Positions 1 to 64,000 of a stretch of DNA of 64,000 nt are shown here, in pieces. The position numbers and the translations under genes were made by a program. This DNA comes from an uncultured Planctomycetaceae bacterium (GTDB lineage Bacteria > Planctomycetota > Planctomycetia > Isosphaerales > Isosphaeraceae). The notes below the pieces were generated by a model. The model ran no database searches and had not been told where the DNA came from. It saw nothing but the letters and a program-made list of their open reading frames with translations. The first letter of the stretch is position 1, and every line of letters begins with the position of its first letter. The stretch is from positions 3,840,001 to 3,904,000 of the forward strand of contig CAWIAD010000002.1 in assembly GCA_963833985.1 (NCBI GenBank), given 5' to 3'.

Positions 1-1218
1 TTTTCTTCCCGGCGATGCTGGCCGGCGTCGCCGCGACCGGACGGGACGCGCTGGTCGCCGGCGCGGTCTCCACGCCCACGGTCGGCCTCCTGGTCCGGGA
101 CCGCAACGCGGTCGGCGGCATCCAGCTCTCGGCATCGCACAACCCTCCGCAGTACAACGGGCTGAAGTTCTTCCAGCCCAGGGGCATGGTGCTCAGCCCG
201 CAAGAGGGGAAGACCGTGCTCGCGCTGGCAGAGCAAGGAGTTCGAGTGGGCAAGCTGGGACGCGCTGGGGCAGATTCGCACGCTGGAAGACCCCGAGGAG
301 ATCCATCTCAGGCGCGTTCTCGAGATCGTCGACGTCCAGGCCATACGCCGCCGTGAGTTCGTGGTGGCCCTGGACGCTTGCCATGGCTCGGGTGGCAGGC
401 TGGCTTGCCGGCTGCTGCGTGCGCTGGGGTGCAGGCCCATCGTGCTGGGAGGCGAGCCTGACGGGCATTACGACCATCTCCCCGAACCAACCGCGAAGAA
501 CCTGCGTGCGTTCTCGGCCCTGGTTGCCGCCATGGGCGCCGTGGCCGGTTTCGCACAGGATCCGGATGCCGACCGGCTCGCCATCGTCGACGAGACGGGT
601 CGATACATCGGCGAGGAGCTCACGCTTGGCCTCTCGGCCCTGCGCCGACTGCACCAGGTTCAAGGTCCGGTCGTGCTCAATCTCTCCACATCGAAGGTCA
701 CGGAAGTGCTGGCCCGCGACCTGGGCTGCCCGGTCGTGCGTACACCGGTTGGCGAGATCAACGTGGTGGAGGCCATGCTCGGCGAGGAAGCCGTTCTGGG
801 AGGCGAGGGGAACGGTGGAGTCATCGATCCCCGCGTGGGATTTGTGCGCGATAGTTTCGTGGCCATGGCACTGGTGCTCGATTTGCTGGCCAGTTCAGAG
901 CAGCCGCTCTCGCAATGGGTCGACGGTTTGCCCCGGTTCGCCATGGTCAAGGACCAGTATCCGCTGTCATCGCAAAATGCTGGACCCGAGAAGACGTCAG
1001 CGCTCTGGGATCGGATCGCGCGGGCCTACCCGGAAGCCAGGTCGGACCGGCGTGATGGCCTGCATCTGGACTGGGACAGTCATTGGGTGCATGTGCGTGC
1101 GAGTAACACCGAACCAATCGTGCGGGTCATCGCCGAGGCGCCCGAGGCTGCGACCGCACGCCATCTGGCCGATGAGGTGGGTCAGTGGGTGAGCGGCGGC
1201 GGGACGACAGAGCGATGA
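1..1218 (+). CDS. Phosphohexomutase (phosphoglucosamine mutase/phosphomannomutase family), 5'-partial, frameshift near 235
   Basis: SASHNP phosphoserine motif (ORF 15..356). DPDADR metal loop and GGEGNGG sugar-binding loop (ORF 361..1218). Confidence 0.9.
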
Positions 1219-1950
1219 GCGAGATCGAATGGCCGAGCTTTGACAAGCCCCCCTCGGTCGCCTTTGTGGATGTGGACGGCACACTGCTTGCCGAAACCAC
1301 CACCTTTCTGTTCGCGCATCCTCCTGCGCCGCGGTCTGATCCGTCGTTCGTTCCTGCTGCGAGCCCTGTACCACGGTCTACAGCATAAGCTAGGGCGCCT
1401 CGACTATGGGCGTCTGATCGCCTATGGATTGAAGAACATTTCACGCATTCCCGTGGTCGAGCTCGAGCGCATCGCATACGAGAACTTCACCGAGTACGTG
1501 CAGCCACGCCTCTATGATGGAGTGGTCGAGCATTTCAACGGGCTCCGGCGGCAAGGAACACCCATTGTGCTCGTCTCTTCATCGCCAGGACTCGTCATCG
1601 AACCGTTGAGTCTGTACCTGGGATGCTCGGCCACACTGACCACGCCTACCGTGATCGAACGGAACCGAATTGTTCGAATGGGTACCGGGCCGCCTTGCTA
1701 CGGTGAAGGAAAGCTTTATTACGCTCTCAACTGGGCTGCGGAGCACGGGCTATCCATGGCCGAGGCCGTGGGTTACGCCGATAACTGGAGTGACCGCGCC
1801 TTGCTCGAGCAGGTGGGACGCGCCGTGGTTGTCCACCCGAAAGGGAAGTTACTGCGCCTTGCCCGCAAGCGTGGATGGATGATTGTGCGGCCACGGCAAC
1901 CGGCTCGCCCACCGGGCCGGCATCGAGGGACCTCGAAGCGGCGAGTTTGA
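1215..1950 (+). CDS. HAD-IB family hydrolase, frameshift near 1317
   Basis: AFVDVDGTL motif I in one frame. VLVSSS, GEGK and YADNWSD motifs in ORF 1240..1950. ATGA overlap with the upstream stop. Confidence 0.85.
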
Positions 1951-2025
1951 GGCTTTTCCTCAAGGTTTTTCAAGACAACCCCGCGCAAGCAGCCTGAGCG
2001 CTGTTGATTTTTGGCGAGGATTCGT

Positions 2026-2039
2026 TAGACAATTGTCTA
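2026..2039. promoter_or_regulatory. Perfect 14-bp palindrome TAGACAATTGTCTA, candidate operator upstream of the ECF sigma gene
   Basis: Perfect palindrome read directly in an AT-rich intergenic stretch. Confidence 0.55.
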
Positions 2040-2097
2040 TACAGCAATGAGGGACCTTGGTGTAATTTCGACGCTCCAAACCAGCCCACCGATCACA

Positions 2098-2829
2098 ATG
2101 AAGGATGAGACTCCGATTCTGACGGAAAAGGAATTCGACCAGCGGGACGACAACCGTACCGCACCCGAGGCGACCGTGGCTCAACCCGCGGCACTCCCCG
2201 TTTCTCGGGCCCGTCGGGCTGGACCTGCGGCGATGGCCCTGGTTATCGGCCTGGCCGCGCTCACCGCGCAAGCCTCCGAATCCGATCTGGTCCGCGACAT
2301 CCAGCGGTACTGTACCGTCTGCTGGCGCAATGCGCGGCTGGACCCGATGCTATGGGATGATTGCACGCAGGAAGTCTGCTGCCGCCTGCTTTCGAAGGCG
2401 CGGGCCGGTGAGCTCGAGCTGGCCCAGGTTCTGGCGGATGACACTCCCGAGCGCCGTGAACTGGTTCGGGCCATCGATATGGTTCGCAAGCGTGTCCAGC
2501 GGGCCAGGAGACACCAGGCCATTGACCCGGCCTGCGTGACAAGCGTCGACCACGACGCCCGCCACCGCGAGCGCCTGGAGCTCGGTGAAATCCTCGAGGC
2601 GGCCCGCAGCGCCGTGCTGTCGCCGCGCCAGGACCGTATCGTCGAACTCTGGATGCGCGGTTGGGCCGTGCCTGAAATCGGGGCCGAGCTGGGCATGCCG
2701 GTGAACCGCGTCAGCGATGAGAAGTACAAGGCCCTCAGAAAGCTTGAGCACCACCTTCGGAATTCCGGCGAGGAGCTGGGCCTGAACCCCGCGGCCGCAC
2801 CCGCTGCGCCAGCCGCCGAGACGGCCTGA
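2098..2829 (+). CDS. ECF-type sigma-70 factor with hydrophobic N-terminal extension (start uncertain)
   Basis: Region 2-like DDCTQEV...RAIDMVRKR. Region 4 LSPRQDRIVELWMRGWAVPEIGAELGMPVNRVSDEKYKALRKL. Confidence 0.8.
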   Translation: MKDETPILTEKEFDQRDDNRTAPEATVAQPAALPVSRARRAGPAAMALVIGLAALTAQASESDLVRDIQRYCTVCWRNARLDPMLWDDCTQEVCCRLLSKARAGELELAQVLADDTPERRELVRAIDMVRKRVQRARRHQAIDPACVTSVDHDARHRERLELGEILEAARSAVLSPRQDRIVELWMRGWAVPEIGAELGMPVNRVSDEKYKALRKLEHHLRNSGEELGLNPAAAPAAPAAETA

Positions 2830-2921
2830 TGGGCCACTACGGATCTCCCGCGCGTTCCGACGGGCGGAGCGGTTCACCCGCCCCGAACCGGCATGGAACG
2901 GGATCGGCATGTCCGCTCAGC

Positions 2922-3386
2922 TCAACCCTTGGACTGAAGGGCTGATAGGATCGCGCTGGAGTGGCCCTCCACCTTGACCTTGGGAAACACCTGGCGGACC
3001 ACTCCCTCGGCATCGATGAGGAACGTCGTGCGCTCGACTCCCATGTACTTCTTGCCGTACATGCTTTTCTCTTTCCAGACGCCGAACGCCTCGCAGACCT
3101 TCTTCTCGGTGTCGGCAAGCAGAGTGAAGGGGAGCTCGTACTTGCAGGCGAACCGGTCATGCGAACCGATGTCGTCGGGACTGACGCCAATCACCTTGAC
3201 ACCGGCTTTCTCGTAGTCGGCGAAGGCGTCGCGAAAGGCACAGGCCTCCTTCGTGCAGCCCGAGGTGTCATCCTTGGGGTAGAAGTACAGGACGATCGGC
3301 GAGCCCTTCAGCCCGGAGAGAGTGACCTTGTTCCCCTTCTGGTCGGGCAAGGTGAAATCAGGGGCGGGTTTGCCAGTTTCCACCAT
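2922..3386 (-). CDS. bcp: Thioredoxin-dependent peroxiredoxin Bcp/PrxQ
   Basis: YFYPKDDTSGCTKEAC and ERTTFLID motifs. Confidence 0.95.
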   Translation of the reverse strand: MVETGKPAPDFTLPDQKGNKVTLSGLKGSPIVLYFYPKDDTSGCTKEACAFRDAFADYEKAGVKVIGVSPDDIGSHDRFACKYELPFTLLADTEKKVCEAFGVWKEKSMYGKKYMGVERTTFLIDAEGVVRQVFPKVKVEGHSSAILSALQSKG

Positions 3387-3627
3387 GAGCACAGCTCCTT
3401 GATCGACTTTGGTTACGAGCGAGATTCCACAGTCTGGTCGGGTCTCACGCGGCCCGGCCCTGACGGACATCCGGGCGCGTTGCGTCCCGCAGCCGGCAAG
3501 ATGACCTTGTTCTAGACGGAACGGCCATCTCCGGAAAGATCAGGACTGGGAACATCCCCCGAACCGCGCCGGCCAGCAGGCGGCCGCGGCAGTCATCAGC
3601 CCGGAGCCCTGAACAGCAAGGTACAAC

Positions 3628-4050
3628 ATGGGACGCTTCACCACCTTTGATCACACCGCCGACCTCGGCCTGCGCATCGAGGCCCTCGAGCTGGACGACC
3701 TCTTCCGGACTGCGGCCGAGGGGCTTTTCAGCGTCATCGTGACCCATCCCGATCACATTCAGCCCGTGCATGTTGAGGAATTCCAGCTCCGCGCGGAGTC
3801 GGTGCAGGAGTTGCTGGCGGACTGGCTGAACGAGCTCATCTTTCGCTGCGAAACCATGCACCTCGTGTTCAGCCAGTTCGAACTCCACGTCGATCATGCC
3901 GGAGCTTCGTTGCAGGGCTGGGCCCGCGGCGAGGCACTCGACCCGGAACGCCACGGACTGGACCACGAAGTCAAGGCGGCCACGCACCACGGTCTCTGCC
4001 TGGTTCATGAGGAAGGCGGCTGGATTGCAGAGGTGATACTCGACATCTAA
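3628..4050 (+). CDS. Archease
   Basis: FDHTADLG N-terminus, EVKAATHH, and C-terminal EVILDI. Confidence 0.92.
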   Translation: MGRFTTFDHTADLGLRIEALELDDLFRTAAEGLFSVIVTHPDHIQPVHVEEFQLRAESVQELLADWLNELIFRCETMHLVFSQFELHVDHAGASLQGWARGEALDPERHGLDHEVKAATHHGLCLVHEEGGWIAEVILDI

Positions 4051-4073
4051 ATAGCTCTCCGTAAAAGGGAAAG

Positions 4074-4126
4074 TATGGACGGCGGCCCTCGGCTGTCCCG
4101 AGCCAGCCGAGGGCGGCTGGCCCACA
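4074..4126. repeat. REP-like hairpin
   Basis: GCCCTCGGCTG (4085-4095) pairs with CAGCCGAGGGC (4104-4114). Lies between convergent genes. Confidence 0.6.
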
Positions 4127-4147
4127 TTCCAGGAGGCGAGGCTCTAT

Positions 4148-4295
4148 CTAGAGCGGTTTTCACTCGGATCGCAGACTGAGACCGGGGGGCAGGCATTCCT
4201 GCCTGCCGGAGCAGGACTGTCGTGGCAAAGAGGAATGTCTGCCCCCCTTTCCGAAACTCAGAAACTGCCTGCAACGCGTCAGAAAACCGCTCTAG
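4148..4295. mobile_element. MITE-like element with 14-bp terminal inverted repeats, containing a nested REP-like palindrome
   Basis: CTAGAGCGGTTTTC (4148-4161) and GAAAACCGCTCTAG (4282-4295) are perfect inverted repeats. Internal GGGGGGCAGGCATTCCT (4184-4200) pairs with AGGAATGTCTGCCCCCC (4231-4247). Confidence 0.7.
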
Positions 4296-5314
4296 GCGGT
4301 GAAGCGCCGCGCGGCCCCACCCTCTTCGAGTCGCTGCACCGGCAGCTCGTGCCTGCGGAGGAACTCCTCCGCCTCGGCGCGATTGAAGACGCCGGCAGTG
4401 GTACCCACGGCACGCACGCAGCTTGCCCCCACGGCACTGGCGAGCTTCAGACAATCCAGCTCCGATCGTCCTTCCAGCAATCCCACGATGTAACCCGCAT
4501 TGAACGCATCGCCGCCGCCCGATCCATCGACGAGATCCACCGGATAGGCCGGCATCGCCAGGGTCTGTTCGTCCGAGATCGATACAAGCCCACGTTCGCC
4601 CCGCGTGATGACCACCCTGCGCGCGCCCATCTCGTGAAATGTGCGCGCCTGCTCCATCGGGTCGTCCACGCCCAGGATGAGGGCGGCCTCGTCGCTGTTG
4701 GGCACGAAGATGTCGGTCTGGGGCAGGATGACGCGGAGGGGTTCGAGATAATCACCGGGCCCAGGTGTGGCCACGTCCAGTAGCGTGATCGTTCCCTGCT
4801 GCCTGGCACGTGCGAAACGCTCGGCCAGTCCCGTGGCTTCGAGTTCGGGGAGAATCAGAAAATAGCCGATATGCAGCACACGGGGCGGAGGATCAAGCAC
4901 CGGATCGATGTCCTCAGGAGTGAATGCAAGATTCGCTCCCACGGAATGGATGAACCGTCGATCCTCACCACGCACGTTGACGATCAACGTCTGGCTGGTG
5001 GCCCGCCGAGGATCAACGCGCACCGCGGCCACGTCAATCCCGTGAGAGACCAGGGTCTCGGTGGCGAACCGGCCCAGGATGTCGTCTCCCACGCGCGCAC
5101 AGACAGAGACGGCAATCCCCAGCCGGGCCAGGTCCACGGCCGTGTTGGCGGCGCCGCCGCCGATGTTCAGGACGAGCTGGTCCACGGGCAGAAGTTCTCC
5201 CGCACGCGGCAGCCGGGGTATCGGGGGTGTGAGGTGATCGACGACCACCATGCCCGCGCAGACGACCGCGGCCTTGGGCGTGACGGCGCCAGCGGCGATC
5301 TGGGTTTTGAACAT
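4292..5314 (-). CDS. PfkB family carbohydrate kinase
   Basis: GGGAANTAVDLARLG, PNSDEA and VDGSGGGDAFNAG signatures. Confidence 0.92.
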   Translation of the reverse strand: MFKTQIAAGAVTPKAAVVCAGMVVVDHLTPPIPRLPRAGELLPVDQLVLNIGGGAANTAVDLARLGIAVSVCARVGDDILGRFATETLVSHGIDVAAVRVDPRRATSQTLIVNVRGEDRRFIHSVGANLAFTPEDIDPVLDPPPRVLHIGYFLILPELEATGLAERFARARQQGTITLLDVATPGPGDYLEPLRVILPQTDIFVPNSDEAALILGVDDPMEQARTFHEMGARRVVITRGERGLVSISDEQTLAMPAYPVDLVDGSGGGDAFNAGYIVGLLEGRSELDCLKLASAVGASCVRAVGTTAGVFNRAEAEEFLRRHELPVQRLEEGGAARRFTA

Positions 5315-5391
5315 GGGCACGACCGGTTGCACAGAAAAGGACGTTCAAGGCAACCCAAACGCACGCAGGGCGACAGGTCCGGAAAAGCCGG

Positions 5392-7389
5392 TCACGACGG
5401 CTTGTCGACCGAGGCGATGAGGGGGTCTTCGTGTGCCCGGGAAACGGGATCCTGGCCGTTGCGGCTCTCGCGCTTGCCGATCAGGGCGGCGATCTCCGGC
5501 TCGGTCAACACCTCACGCTCGATGAGCGATTCGGTGAGCCGTTCCATTTCATCACGGTGCTCGTCGAGCAGCCGGTACGCGTGTTCGTCAGCCTCGCGCA
5601 GGATGCGGGCGACTTCTTCGTCGATGATCTGCTGCATGTATTCGGAGTGATCGCGGGGTTCGGACATCTCGCGGCCGAGGAACGGGTGCTCGGACATGGA
5701 CTTGAACGAGACCGGCCCGACGCGCTCGCTCATTCCCCACTGTGCCACCATCTTCCGGACCAGCCGGGTGGCTTGCTCCAGGTCCTGGGCGGCCCCGGTG
5801 CTGAGGTCGTCATAGATCAGGCGCTCGGCCGCACGCCCTCCCATGAGCGTGTAGAGCTTGGCCTTGATCTGGCTCTCATTGTGGCTGACCCGGTCTTCCT
5901 CGGGCATGAACTGGGTCACGCCCAGCGCACGGCCACGGGGAATGATGGTCACCTTGTGCACGGGATCGGACTGGGGCGTGAGCCAGCCGACCAGCGCATG
6001 GCCGACTTCGTGGTAGGCCGTGGCCCGCTTGTCCTTCTCGGTGATGACTTCCTCGCGCTTGGCCCCCAGGATCACCTTGTCCAGTGCCGCGTCAAGATCG
6101 GCGGCATCCACGGCTTGCTTGTCCTCCCGGGTGGCCAGGAGCGCGGCCTCGTTGACCAGGTTCGCCAGGTCCGCTCCGCTCATGCCCACAGTGCTCCGCG
6201 CGATCTTGTCCAGGTCCACGTCCGAGGCCAGCGGGACGTTCCGCGTATGAACCTTGAGGATCTCCAGCCGGCCCTTCTTGGTCGGCAGGTCCACCGTGAC
6301 ATGACGATCAAACCGCCCTGGCCGCAGCAGCGCGGGATCGAGCACGTCGGGCCGGTTGGTCGCGGCCAGAACGATCACACTCTCGCTCGGCGAGAAGCCG
6401 TCCATCTCCGTGAGAATCTGGTTCAGCGTCTGCTCACGCTCGTCGTGGCCTCCGCCCAGCCCCGCCCCTCGGATCCGGCCGACGGCATCAATCTCGTCAA
6501 TGAACAGGATGCAGGGGCTGTTTTCCTTGGCGGTCTTGAACATGTCGCGGACGCGGCTGGCACCCACGCCCACGAACATCTGGATGAATTCCGACCCCGA
6601 AATGGAATAGAAGGGAACGCCGGCCTCTCCGGCAACGGCCCGTCCCAGCAGCGTCTTGCCTGTTCCCGGGGGTCCAACCAGGAGCACTCCCTTGGGGATG
6701 CGGCCTCCCAGCCTCTGAAACTTCTCGGGATTCTTCAGGAACTCGACAATCTCGTGCAGCTCACCCTTGGCGTTCTCGAGCCCCGCCACCTCCTCGAACG
6801 TCGTCCGCTGCTTCGATTTGTCGTGCCGCTTCGCCGGGCTCTTCACGAAGCTGCCGAGAATCCCGCCGTCGAACTGATCGCGCGCACGCCTCATCATGAG
6901 GTAGATGAAGCCGAGGAAGAGGATGGTCGGCAGGAGCAGCATCAACCACACCAGCCCGTTGGCCGAGTTCGCAGGGTTGGTCTCGATGCGCACCGGATCG
7001 TTCGACTTGCTGGAATTCTCGCGGAGCCGCTTCAGAACCGGGTCGATCGATGCATCGGATGGGAAATATGTGATGAACTTGTGCACATTCACGCTGTTCG
7101 GCGATGTGCTGCTCTGGTAAGGCCTGTCCTGCCGCAATTCCCCGCGGACCTCGTTCGCCTGCAACGATAGCTTCTTGATGTTGTCGGCCTCGACCTGGTC
7201 AAGAAACCATGGATTGTAATCGACGGCCGTCTCGGGTTTGGGCATGAACAGGTAGAAGATGATCGCGAACCCGCCGATCAGGAGCAGCCAGAGCCAGGGG
7301 GGTGTGGGCGATCCGCCCGAACCGTTGGGCTTGCGTGCTCCCGGGGTGGGCCGGCGCGGCAGATCCGATTGCGGCGGTCGATTCTCCAT
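5392..7389 (-). CDS. ftsH: ATP-dependent zinc metalloprotease FtsH
   Basis: Two TM segments, [17 protein letters not shown], second region of homology, HEVGH zinc motif. Confidence 0.98.
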
Positions 7390-7622
7390 ACGTTCTTACT
7401 CAATTCCCGACGGCAGTTGGGTTTGTCTCGGTCTCTTCGGAAACGCCGGCGCGGCTTGACCGCTCGTCGCACGACGTCAACCGCACTAGAATTGTAGCGA
7501 AGATTCGCCAAAAGTTCAGGGGGGTAAAACATGAACCGGGCATGGCCGCGGAGCACTGCCAGAATGTGTGCATGTAGGGCCGCCACTCAGAATGCGCAGT
7601 CAGGCGCTGCGAGGGCGCGCGC

Positions 7623-9170
7623 GTGAAACCCGGACCACTCGCCCTGAGATCCCTTCTCGAGGGCTGCGGAATCTCGATCACCGCGTCCCAGCTTGACCAG
7701 CTCTGGGCCTACCACCGGCTGCTCCGCGCGGCGAACGCGCGGCTTAACCTCACGCGCATCCACAACTTCGAGAACATGGTCCTGAAGCACTATGTCGACA
7801 GCCTGCTGGTGCTCAGGTTCATCGAGCTCCCCTCGCCTCTGGTCGATCTGGGTTCCGGCCCGGGGCTTCCCGGCATTCCCCTGGCGATCGCACGGCCCCA
7901 GACCAGCATCATCCTGGCCGAACCGCGAGGCGTGCGTGCCGACTTCTTGCGTGAAGTGTGTGCTGAGTTGGCCCTCGGGCACGTCGAAGTCCACGCGCAC
8001 AAGGTGGCGGCGGACTTTCCCCGCAAGGTGCAGGGAGTGATCAGCCGCGCCGTGGGGTCGATCGTCCAGACGCTTGAACGCGTGGCCGCGTGCCTCGAGA
8101 CCGGCGGGCGGATGATCTTCATGAAGGGACCCGACTGCGACTCCGAGATCGCCCAGGCCGGGACTGGTACGGCGCGCCTGTTCCGACTCACCGAGGATCA
8201 TCGGTACGCGATTCCCGGCACGCCGCACCAGCGCAGACTGGTTGTGTACGAGCGGCTCGACGCTGAAGCCACGCCCGGCACAAGCGTCGCTGCCTCGGAT
8301 CCTCGCAGCCACCGGGCATTCCGGGACATCAGCAGCGAGTCCAACCCCGGTTTCCGCCTGCTGCGCGACCTGCTCAACGGACAGGGTGTCCGCAAGCACA
8401 GGCAAGCCCTGATTGCGGGCCCGCGGATCGTCGCCGAGGTTCGAGACAGGCACCCCGAGCGGGTCCTCGCGTGGATCAGCGACGATCGCCGGGAGCCGCC
8501 CGATGACGGGATCGAGTGGTATCGTCTCGGCCGGCCGTTGTTCCAGCAGCTTGACGTCTCCGGAACCAATATGCCTCTGCTGCTGGTGACCGCCCCGGCG
8601 CTGCCAAGCTGGTCCGATGACGAGCCGTGGCCGGAGGGATGTACCCTGTTCATCCCATTTCAGGACCCCGAGAACGTGGGTGCCGTGATCCGCTCGGCCG
8701 CCGCATTCGGCGTCGCGCGGCTGGTCCTGATGAAGGAGGCCGCGCACCCGTTCCATTTCCGCGCCAGCCGGGCGGCGGGCCCCGCACTCTTCCAGGTCCC
8801 GCTCCTCGAAGGGCCCTCGATCCACGAGCTGGAGGTCCGGCAGGTGCCGCTCATCGCGCTCGATCGCGAGGGCCGCGACATCAACGAGACTCCCTTCCCG
8901 GCGACGTTCGCCCTGCTGGTGGGCGTCGAGGGCCCGGGACTCCCCGCGCACCTCCGCCTGGGCGAGAAGCGGCGGATTCCCATCGCACCAGAGGTCGAAT
9001 CCCTGAACGCGGCCACCGCTGCCGCCATCGCACTCTACGCCTGGTCGCTCCCTTCGCCGACATCCCCTGGAGATCCTGCGGATCCCGCAAACCCGGCAGG
9101 AACCAACCGTCCGCCGGCCCCGGAAGGACGAAAAGGACCTGGGGCAGGGGCCACGGTGTCGAATGGATAG
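7623..9170 (+). CDS. rsmG: 16S rRNA m7G527 methyltransferase RsmG fused to a SpoU/TrmH-family RNA methyltransferase
   Basis: N-half has LNLTRI, HYVDSL, DLGSGPGLPGIPLAI and SRAV. C-half has QDPENVGAVIRSAAAFG, GVEGPG and ESLNAATAAAI. Confidence 0.9.
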   Translation: MKPGPLALRSLLEGCGISITASQLDQLWAYHRLLRAANARLNLTRIHNFENMVLKHYVDSLLVLRFIELPSPLVDLGSGPGLPGIPLAIARPQTSIILAEPRGVRADFLREVCAELALGHVEVHAHKVAADFPRKVQGVISRAVGSIVQTLERVAACLETGGRMIFMKGPDCDSEIAQAGTGTARLFRLTEDHRYAIPGTPHQRRLVVYERLDAEATPGTSVAASDPRSHRAFRDISSESNPGFRLLRDLLNGQGVRKHRQALIAGPRIVAEVRDRHPERVLAWISDDRREPPDDGIEWYRLGRPLFQQLDVSGTNMPLLLVTAPALPSWSDDEPWPEGCTLFIPFQDPENVGAVIRSAAAFGVARLVLMKEAAHPFHFRASRAAGPALFQVPLLEGPSIHELEVRQVPLIALDREGRDINETPFPATFALLVGVEGPGLPAHLRLGEKRRIPIAPEVESLNAATAAAIALYAWSLPSPTSPGDPADPANPAGTNRPPAPEGRKGPGAGATVSNG

Positions 9171-9247
9171 GAAGCAGGAGATCGGGCACGCGGGCCGAGA
9201 GCCGCCGGCCTCACCTTGCGCTGCCGTTTGAGACCAGGGAGGGTCGC

Positions 9248-10876
9248 ATGGGACGTCTGTTCCGGGTGATCGTGCGCACGCTGGCGGTCGCAGTCCCGCT
9301 CGTGCTGGCTCCCGGTGCGGCACGCGGCCAGGGAGGCATTGTCACCCTGGCCGACGACATCATCGTGATCTCGTCGGGAGAGCGGTCGAAGACGCGAGCC
9401 CGCGACGCGACCCAGCTCGGCCCGATCCATGGTGCCGGCGAGAAGCGGTTCCCGCGGGTCGCTGGCGCGGACGACCCGCGCCTGGGGAATCAGCTCCCCC
9501 AGCATCAGCCGCTCGACACGCTGCAAGCCGCCTCACGGTCCATTGTGACCGGTGCACCACGCGACCGCGGCTCGCCCATCCGCCCGCCCGCGGCACCGGC
9601 ACTGCCACGCGCCCCAGCGCCTCTCTACGGGCCGATCATGCGCGCCGCCGAGGACGAGGGGCCGCCCGATGGCTTGACCCTGGAACAGGCCCTCGTGCAG
9701 ATGGTTCGGGCCAATCCCGACCTTGCCGTCAAGTTCCAGGAGATCCCCAAGGCCGAGGCCGACATCCTGACCGCCTCGCTCTGGGGCAACCCGCTGATCT
9801 TCGCCGCGGCCGATACCCTTCCCTACGGCAGTTACTCGCCCGAGCGTCCGGGAACCAATTCGTACGGCATCACGCTCGTCCAGCCCTTCGACCTGAACGG
9901 CAAGATCCGGGCGCGCACCCGCCTTGCCCGTGCAAACCGGCAGGTCCTCTGCGCCCAGTACCAGGATGCCGTTCGCCTGGAAGCCGAGAACCTGCACGCC
10001 GCCTTCGTGGACGTGCTCGCGGCCAGAACCACCGTCCGTTATCTGGAGACAAGCGTCGCGAACTTCGAGTCCCTGCTGAAGACTAACCAGGAACTGTTCC
10101 AGCGAGGCGACCTGTTCCATTCCGACATCGACTCGGCCCTGATCCAGCGCGAGATGACTGCCAACGCCAGGGACGAGGCCGTCACTCGGCTGCGGCAAGC
10201 CAGGCGCGCTCTCGCGCTGCTGCTGGGAATCCCGGCCAGCCAGGCCGACGCGATCGAGCCGAGGGGCCGGGTGACGGATCGCCCCGCGGCCGTCCCCACC
10301 ACCGACCAACTCGTCGGGCTGGCGCTTGCCAACCGGCCGGACCTCGCCGCCGTCCGGCTCGGGGTCCGTTCGGCCCTGGCCAACGCCGAGGTCCAGCGCC
10401 GGGAGGGCTTCCCGGACGTCTTCGCCCTGTACACTCCCTATAACATCAACTCGAACAACGGAAACCCCAACACCCAGGCCGCCACGTCCTGGGCGGCAGG
10501 AGTCTTCGCCACGATTCCTCTTGCCAACCGCAACCAGGGGAACGTTCGCCGGGCGAATCGAAACGTGATGCAGACTCAGATGGAAGTCACCGCCCGCGAA
10601 CGCCAGGTCGCGGCCGAGGTCGAAATCGCCGCCATGGAGTTTGCGGGAGCACACACCGCGGTCGAGCGGTTCCAGGTGACGATTCTCCCCCGGGCCGGGC
10701 ACCGGCTGAACGACTACCACGCCCGCTACACCGAGGGCAATGTGTCACTCGACACCTACCTGAACATCCAGCGCGACTTCAACGACGTCCTGCGCCAGTA
10801 CCGCGACGCGCTGGTCCGCCGCCGCCGTGCCATGCTCGCCATCAACACGGCCGTCGGCTTGCGGCTCCTGCCCTGA
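9248..10876 (+). CDS. TolC/OEP family outer-membrane efflux protein
   Basis: Signal peptide, LTLEQAL..ANPDL and ALANRPDL OEP repeats, IPLANRNQGNV, C-terminal AINTAVG. Confidence 0.85.
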   Translation: MGRLFRVIVRTLAVAVPLVLAPGAARGQGGIVTLADDIIVISSGERSKTRARDATQLGPIHGAGEKRFPRVAGADDPRLGNQLPQHQPLDTLQAASRSIVTGAPRDRGSPIRPPAAPALPRAPAPLYGPIMRAAEDEGPPDGLTLEQALVQMVRANPDLAVKFQEIPKAEADILTASLWGNPLIFAAADTLPYGSYSPERPGTNSYGITLVQPFDLNGKIRARTRLARANRQVLCAQYQDAVRLEAENLHAAFVDVLAARTTVRYLETSVANFESLLKTNQELFQRGDLFHSDIDSALIQREMTANARDEAVTRLRQARRALALLLGIPASQADAIEPRGRVTDRPAAVPTTDQLVGLALANRPDLAAVRLGVRSALANAEVQRREGFPDVFALYTPYNINSNNGNPNTQAATSWAAGVFATIPLANRNQGNVRRANRNVMQTQMEVTARERQVAAEVEIAAMEFAGAHTAVERFQVTILPRAGHRLNDYHARYTEGNVSLDTYLNIQRDFNDVLRQYRDALVRRRRAMLAINTAVGLRLLP

Positions 10877-11047
10877 TGCAGTAGACGCTCGGAGAGTCGC
10901 AGCGTCCTTCCGCCTCGCTCAATCTCTCCTTTGGATGGCGGAGCGCCCGAAGTCGACGCCGCCCAGTTCCTCCCCGGCCGCAGATGAACGCTGGTCGGAC
11001 TGGCGCCAAGGGTTGGGAGCTGCGCCCGTGCAAACCACGCGCTGGCG

Positions 11048-11133
11048 CAGGTGGCCGCCGGCCGGGTTCTGGCTTCTGCACAGGTGGCCACCAGCCCGGT
11101 TCTGGCTTCTTCTGCACATGGTGCCACCAGCCC
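11048..11133. repeat. Imperfect 33-36 bp tandem repeat, about 2.5 copies
   Basis: Copies: CAGGTGGCCGCCGGCCGGGTTCTGGCTTCTGCA, CAGGTGGCCACCAGCCCGGTTCTGGCTTCTTCTGCA, and partial CATGGTGCCACCAGCCC. Confidence 0.75.
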
Positions 11134-11387
11134 ATCGTCTCGCGGGAAGCCCTCAGGCTGCGGGTGGATTTGCAAGCACACGGCATTTCCACCGTAGACT
11201 CAATAAGACGGCAGGGCATTTGACCGCATGCCGGGCACGCATGGGCACACAAGGAGAGCGTGCCCCACGACTCTTTGACAATGCGGTGGATGGTTCGGAC
11301 CAGCGCCCGGGCCGGCGGCGCGCTGGATCCACTTTTTTGCCAGGCATGCAAGGCCGTTTGCCGGAGCAAGAGCGCCAACCTTCGCGG

Positions 11388-11483
11388 ACGAACCCAATTC
11401 GAAAAGGCGATGCAACTCCATGTGAATCAAGGATTAACGTACGTTTTTCGTGACTCGTCAGGGTGCAAAACGAAGCCAATTCG
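11388..11483. repeat. Paired 14-mer direct repeat ACGAA(C/G)CCAATTCG
   Basis: Copies at 11388-11401 and 11470-11483, one mismatch, 82-bp period, AT-richer spacer. Confidence 0.6.
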
Positions 11484-11785
11484 GGAGCAGGCTGCGGCGC
11501 CTCCACCGGGGCGCGGCCGGGGATCACGCTTACCGGCTGGCGAGCAGGGGGGAGGCGGCGCAGCAGCCCTGTCAACCAGTCAGGCCGAGGAGGACTGGGA
11601 CCAGGCCGCACGTTCGGTTCACCTGCGCCGGGTGCTCGTGGGGAAGTGAGGCAGTGGTGTAGCCTTCGGCTGTGAACCCGGAAACACGACACCGGCGGCC
11701 GGTCATGTTAAGATACATTTCCGTGCGGATGCACTCCGCGGCAGCGCGGCCGGCGGGGACGCCCTCCAACTCGAAGTGCAAATCC

Positions 11786-13321
11786 ATGCTCGCCAAGCTT
11801 TTTTCCTACACGCTCATCGGTATCGACGCGGCCCCAGTGGAGGTCGAGGTCGACGTCTCGGCCTCGTCGATGCCCAAGACCGTGCTGGTGGGCCTGGCGG
11901 AAGCGGCGGTCAAGGAGAGCACCCACCGCGTCGAGCGCGCCATTGTGAATTCGGGCTTCCGCCGGCCGACCGACCGGATCGTCATCAACCTCGCCCCGGC
12001 CGACGTCAAGAAGGATGCCAACGGCTTCGACTTGCCGATCGCGCTGGGGTTGCTGCTGGGCAGTGCGCAGGTGGCGTATGACCGACCCGGAAACTTCGCG
12101 ATCGTCGGCGAGCTGGCGCTCACCGGCGAGACGCGCCCGGTGAAGGGGATCCTCTCGATGGCCCTCCAGGCGGTGATCGAGGGCCGCGACGGCATCCTTG
12201 TTCCCACGGCCAACGCCTCGGAGGCCGCCGTGGTCGAGGGGCTGAGCGTCTATCCCGTGGGCAGCCTCGCCGAGGCCGTCGCCTTCCTCTCCGGCCAGGT
12301 CGACATGGACCCGGAATCCGTCGACCTGGAGGAGCTCTTCGCCCAGCACTCGCACCTGGACGAGGACTTCGTCGACGTGAAGGGCCAGGACTACGCCAAG
12401 CGGGCCCTGCTGATCGCCGCGGCCGGCTGCCACAACGTGCTCATGATCGGTCCGCCGGGCACCGGCAAGACGCTCCTGGCCAAGCGCCTGCCCACGATCC
12501 TGCCCCCGCTCACGCCAGGCGAGAGCCTGGAGACCACCCGCATCTACAGCGCGATGGGAAGGCTTCAGCCGGGTCAGTCGCTCATGGCCGTGCGCCCGTT
12601 CTGCACGCCGCACCACTCGATCAGCGACGCGGGACTGGTGGGCGGCGGCAATCCGCCCCAGCCCGGACAGATCTCCATGGCCCACAAGGGCGTGCTCTTC
12701 CTCGACGAGATGCCCGAGTTCAACCGCAAGACGCTGGAGGTGCTCCGTCAGCCGCTGGAGGAGGGCAAGGTCACCATCAGCCGGGCGATGAACAGCTCGA
12801 CCTTCCCCGCCGACTTCATCCTGGTCGCCGCCATGAACCCGTGCCCATGCGGCTACAGGTCGGATCCCCGCCGGGCTTGCTCATGCACTCCGCCGCAAGT
12901 GGAAAAATACCTCAGCAAGATCTCCGGTCCGCTCCTGGATCGCATCGATCTGCACGTGGAGGTGCCGGCGGTCCCCTTCACGCAGCTTGCCGAGATGCCG
13001 CCGGGTCCGCCCTCGAGCGACTTCCGCGCCCAGGTGCTGGCCGCGCGCGAGCGGCAAACGAAGCGGTTCGGCCACAAGGGGACGCAGGTCAACGGCCGGA
13101 TGACCCCGCGCCAGATCAGGAAAGTGTGCCAGCTTCGGCCCGAGGCGATGTCCATCTTGAAGGCGGCCATGGAAGAGCTGGGCCTCTCCGCACGTGCTCA
13201 CGACAAGATCCTGCGGGTGGCGCGGACCATCGCCGACCTGGAAGACTCCGCCGAGATCCAGCCCCAGCACATCGCCGAGGCGGTGGGATATCGGTCGCTC
13301 GACCGCAGCGTGTGGATGTGA
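11786..13321 (+). CDS. comM: ComM/YifB Mg-chelatase-like AAA+ ATPase (intact copy)
   Basis: [59 protein letters not shown] and RVARTIADL motifs. Confidence 0.97.
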   Translation: MLAKLFSYTLIGIDAAPVEVEVDVSASSMPKTVLVGLAEAAVKESTHRVERAIVNSGFRRPTDRIVINLAPADVKKDANGFDLPIALGLLLGSAQVAYDRPGNFAIVGELALTGETRPVKGILSMALQAVIEGRDGILVPTANASEAAVVEGLSVYPVGSLAEAVAFLSGQVDMDPESVDLEELFAQHSHLDEDFVDVKGQDYAKRALLIAAAGCHNVLMIGPPGTGKTLLAKRLPTILPPLTPGESLETTRIYSAMGRLQPGQSLMAVRPFCTPHHSISDAGLVGGGNPPQPGQISMAHKGVLFLDEMPEFNRKTLEVLRQPLEEGKVTISRAMNSSTFPADFILVAAMNPCPCGYRSDPRRACSCTPPQVEKYLSKISGPLLDRIDLHVEVPAVPFTQLAEMPPGPPSSDFRAQVLAARERQTKRFGHKGTQVNGRMTPRQIRKVCQLRPEAMSILKAAMEELGLSARAHDKILRVARTIADLEDSAEIQPQHIAEAVGYRSLDRSVWM

Positions 13322-13374
13322 TGGTCGGGCAGGCAGACGACTGTTAGAATTCAGGAAGGAGAGTGAGTCTCGGA

Positions 13375-13659
13375 ATGCCCTACGAGATCCGTTACTCGAA
13401 CGAGGCAGTCGAGCAACTCAGGAGGCTCAGGGTCTTCGACCGAACCGCGATTCTCGATCAGATAGAGCAGGTTCTGAGAGTAAATCATACGATCGTGAAC
13501 AAGTCGCGAGTCAAGCAGCTTCGCGAGCCCGCACCGACTCAATATCGACTTCGGGTCGGCGAGTTCCGCGTCTTCTACGCCGTGGCAGAAGAGGCCGTCC
13601 TCATCATTCAGGTGTTCAGCAAGCAAGATTCGATCGACTACCTCGGAGAATCGCCATGA
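13375..13659 (+). CDS. RelE/ParE family toxin
   Basis: About 94 aa. YEIRYSNEAVEQL and YRLRVGEFRVFY motifs. GGAG RBS upstream. Confidence 0.88.
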   Translation: MPYEIRYSNEAVEQLRRLRVFDRTAILDQIEQVLRVNHTIVNKSRVKQLREPAPTQYRLRVGEFRVFYAVAEEAVLIIQVFSKQDSIDYLGESP

Positions 13660-13910
13660 CCACACAGCCTGTCAGTGATCCGAATACGCCGATCGGCGAC
13701 ATCATCAAGGCCGCTGGCTCGCAGGGGATCGTGTTTGAATCCGAGGGTCAAGGGCGTTTTGCCCTCCTGCCGCTCGATGATGACGTGATCGATCTGCTCA
13801 TCGAGCGAAGTCCGAAGTTCCGCGCGGACTGTCAGGAGATCCGCGATCGTATGAACTCGGGACAGTTCCAGACTCACGAGGACCTCAAAAGGCAACTGCT
13901 TGGAGAGTGA
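13656..13910 (+). CDS. Putative cognate antitoxin
   Basis: 84-aa acidic ORF with ATGA overlap on the toxin stop. Confidence 0.7.
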   Translation: MTTQPVSDPNTPIGDIIKAAGSQGIVFESEGQGRFALLPLDDDVIDLLIERSPKFRADCQEIRDRMNSGQFQTHEDLKRQLLGE

Positions 13911-14030
13911 CTCTGGGAGCCCCAGTGGGACTGCGCCTTGCCTCCGAAAGCTGCCCCATGACGGACACGTTCAGGGTGGGAAACAAATTCCCCAGGGTTC
14001 GCAGCCTGCGACGACAATCAGGCATGTCCC

Positions 14031-15510
14031 GAATGCCGCGAAGTTAATTTTAACTAATTGTGCCATTTGATCTTGCGCCATGGGTGAGGCTCCGGGCATC
14101 CTGTGGGAAGTACCAGGACCCACAGTTGCTGGAGGGAGCCCCACCCATGCCGCCTCGCATCATCCCTATTCTCGATCGACTGCGCCAAGATATCGCCGCG
14201 GGATTGTCCCGGGAGACGATCGAAGAAGCCTGCCGCCAGGCGAAACACCGCTGGCGGAATCGCGTTCTCGACCCCGCGACGACCATTTATCTGTTCCTTC
14301 TCCAGGTCCTTCATGGCAACACGGCTTGTCGCCACGTGGTGCACTTCGGCGCTTGGACCTTCACCGACAGCGCCTACTGCCTGGCGCGAAAGCGGCTTCC
14401 GCTGGCCGTCTTCGACTGGCTCGTGGAGCGGACCGCTGCCGCCGTGCGGACTGCTTCGGATGGCGCGCGGTGGCTCGGGCACCGAATCTGGGTCGTCGAC
14501 AGCTCCAGCTTCTCCATGCCGGACCAACCAGAACTGCAACGTCACTTCGGCCAACCCAGCGGTCAACGCAAGGGCTGTGGCTTCCCGGTGGCGAAATGGC
14601 TGGCCCTCTTCGACGTCACCACCGGCATGCTTCTGCGTTCGAGGACGGCCCCTTTGCGGACCCACGAGATGTCCCAGGTTGGCCCGATCTCCGACGGCCT
14701 GGAGCCGGGAGACATCGTGCTCGGTGACCGCGGATTTTGCTCGTATGCTCATCTGGCGATATTACTGCAACGCGGTCTGCATGCGGTTTTCCGCGTGCAC
14801 CAGCAGCAGATCGTCGATTTCACGCCGGGTCGTCCGATGGCCAGGAGGAAGGGTCCGTACCCCAGGCCGCAGGGTCTGCCGAGTTCGCGGTGGGTGTTGG
14901 CGCAGGGAACCGCAGATCAGATTGTCACATGGTTTAAATCGAAATCCCATCCGAAGTGGATGTCGGCGGATGAGTTCGAGGTGCTGCCCTCCGAGATCAC
15001 CGTGCGCGAGCTGAGGTACCGGGTCGAGACACCCGGGTATCGGGTGCGCGAAATCACGCTGGTCACGACTCTGTTAGACGCATCGACCTACCCGGCGACA
15101 GAGCTGGCCGAACTCTACTACAAGAGGTGGAGAGTCGAACTCAATTTTCGTCATATAAAGATTAGCATGAAGATGGATGTTCTGCGTTGCGAGACAGTCG
15201 AAGGGGTTCTCAAAGAGCTGGCGATTTTCAGCCTGGCGTATAACCTGGTAAGATCGGTCATGCTGGAGTCGGCACGCATGCGCGGCGTTGATCCGGATCG
15301 GATCGGCTTGATCGACGCGGTGCGCTGGCTGATCGGGTCCGAAGGGGGTTCTGAGCCCGCGCGGATCGTCATCAACCCATTGCGCCGTGGACGCGTCGAG
15401 CCCCGAGTCGTAAAGCGACGACCAAAACAATACATGCGGATGACTAGGCCCAGATCCGAACTCCGCAAACAGTTGCCAATGAAGCACTTCTGACTAACTT
15501 TGTGGCATTC
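14031..15510 (+). mobile_element. IS4-family insertion sequence, 1480 bp
   Basis: Terminal inverted repeats GAATGCCGCGAAGTTA and TAACTTTGTGGCATTC. 11-bp target duplication AGGCATGTCCC at 14020-14030 and 15511-15521. Confidence 0.93.
14147..15493 (+). CDS. IS4-family DDE transposase
   Basis: VVDSS, LGDRGF and the YREK-type motif LYYKRWRVELNFRHIK. Confidence 0.93.
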   Translation: MPPRIIPILDRLRQDIAAGLSRETIEEACRQAKHRWRNRVLDPATTIYLFLLQVLHGNTACRHVVHFGAWTFTDSAYCLARKRLPLAVFDWLVERTAAAVRTASDGARWLGHRIWVVDSSSFSMPDQPELQRHFGQPSGQRKGCGFPVAKWLALFDVTTGMLLRSRTAPLRTHEMSQVGPISDGLEPGDIVLGDRGFCSYAHLAILLQRGLHAVFRVHQQQIVDFTPGRPMARRKGPYPRPQGLPSSRWVLAQGTADQIVTWFKSKSHPKWMSADEFEVLPSEITVRELRYRVETPGYRVREITLVTTLLDASTYPATELAELYYKRWRVELNFRHIKISMKMDVLRCETVEGVLKELAIFSLAYNLVRSVMLESARMRGVDPDRIGLIDAVRWLIGSEGGSEPARIVINPLRRGRVEPRVVKRRPKQYMRMTRPRSELRKQLPMKHF

Positions 15511-15590
15511 AGGCATGTCCCCCTCGACCTCTCCTTCTCCGGAACGACAGAACAGAGGCGATATCCCGCCTCAAGAAATTAGCTCAGTCG

Positions 15591-15911
15591 ATGGAACAGA
15601 ACGTCAGCACCTTGAGCAGTGCCGAGAAGAAGCTTGAGGAAATTCAAGTGCGAGCAAGAGCGGCGGCTCAAATCCTCAATCGACTCGCTGCGGCCCTCGA
15701 ACTTTCCAATAAGCTTGGAGGGGGCGGCTTTTTCGGAAATTATCTGCTCTTGAACCAATTTGACGCAATGCAGTTGTCCAGTAATGTGAGAACTATTGCC
15801 ACGGATGCAAACAACAAGCTTGAGGAAGTCGGGCGCGTTCTCCCTCAAGAAAGGCAACGCCTGAACAATCTGAAGACCAATCTTAGGACAATTTTTAATA
15901 TTGACATATAA
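15591..15911 (+). CDS. Hypothetical helical protein of lower GC, possibly a 3' gene fragment
   Basis: 106-aa ORF with AT-richer codons than its flanks. No recognisable motif. Confidence 0.5.
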   Translation: MEQNVSTLSSAEKKLEEIQVRARAAAQILNRLAAALELSNKLGGGGFFGNYLLLNQFDAMQLSSNVRTIATDANNKLEEVGRVLPQERQRLNNLKTNLRTIFNIDI

Positions 15912-15942
15912 TAACATGCCTAAGACAGGTCTTGCGTGGAGG

Positions 15943-16350
15943 CTAGGGAATCATCGGCCCGATGGGGCCGGGCCTAAACACACTGCGAAGGATCGCCACA
16001 ACCTCCTCGCCGGTCACCTCGCGGCGGTCCAGGCGTAGCAGGGCGTCGGCCAGCGCCTCAACATGTCGCCAGTACATCTCCAGGTACAAGGCGGTCCGAG
16101 CGGCCATCCGATCGAGATAGGACTCAACCCCCTCCCGCCCGGCATGCGGGATGAGATAGATCAGCCCGGCGAGGTCCGCCGGGTTGAGGTGCTTGCGCGG
16201 GCAGCGTCCCCGGAAACGAGATTCCGCAAGCTCCCCGGCGAGGGAGATCAGGGCCTCCCGCTCGGCGAGAGCGCGGCACCTCGGTTCTCGGAGATCGAGG
16301 TCGGTGGGGAGAGGGGACAGCACGACGCATCCGGCCTCTACCCTGTACTT
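15943..16350 (-). pseudogene. C-terminal fragment of a peptidase M41-like protein
   Basis: ISLAGELAE and HVEALADALL..REVTGEEV resemble the M41 C-terminus. No HExxH seen upstream. Confidence 0.5.
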
Positions 16351-16962
16351 CGGGTCGGCCCCCAATCCGTTCGCGACGTCGGGTAACAGCGAGATCACGC
16401 TGCAAAGTTCTGGGGACGCCATACCCAATTCGATCACGCTGGAATCGACCGAGTCAGGATCGTCACCAGTAGAGCATGCGGTGAACGCCCGCACCTCTCC
16501 GCTTCGCAAGCGCACTCCGGCCGACGTCAAGAAGGATGCCAACGGCTTCGACTTGCCCATCGCGCTGGGGTTGCTGCTGGGCAGTGCGCAGGTGGCCTAT
16601 GACCGCCCCGGAAACTTCGCGATCGTCGGCGAGCTGGCCCTTACCGGCGAGACGCGCCCTGTGAAGGGGATCCTCTCGATGGCCCTCCAGGCGGTGATCG
16701 AGGGCCGCGACGGCATCCTGGTCCCCACGGCCAACGCCTCGGAGGCCGCCGTGGTCGAGGGGCTGAGCGTCTATCCCGTGGACAGCCTCGCCGAGGCCGT
16801 CGCCTTCCTCTCCGGCCAGGTCGACATGGACCCGGAATCCGTCGACCTGGAGGAGCTCTTCGCCCAGCACTCGCACATGGACGAGGACTTCGTCGACGTG
16901 AAGGGCCAGGACTACGCCAAGCGGGCCCTGCTGATCGCCGCGGCCGGCTGCCACAACGTGCT

Positions 16963-17170
16963 AACATTGTGGTCGATTACACCCTCTCTGGTTGATTCGT
17001 TCTGGAGATCAGCAATGGACCTTCTGTTTTTCTTGGCGTGTGCCGTTCTCGGTGCTGGGTCTCTCGTTTCCCACTCGCTTTTGCGAATTGCGAAGGCGTT
17101 GGAAGAGAGGAATCGGCTCGAAAGTCGGCAGACGCAGCCGTGATGTCAATACTGGCGGCTGCAACCTGCT
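16963..17170 (+). mobile_element. 208-bp non-autonomous one-gene cassette inserted at the comM HNVL|M site
   Basis: Absent from the intact copy. Flanked by CAACGTGCT (16954-16962) and CAACCTGCT (17162-17170). Confidence 0.75.
17015..17143 (+). CDS. 42-aa single-TM small protein (cassette cargo)
   Basis: GGAG RBS 7 nt upstream. Sequence MDLLFFLACAVLGAGSLVSHSLLRIAKALEERNRLESRQTQP is a hydrophobic helix plus a charged tail. Confidence 0.65.
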   Translation: MDLLFFLACAVLGAGSLVSHSLLRIAKALEERNRLESRQTQP

Positions 17171-18097
17171 CATGATCGGTCCGCCGGGCACCGGCAAGAC
17201 GCTGCTGGCCAAGCGCCTGCCCACGATCCTGCCGCCCCTCACGCCCGGCGAGAGCCTGGAGACCACCCGCATCTACAGCGCGATGGGGCGGCTCCAGCCG
17301 GGTCAGTCGCTCATGGCCGTGCGCCCCTTCTGCACTCCGCACCACTCGATCAGCGATGCGGGGCTGGTGGGCGGCGGCAATCCGCCCCAGCCCGGACAGA
17401 TCTCCATGGCCCACAAGGGCGTGCTCTTCCTCGACGAGATGCCCGAGTTCAACCGCAAGACCCTGGAGGTGCTCCGTCAGCCGCTGGAGGAGGGGAAGGT
17501 CACCATCAGCCGGGCGATGAACAGCTCGACCTTCCCCGCCGACTTCATCCTGGTCGCCGCCATGAACCCGTGCCCCTGCGGATACCGCTCCGATCCCCGC
17601 CGGGCTTGCTCGTGCACTCCGCCGCAAGTGGAAAAATACCTCAGCAAGATCTCCGGCCCGCTGCTGGATCGCATCGACCTGCACGTGGAGGTGCCCGCCG
17701 TCCCCTTCACGCAGCTTGCCGAGATGCCGCCGGGTCCGCCCTCGAGCGACTTCCGCGCCCAGGTGCTGGCCGCGCGCGAGCGGCAAACGAAGCGGTTCGG
17801 CCACAAGGGCCCCCAGGTCAATGGCCGCATGACTCCGCGGCAGCTTCGCAAGCTGTGTGCCCTCAAGCCAGAGGCGATGACGATCCTCAAGGCCGCCATG
17901 GAGGAGCTCGGCTTATCGGCGCGCGCTCACGACAAGGTGCTGCGCGTGGACCGCACCATTGCCGACCTGGAAGACTCCGCCGAGATCCAGCCCCAGCACA
18001 TCGCCGAAGCGGTCGGCTACAGGTCGCTCGACCGCAGCGTGTGAATGTAGAATTGTGTTCGGAACCGAGGTCTTCCCGTACAGAGGAGCGCTCGCTG

Positions 18098-18391
18098 ATG
18101 GCAACCGGACAGAGCTTACAGCGCGATACGTCGAGTGAACTGGCCATCTTCGCGCGGTTGATCAGGGCCGACGCTTCCCACCTCTCGCGCAACCTGGCCC
18201 GCTACATCCTCACACTCGGTTTCGATGCCGCGGATCAAAATAGGATGACGGATCTGGCGGAGCGGAACCAGGCTGGCACCTTGTCCGGAGAGGGGAAGGC
18301 AGAACTGGAGCATTTCGTCAAAGCGGGACACTTGTTAGCCCTGCTGCACTCGAAGGCCAGAATCGCCTTGAAAGTCAAGAGGACGAAATGA
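18098..18391 (+). CDS. Small helical hypothetical protein, antitoxin-like partner of the HNH gene
   Basis: GAGGAG RBS. 97 aa with RMTDLAERNQAGTLS..EL. Directly upstream of the HNH gene. Confidence 0.7.
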   Translation: MATGQSLQRDTSSELAIFARLIRADASHLSRNLARYILTLGFDAADQNRMTDLAERNQAGTLSGEGKAELEHFVKAGHLLALLHSKARIALKVKRTK

Positions 18392-18398
18392 GGCCGCC

Positions 18399-18540
18399 AT
18401 GGAGTCATCGCTCGCTCGAGAGGTGAGGGAGCGAGCATGGCACGCCTGTGAGTACTGCCGGATGCCCCAGTCTTGTTATCCGACGGTTCCGTTTCCCATC
18501 GACCATATCGTCGCCCGCCAGCACGGTGGTGAGACCACGA
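18399..18540 (+). pseudogene. Truncated HNH endonuclease
   Basis: VRERAWHACEYCR...IDHIVARQHGG is present, but the downstream NL..C..CN half is missing. Confidence 0.75.
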
Positions 18541-19108
18541 AAGTGCTCCGACATGAGGCAATTGACCGAGGACACTGGGTGTCCAGGGCAAATGGGGCCA
18601 GCCCATCGTTTTCCAGAAACATGGATCGGAAGAAATTGTTCTCATATGCCATTATCGGAGTCGTGTCAGTATGCCCCGAGCACGCTCGGAAATCGTCTGC
18701 CTCCATGACGCCAGTGCGTGTTTCTGGCAGGGACTGGTCGAACTCAGCGGCTACCCGAACGCCTACCGGCGTCTTTTCGACAGGTTCGACCGCGAGGCCA
18801 CGCTTCTCGCATTCAGTGCTGGCTCGCGGAGGCTGGCTTACGCGACGTTCGAGCCATCCCTCTGCTCCAACCGGATGGGCCCGGCTCCTCGCCCAGGCTG
18901 ACACAGGGCGCGCGAGCTGAGATTGGGAGCGCGTCGCCCGAGGGGCAAGCAGGACCCCGCAATCAACGGCCACGGCCTGGGCATCGGCCGTGCCGAGGGG
19001 GAGTCGCACGGATGGGCGGCTCTGCTTATCATGGGAAAGACCCGGGGACGTACTGCCCGCCGAATCGTCGCGGGCTCGATGTCGCGGAGAGGAAGAGACG
19101 AGGTGCTC

Positions 19109-20810
19109 ATGCCACTGCTGGTCCGCCGACTCGCCGTAACGCTCGCTGCCGCCATCCTGCTCACAGGCGCCGCACCGCCGAGGGAGGGTCCGCTCGCGGA
19201 CGCACTCCAATCCGTCTCGCCCGAGGCGATCCTGCGGCACATCAAGGTGCTTGCCGGCGACGAGTACGAAGGCCGGGGGCCCGGCACAGCGGGCGAGGAG
19301 AAGACCATTGCCTACCTGACCGGGAAGCTCCGGTCGATGGGGCTGAAGCCGGGGAATCCGGACGGCAGCTTCCTCCAGAATGTGCCGCTTGTGGGGTTTC
19401 AGAGCACGCGCGTCGCCGGCTCTTTCCAGGCGGGCGGGCGAACCATCGCGCTGGAGTTCCCCAGGAACTTTGTCGCGATGCCGGGAAAGGCCGGCGAGGA
19501 GCCGAGGATCAATGGCTCGGAGGTCGTCTTCGTGGGCTACGGAGTCGTGGCCCCGGAGTATGATTGGGATGATTACAAGGGGCTCGACGTCCGGGGCAAG
19601 ACCATCCTCATGCTTGTGGGCGACCCGCCGGTCCCCGACCCCAAGGATCCCTCGAAGCTTGATCCCGGCCTGTTCAAGGGCCCGGCAATGACTTATTACG
19701 GCCGCTGGACGTACAAGTACGAGATCGCCGCCAGGCTGGGGGCGGCTGCCGCCATCATCGTCCACGAGGATGGTCCGGCCGGCTACCCGTTCTCGGTGGT
19801 CCAGGGAAGCTGGAGCCGCGAGAACTTCGATATCGTCGCCTCGCCGTCCAGCGCACCGGCGGCGGTTGTTCCGGTCAGAGGCTGGATCGACTCGCCCACG
19901 GCCAGAACCCTCTGCCAGGCAACCGGCCACGACCTGCCAGAGCTCAAGAGTGCGGCGATCCGCCGCGACTTCCGACCCGTTCCCCTGAGCGCCAGCGCCC
20001 GGTTCGAGATCGACGCCAGGACACGCCAGGTCCAGTCGCACAACGTGGTCGCCAGGCTGGAGGGCTCCGACCCTCAGCTCAAGGACCAGTACGTGATCTT
20101 CACGGCCCACTGGGACCACCTGGGCATCGACCCCAATCTCGAAGGAGACCAGATCTACAACGGCGCGGCCGACAACGCCTCGGGGACGGCCGCGGTGCTC
20201 GAAGATCGCCGGGGCCTTCACGCACGTCCGGCCGGCGCCCGGCGCTCGCTTCTTTTCCTGTTCGTGACCGCAGAGGAGAAAGGCCTTCTGGGGTCGAAGT
20301 ACTACGCCAGTGCCCCGCTCTACCCGCTCGAAGCGCACACTCGCGGACATCAACCTGGACGTGGTCAACCTCTGGGGCAAGACCACCGACCTGATCAGCA
20401 TCGGCATGGGCCAGTCCGAGCTGGATGACCTGATCGTGGACGTGGCGCGGGGACGTGGTCGAACGGTCGGGCCCGACGCGGAGCCCGAGAAGGGCTACTA
20501 CTACCGCTCCGACCATTTCGAGTTTGCCAAACAGGGCGTCCCGGCGCTCGACCCCAAGAGCGGGCGTCACTACATTGACAGGCCCGCCAACTACGCGAAG
20601 CGGAAGCAGGATGAGTACACCGAGAAGAACTATCACAAGGTGAGCGACGAGGTGAAGCCCGACTGGGACCTGGCCGGCGCGGCCGAGGACGCGAAGGTGA
20701 TCCTCGAGGTGGGCTATCGCGTGGCGCAGGGCGATCGCTTTCCGGAGTGGAAGCCCGACAGTGAGTTCCGCGCGCGTCGCGAGGCCATGCTCCAGGCCCG
20801 GCCGCATTGA
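19109..20810 (+). CDS. M28 family metallopeptidase with PA domain (frameshifted)
   Basis: Signal peptide, [37 protein letters not shown] and YHKVSDE motifs. Confidence 0.92.
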
Positions 20811-20817
20811 CGACGAT

Positions 20818-22744
20818 GTGCGCGACTCGCTTCAGAAGCAGAACCACGGGGAGGGTGCTCGCGTGAGGACCTCCGCACGAGGGTGGTGGATCGTCTCCAG
20901 CATCTTCCTGGCGACCGCCGGAACGGTGGCGGCCTGGGCGGACATGCGCACCGGGTGGATCACGCCCGCGTTCGACTTCGTGGCCCACCAGTTCTACGAG
21001 ATCCCCGTGCTGGCGCGGATCCGCCGGCCGTCGCAGCTCTTGCTGGTGCGCCAGCACCTGGCCGTCGCCACCGGCCTGGCCGTGCTCGGACTGGGCGCGA
21101 GCGCCCGCCTGGGCGGCCATGCCCGCGCGTTTCTCGTCGTTCTGTGGGTCGGCTACGCGCTCCGTGCAACGATCTGGATCTGTGGCGGCAACCTGCCGCT
21201 GGTGCCCGGCGATAGCTGCCATTACCTGGAGGTGGCCACCTCCGTCTACCGCGGCGAGGGGCCTGTGAAGCATTACGTCGAGAGCTTCTTCACCGACTAT
21301 CCGAAGATTCTCGAAGGCAGGGGCGTGCTCGACGACTGGGCCACGCCGCTGGACGCCTACGTGCGGGCGGGGTGGTTCCGGCTTGCCGGCGTCGAGCCGG
21401 GGAATTCGCTCGAGGCGACGGTCGCTTCCGCGAAGGCGTGCAGCTTCACAATCAACCTGGCCACGCTTCCCCTCCTCTACCTGTTCGGCCGCAGGCGCTT
21501 CGGCAGGGAAGCGGGCCTCATGGCGATGGCGGTCCTCGCGGTGCTGCCCGTTCACGCCATCTACGCGGGGTTCGTGCTCCGTGAAAGCCTGGTGGCGCTG
21601 ACCGCGCTGCTGGCCGTCTGGACCTTGACCGAGGTCTGGCACTGCCAGCGGGGCAGCCGCCTTTCGTGGCTCTGGGCGGCAGCGGCCGGGATGTCCGGAG
21701 GACTGGCCATCCTGGCGCGGAACACGGCGCTCGCCATCATCGCCGCGGCCGGGCTGATTGCGGTCGTCCGGCTGGTCCGCACAAGACCGGGCCAGCTCCT
21801 GCTGTGGATGACGCTCATGGTGCTGGTGATCCTGCCCTGGGCCGTTGCGACGACGCGCGAATATGGAGCTCCGTTTCATTCGTATACCAGCTACTTTGAA
21901 TATAACTTCTCCTGGACCGTCCATCACTTCGACCGGGGGAACACCCGGCCCGACCAGTTCTACACCTGGGCCAACGCGCCGGAGATCCTCCGGGTGAAGT
22001 TCAAGTCGCTGCTCATCATCGCCGTCTACTCCACGATGATCCTCGGATTGCCGCTTGCCGCCGGCTTCGCCGCCCGGCTGCTGCGCAGACCCGGAGCGTC
22101 CCGGACGCGACGTCGACGTGCTGGCGGCGGCCGTGCTCCTGGTGTTCGTGCTGGCCACGCTCAAGAGCATTCCGGACGTCACCCAGGTCGCGCAGCTCGG
22201 ACGCTATTACCTGCCGGCGTTCCTTCTAACTCTTCCCAGGCGCCGTGGCCGGCGTGCTCGACTGGCTGGACCGGAACCGGATCGGCAGACATGCCCGGGG
22301 ACGGCTGGCCGCCGTCTTCGTACTGCTAGTCTGGGCCGACCCCACCTGGGCCTATGACGCTTCCTGGGTGGTGAAGCCGCACCAGCTTCACTGGCCGGCC
22401 CTGGCCGCGGCGGGTGACTGGATCAAGAGCCATCCCGAGCGCGTTCCGGCCGATGCGCGGGTCATGACCTGGCTCCCCTGGGAGCTGCGCATCGTCAGTG
22501 ACCGCACGACGATCCTCATGCCGCGGAGCTACGCCCCGCGCCGCATCGAGGAAGTCATCCAGCAGTACAAGGTGACTCACGTCCTGTGGGGCTCGTTCGA
22601 CCCGCCCCCGCACTCCGACCCGGAGACCTGGGCGCGTACCTCGAGTCGTTGCGTGCGGGGCTGGGCTTGACCTCGGACCGCGAGCTTTACCGCTCACCCA
22701 GGGACACGCCGTTCTATCCGGTCCGTCTCTACCGCCTGCGCTGA
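20818..22744 (+). CDS. ArnT/PMT-like (GT-C) membrane glycosyltransferase (frameshifted)
   Basis: Multiple TM helices, PGDSCHY, LRESL and LAILARN. ORFs 20761.., 22055.. and 22245.. join across frameshifts. Confidence 0.75.
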
Positions 22745-22755
22745 GAGGCCCCCGT

Positions 22756-25721
<2,966 letters not shown>

Positions 25722-25867
25722 TCATTAGAGGTCAACGGCCCGCAGCCGGGAAGGAACGTTCCTCCAAAAGGCTTGCCTGATCCTCTCGGAAGCGAGAAGG
25801 ACTACCCACAGTTCCGCATCATTCCGTATCCTGAACCTCTGGAAGCCCAGCACGACCGGAGGACTCG

Positions 25868-26770
25868 ATGGACGGCCAGACAGACAATCGCAAGCGGCTC
25901 GCCTCTCTCCTCGATCAGGTGGCGGTTCACGAGGGGACGCAGGGGACGCTGGTCGAGGGCGTGCAAGTGAGCCGGGTGTCGAAGCCGGTGCCCCGGGCCC
26001 CGGTCGTTTACCAGCCGAAGATCCTCATTGTCGGCCAGGGCGTGAAGCAGGCCTTTCTCGGCGGCGCGGTCTACAGGTACGACGCATACAATTATCTGGT
26101 CCTGTCCGTGCCGCTGCCAGCGGAGTGCGAGACCGAGGCGAGCCCCGAGGAGCCCTTGCTCCTGCTCGCCATCAATGTCGAGCCGACCATGCTCGGCGAG
26201 ATGCTGCTGGACATGGACGACCCCTTGCCGTCTTTTGAAGCGACGCCGCGGGCCATCTCCTCCACGCCCATGACCGAGGACCTGGGCGGTGCCGTCGTCC
26301 GACTCCTGGAGTGCCTCCAGTCGCCACTGGACAGCCGCATGCTCGGCCGCCAGACGGTCCGCGAGATCGTTTACCGTGTGCTTCAGGGCGAGCAGGGAGG
26401 GGCGCTCCGTGCCCTGGCTCGCCGGGACGACCACTTCTCCCGGATTGCCCGAGTGCTGAGGCACGTCCACACCGAGTATGCGAAGCCGCTCAGCGTCGAG
26501 CAACTGGCAAGGCAGGCGGGAATGAGCGTCGCGGCCTTCCATCACAACTTCAAGCTCGTGACGGCAAGCTCGCCGCTCCGGTACCTGAAGCGGGTCAGGC
26601 TCGACCACGCGAGGCGGCTCATGGCTCACGACGGCTACAACGCAAGCACCGCCGCACGGGCGGTCGGCTACGAGAGCCCGTCGCAGTTCAGCCGGGAGCT
26701 CAAGCGGCTCTTTGGTGTCAGCCCCGTCGTCGAAGCCGGACAGACGCGGGCTCGTCTTGTCGCCGGATGA
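25868..26770 (+). CDS. AraC family regulator (AraC_N/YqhC-like)
   Basis: VYQPKILIVGQG N-domain and C-terminal double HTH with VGYESPSQFSRE. Divergent from the aldo/keto reductase. Confidence 0.92.
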   Translation: MDGQTDNRKRLASLLDQVAVHEGTQGTLVEGVQVSRVSKPVPRAPVVYQPKILIVGQGVKQAFLGGAVYRYDAYNYLVLSVPLPAECETEASPEEPLLLLAINVEPTMLGEMLLDMDDPLPSFEATPRAISSTPMTEDLGGAVVRLLECLQSPLDSRMLGRQTVREIVYRVLQGEQGGALRALARRDDHFSRIARVLRHVHTEYAKPLSVEQLARQAGMSVAAFHHNFKLVTASSPLRYLKRVRLDHARRLMAHDGYNASTAARAVGYESPSQFSRELKRLFGVSPVVEAGQTRARLVAG

Positions 26771-26802
26771 AGGCCCGTCGCAACAAAGAGTCGCCGTGCA
26801 CC

Positions 26803-27961
26803 TCATTGTCGGGCGGCTTCGGCCGTCCGTCCGGTCCGGGCGTCGATGGTAAGTCGATAGCGCTGGCGGAGCGCGCCCATGATGGCGTCCCAGCTCTGGC
26901 TGAGGGCGTAGGCACGGGCTTCCCCGGCCATGGCGCGGAGGCGGTCCGGCTCGGCAAGGAGCGCGAGGATGGCCTCGGCGAAGGCTGCCGGCGGCTCGAC
27001 CGATTCGACGAGCAGACCGGTCTTGCCCGGCTGCACGGTGTCTCCCACACCGCCGGCGCGGAGGGCCGCCACGGGCATGCCGGACGCCATGGCCTCCAGC
27101 ACCACGTTGCCAAAGGTCTCTGTCAGGCTCGTGAACGCGAACAGGTCGCCGACCGCGTAATAGTCGGCCAGCTCCTCGCCCACCCGGTAGCCCGCAAACC
27201 GGGCGATGCCGCCGATCTTCCGCTCCAGCTCGCCACGCGTCGGGCCGTCACCCACGAAGAGGATACGCACGTCAGGCCGGCGCGCCGCCACGATCTCCAG
27301 GGCATCGGCGAGGTAACCAACGTTCTTCTCGGCGGCAATCCGGCTGACATAACTGATTACCAGGTCATCCGGTCCCCAGCCCAGCTCTTGCCGCAGGCGC
27401 TGGCGTCCGGGCCGGTCGGGCCGGAACAGGGTTCCATCGACACCGCGCGGCCAGAGCACCAGCCGCTCGAAGCCGAGGGCCTCCAGCCCGCGGATGGTGG
27501 TCAGCGACGGCACGTAGGTTTCGCGGGTGCGGTTGTGAAACCAGCGGAGATAGCGCCAGATCGTGCCGTTGGCCCAGCCCATGCGGTAGTGCTTGCTATA
27601 CTGGTCGAAGTTCGTATGAAAGCTGGAGACCGTTGGCAGCTTGCGTCGCAGCACGTGGCGAAGCACCGTCAGCCCCAGAGTGGCCTCGGTGGCGATGTGT
27701 ACGATGTCCGGGCGGAACGCGTCGATCGCCTGCCGCACGGGACGAAACGGCGGCAAGGGCAGATAGAGCCTCCTTGTAGAAGGGCAGGTTCACCGACCGC
27801 ACGAGATGAACGTCCGCCCGCGTGGCTGGAGCTCCATAGTCGGGATGGATGAGCTGAACCAGGTCTCCCTGCTCGGTGAGGTGTCGGACCAGCTCGCCGA
27901 GCGTACGGGAAACGCCGTTGACCTGAGGGAAATACGTTTCGGTGACGAGACTGACGCGCAT
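26803..27961 (-). CDS. GT4 glycosyltransferase (frameshift near 27765)
   Basis: VTETYFPQVNGVSRT, WPRGVD and ETFGNVVLEAMASG motifs. Confidence 0.92.
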
Positions 27962-27970
27962 CGGGTCTCT

Positions 27971-28348
27971 TCAGGCCTCCGGTGACGAGCTGGGGTGCTT
28001 CGTGTAGCGCGGCTGGTAGAGCTGGACCACGAAGTCTCCGGGAACCTTGAAGTGCGTGACCAGGCCATAGCCGTGATCGGCGATCTGATCGGTGAACTCG
28101 ACACCGCGGTACCGCAGCTCGGAGACGGTCGTCTCGATGTCATCACAGTAAAACGAGATGTCATGAGTCCCCGACACCGCGCCCTTGGCCGTGTCCTCGG
28201 GGTGGCATCCCATCTCGGCCTCGGGAAGGTCGAAGATCAGCCATCCTTCACCGGCATCCGAGCAGGGCAGGCCAAGCTTGTCGCGCAGGAACGCACGCAG
28301 CTCGTCCGGCTGCGACGAGTAGAACATCGTGTGGACACCGCGGATCAT
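27971..28348 (-). CDS. VOC/glyoxalase family protein
   Basis: GVHTMFYS...FLRDKLG and ISFYCDDIETTVSEL..RGV. Confidence 0.85.
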   Translation of the reverse strand: MIRGVHTMFYSSQPDELRAFLRDKLGLPCSDAGEGWLIFDLPEAEMGCHPEDTAKGAVSGTHDISFYCDDIETTVSELRYRGVEFTDQIADHGYGLVTHFKVPGDFVVQLYQPRYTKHPSSSPEA

Positions 28349-28613
28349 GGGCGGCTCCTCTTGCGGTAAAAGTAGAGGCGGCACGGCCGACGATTCTCCC
28401 TTCATCCCGGCCGCTTGCCAAGCACAAACGGACCGAGCCCGGCTCCAGTTTCCGTTCCGGCACCGATCTGCATGTTGCGCCGGTCGGCGCACGCAAGAGA
28501 CGCCGGGTCGGTCGTTGGGTGCTGGGCCGGCTAGTGGTACACTGATCGGGATTGCTGCCTGGTCCCCGGACGGTGGATCGTGGTCTTCTTCTCCGCCTGC
28601 GAGTCTTACACTC

Positions 28614-29999
28614 ATGAATCAGCGACACACTGCTTCCCCGGGCGGCTCTCGCCGCGACTTCCTGCGAGCTTCTCTTGGGACGATGACCGCCGGCCTGGCG
28701 TTTCCGACCATCGTGCCGGCAGCTTCGCTCGGACTCGGCGGCCGGATCGCGCCGAGCAACCGGGTGACGGTCGCGGTCATCGGCACGGGCAACCAGGGGT
28801 TCAACGATATTGGCTCATTCCTGCGCGACGAGCGCGTGCAGATCGTGGCCGTCTGCGACGTGAACCGCGAAAGCGCAGGGTACTGGGACGGCAAGGTCGG
28901 CGGCCGCGAGCCGGCCAAACGCAAGGTGGAAGAATACTACGCGGGGCACAAGCCCTCGGGCACCTATCGCGGCTGCGACGCGGTGGTCGATTTCCGCGAG
29001 ATCCTGGGGCGGAGCGACATCGACGCCGTCGAGGTCGCCACTCCGGACCACTGGCACGCCATTCCGGTGATCGAGGCCTGCAAGGCGGGAAAGGATATCT
29101 ATTGCCAGAAGCCGCTGGCCCTGACCATCGCCGAGGGCCGCGCCATGAGCTACGCCGTGAACAAGCACCACGTCGTTTTTCAGACCGGCAGCCAGCAGCG
29201 GTCCGACGACCGCTTCCACCGCGCCTGCGAGCTGGTGCGCAACGGCCGCATCGGCGAGCTGAAGACGGCCCGCGTCGGACTGCCCGGCGGGCGGCCCGAC
29301 CTGGCGAAAACGGGCGATCGCAAATCGCCCGCGCCGGTTCCGCAAGGCTTCGAGTATAACACCTGGCTGGGCCCCGCGCCCGACGCCTCCTATGCCCCAG
29401 CGCGGTGCCATGTGAACTTCCGCTGGATCCTCGATTACTCGGGCGGACAGGTGACCGACTGGGGCGGGCATCATCCGGACATCGCCCAGTGGGGCATGGG
29501 CACCGAGCTGACCGGCCCGGTCGAGCTGCGCAACATCCACGGCGAGTTTCCTCCCGACCCGCTCTGGAACACCGCGACCGATTTCCATATCGAGGCCGTC
29601 TACGAGAACGGTGTCACCATGATCATCTCGAACAAGAACCGCATGGGCGTGACGTTCGAGGGGAGCAAGGGAAGCATCTACGTCGACAGGGGGAAGCTCA
29701 CGGCCGACCCGAAGTCGATCCTCGATTCGAAGATCGGCCCGAACGAGATCCACCTCTACAAGAGCGATGACCACTTCCGGAACTTCATCGACTGCGTGAT
29801 CTCGCGCGGACCGACCGCCGCACCCGTCGAGGTGGCCCACCGCTCGATCACGATCGCCCATCTGGGGAACATCGCCATGCGGCTCGGCCGCAAGACTCTG
29901 AAGTGGGACCCGCGCACCGAGCAGATCGTGGGCGACGAGGAAGCCTCGAAGCTGCTCAGCCGGCCGTACCGTGATCCCTGGAAATTGCCAACCGCTTGA
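28614..29999 (+). CDS. Tat-exported Gfo/Idh/MocA oxidoreductase
   Basis: SRRDFL Tat signal, VIGTG, ATPDHWH, CQKP and DWGGHH. Confidence 0.92.
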   Translation: MNQRHTASPGGSRRDFLRASLGTMTAGLAFPTIVPAASLGLGGRIAPSNRVTVAVIGTGNQGFNDIGSFLRDERVQIVAVCDVNRESAGYWDGKVGGREPAKRKVEEYYAGHKPSGTYRGCDAVVDFREILGRSDIDAVEVATPDHWHAIPVIEACKAGKDIYCQKPLALTIAEGRAMSYAVNKHHVVFQTGSQQRSDDRFHRACELVRNGRIGELKTARVGLPGGRPDLAKTGDRKSPAPVPQGFEYNTWLGPAPDASYAPARCHVNFRWILDYSGGQVTDWGGHHPDIAQWGMGTELTGPVELRNIHGEFPPDPLWNTATDFHIEAVYENGVTMIISNKNRMGVTFEGSKGSIYVDRGKLTADPKSILDSKIGPNEIHLYKSDDHFRNFIDCVISRGPTAAPVEVAHRSITIAHLGNIAMRLGRKTLKWDPRTEQIVGDEEASKLLSRPYRDPWKLPTA

Positions 30000-30014
30000 T
30001 CAGGGGGCAGACCG

Positions 30015-30812
30015 TTGAAGAAGAATCCAGTCATCCGGGCACTCCAGGCGGGCAAACCGCAAATTGGCACGTGGCTCTCGCTGGGCAGCGTGGCCGCGGC
30101 ACGGTTCATGGCACGCGCCGGCTGGCCCTGGCTCACTGTTGACATGGAGCACACCCATACCGACATCCAGACCGCGGCACTCATGTTCGCGGCCATCGCC
30201 GATGCCGGCTGCGTTCCCCTGGCGCGTGTGCCGACCGGCAAGCACGAGTGGATCAAGATGGTGCTCGACTGCGGCGCGATGGGGATCGTGGCTCCCATGG
30301 TCATGGACCCGGCCGAGGCCAGGGCCATCGTGGCGGCCACCAAGTACCCGCCGCGCGGCAACCGCTCGGTCGGCGGCGGCTTCCACGCCATCAACTTCGG
30401 CGCCACCGCAGAGGAATACTACCGCCACGCGGACGATGAGATCCTCGTCGTGCTTCAGACCGAGCACATCCACGCCGTGGAAGTTGCCGACGAGATCTAC
30501 GCCGTCCCTGGCATCGACGCGATCTTCATCGGTCCCAACGACCTGGCCTACTCGATGCGTTCCGCCGATGGAGCCATGCCCGATAAGGAACACTTCGAAG
30601 CGACACTCGCGCGGATCTTGCAGACCGCCCAGCTTCACAAGGTCCCCTGCGGCCTGCACGTCCTGACCGCCGAGGACGCCCTCCGCCGCGCCCGCCAGGG
30701 CTTTCAATTCATTGCCGTCGGCAGCGAGCTCAAGTTCATGCTCGACGGCTGCGCCGACGCGATGCGCCTGATCAACCCCAGGGAAGACGTGGAGGGGCTG
30801 GCGAAGTATTGA
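30015..30812 (+). CDS. HpcH/HpaI aldolase
   Basis: [20 protein letters not shown] and FIGPNDL motifs. Confidence 0.92.
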
Positions 30813-30902
30813 ACGAGGTTTTGCCGGCCCCTGGTGGCCTCCAGTCCCAATTGCGTTGCACTTGAATAAGTGCGCTTGTGGACACAGGCTCCTGAAGCGT
30901 CC

Positions 30903-31094
30903 TCAGATTCCGGGTGCCGAAACCACGAGTTGCCGGCAGATTCGTATTGCCGTGAATTCGGCGATCTCACGATGCCTCGGTATCGAGGTTCTGCGATGAT
31001 TCACCGGATTCTCCCAGATCGAATGTTCGCCTCCCTCACGCACAAATCTACAACCCTGCTGGACCAGGTGTTGCAGTAGATCACGACGCTTCAT
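30903..31094 (-). CDS. hicA: HicA family toxin
   Basis: 63 aa: MKRRDLLQHL..GC..VREGGEHSIW..IPRH. Confidence 0.9.
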   Translation of the reverse strand: MKRRDLLQHLVQQGCRFVREGGEHSIWENPVNHRRTSIPRHREIAEFTAIRICRQLVVSAPGI

Positions 31095-31375
31095 GAGGCC
31101 GCACCGTGAGGTACAAGGTGTACGCGCGAGCTCGCGCTCAGCAAGAGATGGATCGGCTCCTCCAGATCCGCATTGGGATCTGTTGCGCTGGGGTCTGGAC
31201 GGGGCAAAGGCTCGCCGAGCAGCAAGTTTGTCTCTGCCATGTCAACCAGGGCGCTGGCAAGCAGCCTCCGGGCTTCCGCTTCATTCTGACCGAAGGTGAT
31301 CACGCCGGGAAAGTCTAGTAACTCGGCATGGACTCCATCTGGTAAAAATTTGAACATGGCCTTGTACGTTAGCAT
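31091..31375 (-). CDS. hicB: HicB family antitoxin
   Basis: DFPGVITFG..EAEARRLL. ATGA overlap with hicA. Confidence 0.88.
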   Translation of the reverse strand: MLTYKAMFKFLPDGVHAELLDFPGVITFGQNEAEARRLLASALVDMAETNLLLGEPLPRPDPSATDPNADLEEPIHLLLSASSRVHLVPHGAAS

Positions 31376-31645
31376 AGGACAACTCCCTGACGGCGGCTAT
31401 GGAAGCAGCGAAATTACGGTTCTGTAGAGGGCTTTCCCATTAGACTCTCCGTTTCACTCGATGATCAACTGTCTGGCGGGGATGCAACTCGCGAGCGGCA
31501 GTGCAGAAGACAGTGCCGAATACCCTGGCCCGGTGCACGTGCTGTTCCTCTAACGGCATCCATCCTCAGCGGTAGCTGCATCCAAGTTGAGCCGTAGCTG
31601 CATCAACTCCGGGTTGGATGCGCCTGATCAAGTTCCCGGGTTCAT

Positions 31646-32740
31646 TCAAAACCCCTGGATCTCGACCGCGGGATTGAGTGCCTTGACCGTGACCAGGAAC
31701 TCTCGAAACACCGGAAACTGGTTGATCAGGTGAATCCTCCCCTGCCTGTGGCGAATCTCGGCCTGGAAGCAGTTCGTGTCCATCCAGCCGCCGGTCTTGA
31801 TCGAGAGGATTTCCGAGACGGGAACCGAGCGCATCAGGAACCAGCTCTTGAAGAGGATGGATCGGTCCTCTCCAATGGTGATTTCCACCGGGGTCTGGAC
31901 AAGCCGGCCCGTCACGTATATGAAGCCGGACAGGCACAACACCGGAGCCAGTTCTTGCACGCCGAACGCCTTCGAGGCAGCGCCTGAGGGCAAGATGCCA
32001 AGCATGAGAACGAGGGGAACGATGAGGACCCGTGCGGCGATGATGAGCGTTCCCATCGACAGTGCCACGGTGAAGACGACCAGCATCGCGCGAGCCGGCA
32101 AGGGGAGCCGGAATGTCGAGGCCGAAGACTGCGATCCGGACGGGATCGAGGAATCAGGCAGCGATGATGCATTTTTCCCGAGCATCGTGTGAAGCTGGCC
32201 TTCCAGCTCACGCACATGCTCGACCGCCAGGAAGCCCTCCGGTCGCGGGGTGCCCACCCAGCTCTTGCGGTTCTCGAAGACCAGGTTGCCTGACCCATCG
32301 GCCCGCGCGTCGCAGCGGAGCGGCGTGAGCGACGCGCGCGGAAAGCTCAGAACCTCGCGGCGCGCGAAGAACCCCGGCCGGATGATGAGGGCACGGCGGT
32401 CGGTGAGGGCATAAATGGTCCCGCGCCCCTTCCACCATTCCCGGACCGGCCATAACAGCATGTAGAGTCCAGGGGGTAGCATCCACAGCCCTGCACCCAT
32501 GGCGATGAGCACGTTGTGCCGGGCGAATGGGCGAACAGTTTTTCCCTGGTCCCAGTTGTTGTGCCCGCCCTGAACCACGGCGCAGATCCAGAGAACCATG
32601 AACCCCGTGAAGAAGAGTACGAAGAAACCTTTGGAGAGCGATTGCCGGAAGAGTTGCCCCGGCTGGGGCCGACCGGTCCAGAGCACTCGCTCACGCGGTT
32701 CCAGCTCGGGCAAGAGCAGTTCCATGACCTCGTCCGACAT
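31646..32740 (-). CDS. Membrane protein with bacterial PH-like domains
   Basis: LEPRERVLWTGRP, TM pairs, YALTDRRALI and DGSGNLVF. Confidence 0.65.
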   Translation of the reverse strand: MSDEVMELLLPELEPRERVLWTGRPQPGQLFRQSLSKGFFVLFFTGFMVLWICAVVQGGHNNWDQGKTVRPFARHNVLIAMGAGLWMLPPGLYMLLWPVREWWKGRGTIYALTDRRALIIRPGFFARREVLSFPRASLTPLRCDARADGSGNLVFENRKSWVGTPRPEGFLAVEHVRELEGQLHTMLGKNASSLPDSSIPSGSQSSASTFRLPLPARAMLVVFTVALSMGTLIIAARVLIVPLVLMLGILPSGAASKAFGVQELAPVLCLSGFIYVTGRLVQTPVEITIGEDRSILFKSWFLMRSVPVSEILSIKTGGWMDTNCFQAEIRHRQGRIHLINQFPVFREFLVTVKALNPAVEIQGF

Positions 32741-32741
32741 T

Positions 32742-33098
32742 TCAGCTATCCCCTGCGTCCCGCTCCCTTGTCCAGCGACTGTGAATCCATTCCAGGTGGC
32801 CAAGCTGTGTGAGCCGGATGTCCCTGGGACTGAGCGAGTAGGCCAGAATGCGGGCCTCTACCTCGTCGCCGACCCTGGGATAGTCTTCGGGAAAAGCGAT
32901 ACGATATTCCGGGTCGTCCGCGCGGAGCCTGAAATGGATGAGCTCGAGCAAGACGGGAATGCGCGCGTCCAGCCCGATGTCCACGAACACGCCGAAGGGA
33001 TGGACGGACCGAACGCGGCCCTTGACCTGGCTGCCTCGCGGCAGAGCCAGCCGGAGCTCGTCCCATGCACTCTGGCTGAGAAGTTGATCTGAACTCAT
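32742..33098 (-). CDS. Small S1 (OB-fold) domain protein
   Basis: GSQVKGRVRSVHPFGVFVDIG...VGDEVEARIL. Confidence 0.75.
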   Translation of the reverse strand: MSSDQLLSQSAWDELRLALPRGSQVKGRVRSVHPFGVFVDIGLDARIPVLLELIHFRLRADDPEYRIAFPEDYPRVGDEVEARILAYSLSPRDIRLTQLGHLEWIHSRWTRERDAGDS

Positions 33099-33469
33099 GC
33101 GATCGCTTCGAGGCGAACATGGACCGAGCCCGGCACGTGCTTCATCGTAATCGCAAGTCCCATCGCGGTCGATCGCGAATGCTTTCCGCGGGGGTTCTCT
33201 GCCACACGCGCGGTTCCGTGACGAAAACCCACTCGGGTCTTGGACCGGGTCTCCGAGTTCCTTAGACTGAGTGTCAAGGAGAGGATTTCCAGAACTTCGA
33301 TCCTCCCTTGAAATCGAGGCCGCGATCGCTTGGCGGACCAGGCGGCCTCATCACTCCACCGGACGCGGGCCGGCCCAGGATCGGATCGAGGTGGGCGAGA
33401 CACCTCTGCCGGGGCAAGGGGCTCAGGCCGGTCATCCCTCCTGATCGCTGATGATTCGAGGAGCAGGCC

Positions 33470-34795
33470 ATGTCGTTTCGCGGTGTTTTCATCGCCGTCG
33501 TCCTGAGCGCGGCGCTTATCGTTTCGGCCTTCATCCTCCAGGCGAAGCGGCCCAGGATCGAGGTGAACCGGCAGTCCGCTGCCCTGGTCAAGGCCACCGG
33601 CAAGTGCGCGGATTGCCATCGCCACGAGACCTCGGCGGTTGTGCATGAGTACGAGATGAGCCGCCATAGCGCCGCGGGAGTCAACTGCCTGGATTGTCAC
33701 CAACCGACGAAGGGCCAGGAGCCGCTTGACCACAAGGGGTTCACCATCACAAAGAAGCTCTCGGCGGCAAACTGCCAGGGCTGCCACCCGGAGCAGTACA
33801 AGCAGTACCTGGAAAGCCGCCACGCCGCGCCGGCGTGGGCCGCGGTGACCGGCAAGCAGGACTTCACGGCCGAGCAGGTGGCCTTCGCCGAGAAGCTCCA
33901 CAAGGGGGCCGTGGATCGGCCTGCGCATGAGCTGACCAGGGTGGAGGGCCTGGCCGCGGTGAACAAGGGCTGCCGCCAGTGCCACGACGTGGGACGGCCG
34001 AACCCGGACGGCAGTATCGGCTCGTGCACGGCGTGCCACGCGCGGCATGTCTCTTCCGTGGCCCTGGCGCGGCTCCCCGAGACGTGCGGCCAGTGCCACA
34101 TGGGGCCCGACCATGCCCAGCTCGAGATCTACCACGAATCGAAGCACGGCGTGCTCTTCAACGCCCAGCGCGCCAGCATGAATCTCGACGCCAGGCCGGA
34201 CAAGCTTACCGCCGAGGACATGCCCGTCCCCACCTGCGCCACCTGCCACATGAGCGGGCTGGAAGGGAACGAAACCGACAAGATCAAGACCACGCACAAC
34301 ACCTCGGAGCGGTTGTCCTACTTCCTCTTCGCCGCCGTTTCCGATCGCCGGCCCAATTACGAGAGCGGCCGGCGCAACATGAAGGCCATCTGCCTGAAGT
34401 GCCACACCAACCCGCGCATCCTCCAGTTCTACAGCGAGGCCGAGGGCGTGGTGCGCTCGACGAACAAGATCGTCAACGAAGCCAAGGCCATCGTGGACAA
34501 GCTGCGGAAGGAAAAGCGGCTCACCGAGCAGCCGTTCGACGAGCCCATCGAGTTCCTCTACTTCGACCTCTGGCACTACGGCGGCCGCACCGCCAAGCAT
34601 GGGGCCTACATGGGTGGGGCCGACTTCGTGCAGTGGCACGGTTACTACGAGCTCGTCGCCAAGCTGGCCGAGCTCAAGAAATCGGCCGCCGAGCTCTCGA
34701 AGGACAAGGAAGCGAAGCCAGCGACAGGTGCCCGTGCCGGCAGCACTCCCGCGACATCAGGAGGCGGCAGCCATGCCACGGCCAGCACACGTTGA
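33470..34795 (+). CDS. Octaheme c-type cytochrome, hydroxylamine oxidoreductase (Hao)-like
   Basis: N-terminal anchor. Eight CxxCH motifs (CADCH, CLDCH, CQGCH, CRQCH, CTACH, CGQCH, CATCH, CLKCH). Also GPDH, ESKHG and PTCATCHM. Confidence 0.88.
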   Translation: MSFRGVFIAVVLSAALIVSAFILQAKRPRIEVNRQSAALVKATGKCADCHRHETSAVVHEYEMSRHSAAGVNCLDCHQPTKGQEPLDHKGFTITKKLSAANCQGCHPEQYKQYLESRHAAPAWAAVTGKQDFTAEQVAFAEKLHKGAVDRPAHELTRVEGLAAVNKGCRQCHDVGRPNPDGSIGSCTACHARHVSSVALARLPETCGQCHMGPDHAQLEIYHESKHGVLFNAQRASMNLDARPDKLTAEDMPVPTCATCHMSGLEGNETDKIKTTHNTSERLSYFLFAAVSDRRPNYESGRRNMKAICLKCHTNPRILQFYSEAEGVVRSTNKIVNEAKAIVDKLRKEKRLTEQPFDEPIEFLYFDLWHYGGRTAKHGAYMGGADFVQWHGYYELVAKLAELKKSAAELSKDKEAKPATGARAGSTPATSGGGSHATASTR

Positions 34796-35684
34796 TATGT
34801 GGTGGGCGAGCCCGCGGCTTTGGGTGGAGTGGTTCCTCGTCGCCAACATTGCCTTCCTGGCCGCGGACATCACGCTGGCTCATGCCGTGAACGGCTTCGA
34901 GCATCCCGCCGAGTGGATCCCCATCGGCTTCTCGGTCGGCGGCACGATCTTGCTGCTGCTGGCAATGGCGATTGGAGGATCGGAGCCATCGGTCATGGAT
35001 GGAACAGTCAGCGACTCCGCGCCGGCCCGGGACGTTCTTGTCCGCGGGATTGGCCTGCTTGTCGGCTGGGCGTCCATCACCGTCGGCATTGCCGGGCTGG
35101 TCTGGCATCTGAGTGCCGTTTTCTTCCAGGAGCAGACGCTCAGGAACCTGGTTTACACCGCGCCCTTCGCCGCACCCCTGGCTTACACCGGTCTGGGCCT
35201 GCTGCTCATTCTCGATCGTATGGTGAACCAGCGGAGCCTGGAATGGGCACGCTGGGTGATCTTGCTGGCGGCCGGGGGGTTCGCGGGCAATTTCGTGCTC
35301 AGTCTGGCGGACCATGCGCAGAACGGGTTCTTCGAACCCACCGAATGGATCGGGGTGGTCGCGGCTGCGGTCGCCTTCGGCTTCCTCGTCGCCGAGGCCG
35401 CCGTGCCGGAAAGCCGTGGACTGGTCGTCATCAATCTGGCACTCATGGTCGTGCAGGTGTTCGCGGGCTTGCTGGGTTTCTATCTCCACGCACGAGGCAA
35501 CCTGTTTCATCAGAGCGGCAGCGCATGGGACCGCTTCGTGTACGGGGCTCCGGTCTTCGCCCCCTTGCTCTTCGCCGACCTTGCCCTGCTCGCCGCGCTG
35601 GGAGGCTGGGCGCACCTCCGCTGCCTGACGTCCGCACCCACCTCAGGCCCTCACAGCCACGACGCATCCGGAACCTGGAGCTAA
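34773..35684 (+). CDS. Multi-TM membrane protein with internal duplication, partner of the cytochrome
   Basis: About 8 TM helices. Repeated halves HAVNGFEHPAEW / HAQNGFFEPTEW and YTAPFAAPL / YGAPVFAPL. Overlaps the cytochrome stop. Confidence 0.75.
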   Translation: MPRPAHVDMWWASPRLWVEWFLVANIAFLAADITLAHAVNGFEHPAEWIPIGFSVGGTILLLLAMAIGGSEPSVMDGTVSDSAPARDVLVRGIGLLVGWASITVGIAGLVWHLSAVFFQEQTLRNLVYTAPFAAPLAYTGLGLLLILDRMVNQRSLEWARWVILLAAGGFAGNFVLSLADHAQNGFFEPTEWIGVVAAAVAFGFLVAEAAVPESRGLVVINLALMVVQVFAGLLGFYLHARGNLFHQSGSAWDRFVYGAPVFAPLLFADLALLAALGGWAHLRCLTSAPTSGPHSHDASGTWS

Positions 35685-35813
35685 AACAAGAGCAGCCTGA
35701 CCGGCCGGGGCGAATCGGCCGTCAGGCTGAAAATCCGCGGCTATATGGGCCGGCCGCGGAAGCGAATGGCATCCTCTCGCATCTTGCGTGTGGTCATTCC
35801 CCCGTGCGTATGC

Positions 35814-36434
35814 TCAGGAGTAGAGGACGCGCACCTGGGTCTCTCCGGGCGTTCCCGTGTCCGCGTGGGTCAGGATGACGGGTACCGTCGAGAGAGGAAC
35901 AGCAGGGGTGGTCGTGGTTGTGTAGCTCACGGTAGGGGAGGCCGGGGCGCTGGTCGTGTTCGAGGGAACCGTCGGGCTCGTGATCGCCGCCATGGCCCTT
36001 GCGGGATTGGATGTCGGCTGCAGCACCGGCGCGGGTACCGGCGGCACCGGGACGTGCGTCGTCACGGGGACGATCACGGACTGGCTGCTGTGAGTGGGGG
36101 TCTGGGTCATCAGGTTCAGCGAATTGACCGGTGTCGAGCCATGCGTGAAGATGCTGGCGGGGCTGGCCCCGTGCTCCAGTTGCCCGCGGTGCAACTGGAG
36201 CGCGTCTCGCCTGATCAATCGAAGTTCCTGAAGTCGCTCGAGGCGGATCATCGTCCTCATGTCTCTGAGCTCGATGGCCGCCAGCCTCGTGGCCTGCGCG
36301 TGTGCCACCCCGGCTGTCATCAGTTCCCGTCCCTCCAGCGACTCCACCTGGACTGCGGCTTTCGCGCTCTTGTGTCGCCGGCTCGGTGCAAAGGTCCGCG
36401 TATCGGAAATCAGTCCACAGATGGTAGCGAACAT
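35814..36434 (-). CDS. Planctomycete-type exported protein with Pro/Thr-rich tail
   Basis: RRHK...VESLEGRELMT export-type motif. Confidence 0.65.
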   Translation of the reverse strand: MFATICGLISDTRTFAPSRRHKSAKAAVQVESLEGRELMTAGVAHAQATRLAAIELRDMRTMIRLERLQELRLIRRDALQLHRGQLEHGASPASIFTHGSTPVNSLNLMTQTPTHSSQSVIVPVTTHVPVPPVPAPVLQPTSNPARAMAAITSPTVPSNTTSAPASPTVSYTTTTTPAVPLSTVPVILTHADTGTPGETQVRVLYS

Positions 36435-36684
36435 GGCGGCTTTCCTCGAATCAAGGTGGAAGGAAGCGATGGACCGCATACAGGTGGTGTGAAGCAAGTC
36501 GCGTACCTCTTTGCCATTGTGCGACTTGTTGGCTTGGACATTTCTAAGAGAAAGAATCCATGGCCGGAGGTTACAGCGGTCCCGGCTGGCAGGACGCCGC
36601 CCGGCTCCGTGGCGGGCCCGGCGTGGCCGGTTGCAGCGAGGAGGTTTCACGGTTATAGATGGATAGCTGGTCACCCGCACCCGC

Positions 36685-38082
36685 GTGCCCTTGAGAGCGA
36701 GATCCTCCTTGAGCGTGCCCATCCGCCGGATTGATTGTTCCCGCAGTGACGCCCTGGCGGCCATTGCCGAGCTGCGCCGCGAGCTTGGCCCCAGGGGGAA
36801 CGTGGTCAGCCCTGAGGGGAAGGCACGCACGGTAGCCGCATTCGGGCAGCCACTCACGCCAGTACAGGTGGTGGAGCGGATCTGCAATGACGTGGCCGAG
36901 CGCGGGCTCGCCGCCGTGCTTGATTACACCCATCGCCTTGACGGGGCCGCGCTCGAGTCGAGTACGCTGCGCGTCTCGAAAGCAGAGCTTGAATCCGCCT
37001 ATGCTGCGGCCGACGACGGATATCTTGAGACGCTCAAGAATGTTCGCGACAACATCCTGACATACCAGCGGGCCATCCTGAACCACGACGTTCGCCTGGA
37101 GTCCGCGCCGGGGATCACCCTGGGAATGCGCTATGTGCCCCTGCGGCGCGTGGGTGTGTGTGTGCCGGGCGGGGCCGCGGCGTATCCATCGACCCTGCTC
37201 ATGACGGTGGTCCCGGCACAGGCGGCTGGCGTGCACGAGATTGCCGTGGTGGCTCCGCCCACGCGGTTCGGCGGGTACAACACCGATCTTCTGGCGGCCT
37301 GTCAATTTCTGGGGGTCACCGAGGTCTACCGCATCGGCGGCGCCCAGGCCGTGGCTGCCCTCGCCTACGGAGTCGAGGGAATTCCCGCCGTCGACAAGAT
37401 CGTCGGGCCGGGGAACCTCTTCGTGGCCCTGGCCAAGAAGCACGTCTACGGCGAGGTCGACATCGACAGCATTGCCGGGCCGAGCGAGGTTGTCCTGATT
37501 GCCGACGACACGGCCGACCCGCGGTTCGTCGCGTCCGACCTGATCAGCCAGGCCGAGCATTCGCCGGGCAGCAGCATTCTCCTGACCTGGGAGCCCGCGC
37601 TCATCGACCGCGTCGTTTCCGCGCTCGATGACCAGCTTGGCTGGCTGGGACGGGGCGACCTGGCGCGCGATAGCCTGGCGCGGTTCGGGGCCCTCATCCT
37701 GGTGCGCGATCGGGCCGAGGCGGTTCGGCTCTCGAACCTGCTGGCCCCCGAGCACCTGCACGTCTCCACCCGTGATCCGGAACGGCTCCTGCCTGGCCTC
37801 ACCAGCGCGGGGGCCATCTTCCTGGGGCATCACACGCCCGTGGCCGTGGGCGACTACGCGGCCGGGCCGTCGCACGTGCTCCCCACCGGAGGCACGGCCC
37901 GATGGGCCTCCGGCCTCTCGGCCAATGACTTCTTGAAGCGATCGAGCGTGATCTCGGTGACGGCCGAAGGCCTGGCACGGCTGGCACCCGACGTCCGCCG
38001 CCTGGCCGATATCGAGGGGCTCTCGGCGCACCGCTACAGTGTGGATGTCCGCCTTTCCGATCATCCCCCTGCGAAGAATTGA
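36685..38082 (+). CDS. hisD: Histidinol dehydrogenase (start uncertain)
   Basis: VPGG, GGAQAVAALAYG, IDSIAGPSE, QAEH, APEHL and GPSHVLPT motifs. Confidence 0.97.
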   Translation: MPLRARSSLSVPIRRIDCSRSDALAAIAELRRELGPRGNVVSPEGKARTVAAFGQPLTPVQVVERICNDVAERGLAAVLDYTHRLDGAALESSTLRVSKAELESAYAAADDGYLETLKNVRDNILTYQRAILNHDVRLESAPGITLGMRYVPLRRVGVCVPGGAAAYPSTLLMTVVPAQAAGVHEIAVVAPPTRFGGYNTDLLAACQFLGVTEVYRIGGAQAVAALAYGVEGIPAVDKIVGPGNLFVALAKKHVYGEVDIDSIAGPSEVVLIADDTADPRFVASDLISQAEHSPGSSILLTWEPALIDRVVSALDDQLGWLGRGDLARDSLARFGALILVRDRAEAVRLSNLLAPEHLHVSTRDPERLLPGLTSAGAIFLGHHTPVAVGDYAAGPSHVLPTGGTARWASGLSANDFLKRSSVISVTAEGLARLAPDVRRLADIEGLSAHRYSVDVRLSDHPPAKN

Positions 38083-38089
38083 GGTTGCG

Positions 38090-38900
38090 ATGACGGGCCC
38101 CGAGTCTTTGGCCGCGCGTGAAGCCAGACCCGCGATCGATTCGGCGGCGCGGGCCTCCGAAGCGCGGCGGTTGCACCACCGCCAGATGATCCGCCGCGGT
38201 TTGCTGGCCGCGCTTCTGGTGGCGATCGTCGGACTGATCTTCGCCGTGGCGGTCCCGGCGTTCAACCAGCTTCGCGTGGCGTGGCTGCTCCAGGCCGCCG
38301 GTTATAACGTCGACTGGCAGGTGGACGAGCTGACATGGAGGATCGGCGGCGTCACCTCGGTGCGCTACAACAATCGCAACTGGCTGACGACACCACGAGA
38401 TGCCGAGATACTGCTTCTTCCCCGGCTGCTCAATGTCCAGAGTCTGAGCCTGGCCGAGTGCCCGGTGACCGAGGCCGGCCTGGCACCCCTGGCGGCGCTC
38501 GAAGACCTGCGCGCGCTCGATCTCAAACGACTGGACCAGTTTCACTACGGCACGGACCTCAGGGGGCTCAAGGATTCGTGCCTCACTCCGCTGGTCGGTC
38601 TGCGGAAGCTGGAAAGCCTCACGCTCTCGGGCAACCGGATCAGCGACGCCGGCCTGGCCACGATCGGCCGGATGACACAGCTCAGCTCGCTGGATCTGGA
38701 CGCCACCGACGTGACCGACGCCGGCCTGGTTCATCTCCACTCGCTGAGGAACCTGCGGAGCCTGTCGCTGGGTGGAACCCAGGTGACGCCCGAGGGCCTC
38801 AAGGCTTTTCAGAAGGCCATGCCGGAGGTCGAAGTGAACTTCGATCTCTCACCCGAGGTCGAGCAGGCCATCCTGCGCCTGGAGGAGTCTCTCGCGATGA
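38090..38900 (+). CDS. Membrane-anchored leucine-rich repeat protein
   Basis: TM helix followed by LxxLxL..VTDAGL repeats. Confidence 0.8.
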
Positions 38901-39475
38901 GCGTCGAGTTCGCGGCCGCCGGCCTGTCGGACAGTCCTGATCCCGGCCGGAACGCCCTTCCCTTGTTCTCCATCCGGCCGGCAGTGCCCGAAGACGCGCA
39001 GATCATCGCGAACCTGGTGTATGAGCTGGCCGTCTATGAGAAACTGGAGATGTACGCCAGGGCGACGGCCGACGACTTCCGCCGCCACCTGTTCGGCCCA
39101 CGGCCGTACGCCGAGGCGGTTGTGGCGGAAGTTGAGGGCCAGGCTGTGGGGTTCGCGCTCTACTTCCCCACGTTCTCGACGTTTCGCGGGCAGCCGGGGC
39201 TTTACCTCGAAGACATCTTTGTCCGGCCGGAGCAACGCGGGCGGGGAATCGGCAAGGCCCTGCTGGCCACGCTTGCCCGGTTGGCGCTCGACCGCGGCCT
39301 GGGCCGGCTGGAATGGGCGGTGCTGCACTGGAACACTCCGGCGATCGGCTTCTACCAAAGCCTGGGCGCCCGGCCGATGCAGGAGTGGCAGGTGTACCGG
39401 ATCGATGATCTTCCGCTGGCCCGGCTTGCAGCGCTGGCACCGCCTGTGACGCCGCGGAATGGACAGCCCGACTGA
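38897..39475 (+). CDS. GNAT N-acetyltransferase (SSAT-like)
   Basis: ELAVYEK, YLEDIFVRPEQRGRGIG and WNTPAIGFY motifs. Has its own GGAGGAG RBS. Confidence 0.9.
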   Translation: MSVEFAAAGLSDSPDPGRNALPLFSIRPAVPEDAQIIANLVYELAVYEKLEMYARATADDFRRHLFGPRPYAEAVVAEVEGQAVGFALYFPTFSTFRGQPGLYLEDIFVRPEQRGRGIGKALLATLARLALDRGLGRLEWAVLHWNTPAIGFYQSLGARPMQEWQVYRIDDLPLARLAALAPPVTPRNGQPD

Positions 39476-39508
39476 ACTCTTCCGACGCTGCTGGAGCCAG
39501 TCCCTCGC

Positions 39509-40550
39509 ATGAATGCTTCGATTCGACCCCACATTCTCCGCATGGCCGGCTATGTTCCGGGAGAACAACCGCAAGGCGGAGGGTTCATCAAGCTGAATAC
39601 GAATGAGAACCCCTATCCGCCGTCGCCCCGGGTCCTGGAGGCTCTGGCGCGGGCGCTCACGGAGCGGCTGCGGCTCTATCCCGACCCCGTGGCGACCGAG
39701 TTTCGCCGCGTGGCCGCCAGGCTGCATGGCGTTGATCCCGGCATGATCCTCGCGGGCAACGGCTCGGACGATTTGCTCACCATCCTCGTTCGCGCGTTCG
39801 TCGGGCCGGGCGAACTGGCCGCCTATCCCACGCCCAGCTACCTGCTCTACTCCACGCTGATCCGGCTTCAGGACGGCCGTGAGCACGTGGTTCCCTTCTC
39901 CCCGAGCTGGGAGCTCGATCCTGCGGATTTCGATTGTCCCGGGCTGAAGCTTGTCTTTCTGGCCAACCCCAACAGCCCCTCCGGTACCGCGCTCTCGCCG
40001 CGGCAGGTTTCGCGGCTGGCACGCGCGCTCCCCTGCCCCCTGGTGGTGGACGAGGCTTATGTCGACTTCGCGGCCGAGGATTGCATCCCGCTGGTCCGCG
40101 AGCACTCGAACTTGATCGTCACGCGCTCGTTCAGCAAGGGCTACAGCCTGGCGGGCATTCGCCTGGGCTACCTGGTGGCGGATCCGGGAATGGTCCAGGA
40201 GCTCATCAAGGTGAAGGACTCGTACAATTGCGATGCCCTCAGCCTGGCTGCCGGCGTCGCGGCGCTCGAGGACCGCGACTACCTCGCGGCCACTCGCGGG
40301 AAGGTCGTGGCCACCCGCGGCCGCCTGGCCGCGGCGCTCCGCGGTATGGGTTACTCGGTGCCGGACAGCCAGGCCAATTTTCTGTGGGCGACCGGCGGAC
40401 CCGCTGCGCGAAACGTTCGAGCGGCTCAAGGATCGCAGGATCCTGGTTCGCCTCATGAGCTATGCCGGCTATCCCGAGGGATTACGTATCAGCATCGGCA
40501 CCGACGCCGAGATCGACCGGCTGCTCGAGCATATGCACCAGGTCTCCTGA
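39509..40550 (+). CDS. hisC: Histidinol-phosphate aminotransferase (frameshift near 40405)
   Basis: [31 protein letters not shown] and RSFSK motifs. Confidence 0.95.
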
Positions 40551-40656
40551 GGCTCGACCGCCTCCCTGCCGCCGGATGATCACGATAATATTTCCTGATC
40601 GCTGTCGCTGTTCTGTTCCTTCATCCTTTGCCACTGCGGATCGATTGCCACTTGCC

Positions 40657-41253
40657 ATGACGAACACTCCTCGCCAGTCCGACATTGTCCGCAAGACCCG
40701 CGAGACCGACATCCGCCTGGCGGCCTGCCTGGACGGCGAGGGCCGCGCGGAAATTGCCACGGGGGTCGGCTTCCTTGATCACATGCTGGAGCTTTTCGCC
40801 CGGCATTCGCTCATCGATCTGAGCGTGGTTTGCACCGGCGATCTGCATGTGGACGATCACCACACCACCGAGGACGTGGGCATCTGCCTGGGCCAGGCGA
40901 TTGACCGGGCATTGGGCGATCGCGCGGGCATTCGCCGCTACGGCCACGCCGTGCTGCCGATGGACGAGGTGCTCGTGACCTGCGCCGTCGACCTGGGAGG
41001 CCGGCCCTACTTCTCCTGGAACGCAGCCATGCCCGCGGCCAAGATCGGCACCTTCGACAGCGAGCTTGTGGCCGACTTCTGGCACTCGGTCTGTACCCAT
41101 GGCCGCATGAACCTGCATGTCCTGCTGCATCAGGGCAGGAATACCCATCACATCAGTGAAGCGATCTTCAAGGGCCTGGCACGTGCGCTGCGCGATGCCG
41201 CGGAGCCGGATCCGCGCTCGTCAGGGGTGCCTTCCACCAAGGGTGTTCTTTGA
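40657..41253 (+). CDS. hisB: Imidazoleglycerol-phosphate dehydratase
   Basis: [23 protein letters not shown] and PSTKGVL motifs. Confidence 0.97.
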
Positions 41254-42314
41254 GGACAACGGCCATGCCTGGAGAACCCGCTGGCACAAAGAGATCCAGG
41301 CTTGGACCGGTGGTGAACCTCGCCCTGGTCGCCCTGGCGTTCGGCCTGCTGGGACTCGTGCTCTGGCAGAACCGAGAAAAGCTCCGTACGGTCTTCTCCC
41401 ACTCGCTCGACCTGCGGTTGCTGGCCCTGGGCGTCTTCATCTTCCAGACCAGCCTGATCATCACCTACATCCGCTGGTATCTCCTGGTACGCGTCATCGA
41501 GCCGCGGTTCACGTTGCGGTCCACCATGCTCCTGGGGTTCATCGGCTACGTATTCAACCTGGTGATCCCCGGCGCCGTGGGAGGAGACTTCATCAAGGCG
41601 GCCTACCTCGTGCGCATGCACATCAAGAAGACGCAGGCCATCGCCTCGATGGTGATTGATCGGATCCTCGGCTTGCTGGGCCTCTTCGTGCTCGCGGCGC
41701 TGGCCGGGGCGGCCGCCTGGAACAGCGTCAACTCCGCCGATGTCCGCAAGCTGATCGTGGCCGCCTGGATCGCAACCGCGCTGGCCTTCGCCGTGCTGGT
41801 GCTTATCTTCACACAGGCCCTCACCACGCTCTTCCCCGGGCTGGGAGGTTCCGGACACGGCCGCCTGGCGGGCGTCCTCACGGAGCTGAAGGCGATGTCA
41901 TCCACTTATCGCACGAGGCTGGACGTGGTCTTCGCGGGATTGGTGCTGTCGGTTATCGGCCACACCCTCAATGTCATCGCCTTCTATTTCATGGGCACCA
42001 TGCTCTTCCCCACGACGATGTCCACCACCCTCGGCCAGCACTTCCTCATGGTCCCGCTCACGCTCTTCACCATGGTTGTGCCAATTCCGTTCGGAGCCCT
42101 GGGGGTGAGCGAAGGCGTGGGCGACCAGCTTGGTAAGCTTGTCGGCCATCCCGGAGGCGCCCTGGCGATGCTGGGCTTTCGCGTGTTGATGTATGCCTGC
42201 GGGCTCATCAGCGCGTGCGTCTACCTGGCGAACCTCCGCGAGGTCCGCAGCCTCACCGCCGAGGCCCACCACCTGGAGGAAGAGTTCGAGGAGGGCGAAC
42301 TCGACCGCGGCTGA
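41250..42314 (+). CDS. Lysylphosphatidylglycerol synthase TM (flippase-like) protein
   Basis: [23 protein letters not shown] and P..FGALGVSE. Confidence 0.85.
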
Positions 42315-43111
42315 CGGGTCGCGCCCGCGGGCGACGGCCTTTCCGCTGGCTCCCTCTTCACCTGAAGCTTGCCCGAGGCACTGGTCACCACGAACCGATC
42401 GCCAGAGGCCGGCTCGAAGGATTCGGGCTGACCCTGAGCCGCATCGAGCGAAAAGCTCAGCGCGGCTTTGCGGCACTGCTGATGAGTACGGATCACGCCT
42501 GGTGGCAGGGTGAGCTTCTGGTCGTCGAGCTGGTAGGCGATCTCGGCGGCGGACTGGTTGGCGACGGAGAACTCGATCGCTGCCGAGCGGGGCCGGCCGA
42601 AGACCTGGACGGCGTAGAACTTCCCGGACTGCTTGCTGGCCGCCACCCCCACGCCGATCTCCAGCAGGTCCGGGTCAAGCAGGTTCTTGCGATGTCCGGG
42701 CGACTTCTTCCAGCTTTCCATGAACCGCTGCGCCAGCTCGGCCGTCTGGAAGCCGGTTGTGCTGAATTCGTAAGCGATGTTCTCCGCGACGATGCAGGGC
42801 TCGTACCCGTGCTTGGTGGCCCGCTCCTCCGGGTTGCTGCCGTCTGCCTCGTGGCTGAACTTCTCGGATTCGGCAAGGAACCGGGCGAATTCACGCGCGG
42901 CCTCGTCGAGCTGCTCCCGGCGAGCCAGAGCGCCACGGTGCTCTTGCTCGCGGAACCTGTTGGTGCTCTCGAAGATCCCCCGGGCGACCGCGTCCACATC
43001 GGGGGTAGCCGGATCACCGGCGAGCGCTGCGTTCACCATCACAGCGCCGCCCGGAGCTTCTGGGTTTACGATGGCCGGCCACAAAGTCAGTACCGCAAGC
43101 AGAGTTTTCAT
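42221..43111 (-). CDS. CAP/SCP domain protein (3' end uncertain)
   Basis: Signal peptide, TNRFR, FSH, AENIA and WKKSPGHRKNLL. Confidence 0.88.
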   Translation of the reverse strand: MKTLLAVLTLWPAIVNPEAPGGAVMVNAALAGDPATPDVDAVARGIFESTNRFREQEHRGALARREQLDEAAREFARFLAESEKFSHEADGSNPEERATKHGYEPCIVAENIAYEFSTTGFQTAELAQRFMESWKKSPGHRKNLLDPDLLEIGVGVAASKQSGKFYAVQVFGRPRSAAIEFSVANQSAAEIAYQLDDQKLTLPPGVIRTHQQCRKAALSFSLDAAQGQPESFEPASGDRFVVTSASGKLQVKREPAERPSPAGATRQPRSSSPSSNSSSRWWASAVRLRTSRRFAR

Positions 43112-43379
43112 CAGGGTCACCATGGTCGCAAGCAGGTCCTCTCACGAGGAAATCCAGGACGCGTTCCCGGCTTTCATCATTGGGAACGCGAGCCATGTCG
43201 TGAACCGCAGAGGACACTGGAGGCAACCGGCATTCCAGGCCGCCCCATTCGCGGCGTTCGGCCGTGCTCAGAATGCAGGTCGTGCCGGCGCCCGGCGACC
43301 CCGGGCGCGCGTGGCCGCGTGGCCCCGGGACCGCGCGCCGGGCTCGGTGCCCGGGGAAGGTGCTGCGGAGGGCGAGAGG

Positions 43380-45056
43380 TCACTCGAAAAGCCCACTGCG
43401 GTGGCGTTTCTGGGTGCCGACGAAATCCAGAGGACCCATGCTGGTACCGCCAGACCCTGAGGCGATGCGAACGTTCCCCACCGGCGCGCCCGTATTGCTC
43501 TCGACCGTCAGCAGAGCTGCTGTGGTGGTGGCAGTACCCACGCTGTTGGTGAAGACCGCCTGGTAGAGGTAGCCGTTCTGGCTGAGCAAGGTGGTGAAGG
43601 TCAAGGTCGTGTTGATGGCGCCGGCGATGTCGGAATAGGTCGCGCCGCCGTCCGTACTGACCTGCCACTGCACGCTCGGCGTGGGAACACCCGAAGCCGC
43701 TGCCGTGAACGATGCCGGGTCGCCCTCGGTCACCGTGGTGCGGCTTGGATTCTGCGTCACCTGAGGCGGTGCGGTCGGGATCACCTTCAGCGTGGTCCGC
43801 CCGCTGGTGGCGGCACGTAGGTTCGAGTCGCCCGCATAGGCATAAGTAATCGTGTATTTGCCGACCGCCAGCGTACTCGTGTCCAGCGACGTGGAGAAAT
43901 TACCGTTGGTATCGACGGCCGTCGCCACAGACACCCCGCTCAGCGTGACGATCACGTATTCCCCGATCGGGTAGGCGGATCCCGTCCCGACGTGGCCCGA
44001 GACGGTCGTCGAGGACGTGCCAACCGCGATCGTCGTTGTCGGGGTCAGCAGGCTGAATGCGGAGTGTGCCTTGGCAATCGTCAGCTTGCCCACGAGGGTC
44101 GCGTTGTTGTAGTTCGGATCGGAGCTTGTGAAGGTTGCCAGCACGGTGTAGGTGCCCGCGTACGGCGATTGATTAGGAAAGCCGTCGTAGGCAAACGCGA
44201 AGCTGCCGCTGACCTGGGTGACGCCATCGGTGCCGACGGCCTTGGCCGAGATCGGCTGGTACTGGCCGGTGTAGGTGGCATTCGTCCCGCTCAGAGTCAG
44301 CTTGGGCGTGGAGAGATTGGTGCTGGCTGCGGAGACGTTGAACTGGATCGTCTGCGTGACCGAGCCGAGCGCGTTCGAGGCCTTGAACGTGATGTTGACC
44401 TGTCCCACTTCGCTGCTTGTAGGTGTAAAGCTCACGAAGCCTCGCTTGGGATCAATCGAAGCGGTCTTCGGCCCGGACAGGACGGAATATGTCAGCGGGT
44501 TTCCGGCCACGTAAAGCGTGATCTGGGTCGTCATTCCGGCGGTCGCCGCCACCGGGCCGTACGACTCGTAGCCGTTGCTCAACTGGTAATAGGTCGAACC
44601 GTATTTCAGGCTGGGCGCAATCCATGTCTCACCCGTGGCCGGCTGCGAGTCCAACGATGAGCCCGCGGCATTCAGCGCCGTGATCAAGTAGGTGTGACTG
44701 CTGCCGGAGACGAGTCCGGCCACGTCATACGAGTTCGTCGGCACGTTTGTGGCGACGCTGCCGTAAACGTAGTGACCGCCATGGGAGCCCTTGCCGCCTC
44801 CATTGACGACCCAGGTCCGCTCGGTCACGTCGTACCCCGTGATCGTCGGATCCTTCGAGGCATTCCAGGTGAGCATGATGTCGGAGGCCGAGGTGCCGGC
44901 TGCCACGACGCCGGAGGGGGGCAGAGGGATGGTGATGGTGAGCAACTCACGGCTCTCCAGCCGCTCCAAGTCCAGTCGATAGGCCGTGACGCGGCTCCGT
45001 TCCCGCGGCCGGCTGCCTGAACGGACGATCCGCGCAAAGATGTCCAACATCATCAT
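43380..45056 (-). CDS. Exported FN3/Ig-like repeat protein with planctomycete export motif
   Basis: LERLESRELLT motif, an FN3 domain, Thr/Ser-rich beta domains, and PTPSVQWQVSTDGG (Ig). Confidence 0.8.
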   Translation of the reverse strand: MMMLDIFARIVRSGSRPRERSRVTAYRLDLERLESRELLTITIPLPPSGVVAAGTSASDIMLTWNASKDPTITGYDVTERTWVVNGGGKGSHGGHYVYGSVATNVPTNSYDVAGLVSGSSHTYLITALNAAGSSLDSQPATGETWIAPSLKYGSTYYQLSNGYESYGPVAATAGMTTQITLYVAGNPLTYSVLSGPKTASIDPKRGFVSFTPTSSEVGQVNITFKASNALGSVTQTIQFNVSAASTNLSTPKLTLSGTNATYTGQYQPISAKAVGTDGVTQVSGSFAFAYDGFPNQSPYAGTYTVLATFTSSDPNYNNATLVGKLTIAKAHSAFSLLTPTTTIAVGTSSTTVSGHVGTGSAYPIGEYVIVTLSGVSVATAVDTNGNFSTSLDTSTLAVGKYTITYAYAGDSNLRAATSGRTTLKVIPTAPPQVTQNPSRTTVTEGDPASFTAAASGVPTPSVQWQVSTDGGATYSDIAGAINTTLTFTTLLSQNGYLYQAVFTNSVGTATTTAALLTVESNTGAPVGNVRIASGSGGTSMGPLDFVGTQKRHRSGLFE

Positions 45057-45636
45057 CGCTCCCTGGTTGAAGAGTCTCAGAGTAGTGTAAAGATGGGTCC
45101 GACCGAACTGATCTCGTCGACGGACTGTTCTCTGAGGTCATTCTGCTGGAAGCGCCCGCCAACGCGCGACCGCACATCCTACCGGCCACCAAACCACGAA
45201 TTCAAGAATATTTATTTTCGTTACCAATCAAGCAAACATTAACACTGTGTCGCATTCAGTTTTGCGAAGCGGAGACCCCTGGCGTCACACCTTCGGAGCG
45301 GCTCCAGGAGGGCGTGGCGACCACAACTGTCGCACTGGGGTCCGTCCGCCTTCCTGCTGCTCGACGGTCAGACCGCTGACCGCCTGACGCCCAGCGCGAT
45401 CGCACCACACGGCATGGAGCTTTGGATCGGGGGCCTTGGCATCGGGTAGACTCCTGAGAAGGGATGGGCTGATCCGCTTCGCAGGCGACCAGAGCCGGCA
45501 AGACTGGTTATCGCGCACGCTTACGGCAAGAATGCCAGGTCACATCACCGCCCGGACCTCTGGTATCCTCTGGTTGCCGTCTCAAGCGGACCGGTGGGCT
45601 CACCCGCAGTTGAACCTGCCCGATGCCTGCGCGCCA

Positions 45637-47982
45637 TCAGCGGCTTTTTTCACCGGCAGCGCATTCAAGCTCGAACCAGAAGACGTCGGGGCTCAGCGGG
45701 CCTGGCATCTTGCCGACAAGCCTGTCGCCGCTCAATTCCAACGTCAGGCTCTCGGGCGCCGTGAGCAGGTTGAAATCCGTCTCCAGCAACCTCTCGCGAC
45801 GCTGACCCGTCCCCTGCACAGGAAAGTACAAAAGAATGCGGCCCGTTCCTGGCTCTGCCATGATCTTACCTTTGAATTCACGCCCCCCGCCCGGGCGATT
45901 CGCATCGCGCAGGGTTGCCGTGACCGCAAGCGTACTGGGATTGCACGTGTTGATCTGGAGCGTGCAGGGGGTGGACTGGTACTTGAGGTGCGCAAGCTTC
46001 TTCTGACCTTCGCGGGTAATCAGCTGGCCGTATCGTATGGGCGGACCGTACGGCATGTGGAACGTCCATTTCCCCTGAAAAAGGGTGCCTGGTACCAATC
46101 GGGCAAGGAAGGCGTCGATTCCCGGGCGGCCCATTGCGGGGCCGGCCACGCCAGCCGTCGGCGTTGCGGTCGCCGGTCTCCCGTTGCTTTCCTCTCGCAG
46201 GAGCTGAACCGGGTCATCGATCAGGAGGTGGGCTCGGCGCGAGATCGGAGTCTGGCGGAACGAACGCCAGCACCCGCTGCGCGGTACGAACCTCCCAGAG
46301 GTCGGCTGGCAGCGTGAACCTGGAATTCCGAGGCGCTCTCCGCAGCATGGTCGCGGTCATGCCGCAACCCCCCCGGACGGCGACGCCAAGCTCCCAGCTG
46401 GCGCCTGCAAGTGCCTGATCCGGGAAGGGGAAGTTGCGAACGGCATGATGAGCCTGGGCCGACCAGAGTGAGGCTTGCACCGCGACCAGCCCGCCAAGAC
46501 TTGCCAGCCACTCGAACGACGCCGGCCGTTCCGTTCCATTTGCCCAATCGCGCAGGATCGGCGTTGACTGGCCGATTGTCCATGGCCTTGCACTCGCGGT
46601 TCTGCTCGACCCCCATTGCCAGGCGAATCTCCTGGCCCGCTTGCCACTCCGGAATGAAGCAGACCTCAAACACCGACGGTTCCGGCGCGGTTGCGAAGTG
46701 AAGCAGCTCCAGGACCAGTGTGACATCGGTCAGTGTCTGGCCGCTCGTGTTTGCGACCGTGAACTTCCCCGGTGATTTGCCGGCCGCATCGGGAGCCGTG
46801 ATCCGGAACTGGATCAGTTCGTTGCTTTCCGGGCTGCCACGATAGATGTCGGGCAACTTCGCCACAATCGCGTTCCAACAATCAAGACGTGCCGTCTCCA
46901 TGGCGGCGTCCAATGCGGCACGCTTCCGGCCTGGGCGCTTGCCTTGTCGCTCTTCGAAGCCTCCTCGGCACGCGCACTCGCATTTTCATAACTATCGAAA
47001 CTACCTCGGTCGGCATTCTTGTCATAAGTGAATTTTCTCGGCACTTCGACCGCCTCATCAATCTTCCTGGCGGCGTCGATGGCCTCCTGGTTCCCGGCTT
47101 CAAGTCGAGCCACTGCTTCCTTCACGACCGGCTCACGAGCACCCTTGAGTTTTGGGATCACGCCCGTGAGCTGCTCACATGCCGGAGCTCCGTTGGCCAG
47201 GCTGGGAGTCCCGCCACGATGAGTCAGGTTTGACTTGCCGGCGTCAATGCCAAACGCGAACCGCGCACCATCGCCCCCGCGATAGATGTTCGAGAGCGCT
47301 TTCGCGAGCCTGGAGTATTCTTCGGACGGTGCGGACGGCGGGCGAGTTGCAATGCTCGGCATCTGGGCTATCACCGGCGCCGGATCTTGCATTCCGGCCG
47401 TTCCCCTTGCCGCCGGGGCCGGCACTTCACTACTGGACCAGGACGTGCGAGCCGTGGCGGCGCCTTGGCGAGCGGTGGGTTAGAGGACTGCTGATCCACT
47501 CCCTCCTGTTCCACGGAACTCTCCGGCATGAGGATCCAGAGAGCGGGGACGGCGACGGCGACTGTCAGCAGTGCCGCCCCGGCGCTGAGCCGGACCCAGC
47601 GCGAGCCGAACTGGCCCTGCTCGCCCGGCGAGACCGTTACCACGGGCTTGAGTTCGGGAACAGATTCCGGTTTCGCACAGTTAACGTTGGACGCAGGCGG
47701 AGGCTCGACGGGGTGGTAAGAGCCCGGCGCCGAAGTCTTTGCCGCGGGCGCGCTCGGTGTCGTGATGGGCGCCGAAGTCTTTGCCGCAGGCGCGCTCGGT
47801 GTCATGATCGGCGCTGGTAACAACCCTTCGACCATGGAAGCCGGTAACCACCGCGTCGTCCCCTCCTTCCGCACCTTATCCCCGGGTCCGATCTTGCCGC
47901 TTGCGGCCAGCTTCTTCAGCTCTCCCGACGTCAACGGCCCGAAGTCCTGGTCGCCCTGGATCAAGTACCACTGAGTCGCCAT
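45637..47982 (-). CDS. GYF_2 (DUF4339) domain membrane protein, multiply frameshifted (3' end uncertain)
   Basis: WY..GDQDFGPLTSGELKKLAASGKIGPGDKVRKEG..W, then a TM helix. Overlapping ORFs 47371.., 46814.., 46221.. and 45637.. Confidence 0.6.
47726..47814. repeat. 42-bp in-frame tandem duplication (API[M/T]TPSAPAAKTS x2)
   Basis: Direct repeat GGCGCCGAAGTCTTTGCCGC... in the linker region. Confidence 0.85.
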
Positions 47983-48410
47983 GAAAACGACCCCTTGTAC
48001 TATGGAAATGGAGTCTGGTCGGCAGAGCTCCCGATCGCGCGGACCGGGAGCGACATCGCTCAGACAAAGCGCGCTCTGGCACTCGCGAGATGGACGCGAC
48101 CCGGTCAAGCCCTGAGGCCATGCTGCCGTGGTCCGAGGCTGCCGTGAGGAATCCGACTCAACATACCGTGATGTCAGCGACCTTGCAAGAACCCGATGCG
48201 GGATGGAGGGGCCAGATCATACGTCGTTGGCTGCTTGCGGTGCTCGGCCGATGCCGATGGACGTAGCTTCCGTCCGCCCCAGTTCCAGTCCTCCCGCTCG
48301 GCCAGTCGGCCCTAGCTCGCCGGCTGTCCAGCCTCTCCGCTGCGGCTCGCTTATTGACTCCATTCTGGAATGCGGCCACCCGGAAGCCGGCGCAATCCCA
48401 CGGCACCCCC

Positions 48411-48559
48411 GACTCTCTCTCCTTCGTGAATTCTGACAGTCCTCTGCTTGCCCGACCACCACATCCACACGCTTCAATCCAGCGACTGGTAGCCGACCGC
48501 CTCGGCTATGTGCTGGGGCTGGATCTCGGTGGAGTCTTCCAGGCCGGCGATCGTGCGCG
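48411..48559 (-). pseudogene. comM: comM 3'-end remnant plus 48 nt of downstream sequence
   Basis: The reverse complement aligns without gaps to 13221..13369, about 130/149 identical by hand count. Translates as RTIAGLEDSTEIQPQHIAEAVGYQSLD*. Confidence 0.88.
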
Positions 48560-49180
48560 AGAGGCGCTGCGGGGATCGTTGATCTCGGGCCTGTCCACGC
48601 TGATCAGCCTGATGGCCTCGGAATGGCCCTTCACCCGCACCACGACCGTTCCGCCATCGAGAACCTCGATGAGCGCGCCATCAGTCGCTGGACGGGAAGC
48701 CGACCGATGCAGCCCGCGAGCGGCTCTGGCCTCACACGAATGGAGAGGTCAGTGAGGCGCACTGTCTTTCCCCGTCGATCGTGAGCTTCAGGTCGTTCTT
48801 GATGATCTACCGAGGTCCCAGAAGTGCGAGGCGCGGGTCGTTCAATTTGTCCTATAGAATAGACCGCGATCCCCTCCTCCAGAGGGATCTGGAATGGCCC
48901 TTCCCCTCTGTGAATCGCGGCTCCCGGCCCGGTTCCGATGAATCCAAAAATTTGCAAGCCGAAGCACGTCTTGAGTTGACTTGCTGCCGTCGCGGCAAGG
49001 AGAGGCGCCTATGGGTTCTGTGGATGGCTTTACCTTGCCTGGAGGAATGTCGTAGTGTGGTGCACTTCCGCTCGATGGTCCGCCACGGGGTACGACGCAG
49101 CCCGCCTGGCCAGAATCGCAGGGGAAGCGATCTCCCCGCGACCATCGAGCGCCGGCCCGGCGTTCGTCAGGATCAACCGG

Positions 49181-50716
49181 ATGCAATGGTTCTCTTCCCC
49201 CTGGTTCCAGCGCAAGCCCGTCGGCCAGCTCATTCACGAGATGAACTCCGGCGACCGGCTGCACCGCAAGCTGGGGCCGCTGGCCCTCATGTCGCTGGGC
49301 ATCGGCGCGACGATCGGCACCGGGCTCTATGTCTCCACGGGCATCATCGCCCGCGACGTGGCCGGTCCCTCGCTCATGGTCTCATTCCTGCTGGCCGCAG
49401 TGGGATGCGGTCTGGCGGCGCTCTGCTACTCGGAGCTGGCCAGCATGGTCCCGGTGGCAGGCAGTGCATACACCTACGCGTATGCCACGCTCGGTGAGCT
49501 GGTCGCCTGGATCATTGGCTGGGACCTCATCCTCGAGTACGCGATCGGTTCCTGCTACGTGGCCAACGGCTGGTCGAGCTACTTCGATTCGCTGCTCCAG
49601 CATGTCTTCCACCTCCAGCTTGACCCGCGGCTCCTGTTCTCGCCCTGGAATTACGACGTCCAGAAAGGCCAGTTCGTCCTCCAGCTCGTCACCTTGTCAG
49701 ACGGAACGCAGGCGGTGGCGTGGTTCAATCTCCCCGCGGTGGTTATCACCATGCTCATCACGGGCGTGCTGGTCGTGGGCATCGAGGAGAGCGCGGGGTT
49801 CAACGCCGCCATGGTGGTCGTCAATGTGGGTGTGGTCCTCACGGTCATCGGCGTGGGGGCCGCGTATATCGACCCGGCCAACTGGCGGCCGTTCCTGCAC
49901 AAGGACACCGGCTACAGCGGCATCGCACTGGGCGCAGCGCGGATCTTCATCGCGTACGTTGGTTTCGATTCCATCTCGACCCACGCCGAGGAGGCGCGCA
50001 AGCCCCAGCGGGATGTGGCCCTGGGCATCATGGGAGCGCTGCTCATCTGCACGGTGCTCTACGTCGCGGTTGCGGCCGTGCTCACGGGCATGATGCCGTA
50101 CACGGAAATCAACGAGGCGGCGCCGCTGGCCGCGGCCCTACAGTCCAAGGGGCTCAGCTTTGCCGGCACCATGGTCACGCTGGGAATCCTGGCGGGCATG
50201 ACCAGCTCGCTTCTGGTCGGCAACCTCAGCCAGCCGCGGATCCTGCTGGCGATGGCGCGCGACGGCCTGCTGCCACTCTCTTTCTTTGGAGCTGTCCATC
50301 CCCGGTTCAAGACTCCCTGGAAATCGACGATCCTGGTGGGCCTGGTGGTCGCGGCCGGAGGCGCACTGGCGCCACTGGGGTTCCTGGCCGAGCTGGTGAG
50401 CATTGGCACCCTCTTCGCGTTCGTCATCGTCTCGGCCGCGATCTGGATTCTCAGGATCACCGACCCGGATGTTCCCCGCCCGTTCCGCGTCCGGATCGCC
50501 CCGGTGGTGTCCATCTGCGGCGTGCTGGTCAACGGGGGCCTGATGTTCTCACTGGGCCGGGACAACTGGATTCGCCTGTTCGTCTGGCTGGTGATCGGCC
50601 TGTGCATCTACGTGGGCTACAGCCGGCACCACTCGGCCCTGAGCCGCAGGCTCAGCGCGGCACCGCAGGAAGAAGGGCCGCCCATCGCGGTCGCCGCGCC
50701 CGCCACGCAGGATTGA
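49181..50716 (+). CDS. APC-family amino acid permease
   Basis: GIGATIGTG, CYSELAS, GSAYTYAY, GWDLILEY, GFDSIST.AEE and QPRI motifs. Confidence 0.93.
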   Translation: MQWFSSPWFQRKPVGQLIHEMNSGDRLHRKLGPLALMSLGIGATIGTGLYVSTGIIARDVAGPSLMVSFLLAAVGCGLAALCYSELASMVPVAGSAYTYAYATLGELVAWIIGWDLILEYAIGSCYVANGWSSYFDSLLQHVFHLQLDPRLLFSPWNYDVQKGQFVLQLVTLSDGTQAVAWFNLPAVVITMLITGVLVVGIEESAGFNAAMVVVNVGVVLTVIGVGAAYIDPANWRPFLHKDTGYSGIALGAARIFIAYVGFDSISTHAEEARKPQRDVALGIMGALLICTVLYVAVAAVLTGMMPYTEINEAAPLAAALQSKGLSFAGTMVTLGILAGMTSSLLVGNLSQPRILLAMARDGLLPLSFFGAVHPRFKTPWKSTILVGLVVAAGGALAPLGFLAELVSIGTLFAFVIVSAAIWILRITDPDVPRPFRVRIAPVVSICGVLVNGGLMFSLGRDNWIRLFVWLVIGLCIYVGYSRHHSALSRRLSAAPQEEGPPIAVAAPATQD

Positions 50717-50761
50717 TCGATCCGGCCGGAGATCGAACAATCATGGAGTGGAGGTGTCCCC

Positions 50762-53700
50762 GTGATGACCAATCCCGTTTCCCTGTCCCGGCGGCTCCGC
50801 GCCGGGCTCGTCCTGGTGCTTGCCCCGCTCTGCAACGGCGCGGCCGGCCAGCCGCGTGAGATCGCCGCGGGCAGCGACCGCCTTTTGATCGCGCCTGGCG
50901 AGGTCCGAACATGGCCGCTCGGCGAGCTGGCGTGCGGGCAGACCTACCGGATCCTGGCCTGGGTTGATCAGGCTCCGCTCGATGCCGGCGAACGTGTCCG
51001 CGTCGAGATCCGTGGCGCGAGCCTTGAACCGATGAGCAAGTGGCTGCACGCCGGTGATCCGGACCTGCTGCTCTGCATCCGCCCCTCCGGAACCGGTGTC
51101 GCCAGCCTCTCCCTTTCGCGCGATGCGCTCTCCGGCCGGTTGCCTGTCGCAGTGCGGATCGACTGCCAATCACTGGCGCTGGGCACATCGGACCGCGCCG
51201 CAGTGGAGGCCGAGCCCAACAATACCTGGCGAGATGCGAACCCTCTGGTCCTCGGCCGCGACGTCTACGGCACCGCGGACGACGTGGATTACCTGGAGAA
51301 CCGAGACGAGGGCAAACAGGGGCTCGACTGGTTCCGCTTCGAGGTTCAGGGTCCCGATCACATCCTCGTCGACTTCGAGCTCGAGCTGCTCGACCGGGAT
51401 GTCTCGGCCAACCTGGCGGTTTACACCCTGAACCCCGCCAGCGGCGTGCCGGAACCTTATCTTGCGGGGAAGGATCCCATGGAGGTGATCCACGACCGCG
51501 AGCGCGCTGCGCTATTCCAAGCACATCACGCGAACCTTCACCCGGGGCACATTCTATCTCGAGGTCAATGCCAACCACCCTGCCTACATCCTCCGCACGC
51601 GGGTCTTGCCGGTGCCGCCCTACGATGACCCCGGCCGGGCCGTCGAGGTGGGGGCGAACTACCTCGTGAACACTGGCGACGCCTGGTTCGCGCAGGTGCC
51701 TCGCGCGGGGAATATCTTCATTCGTGGCGACAATATCCACGACACCGGCACGCGCTGCACCGGATGCCACGCCGCCAGCTTCCCGGCCGAGGCCAGCCTG
51801 GCGGCCCATCGTCAAGGCTACCCCATCGCGTCAAAGCCGGAGCTCCAGTACCTCATCGATCGCCTGTCCAGCTCGGTCACGCCGCTCCCTGGCGATCTCG
51901 GCCTGTACTGGCAGCGCTTCATCGCCACTCCGCTTGTGGCACAGGGCCAGCAAGGAGGAATTCTGGCGGACTTCGAGCACCAGGTGACGGGCCGCCAGAG
52001 CCCCATCCTGGAGCGGTTCGGGCCGTTCTTGAAAACCGCGTGGGAGAACCGGCGCGATCTGCCTGCGGATGAGGCCAACGGTGTCATTCCGCTGGAGAGC
52101 AAGTTCGAGCTGGCCTGGCGCGGCTGGCGGGTTCTCTCCGAGTCTCGCGCGACGGACGGGCGATCCGAACGATGCACGAGCGGCGGACAATATCGCGCGC
52201 ATCCTGGGCGAGCGCAAGACCGACCTGCGCAGCGAGAACCTTCAGGACCGCATTCACCGGCTGCACTGCTGGAGGCTGATCGACCCGAACCGGTTTGCCA
52301 ACAAGATCAAGCGCGAGACAGCGCCCTGCTGTCGCTCCAGAACCCCGACGGCGGCTGGCACGAGTCCGACGCCGGCCCCGGCCCAAGCGCGGTCTACGTC
52401 ACGGGTCAGCTCGTGGACGTCTTCCTTCAGATTGGCCTGCCACGCGACCACCCGGCCATTGTCCGGGCACTCCGCTACTTGCTCCAGCAGCAGCAGGACT
52501 TCGGCGGCTGGTTCCAGGACACCACGCACGAAACCTTCCGCACCCCCATGCGCGAAACGCGGCACGCCGTCATGGCGCTGGCGCGGGCTTTCCCGCGCGG
52601 CGCCGCGCCCTTGACTTCCTGGGGCAACCGCGACAACGGCCCGGCCCGGCTCCCCCGTACGGATTCGCTGGTGCACACCCTCGACGACCTGGAGAACCTC
52701 TGGGACGTTCCAGCGGCCGATCAGCCGCGCTACGCCAACACGATTGCCCGCTTGCTCGCCGATGCCGAGCCCCTGGTGCGCGCAACGGCCGCAGCCTGCC
52801 TGGGACGGCTCAATTGCAAGCAGGCCGCCGCTCCGCTCGTCCGCGCGCTGGCCGATCCCTCCAAGGTCGTCTGGCGGTCGGCGGCCTGGGCGCTGCGGCA
52901 CCTGGGCAATCAGGGGATCGGCGTGGAAGCCATCAAGCAGGCCCTGGACGATGCGGATCCGCGGATCCGCCGTGGAGCGGTGCGGGTCTTCGCGTACCAG
53001 TTCCAGGCCCTGGACCAGCGCGTTGACCTGGCGGCAAAGCTGATCGAACGCACGGCCGACGCGGACCTCTGGACCCGGCTCCAGGCCATCCGCAGCCTGC
53101 GGCAGTGGTTCTACCGCACGAGTGATGCCGGACTGCAACGCAAGATCATTGACGCTTACCTCGCGCGCATGGCCGAGCCGGACGTTCCGGTGCTGCGCAA
53201 GAACCTCAGCGAGGGGCTGTACATCATGTTCGATGAGAACCTGGGCGGTGGCATCAGCCTCCAGAAGAACATCGCCGAGCTTCCCGAGGCGCTGCGGCCG
53301 CGCGTGCTGGAGGGTCGCAAACGGCTGGAGCGAACTGTGCTCATTGGCCCCATCCTGGTCGCCCTGGAGCACGGCAACCTGCTCCAGCGCACTGCGGTGT
53401 TGCAGGCGTTCGATGGCTCGTTCCTCCCTGGCCGCAGCTACGCCCGGCAGCCCGAGAATGCGGTCGACATCGGCAATGACCGCGAGTTCGGCTTCCTGGA
53501 CGAGCCTCCCCTGGACCAGCTCGAGCGCACCTTCACCGCGCTCTTCGCGGCCGGCCTTCCCCCGCGGGCCAGGCGCCAGGCCATCCAGCTTTGCAGCTTC
53601 TTCAAGGTCCCGCAGAGGACGAGCACCCCCGCCATCCAGGCGTTCCTGCTCGCCGCGCTGGGGGACGAGGACCCTGGCGTTCGATCTGCGGCCGCGAATG

Positions 53701-54927
53701 TCGTGGGCCGGGAGCTGAGCCTCGAGGGAGTGGCCGGCGACGCGGAACGAACCGGGCGGATCGCCCGCATTCTCAATCATCCGCCAGCACCGGAGGCCCG
53801 TGCCGCGGTCATCGCCGCGCTCGGCCGCGACAGCCGCCTGGCCGATACGCCCGCCATCAAGATCGCGGTGCGCGGGTCGCTGCTGCGCGAGCAAAGCGCG
53901 GGCGGACTGCTCGCGTGGCTCGACCGGCCCGGGCTGGCCGACGAGGATCGCCTCACTCTGATCGATCAGGCCTGGAGCCGCTTTACGGCCCGGGAGCGAA
54001 TCGCGGCCCTCGATTCTCTGTTCGCCCGCCCGCAGCTCCTGGGCTCTGCCGGGCCCGGGAATCACGTACTCGAGCTGCTCGGCCATGCGGCCGCCGATCC
54101 CTCGGCGACGGTCCGCGAGCGCTTGTTCCAGGGACTCGGCAACTTGCCGACGCTGGGGTCGAGCCCGCAGGCCGCTCGTTTGCTGCTCGCGGCGCTGGCC
54201 GATGACGCTCCGGCCATCCGCAGGCTGGGCCTGGCGCGGACGGCCTCGCGCTCCTCGTTCTGGGACCGGCCCGACGCCCGCGAGTACCTCACGCGCCTGC
54301 TCGTCGACCCCGACGCCGCGGTGCGCTCGGACGCCCTGGACGTGGTGAAGCACCAGCGCCTGGTGGCCAGGTTTCCCGCGCTGGCGAACCGTGTGCGGGC
54401 CCTGGCCGACGACCCGGCGCTGGCGGCACGTGCCGAGGCCGTCATCCGAGCCGCCGGCATGGACCCGGCCGTCATGCACGCGGACGTCTCTCTGCTCAGG
54501 CCCGGAAGTCCTAGCCTGGAGGTCTTCGCGCGCACGGTGAACCCGCTGTTTTACGAGCCCGGCGAGGATTCGTACTCCTGTGCCCGCTGCCACGCGAACC
54601 ACACGATCCTGCGGATCGTGGAAGCGAAACCGGCCGGCGGGCTCACCCAGGAGCAAATCCTGGTCAACTACCACTCAGCGCCTCAAGGTGCTGAACCTGG
54701 GCAAGCCGGAATCCAGCCTGATCCTGCGCAAGCCGCTCAGCCCGCACGGCCAGGGCGGAACCGACCCCGCCAGCCCGACCGGTCTGACTCACGTGGGCGG
54801 CCCGCGCTGGGACAGCACCGACCACCCCGCATACAGGGCCATCCTCGACTGGATTCGCGCAGCGACACCCGTCTCCGGAGCAGCGCCGAACCGTGACCGC
54901 GAGGGGCCCGCTCACCGCGGCCCATGA
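50762..54927 (+). CDS. Large exported protein with a beta-sandwich/PPC-like N-terminus, CxxCH, QW-type repeats, HEAT repeats and a C-terminal CxxCH (frameshifted)
   Basis: Signal peptide, EAEPNN..DWFRF, CTGCH, QNPDGGW, QQDFGGW, LAD.EPLVR-type repeats, CARCH and PESSLILRKP..HVGG. Confidence 0.7.
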
Positions 54928-55241
54928 TGGAGCCGCGTGACCGGCTGACCCGCGGCACTTGCGAAGCATTTTCCAACTAATATAGAATATAACTAGTTAG
55001 TAATAAAGCTAACTTCGAGTTTCTCAAGAGAGTCGATTCCCGAGCTCAAGGAAGGAAGCGGATGAATACCTGGCCACCGGACCGCCTGGAGTGGTGATTG
55101 TCCCGCGAGAGCGCGGCGCGCGGGTCCACTACGAATCACGGCGGGGGTTGCCTATACTTAGATCGTATGCAGGTTTGCGTGGGAGTCAGGATCTCGCCCG
55201 ACCCGGTTGAGAGCCCTCTTCCCGAGGAGTGGTCCGAGCCT

Positions 55242-56658
55242 ATGAACGAAGCGGTGGCCGAGCGACGCCGGTGGGATCTTGCCGCGGAATCCATCGTGGT
55301 GAAGATCCGCTGGTTCGGCGTGATCATGGGTTACGTACTGGTGCAAAGCCGCACGGGATTGCACAACCCCTCGGCGGTGCGCGCGTTTCTTGCCTTGGGT
55401 GCCGGTTACGCCGCGCTGGACCTGGCGTTCTGGAGCATGGGCGAGGTATTTCTGAAACGGCTGCCGCTCTTCGTCTCGCTCATGGAGTCGGTCTTCATTG
55501 CGCTGCTTTGCTTTCACGATACGGGATTGAGCAGTCCGTTCCGCTGGTATTATTTACTCTCGCTGATTTGCTGCGCCATCCGCTACGAGCCGAAAGTCGC
55601 GTGGTGGACGCTGGGATTCCATTCGATAAGCCTGGCCGCTCTCGCCTGGTCGCTGGGGTTCGACGCGAGAAGCGGCGCATCCTGGCCGCTCACTCTGGTG
55701 ATCATGGCGTGGGTAACGTGGGCGAGCGCTTCGCTGGCCGGCCTCTTGAAGGCAGCCGGCTTCCAGTTGCAGAGCCTGAACGCTGAGCTGGTGCAGGCGC
55801 GGGCCGAGCTGGTACACCGTGTCGCCGAGCGGACCGACGCACTCCAGACGTCGCAGGCCCGGATGATCCAGCAAGAGAAGATGGCTGCCTTCGGCCTGCT
55901 GGCCGCGGGGATCGCGCACGAGGTGGGAAACCCCCTGGCCGCGCTCAGCTCGCTGGTGCAGATCCTCAAGCGCAGGGGGCCAGACCCTTATACCTCGGAA
56001 AAGCTCGACCTGGCCGACCGCCAGCTCCACAGGATCGAGCGAACCATACGCGAGCTGATCGATTTTTCGAGGCCCGCATCCCGGGCCATCACCCGCACGC
56101 GGCTCTGCGAGGCCGTCGACGAGGCCCTGGGGATCGCCAAGTATTACCAGCGGACCAAGGAGCGGCAGATTTCCACCGAGATCCCGGGGAACCTGCCGCC
56201 GGTACTCGTGGTTCGAGACTACCTGACCCAGGTGATCCTGAACCTGGTGCTCAACGCGATTGACGCGACCGACGACCGCGGTGAGATCCATCTTCGCGCC
56301 ACGGAATCCGACGGCTGGATCGAGCCTCAGCGTGGAGGACAACGGCCGGGGCATCTCGCTGGCGGACCGCTGCCGGCTGTTCCAGCCCTTCTTCACGACG
56401 AAGCGGCATGGCACGGGACTGGGCCTGTTCGTCAGCCGCCAGATCCTCCAGGAATTCGCGGCGACGCTGACCTTCCACTCGGAGCCGGGACGCGGCTCGA
56501 CATTCATGATCCGCATCCCCTGGGAACCATTCCCGACCGCGCCGGCGGTCGGCCCCGGAGCCGGTCCAGGCGAAGCGGCCAGTGCATCGCAGGCTGACTC
56601 GGGGCAGCCGGAGAAGTCGGGCCGCCATGCCCTGGTGGCCGCGATCCTTGACCTCTGA
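55242..56658 (+). CDS. Membrane sensor histidine kinase (frameshift near 56325)
   Basis: TM helices, AHEVGNPL, NLVLNAIDA, DNGRG and FFTTK..GTGLGL. Confidence 0.92.
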
Positions 56659-56738
56659 CCGCTGACCCGCTCGGCCTTGTAAGGTAGGCAGAGCCACCCG
56701 CGGCTCGCCGGGACACCCCCTGGAACCGAGACACCTCG

Positions 56739-58162
56739 ATGAGCATGGCGCCGCGGCAGGAAAGCACGACCACGAAGGAAGCCGAGATCCGAGAACCGCG
56801 CGGCCGGGTCCTGATCGTCGATGACGAGGAAGTCATTGCACTGACGCTCAGGGAGTTCCTCCTGGAGGAACGTTACGAGGTCGCAACCGCCATGAGCATG
56901 CCCCAGGCGCTGGGGCTCGTGGCATCGTTCGAGCCCGATGTCGTGCTCTGCGATATTCAGCTCCCCGGTGGCGACGGTCTGACTCTGCTGGACCGTTCGC
57001 TCAAGCTTCGGCCCGAAACGCTCTTCATCATGATCACGGCCTATGCCACAGTGGAGAACGCGGTCGCCGCGTTCCAGCGTGGGGCCCACGATTACCTGAT
57101 GAAGCCGGTGATGTTCGACGAGCTCCTTGCCAAGATCGACCGGCTCATGAGATATCGTCGCCTGCTGCTGGAGAACCAGGCGCTCCGTCGCCAGTTTCAC
57201 GCGCGTGAAGACCTGATGACGCTGGTCGGCAGCAGCCCCGGCATGCAATCCGTGAAAACCCTGATACGCAAGGTGGGCCCCACGCGGAGCACCGTTTTGA
57301 TCACCGGGGAATCGGGAACCGGCAAGGAGCTGGTGGCCCGTGCCCTGCACACCTGCGGGTCTGAGCCGGAGTCCGTATTCCTGGCCATCAATGGTGCGGC
57401 AATTCCTCACGACCTGCTGGAAAACCAGCTCTTCGGCCATGTCCGGGCGCCTTCACCGGCGCCGACCGAGACCACGCGGGGCTGTTCGTGGCCGCGGGAC
57501 GAGGGACCGTGTTCCTCGACGAGATCGGCGAGCTGGGCAAGTCGACCCAGGCCAAGCTGCTGCGTGCCATCGAGAACAAGGAGGTCTTGCCAGTCGGCGC
57601 CAACCGGCCTGTCTCGTTCCAGGCCCGGCTGGTGACGGCCACGAACAAGGACCTGCCGGCCGAGGTCTCCGCCGGCAGGTTCCGTGAAGATCTGTATTAT
57701 CGTTTGAACGTGGTATCAATTCATCTCCCGCCCTTGCGCGACCGCCGCGAGGACATTCCGGAACTGGTCTCCGTATTGCTTGCCAAGCACGCCGCTCGGC
57801 TGGGAAAGCACGTCCAGGGCGTGGACAACGCCACCGTTCGCGGGCTGATGGCGGCCGCCTGGAAAGGGAACGTCCGCGAGCTCGACAACGCGCTGGAACG
57901 TGCCCTGATCCTGGGAGATGGACTGATACTCACTCCCGACGATTTTCCCCCCGGTCTGATGCCGGAAGCCGAGGCCGAGAGCGGCGGTGCCGGCCGGGAT
58001 CATCTCCGGACCGCTCTGCGCGATTACGAGCGGCAGCACATCCTGCGCGTGCTCAAGGAGTGTGGCGACGACAAGCGCGAGGCGGCTCGCCGCCTGGGAC
58101 TGGGCCTCTCCTCGCTTTATCGCAAGCTCGACGAACTGGAGTCTCGCCCCACCCTCCTTTAG
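56739..58162 (+). CDS. Sigma-54-dependent response regulator, NtrC/AtoC-like (frameshift near 57448)
   Basis: Receiver domain, GESGTGKE, a disrupted GAFTGA loop, FLDEIGE, FREDLYYRL, WKGNVREL and a Fis-type HTH. Confidence 0.93.
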
Positions 58163-58339
58163 CCGCCTTACCGGGCCGACCATGGAGAGTGGAGAGCTGG
58201 TCGCCCCTGATGCGCGGCCGGTACCGATTGACGAACCATCGTTCGCGAATCCATGATGAAATCCAGATGAAGGCCGTGCGTTCCGTGCTTCCGCTCTGAC
58301 CGCTGCCTCAGGTAGGGTCGAACCCGGCGGGCGACACTC

Positions 58340-59033
58340 ATGCGCTGCACTCGATGTGATGGCCTGGCTGTTCCGCAGGCCGTGGGAATCGCCCCCGACG
58401 GACGGGTCGTCTTCGGCTGGTGCCTGCAATGCCTGGCCGATTCAGACTGCCGGCTGGTGGAGGTGCCCGCTACCGGAATGATCCATCTCCGGCATGCACT
58501 GCCGGGCAGCGGACAGGTCGGAAAGGCTGCGCACTGCGAACCTCGCGGCCAGCGCGGACCAGTCTTGCTGGGTCGTCGCCGTCATCGCGTTCTTGCTGAT
58601 GAGCTGGGGCCTGATCTTGCTGGCCGCCGGTCTCTTCAGCGCGGCAGCCGCCACCCCGGCGGCCAGCCCCCTGGGAAACGGCACGCCCGCAATGCTGAAG
58701 ATTGGCGGCGTGGCTACCACCTTGATGGGCCTGGTTCTCACGGTGGTCCTGTGGCGGGCGAAATGGCCTTCCGGCTCACTTCTTCTGGGTCTCGTCCGGT
58801 GGTTCTCGCTGCTGGCAGGACTGGGGATCCTGATTTACGGCTTCATCGATTTTCAGCCCGGGCGCCGGCTCGCGGTTCTATCGAGCAGTGGCCTGGCCCT
58901 GGGAATCGCGCTGTTGACACGATGGCTGGCGCGTTCCATACCGGACAGGACCGATCCGGCCGCACCTCTGCTTTCCAGAAGGCCGGTCACGGCCGAGGAC
59001 AGGTCAGGAGCCGGTCACTCGCGACGCTCGTGA
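58340..59033 (+). CDS. Hypothetical membrane protein with N-terminal CxxC..CxxC (frameshift near 58495)
   Basis: MRCTRC...WCLQC followed by about 4 TM helices in ORF 58494..59033. Confidence 0.55.
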
Positions 59034-59074
59034 GCACGACTGTACCGTGATCAAGTCAGCGTGACCTTCCCGGA

Positions 59075-62000
59075 TCAATGCGCCACGGCCGGGTCCTTCA
59101 CCTCGCCTGCATCGTGCCAGCCAAGCCCGAGAGTGCCGAGTTGCTGCCGCAACAGCGCGAGATCGCACATTCGTACCGCGCGCTCCATGGGAATGAGAAT
59201 CCCGAGGTAGCGCCCATCCGGGCTGAAGTGGATCGTGCTGGCTGTGCGATTGACGCGCGGATTGATGCGCCAGAGTTCGGTGAGCCCCTCCTGGCCCACT
59301 TGCCACAGCATGGTCGAGTGATCTCGCGAACAGGTGGCGAGGTACTGGCCGCTGGGATGGAAAATAAGCTCGGTGATCGTCTCGGCGTGGGCCTGGGTAT
59401 GAAACAGGAGGAGGCCATCCTCGAGCCGAACCACGTCCAGGCCTCCATGCTGCGTTCCGCATGCCAGAACGGTCTGCTTGGGGCTGATGGCCGCGATGCG
59501 GACTGGCCCGCTGGCCTGCGCGGTATGGTCAATACGGCCGTCGCTGGCACGGAGGATGATCAGCTCCCCCGTCTCGGTCGCCGCGGCGATCCAGGAACTG
59601 CCGGCCGCAATGCAGAGGAGGGCTGGCCGTGCACCACCCCTGGCCCCCGCGGGAACGGTCCATGACGACTCGGGCACGAGGTCCCAGAATCGCCAGCAAG
59701 TGACGCGGTTGCCCTGGACGATTCCCCACAGCCATCGTCCGTCCGGCGCGAAGCAGACGGGTGTTGTCGAGCCGATGCACTGGGCGACGTGTCCGGCGTC
59801 CTGGCCGTCGACGGCCACCACCAGGAGCCGGTCGCCAGCCTGGATCAACACCTGGCGACGGCCCGGAAGCGCCGTCAACTGAATACGCTGGACCGAGCCT
59901 GGCTGGTCCATGTTCAAAGCCAGAGACCGGACCGGGTCTGTCGCGGGTCCGCTCCAGAGCTCCAGGTTCACCGAGCGCAGGGACGAGGAAGTCACCTGGT
60001 CACGGATCGCGACGATCTCCGGACCGATCGAGGGATCGACCGAAGAAAGAAACTCGAAATCGTGAATGACCTCTCGCCCGATCGCCTTGACCGTGGTGAC
60101 ATCACGCCCGAGCAAATCGTAGAGTTGCACGCCGGCACTCGTGCCCACGGCCAGCAGGTGGCCCGCCGGATGGAATACGGGGAAAACCCCGGATTCCGAG
60201 CTCACAGGCAGGCGCAGGAGCAACCGCTGCGCGGCAACGTCCCAGAGCTTGACGGTCTGATCGAGTGCGCCAGAGACGACCAGGCTGCCATCGGGGCTGA
60301 ACTCGACGTGACAGCAGGCGTCTTCATGGGCCACCCCGAGTTCCGGGTCGATCATGCCGGCGCGCGACGGCGGCCCGCCGATGCTGAGCGTCCCCGATCC
60401 GTCGCAGCCCAGGGCAAAACTCTTTCCGTTCTTCGAGACGGCAACTCGGCACGGCTTGCAGAGGTTCGCCACGGCCGCCTGCGGAAACGGGTCGGCCCGC
60501 GTGGATCCATCCGCGTTCAGGCAGGTCATTCCAGAGGCCCCACCGCAGGCCGCGACGGTGCCGTCTCGATTGACGGCCAGCTCGTCGAGCCGGCCGTCGA
60601 GCCGCCGGGAACGAAGCGCGCGCCAGGTTCCGCTTGCGTCCACGTGATGGAAGACCACCGTGCCGTCGCTCCAGCCACAGGCCAGCGATGGCGGACGCGA
60701 GACGAAGCCCAGGCCAACCACCGCACCGCCTGGGTGAGGGACCACCCTCGGGTGCGGAGAATTCAGCGGATCGTTCCAGACCACGAGCGAACCGTCCCTC
60801 GATCCCGCGGCCAGCCAGCGGCCGTCCGGGCTGAAGGCCAGCGCCGAGACGCCCGAGGCATTGTCCCCGGCCTCCGCAGGCATGAGCAGCTCAAGTGCAA
60901 TCCGCGTGGTTCTGGTGTCGATGATCTGGACCCGGCTTGAAGGACTGCCCGAGCGTTCGCCGGCCGCCAGCCAGCGGCCGTCCGCACTGAAGCACAGGCA
61001 GGAGACGTCGAACAGGGGGATTGTCTGGCGCAACCGCAGGTCCACTTCACCCAGGCAGGTCACGGCCAGGCTGCGCAGAGTGGCGACGGACCGCAGAGGG
61101 GTGGCGATCCGCCGGGCCTGGACAATCTGGTCCAGGCCCGCGGCCACCCATCCTGGCTGGCGGATGAGAACCTGTTCACGCGCGGTCTTCTCGGCCGAGG
61201 CGTAAGCGAGCGATTTCAGCTCGGCGTCGCGTAGCTCGGACCAGTGCCAGACCGCCGTGGCCGACGCGATGCCGCAGAGCGCGGCGGTCAGCAGCATGAG
61301 CAGCAAGAGCCTGTGCCGGCCCAGCCAGCGGACTGCACGCGTCGACCGCGGCTCAAGATAGGCGTCGACCGTGGCGTCTGCCAGCCAGTGTTCGATGTCA
61401 TCGGCGAGCCCATGCGCTGAACCGTAGCGGTCTTCGGGCCGCACGCTCATCGCCCGCATGCAAATTGCGTCAAGTGCCGCGGGCGTATCCGCGTTGAGCT
61501 TTCTGGGAAGCACGACGTGGCCGCGCTCCACTCGCTGCATGACCTGGGCGACGGTCGCGCCGGTAAACGGCAGCTTACCGGTGAGGAGGACGTAGAGGGT
61601 CGCCCCCAGGCTGAAGACATCGCTGGCGGGTCCAACCCGCGGCCAGTCGCCGGCCTGCTGTTCGGGGCTGGCGAAACCCAGGGTACCAATTCCTGTCTCG
61701 GTACTCGAGCTCACCGCCGGCGCCATCGGCCGAGGGATGCCGGGGCGAGCAAGGTGTGATCTCGTGGTCGCCGTAGCGCTTGGTCAGGCCCCAGTCCACC
61801 ACGAGGGTCACATCGAAGTCCCCCAGCAGGATATGCTCGGGCTTGAGGTCGCGGTGCAGGAATCCCCGGCTATGTGCGTAAGCCACCGTCACGCAGGCCG
61901 ACCTGAACCGCTGTAGCAGGGAGCGGAACTCGGCGTCCCGCCGGAGCGGCACGCGCAAGGGCAGCGATCGGGCCTGGCGGGCCGCGTGGTATTCGGCGAT

Positions 62001-62549
62001 GGCCGCCTTCAACGTCTTCCCCGTGACAAACCGCATGGCGTAGCAGAGCCGGCCCCCGGCATCCTGTCCCAGGCCATGCACCGGCACGATTCCGGGATGT
62101 TCCAGCGAGGCCGTCACCGCGACCTCGCGCAAGAACCGCAGCCGCAGCTCACCGGCCGCGAACGTGCTGCTCGATTCCCCGGGGAACTTCAAGGCCAGGT
62201 CGCGTCCCAGACGGTAGTCGCGCGCCTTGAAAACCGTACCCAGGCCCCCCCGAGCATGGAATTTCAGGTTCTCCAGCCTCATGGTGACGACCGCGGATCC
62301 GGGATCACCGGATGGTTCCGGCACGCGCCGGGGCAGGTCTCCCGTGGATGTGTCGGCCAGAGCGTTCCAGTGCTGCAAGGCCTGGATCCTTCGCTTCACC
62401 TCGGCCAGCAGGTCCGGGCATTCGCGGCAAAGCTCGGCCGGATCGATATCCTCCCCGCGATCCCTCGCCTCGTCCCAGAGCGTGATGACCTCATCGATCC
62501 GCTCCTGGACCGGGTCCTCGTCTGAGGGCTGGCTCGATGCTTCGGGCAC
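59075..62549 (-). CDS. Ser/Thr protein kinase with TM helix and WD40 repeats (frameshift near 61735)
   Basis: RGGLG.V, ALK, HPGIVPV, HRDLKP, DWGL, SPEQ and SDVFSLG kinase motifs. FSPDG WD repeats. Confidence 0.92.
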
Positions 62550-62559
62550 GCTGCACCTC

Positions 62560-63213
62560 TCAGATCCCCGGCAGCCGGCCTTCCAGGGCGTCGTAGATCG
62601 CCAGCCGGGCGGAGTTCCAGCGTGTGCGGATCGTACGCACACTGACGGCCTGCACGCGGGCCACCTGGCCCTGGGTCATGCCGTGGTACCAGATCAGGTC
62701 GAACACCTCGCGCTGGGGTTCCGGTAGCCGGGCAGCCACCTCGTGAAATTCCGTCCATTGATCGAGGTGCGTTATGCTCTCACGGGACGACAGCCGTCCC
62801 GGGTTGGGGGCGTGGCGGATCATGATGGTCTCCTCCTCCACGGCCGACAGGTCCGGCTCATCGCTCGCCAGTGTGAGGAGGTAGGGCCGGCTGCGGTAAT
62901 GACGGGCGAGGTTCAGCAGCTCGCGACGGATCTGCGCCGCGGAAAGCCGGATCAGGTCGCGCGTGCTCCCCGGCGATACTGCCCGCAGCGCCGCCGAGAG
63001 CCTGAGAACGGCGTTCTGAAAGACGTCGTCGGTTTGCTCGCACCGGTGCACCAGCGGGTATTCGCGGATCATCTTCTGCGTCATTGCCCGGAGCCGGCGC
63101 TCGAACCGGACGAGCAGCTCGTTGAGCGCGTCTTGATCACCCGCATGAAGCCGCTCCAGCCACATGTGGATCATGGCGGTCTCACCCGGAATCGTTACGT
63201 CTTCCTTTCCCAT
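62560..63213 (-). CDS. ECF sigma factor of the planctomycete kinase-associated type
   Basis: GDQDALNELL, TDDVFQ, IRRELLNLARH and LPEPQREVFDL..YHGMTQ..VSVRTIRTRW. Confidence 0.9.
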   Translation of the reverse strand: MGKEDVTIPGETAMIHMWLERLHAGDQDALNELLVRFERRLRAMTQKMIREYPLVHRCEQTDDVFQNAVLRLSAALRAVSPGSTRDLIRLSAAQIRRELLNLARHYRSRPYLLTLASDEPDLSAVEEETIMIRHAPNPGRLSSRESITHLDQWTEFHEVAARLPEPQREVFDLIWYHGMTQGQVARVQAVSVRTIRTRWNSARLAIYDALEGRLPGI

Positions 63214-63502
63214 CCGGCTCGCCTCGGCGGACGTCGTCGTAGGTCATCTCCGGCCGAGTTCGCAGGCCGCGTCCATACCGCGGCCGCTTCCGACCTGCCC
63301 GCGCCATCTGGCTCGCGCCCCGATCCAGCACGGATCGGCAATTGTCAGGCTCAAGGAACCTATGCCCTATAAGAACATTCGGCGCCGACGATTTCCAAAA
63401 AAAAATCGCGGTTCGCTTCCTCTCGGGCACTTGCGCGGGGCTTGGTCTTCCTGGAGAGCGCGATCTGCATGCGCCCGAGCGCGCGCCGGAAGAGAACCAC
63501 TG

Positions 63503-63841
63503 ATGGACGATGATCTCTCGGCTTTCAGCTGTCAGAATGAAAGTTGCCCGGATTTCGGAAAGCAAGGCAAGCACAACTTGAAGGTGGATAGCCGTTACGG
63601 GCACCGTGGCACGTTTCGAATGTTACTCTGTCGTACGTGCAAGCAACGATTCTCTGAACGAAAAGGAACGGCGCTTTTCGGATCCCAGTTATCGACAGAG
63701 ACCATCCGTGTCATCATGCAATGCTTGGATGACGGCAAGAGCGTCCGCGAAGTCGCCCGCATCGCAGGAGTCAACCGGAACACCGTTGTCCGGTACAGCC
63801 GCTTGAGAGCCCAGCTTCGGGATGAAGAAAAGCCAGAGTGA
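63503..63841 (+). CDS. Stand-alone IS1 InsA-like zinc ribbon plus HTH protein
   Basis: CQNESC...CRTCKQRFSERKGT, then GKSVREVARIAGVNRNTV. No DDE ORF is visible in the remaining window. Confidence 0.7.
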   Translation: MDDDLSAFSCQNESCPDFGKQGKHNLKVDSRYGHRGTFRMLLCRTCKQRFSERKGTALFGSQLSTETIRVIMQCLDDGKSVREVARIAGVNRNTVVRYSRLRAQLRDEEKPE

Positions 63842-64000
63842 GGCCGATCCACTCGCGGTGAGGTCGCCACCAAGTCTTGCCAGGACGGTGCCGGTGCGAC
63901 CTCCACCACGGTTCTGGCCGGAGCCATGTCGGGCTAACGGCTGGGGAGCATCGGCACGGGAGCCAGGGCCGGTTCAAAGAGCGTTCACAGCCACACTTTC

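Follow-up and report, generated by a model that had tools for sequence, protein, structure and literature searches.

How does a broken second copy of comM, followed by small genes of its own, come to stand downstream of an intact copy, with no integrase nearby? The question is raised by positions 11786 to 18540 of the window, by which we mean the whole stretch of 64,000 nt analysed here from an uncultured Planctomycetaceae bacterium. An intact comM (copy 1; 11786..13321, plus strand, 511 aa) is followed by a relE/antitoxin-like pair, an IS4 element, a second comM segment starting at codon 71 (16517) and a small gene with an HNH gene. Coordinates and family matches bear out this order, which the initial annotation had given, and a profile search found no serine or tyrosine recombinase domain within the window, again as it had claimed. 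Copy 1 belongs to the ComM/YifB family: the ChlI, Mg_chelatase and C-terminal domains are present and its TIGR00368 score of 577 bits exceeds the cut-off of 362. A third comM tail (codons 479–511, with a stop, plus the relE-type spacer; 87% identity to copy 1) lies at 48411..48559 on the minus strand.

The first gene pair has the layout of a type II toxin-antitoxin system. The toxin gene (13375..13659, plus strand) matches the RelE/ParE family (PF05016, E 3e-6) and overlaps by 4 bp an 84-aa gene (13656..13910, plus strand) that has no family match and is a putative antitoxin by position only; toxicity and neutralisation are predictions. The relE gene also follows comM in three relatives (G001, G008, G074), and its 84-aa partner accompanies it in relatives. 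A candidate −10 hexamer of the pair, TAGAAT (13345..13350, plus strand), was not picked up by the promoter scan; the promoter and terminator scans returned 1 and 4 sites, equal to shuffled sequences, and an Rfam search gave no match. The IS4-family element (14031..15510, plus strand; transposase 14147–15493, NF033592) is bounded by terminal inverted repeats and flanked by a direct repeat of 11 bp (14020–14030, 15511–15521), and 10 other copies with 97.8–99.9% identity are found in the genome. Because of its own direct repeat and these near-identical copies, we rejected it as the cause of the duplication; it is a late and unrelated insertion. Behind it lie a single-copy, low-GC orphan ORF of 106 aa without a family (15591..15911, plus strand), counted as cargo, and a 5'-truncated ORF without a Pfam match (15943..16398, minus strand), probably a relic of the codon-71 element discussed below. 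Similarity of the latter to peptidase M41 (Atlas cluster 0.91, PF01434 on 32% of members) serves as a lead only.

The second pair consists of a 97-aa gene (18098..18391, plus strand) from an unnamed Planctomycetota family whose members, by family comparison, mostly stand behind comM together with an HNH gene, and of an HNH gene (18399..18539, plus strand) truncated after codon 47 relative to a 135-aa relative in G008. It is not an intact recognised toxin with its antitoxin. The initial description of both pairs as toxin-antitoxin-like stands for the ParE/RelE match in the first, but not for the 'antitoxin' labels, which have no family support, nor for the cut HNH gene. Since this gene is truncated, toxin addiction is a weak explanation here for the retention of the old tail.

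Copy 2 as a whole covers codons 71–509 and is 96–98% identical to copy 1 up to codon 430. Its first part, codons 71–219 (16517..16962, plus strand), shows 97.7% identity; the second, from codon 219 to the end (17169..18050, plus strand), shows 96% up to codon 430 and 78–90% thereafter. The 4521-bp period first reported for the direct repeat applies to codons 71–219, but an insert of 208 bp that interrupts copy 2 at codon 219 raises the offset to 4729 bp beyond them. All 8 differences in codons 71–140 are indeed synonymous, and the amino-acid contrast noticed at the 3' end (QIRKVCQLRPEAMSI vs QLRKLCALKPEAMTI) is correct. Over codons 71–430, 31 synonymous differences stand against 3 non-synonymous ones (p 8e-16), and dN/dS between the copies is 0.08 (codons 71–218: dS 0.075, dN 0.006; codons 219–430: dS 0.16, dN 0.002). 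At the level of sequence comparison, this shows copy 2 to be a different allele, as had been proposed, with a divergence that is allelic rather than neutral. Other species display just 77–87% identity in codons 71–430, so both copies originate within the species. Copy 2 also bears G159D, A479D and W510stop; with 3 clearly damaging changes in about 985 non-synonymous sites, it appears to have died recently. Codons 431–478 of copy 1 form a mosaic block with 78% identity to copy 2, against 96–98% upstream of the block. We also rejected a grouping of comM 3' ends by the cargo that follows them, as the identities to relatives in codons 431–511 are not sorted in this way.

The start of copy 2 recurs in other genomes. 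At 16481..16518 (plus strand), a foreign arm with a CC core is joined to comM at codon 70/71 as an attR-type scar, and the same arm meets the same codon in genomes G009, G005 and G081 and in metagenome contigs L085, L088 and L113. Among 121 family genomes the arm is joined to comM in 4 of 10 matches, among metagenomes in 3 of 35, the remaining 32 being unjoined and many of them an unrelated repeat. In G116, a prophage of ~40 kb with the same CC core lies between comM codons 1–70 and 70–511. It encodes a protein with Resolvase, Recombinase and Zn-ribbon domains, a large serine recombinase (LSR), and its arms differ from the codon-71 arm of the window. A reciprocal 5' junction for codon 71 exists in G002; in copy 2 only attR survives. 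No recombinase that could own the arm was found beside its matches in 8 family genomes or at the 7 of 35 metagenome loci that were annotated, and the 4 matches in viral sequences came with neither comM nor an LSR. The att71-like sites show inverted symmetry of the attP arms at 9–11 of 22 positions, counted without a control set.

At codon 219, copy 2 is interrupted by the 208-bp element (16963..17170), which has attL- and attR-type junctions with recurrent arms and a CT core. It contains a 42-aa ORF (17015–17143), and an NRPQ motif on its minus strand equals the end of the recombinase gene of L141, a gene that ends on the att219 arm. This arm recurs in G024, G009, G081, G082 and G007, and at codon 219 G082 and G024 have attL-attR inserts that lack a recombinase, of ~0.6 kb and ~1.8 kb respectively. 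As is typical of cis-mobilizable elements, the 208-bp insert retains attL and attR and carries neither recombinase nor transfer genes. Inverted symmetry of its arms, read with a one-base shift from the core and without a control set, amounts to 3 of 22 positions, and the att219 pattern has 0 viral matches. Both sites of copy 2 combine a dinucleotide core (CC at codon 70/71, CT at codon 219) with a fixed codon and recurrence across genomes; a recombinase gene adjoins these sites in G116 and L141, but none does in the window. Intact LSR elements occupy comM in G116, G101, G010 and L141. Their existence and the recurrence show the sites, and both ends of the 71–219 piece are LSR att scars, left by a recombination that we infer. 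The suggestion that the older copy had been disrupted by mobile elements is thus supported by two scars.

Extra comM 3' copies are present in 17 of 113 family genomes, a count in which kin are non-independent and several multi-copy genomes are just 54–75% complete, with frameshifts. The sole family-wide control gene, hisD, had no tandem extras in 114 genomes. The initial annotation had named a single comM with invariant downstream genes in relatives as evidence against its reading; what we found are these extra copies with varied cargo. In G008 the order is identical (comM, relE pair, tail, 97-aa/HNH pair).

One explanation for such stacks would be site-specific accretion: a trans-acting LSR would integrate into the intact gene a circle consisting of the att71 arm, comM from codon 71 to its end and cargo, and would so regenerate the gene, in the manner of the tandem islands at ssrA or rlmH. 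Copy 2 starts exactly at the att core, many tails in relatives start at att codons (215, 219, 300, about 353–354), and the genome encodes LSRs (12 matches) as well as a second, attP-like copy of the codon-71 arm (C2:5023471–5023494). However, 11 of the 12 LSR matches belong to a single multicopy element with sites that resemble neither arm, and the reciprocal junctions in G002 and G116 have a foreign right arm, which indicates that the elements disrupt comM and bring no replacement. Moreover, at least 8 displaced copies 3' of an intact comM begin at non-att codons: 462 (G002), 481 and 495 (G008), 398 (G032), 211 (G081), 202 (G082), 473 (G119) and 495 (G077). These variable starts fit the homology-driven addition of comM-plus-cargo units that had been suggested from the window.

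The pattern is not special to comM either, as the genome has tails followed by cargo at 18 further genes. A genome-wide scan, which counted genes with at most one distant match, found a downstream 3' copy at 19 of 6561 called genes and an upstream 3' copy at 2. The same scan found 16 genes with upstream 5' copies, so the duplication habit is unspecific to 3' ends. Pooled over 13 repeats with at least 90% identity, 46 synonymous differences compare with 27 non-synonymous ones (p 1.7e-11). The dprA gene, one of the 19, has four partial copies downstream. On reading, the 18 other tailed genes share no junction motif, which also speaks against integration by an LSR in trans, and we consider that route unlikely.

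Our preferred explanation, which we regard as probable, is an integrase-free insertion-duplication by homologous recombination that overlies a known LSR hot spot. LSR elements would insert repeatedly into comM at fixed sites, and copy 2 would carry two of their recombinase-less scars, the attR at codon 70/71 and the 208-bp attL-attR remnant at codon 219. DNA of a close relative, with the other comM allele and relE/antitoxin, would then join the chromosome via one-sided homology, either through homology-facilitated illegitimate recombination (HFIR) or through a single crossover of a circularised fragment; the allelic origin is shown, the joining step inferred. The result would be a whole comM in front, with the resident remainder and its own gene pair displaced downstream, and the IS4 element would arrive later. 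HFIR calls for homology to a related allele at one of the two ends, and the allelic duplicate (dN/dS 0.08) supplies such an anchor. HFIR would also leave an illegitimate junction with 3–10 bp of microhomology; it would lie between 13910 and 16480 but was not located, and accordingly no microhomology was observed. Upstream of comM the sequence differs from that in relatives, which makes the left anchor untraceable. Synteny is uninformative as a guide to the resident copy, because the genes that normally border comM upstream and downstream are 230 kb and 860 kb distant in this genome. comM may gather more units than other genes because LSR elements keep breaking it and additions of an intact copy restore its function. 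In the rescue scenario raised by the initial annotation, the break would come first and the new allele second; both scars could also postdate the displacement. Such a join predicts RecA dependence and a naturally competent host. The genome has recA and domains of dprA and comEC, the last split over two frames, and literature searches found no paper on transformation in Planctomycetes, so that transformation is one possible route of DNA entry.

It is about equally unlikely as LSR integration in trans that comM and its neighbours were duplicated in place, that LSR insertions and deletions struck the spare copy, and that the intact copy's sequence and cargo were later replaced by homologous recombination. 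Such a course explains why the copies stand in tandem and carry att scars, and it needs no one-sided join. The foreign-looking block in codons 431–478 of copy 1 indicates that allele exchange happens, and G024 retains a second comM copy with its own upstream region. Yet more events are required, copy 2 is recently dead while its cargo is wholly unlike that of copy 1, and young repeats of 98–100% identity at other genes already flank foreign cargo. A synonymous excess would also be expected from in-place duplication with later allele exchange of the intact copy.

An assembly chimera of two strain haplotypes seems very improbable: the assembly (2 contigs) has 3.9% contamination and frameshifts, and no record spanning the locus was found, but copy 2 has att junctions, an insert and a stop codon of its own, fragmented assemblies from other species (G008, G119, G098) show this architecture too, and a contig of run X3 equals copy 2 at 16528–16665 with zero differences, a weak hint. 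Four soil runs share just 5–8% of the words; their contigs cover pieces, none spanning the locus, and contain no circle and no empty att219 joint, which weighs neither for nor against. We give just as little credence to a dedicated integron-like capture system with comM tails as programmed cassette ends. In its favour, a genome can have as many as six or seven tails (G081, G074), often preceding toxin-antitoxin or small nuclease genes; against it, the tails have variable starts, no common cassette-boundary site was seen and the pattern recurs at unrelated genes. The 'integron-like' label of the initial annotation is unsupported in this sense: the window has no intI (13 PF00589 matches in the genome, 0 in the window), its cassette boundaries share no repeated site, and neither the window repeat search nor Rfam, used without a dedicated attC model, revealed an attC-type repeat family. 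Integrons likewise have a fixed point followed by an array of small cargo in which toxin-antitoxin genes are frequent; here no attI/attC-like repeat was seen and the units are bounded by gene tails.

Insertion-duplication at an LSR target shares features with several known systems. The magnesium chelatase/comM gene is the target of 12.4% of predicted site-specific LSRs, and the window shares with these elements, as excerpts of that study describe them, the target gene and dinucleotide-core att junctions at fixed codons; it differs by the missing recombinase, two scars in one copy and an intact allele ahead of the broken one (PMC10083194). Dehalococcoides ssrA islands and cis-mobilizable elements likewise comprise recombinase-less attL/attR segments and units stacked behind a conserved gene, each ending in a copy of that gene's 3' end. 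According to the excerpted account, those islands have a fixed 20-bp repeat from site-specific integration, whereas the tails here measure about 45 bp to 1.3 kb, with variable starts and diverged alleles (PMC3146451). HFIR and the integration of circularised fragments combine one homologous anchor with one non-homologous join and need no integrase, and the circular route duplicates the anchor. The excerpted HFIR account deals with laboratory assays, in which about 1 kb is usually deleted, and repeated natural stacking at one gene is absent from it (PMC3240628). In Acinetobacter, comM is broken by AbaR/Tn7-like islands, as it is here by mobile elements; the disrupting elements here are LSR-type, with no Tn7-type genes, and a restored second allele is absent from the excerpted Acinetobacter account (PMC11441513). 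There, the break lowers gene-sized gains about 100-fold and SNP transfer just about 8-fold, which leaves a comM-broken host capable of limited recombination (PMC11441513). Our literature searches found no description of comM tail stacks.

Mobile elements that break comM thereby escape removal by transformation. More tentatively, it is possible that these planctomycetes acquire toxin-antitoxin and small nuclease genes across the whole genome through natural insertion-duplication, in which any gene end can act as the anchor and stays behind as an allelic repeat. At comM and dprA the same route would repair LSR-broken genes, and the tail stacks would be a record of repeated break and repair in the conflict between mobile elements and host transformation. 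For practical work, annotation and island finders will take comM tails for att repeats, and recombinase mining can draw on several LSR sites in comM (codons about 70, 215, 219, 300 and 354). If our explanation is true, the host regains comM by adding a whole allele ahead of the broken copy, a counter-move that leaves a countable record (17 of 113 genomes). Toxin-antitoxin genes would then spread without integrase or transposase, and the stacks would be indirect evidence for frequent homologous DNA uptake in this group.

The source genome (G000; 10.16 Mb in two contigs, 96% complete; the window is C2:3840001-3904000) carries a complete comM at 11786-13321 and a second, broken copy at 16517-18050. 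This copy 2 comes in two pieces, codons 71-219 at an offset of 4521 bp from copy 1 and codons 219 to the end at 4729 bp, because it holds a 208-bp insert. The single 4521-bp repeat period of the initial annotation thus applies to the first piece but not to the second; the codon-level differences it described were confirmed by codon comparison. The overall dN/dS is 0.08, and dS is 0.075 for codons 71-218, 0.158 for codons 219-430 and 0.91 for codons 431-509. Identity between the copies is 96-98% over codons 71-430, whereas other species of the genus reach 77-87% with either; over codons 431-478 it is just 78%, a distance like that between species. The two copies are therefore alleles from a single species, apart from one mosaic block. 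At sites near-invariant among the compared relatives, copy 2 has the changes G159D, A479D and W510stop, which we read as a recent loss of function. A third comM tail with a relE-type spacer (48411-48559, minus strand) borders a lower-coding region (45-48.4 kb) and may be what is left of a former comM site. Upstream of comM, positions 10990-11410 contain two dispersed repeat families, one with dozens of roughly 67-bp copies (76-88% identity), the other of 180-200 bp.

Copy 1 is followed by a ParE/RelE gene with an 84-aa partner, by an IS4 element with its own 11-bp direct repeat and 10 further copies elsewhere in G000, and then by two ORFs, one of 106 aa and low GC, the other truncated. Behind copy 2 lies a 97-aa gene that belongs to an unnamed planctomycete family, and next an HNH gene that breaks off at codon 47; the sequence after this break (18540-18920) had no match elsewhere in G000 or among the fetched loci. 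Both gene pairs are found behind comM in relatives, in varying combinations, as are BrnT, Uma2, SocA/Panacea, DUF433/PIN and HNH genes. Among 36 hand-picked non-recombinase ORFs scanned, 16 had no family match. Of 72 comM ends examined, 23 have the hexamer TAGAAT at the stop codon or just beyond it, with one locus counted twice; both copies in the window have it. It is a candidate -10 element that may help short tails to persist.

Both breaks in copy 2 are attachment (att) scars of the large serine recombinase (LSR) type, att71 at codon 70/71 with a CC core and att219 at codon 219 with a CT core. The 24 bases before codon 71, searched with up to three mismatches in 121 family genomes, gave 10 matches in eight genomes, four of them fused to comM exactly at codon 71 (G000, G009, G005 and G081). 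A 20-base exact search in metagenomes yielded 35 loci, three of which were joined likewise. The reciprocal junction, comM codons 1-70 followed by a foreign arm, occurs in G002. At G000:C2:5023494, in G007 and at two further loci (L104, L111), the left arm is followed by a similar right arm, and these look like unsplit attP sites. The G000 site (C2:5023414-5023520, L080), a second copy of the att71 arm away from comM, has a right arm resembling the attL of G002, and no recombinase was found near it. In G116 (99% complete), a prophage of about 40 kb (C1:6558000-6596500; L116, L117) separates comM codons 1-70 from 70-511; it shares the CC core, carries an LSR gene at its right end and has att arms that differ from the window's.

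The left arm of the 208-bp insert at codon 219 recurs in G024, G009, G081, G082 and G007. At locus L141 an LSR gene ends on this arm, and its terminal NRPQ motif reappears in the window's insert, on the minus strand. At codon 219, G082 and G024 carry inserts of about 0.6 and 1.8 kb, respectively, that lack a recombinase; LSR genes adjoin comM tails at codons 215 (G010) and 300 (G101), and another recurrent junction lies near codon 354. The scars and the relatives' LSR genes agree with PMC10083194, according to which 12.4% of predicted site-specific LSRs target this gene. A 624-aa LSR with 11 near-identical copies in G000 (e.g. C1:775571-777445, L137) shows insertion-sequence-like behaviour.

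The last 101 residues of ComM matched in 113 of 121 family genomes. By hand count among the matches listed, 17 of these 113 have a separate extra 3' copy (G000, G002, G006, G008, G010, G020, G024, G032, G069, G074, G077, G081, G082, G098, G100, G101, G119), related genomes being non-independent and several multi-copy genomes incomplete. Frameshift-split matches, 35-39% paralogs, G018, G113 (contig ends) and G116 were left out, and 13 weak matches also fall outside the count; G018 has two whole comM copies and three hisD. With hisD as control, the same test matched 114 of 121 genomes and gave a tandem near-identical extra copy in none. G008 shows the window's gene order with a 30-codon tail, G002 has a cut HNH gene fused directly to a comM tail, and in G116 and G101 comM is broken with the recombinase retained. 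The longest stacks, of five to nine pieces, lie at G081:C10:23200-61100 (L130, L053, L054), at G024:C96:145800-162300 (L031) and on C3 and C9 of G074 (L051, L052). Site-specific accretion at att71 would fit the exact start of copy 2 at this site, but reciprocal junctions disrupt comM, and while some genomes have displaced copies that start at an att site, others have ones that start at arbitrary positions (codons 202, 211, 398, 462, 473, 481, 495); we consider it unlikely. Against any simple story count the att71-to-att219 piece of G081, which is the one seen in the window but lies upstream of intact comM, a tail on the opposite strand in G098, and several comM pieces on other contigs.

The tandem alleles, LSR-type scars, recurrence, variable tail starts and genome-wide pattern are observed directly. 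We infer that DNA from a close relative probably joined by homologous recombination on one side and illegitimately on the other, or was circularised and entered by a single crossover; both routes are described in PMC3240628. A bolder reading, genome-wide insertion-duplication together with repair of competence genes, is less likely than not. Had an element already interrupted the resident comM at codon 71, homology would end there, and the far join would land inside that element, removing its left end and recombinase and leaving the window's structure. The scars could also have formed after the displacement of copy 2, not before. Loss of comM lowers gene-sized gains about 100-fold without abolishing them, according to PMC11441513. 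In G000, dprA is intact, and the comEC Competence domain (C2:3102822-3103702, minus strand) is split across two frames by a sequencing error or as a pseudogene.

Duplication in place followed by allele exchange requires more steps and seems improbable. The initial annotation had tails and cargo stacking without an integrase in an integron-like way; the stack is real and profile searches found no recombinase within the 64-kb window, but with no integrase there and no common site seen, a dedicated integron-like system is very doubtful. An assembly chimera is unlikely. The component processes are known, namely LSR and Tn7-like targeting of comM and one-sided homologous integration, as are tandem accretion and relics with att ends but no recombinase (PMC3146451). 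In the literature accessible to us, in which subscription journals are thinly covered, neither stacks of allelic comM tails nor such repair of comM turned up.

Other genes of G000 show the same pattern. At C1:1162700-1169315 (minus strand; L159), dprA has four partial 3' copies behind it (codons 318-373, 216-373, 238-325+ and 307-326; 80-83% identity) with cargo between them, and TAGAAT again stands at its stop codon; G007, G011 and G069 each have extra strong matches to the DprA C-terminal domain on the same contig. Self-comparison of this one genome (6561 genes from a simple gene caller) gave a downstream 3' copy for 29 genes, or 19 once genes with more than one distant match were dropped, a few of the 19 being paralogs or repeat arrays. 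Upstream 5' copies numbered 16, downstream 5' copies four and upstream 3' copies two. Five of 16 tail loci fetched carry toxin-antitoxin families (PIN twice, GNAT/TacA1, ParE, Phd), two Uma2, and one each DUF4058 and DUF4351; among the 28 scanned of their 50 ORFs, a transposase turned up at one locus and an integrase at none. At C1:2734766-2736190, C2:374013-375239, C2:757092-757529, C2:2736848-2737372 and C2:600575-601495, for example, toxin-antitoxin, Uma2 or DUF4058 cargo lies, without an integrase, between 100-700-bp direct repeats of a gene end that differ largely synonymously. A gene end at C2:2001000-2002432 (minus strand) occurs in three repeats with a 172-bp period. Together, 13 of 23 repeats (at least 90% identity, one array excluded) contain 46 synonymous and 27 non-synonymous differences, where a synonymous share of 0.255 would be expected. 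Given the tails and cargo at dprA and in the self-comparison, and this synonymous excess, joining an allelic anchor to cargo is general in this genome.

Follow-up and report, generated by a model that had tools for sequence, protein, structure and literature searches.

A 208-bp single-gene insert in a second comM copy belongs to an integron-like set of cassettes at large-serine-recombinase (LSR) attachment sites that spans the bacterial family

The window analysed here, a stretch of 64,000 nucleotides from the genome of an uncultured Planctomycetaceae bacterium (10.2 Mb, 65% GC, two contigs), holds two copies of comM on the plus strand. The first (comM/yifB, 11786..13321) is intact, encodes 511 aa with the Pfam domains ChlI, Mg_chelatase and Mg_chelatase_C, and contains an unoccupied attB with its core CT at 12440-12441. 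The second copy is incomplete and interrupted. Its 5′ part (16507..16960, plus strand) corresponds to comM nt 201-654; nt 1-200, and with them the gene start, are missing, and the copy begins (~16507) at a recurrent breakpoint between NLAP and AD. Its 3′ part (17169..18044, plus strand) runs from Walker A onward; an ATG of its own lies at 17172, and the stop (TGA, 18042-44) comes two codons early. Left of the interruption the second copy matches the intact gene at 97.8% identity (nt 211-656 in the alignment), and in the 3′ part at 91.9%. Codon differences between the copies number 49 synonymous and 9 non-synonymous in the 3′ part and 57 and 11 overall, and this ratio indicates that the second copy was derived from a working allele.

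Alignment with the intact gene places exactly 208 extra bases in the second copy, in agreement with an earlier note on this DNA, which had described the same insert and the same flanks (CAACGTGCT at 16954-16962 and CAACCTGCT at 17162-17170). The insert (16961..17168, plus strand, GC 0.53) splits the Leu codon of the HNV-L-M motif (codon 218-219, before Walker A) at a CT shared by both ends (16961-62 on the left, 17169-70 on the right). As the note also said, it holds a ribosome-binding site and a 42-aa ORF: a Shine-Dalgarno-like GGAG (17004..17007, plus strand) lies 7 nt 5′ of the ATG of the cargo gene (17015..17143, plus strand), and the right end resupplies a comM-like sequence in frame. The N-terminal half of the cargo protein is hydrophobic and likely forms one membrane helix. 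Two database homologues share 86% identity with it each; no Pfam family was matched, and all Atlas matches were below 0.9. An Rfam scan of 11000-19000 found nothing. The insert and its ends occur once in the genome, and DNA and protein searches of 120 genomes of the bacterial family found no second copy of the 208-bp unit; an exact scan of a genome-contig collection with the right-junction 18-mer returned 88 stretches, none related to comM and all chance matches. The +1 frame of the insert stays open for 350 codons, starting at 16992 and running on through the comM 3′ half as far as 18044, probably as a by-product of the in-frame B-like right end.

The suggestion in the earlier note that the insert could act as an on/off switch for comM is not borne out. 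Since the host copy is without its first 67 codons and an intact gene is present 3.2 kb upstream of it, excision could not restore function. Among relatives, too, an interrupted copy is often accompanied by a full-length comM in the same genome (G010, G024, G063, G064, G124, G135).

Several other features lie around the two copies. The interval between them (13322-16506) contains the gene of a ParE-type toxin (13375-13659), followed by a partner ORF, as well as an IS4-type DDE transposase (14060-15493), an ORF of 106 aa and low GC (15591-15911) and a frame on the minus strand (15943-16560). In G001, G006 and G008 comM is likewise followed by the ParE module, as is a comM fragment in G063. The NLAP/AD boundary at nt 201, within 16430-16520, is the second recurrent breakpoint of comM besides HNV-L-M, and comM copies in G063, G009, G011 and metagenome loci start there as well. 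A stretch of ~90 bp just upstream has 89% identity to G063 and similar counterparts in G009, G011, the metagenome loci L227 and L230, and at C2:5023414 of the same genome, and the breakpoint looks like the end of another element family. The same comM fragment (aa 70-221) in G063, L227 and L230 also bears the cassette arm described below. A 100-bp copy of the comM 3′ end and its downstream flank is present at 48460-48559 (minus strand), and many relatives (G002, G010, G020, G024, G051, G059, G063) have several comM 3′-end fragments of varied length, each followed by different cargo, which may represent a separate capture route at comM. A decayed comM fragment that begins at the HNV-L-M site (CHNTLMIGPPG-like) lies outside the window, 95 kb downstream (G000:C2:3951560-3951660), with no arm upstream of it; a further match at C2:3979618 is presumably an FtsH-like Walker A rather than comM. 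The genome (G000) also carries 11 near-identical copies of a serine-recombinase-type IS frame (537-626 aa; e.g. C1:776122), unrelated to the large serine recombinase (LSR) at comM discussed below.

The left junction (16941..16984, plus strand) is attL-like, consisting of a comM B half, the core CT at 16961-16962 and an element arm, P′, in the same register as the attL of LSR elements in genomes G096 and G402. The P′ arm, AACATTGTGGTCGATTACACCC (16963..16984, plus strand), is the left end conserved across all cassettes of the family, and in the window it shares 15-17 of its 22 bases with the arms of the G096 and G010 LSR elements. The arm motif alone was found in 21 of the 121 family genomes, including that of the window, which has one arm site only; the pattern of comM left half plus arm was found in 9 of the 121, and reversed controls gave 0 in both cases. 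At 54 sites away from comM the consensus reads c.GGcgg.ct..Ac.T. followed by the core CT and GACgTTGTGGtCAATTTcACCC. Across the phylum, 12 of 401 genomes matched the arm pattern, again counting the one analysed here, with 3 matches for the control. The 11 matches outside the family are single sites free of comM, arrays or cassette homologues and are therefore treated as chance. Viral contigs gave 0 matches, and a metagenome collection gave 8 loci that match the arm exactly, some of them redundant, of which four are at comM and three have further non-comM sites. In relatives, comM fragments begin or end at the HNV-L-M codon.

The right end of the insert, X (17149..17168, plus strand), is a B-type half-site that resembles the left half of the comM site, with GGCGG at -15 to -11. 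It scores -5.6 on a B-PWM built from comM left halves of intact genes in relatives (null -34 +/- 10) and -18.8 on the P-PWM. Together with the core CT at 17169-17170 and the comM B′ half, it makes the right junction (17149..17190, plus strand) a regenerated attB-like site, which scores 23.5 on the attB-PWM against 52.9 for intact comM and -14.9 for the left junction. The same tendency is seen elsewhere in the family: of 35 internal junctions, 71% lie above the 95th percentile of the null on the comM-left PWM, against 11% on a mirrored-arm PWM. Compared with comM B′, five of 7 array termini match at p<=0.005 and one at 0.048, while one shows no resemblance. Right ends of the autonomous type (G006, G009, G010, G096) mirror the arm, whereas those of cassettes do not. 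The B-like right ends and comM-like termini together indicate an array layout of B-P′ gene X-P′ gene X-B′, with attL-like joints and a terminal attB-like site.

This arrangement modifies what the earlier note had taken for a recombinase core. Joining the two ends does give the 12-bp imperfect inverted repeat around a 7-bp spacer that it described, with 8/12 matches, but the same register yields at most 6/12 (mode 3) in the 35 other junctions, and the joined ends fold no better than shuffles (z -0.6, -1.2). In view of both results the 12-7-12 palindrome is probably a chance feature. The idea of an att-bounded element at a site-specific hotspot holds; the exchange point is the 2-bp CT rather than the palindrome.

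Other splits of comM at this site and larger same-site elements with a recombinase, both of which the note had proposed to search for, do exist: same-ended inserts are present in G024 and G064, and the larger elements carry an LSR. In G010 an LSR gene, interrupted by a stop, adjoins the same comM break. The LSR family was found in 7 of 121 family genomes and 39 of 401 class genomes. At the 32 LSR loci examined, the neighbour is comM broken at aa 216-221 in 8 cases and comM broken close to Walker B in 5, while the other 19 lack comM within 1.5 kb; within the family, an LSR sits at the HNV-L-M site in only 2 of 121 genomes (G010 and G096). Complete LSR elements of 36-37 kb with both comM halves are present in G096 and G402. 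In both elements attL is different from attR at -1 and +2, on either side of CT; the window cassette puts the exchange no later than +1 and that of G064 no earlier than -1, and these bounds together fix the exchange point at the 2-bp CT. The joined attP of G096 has 12-bp inverted arms, and its LSR protein, encoded on the minus strand at about 63609-65321 of G096:C2, has Resolvase and Recombinase domains; the zinc-ribbon match of the LSR is weak (E 0.0098). On the cassette-arm PWM, LSR-adjacent arms score above all null 20-mers in 5 of 7 cases and at the 1% level in another, the last falling short. The 208-bp cassette therefore shares with an LSR integrative element the 2-bp core and its fixed B and P half-sites, and lacks the LSR and the P-type right end.

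The enzyme itself was not found in the genome of the window, nor in five array-rich genomes of 61-99% completeness. A tblastn search with 14 recombinase queries (11 tyrosine and 2 serine recombinases from the same genome, plus the G096 LSR) detected no recombinase beside arrays at 20 loci of 3-20 kb or in the window, and among 14 LSR candidates in viral contigs 0 were confirmed.

The wider LSR survey also brought several observations in their own right. Within the complete G096 element, ~44 and ~124 bp from its right end, there are two additional arm-like motifs (L285:2120-2270; G096:C2 about 29120-29270), which could be accessory sites or remnants of tiny units. Related LSRs are inserted just ahead of the comM Walker B codons, in the Tn6022/Tsy region, at L220, L264, L267, L271 and L272 (G090, G704, G028, G581 and G767). 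Six others (L248-L253) and a copy in G132 have a common, different target gene, and the loci L259 and L262 end in tRNA-like sequence. At the HNV-L-M site of comM, G009 has an 18-kb element with palindromic P-type ends (L123-L124; G009:C2 214257-232326) and G006 a P-type right end (L121; G006:C277), with no LSR detected in either.

The 208-bp insert belongs to an integron-like cassette system that extends across the family and rests on LSR attachment sites. From the window, 20 array regions and 7 further loci we collected 36 cassettes: 32 intervals between consecutive sites no more than 1.5 kb apart, plus 4 terminal units added by hand. They measure 143-1404 bp (median 364) with a mean GC of 0.55, and 35 of the 36 carry a same-strand ORF of at least 25 aa under a mechanical choice of ORF. 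Most of these ORFs start ~45-60 nt past the core and stop within ~60 nt of the next one, and the stop codon frequently lies 4 nt ahead of the crossover or overlaps it. A Pfam scan of 14 cassette proteins, the 42-aa one included, gave three above the cut-off, namely Imm-NTF2, DUF1493 and a protein with HEAT repeats that matched several families of the HEAT type, two weaker matches (HEAT, Gly-zipper) and none for 9 of the 14. The majority of arrays are located away from comM, and the largest has 7 sites in one region (G056). Complete inserts between both comM halves were found in the window (208 bp), in G064 (614 bp) and in G024 (1404 + 356 bp). Many of the genomes are incomplete assemblies whose comM contains frameshifts, and kin are not independent observations.

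Cassettes recur in new company. One of 356-357 bp, 93-95% identical between copies, ends at the same base in each of four settings: it precedes the comM 3′ half in G024, lies within an array of G056, and closes both a second array of G056 and one of G066. A cassette of 221-224 bp follows that unit in one array and precedes it in two. Further units are shared within G060 and between G060 and G055, G059 and the metagenome locus L223, and G086, G089 and G083, and G007 and G124 are linked by a common cassette right end. An orthologous locus in three congeners is empty in G084 and holds 3 cassettes in G085 and at least 4 in G086, the latter two having a common cassette end on the left and diverging on the right; the empty G084 site is the best match to the comM attB among 4122 windows of its locus. 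For three other arrays the search for an empty site gave no usable orthologue. At the sequence level, then, the common core, the two kinds of half-site, the arrays, the shared cassettes with exact ends and the empty site are all in evidence. The core letters are less regular. Strict serine-recombinase chemistry requires matching cores; the letters at the two ends of a cassette are identical in 25 of 36 cases and different in 11, a concordance that is uninformative given the 20.8 expected by chance, and the first junction of G085 is CC where the empty site is CT.

How would such units move? We lean towards the view that a recombinase-less cassette of this build, seated at the LSR core CT with an attP arm on the left and an attB-like end on the right, travels by accretion and cis-mobilisation with a visiting LSR element and not alone. 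An LSR element would integrate (attP x attB) at the attB-like site on the right end of the cassette, and would then excise via the outer, attL-like left junction (attL x attR), carrying the cassette along and forming a true attP. The composite would integrate at comM or a comM-like site of another cell, where the element would leave through the inner junction; the cassette would stay, again with an attB-like site on its right. All of these steps would be ordinary serine-integrase chemistry (attP x attB or attL x attR), and repeated cycles would build arrays that grow rightward with attL-like joints. A cassette would likely be born when one element inserts into a sequence that resembles attB by chance and lies directly behind another element's first gene. 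Accretion and mobilisation of this kind would account for the B-like right ends, the rightward growth, the shared units and the missing enzyme. It is also the published route for CIMEs in the available text of PMC7563491, and the accessible part of PMC3146451 proposes accretion and co-mobilisation for Dehalococcoides islands. Action of the enzyme on the cassettes, the four steps and the present mobility of the 208-bp unit are what we infer from these comparisons. Several results count against cis-mobilisation: the fetched flanks of 8 LSR elements (8-60 kb each) contain no composite of cassettes and an LSR element, a search of these data revealed no recombination directionality factor, the LSR turned up neither in the genome of the window nor in the array-rich genomes and occupies the site in only 2 of 121 genomes, cores mismatch in 11 of 36 cassettes, and the 208-bp unit has a single copy.

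The earlier note had pictured a minimal non-autonomous cassette mobilised in trans. That the unit is recombinase-less, carries a single gene and needs an outside enzyme agrees with our results; a free 208-bp circle is doubtful. Under that alternative an LSR acting in trans would recombine the left and right junctions (attL-like x attB-like), and the circle would reinsert at comM or at the end of an array, as in integrons. It predicts the same final architecture, shared cassettes and right-end growth, it has no need of the composite intermediate, of which none was seen, and the weak zinc-ribbon match of the LSR family leaves room for relaxed directionality. The pairing itself is the obstacle. 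Recombination of attB with attL is disfavoured for a serine integrase, and with arms in a 3:1 ratio of B to P even a hyperactive phiC31 Int gave almost no synapsis or product (PMC2475636), which makes excision through attL-like and attB-like ends doubtful; cassettes as small as 143 bp would moreover seem short for a double-stranded loop. We therefore hold the free circle to be unlikely. We give similarly little weight to an immobile scar, in which the 208-bp unit would be the deletion remnant of one larger LSR island and the arrays graveyards of successive islands at a hotspot. The lack of a second copy fits such a remnant, as does a host comM already broken, on account of which decay would go unselected, and CIMEs are by definition deletion derivatives in the part of PMC7563491 available. 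Yet a plain internal deletion retains a P-type right end, as in G006, G009, G010 and G096, and the right end of the 208-bp unit is B-like. Cassettes of the family also recur in different genera with base-exact ends and different neighbours, and the 42-aa ORF is intact, with 86% homologues elsewhere.

A quite improbable reading is that a tyrosine recombinase, of the host or of an element, acts on an 11-6-11 site of the lox/dif type formed by the weak palindrome of the arm (TGACATT-GTGGTC-AATTTCA). The arm does hold this internal imperfect inverted repeat, the core letters vary, the LSR is missing from array-rich genomes and the genome of the window encodes 13 tyrosine-recombinase matches of its own. 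The position of exchange, however, speaks against it: the crossover is at CT (0/+1), at least 7 bases left of the putative 6-bp spacer (+8 to +13), the bases at +2 to +7 go with the partner on the downstream side, and the right 11-mer is wholly absent from terminal junctions. The same arm also flanks LSR genes, and the 14 queries revealed no recombinase near the 20 array loci. No tyrosine recombinase was found near the comM splits of G009, G010, G006, G074 and G024; in the metagenome locus L229 one lies beyond the array, behind an IS-like frame, with no link to the array. We reject the lox/dif-like 11-6-11 module, since exchange at CT lies outside its putative spacer.

Among described systems, the CIMEs and microCIMEs of streptococci come close to cassettes moved with a visiting element: as the consulted portion of PMC7563491 describes them, they lack a recombinase, are bounded by att sites, occur in tandem and are moved by an autonomous element that sits in a flanking att site and co-excises with them. 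The 208-bp cassette likewise has att sites without recombination or transfer genes. Cassettes stand in tandem with one another, and no tandem with an LSR element was seen at 8 such elements; attL and attR kept after a deletion are not what the 208-bp unit shows, its right junction being attB-like and not attR-like. MicroCIMEs are gene-less at 130-220 bp, whereas the 208-bp cassette carries one gene, and published CIMEs, at least in the sections accessible of that source, are decayed ICE/IME derivatives with attL and attR ends that reach 1.2-13 kb when gene-bearing. Cassettes, in contrast, measure 143-821 bp (one 1404), have one gene in a fixed layout and an attB-like right end, occupy an LSR site that lies within a gene, and build arrays at ectopic sites resembling comM. 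Accretion in tandem at a single att site is also known from SCC composites, the LSR precedent for such tandems, and ccr-less elements at rlmH, some without recombinase and thought to be co-mobilised (PMC13739063, available text), and from Dehalococcoides ssrA islands without an integration module, also thought to be co-mobilised (PMC3146451, as far as accessible). As portrayed in those parts of the two sources, both are multi-kilobase islands at the 3′ end of one gene, whereas the cassettes are single genes spread across genera and many loci.

The target gene itself is familiar. Mg-chelatase/comM is the commonest LSR target, with 12.4% of predicted site-specific LSRs, in the available part of Durrant et al. 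(PMC10083194), and sr1WO of phage WO targets comM according to the accessible text of PMC9203015. These LSR elements use the same gene as the cassette, and LSR elements in relatives have the same CT core and the same attP arm. The 208-bp cassette differs from them in having no recombinase and no P-type right end, and the portions available of both descriptions contain neither cassettes nor arrays. Tn6022/AbaR and Tsy elements also use comM, Tsy forms circles, and both are anchored at the Walker B region and code for TnsF together with Tn7 or YRec proteins (PMC10293859, in the part accessible). Membership in that group was rejected for the cassette, which sits at codon 218-219 before Walker A, has a 2-bp core and encodes nothing of TnsF size. 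In the literature covered, to which most subscription papers do not belong, we found no description of single-gene LSR cassette arrays; the supplements of PMC10083194 may list the HNV-L-M position.

Resemblance to integrons and CALINs lies in the arrays of small, low-GC, single-ORF cassettes on the same strand, in their variable order, in cargo that is mainly of unknown function or immunity-like, and in the frequent absence of an integrase nearby. The cassettes differ in several ways: they have neither an attC hairpin nor a GTTRRRY box, the stop leaves no space for attC behind it, their conserved arm is at the 5′ end, and their enzyme would be a serine recombinase. Tests for integron features came out negative. 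Single-stranded folding gave z ~0 on both strands, with 1 of 35 junctions below -2 on each; GTTRRRY stood at the crossover in 0 of 35 junctions and the inverse core RYYYAAC in 3 of 35; and the 14-query tblastn search gave no recombinase match near the 20 array loci or in the window, where an integron would have IntI and attI.

Integrons are the textbook route by which single genes are collected in ordered arrays. Our data point to a second gene-collecting route, based on LSR attachment chemistry and an attB-mimic end, with no dedicated integrase and no hairpin. Going further, and tentatively, we propose a serine-recombinase analogue of the integron in this bacterial family: a shared pool of one-gene cassettes, each made of an attP arm, a gene and an attB mimic, whose docking site would be regenerated at every insertion and whose arrays would grow at comM and its look-alikes whenever a comM-targeting LSR element passes. 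Cassettes would then be evolved, self-perpetuating parasites of LSR elements and not debris, a reading to which we attach slightly less than even confidence. A landing site that regenerates itself for serial insertion would, if functional, be useful for genome engineering. For the family, variable gene rows that integron finders miss would find an explanation, orphan arrays are tied to a named enzyme and site, with a complete 36-kb element and its attP in G096, and comM, the commonest LSR target, may serve as the seed of a gene-capture system.
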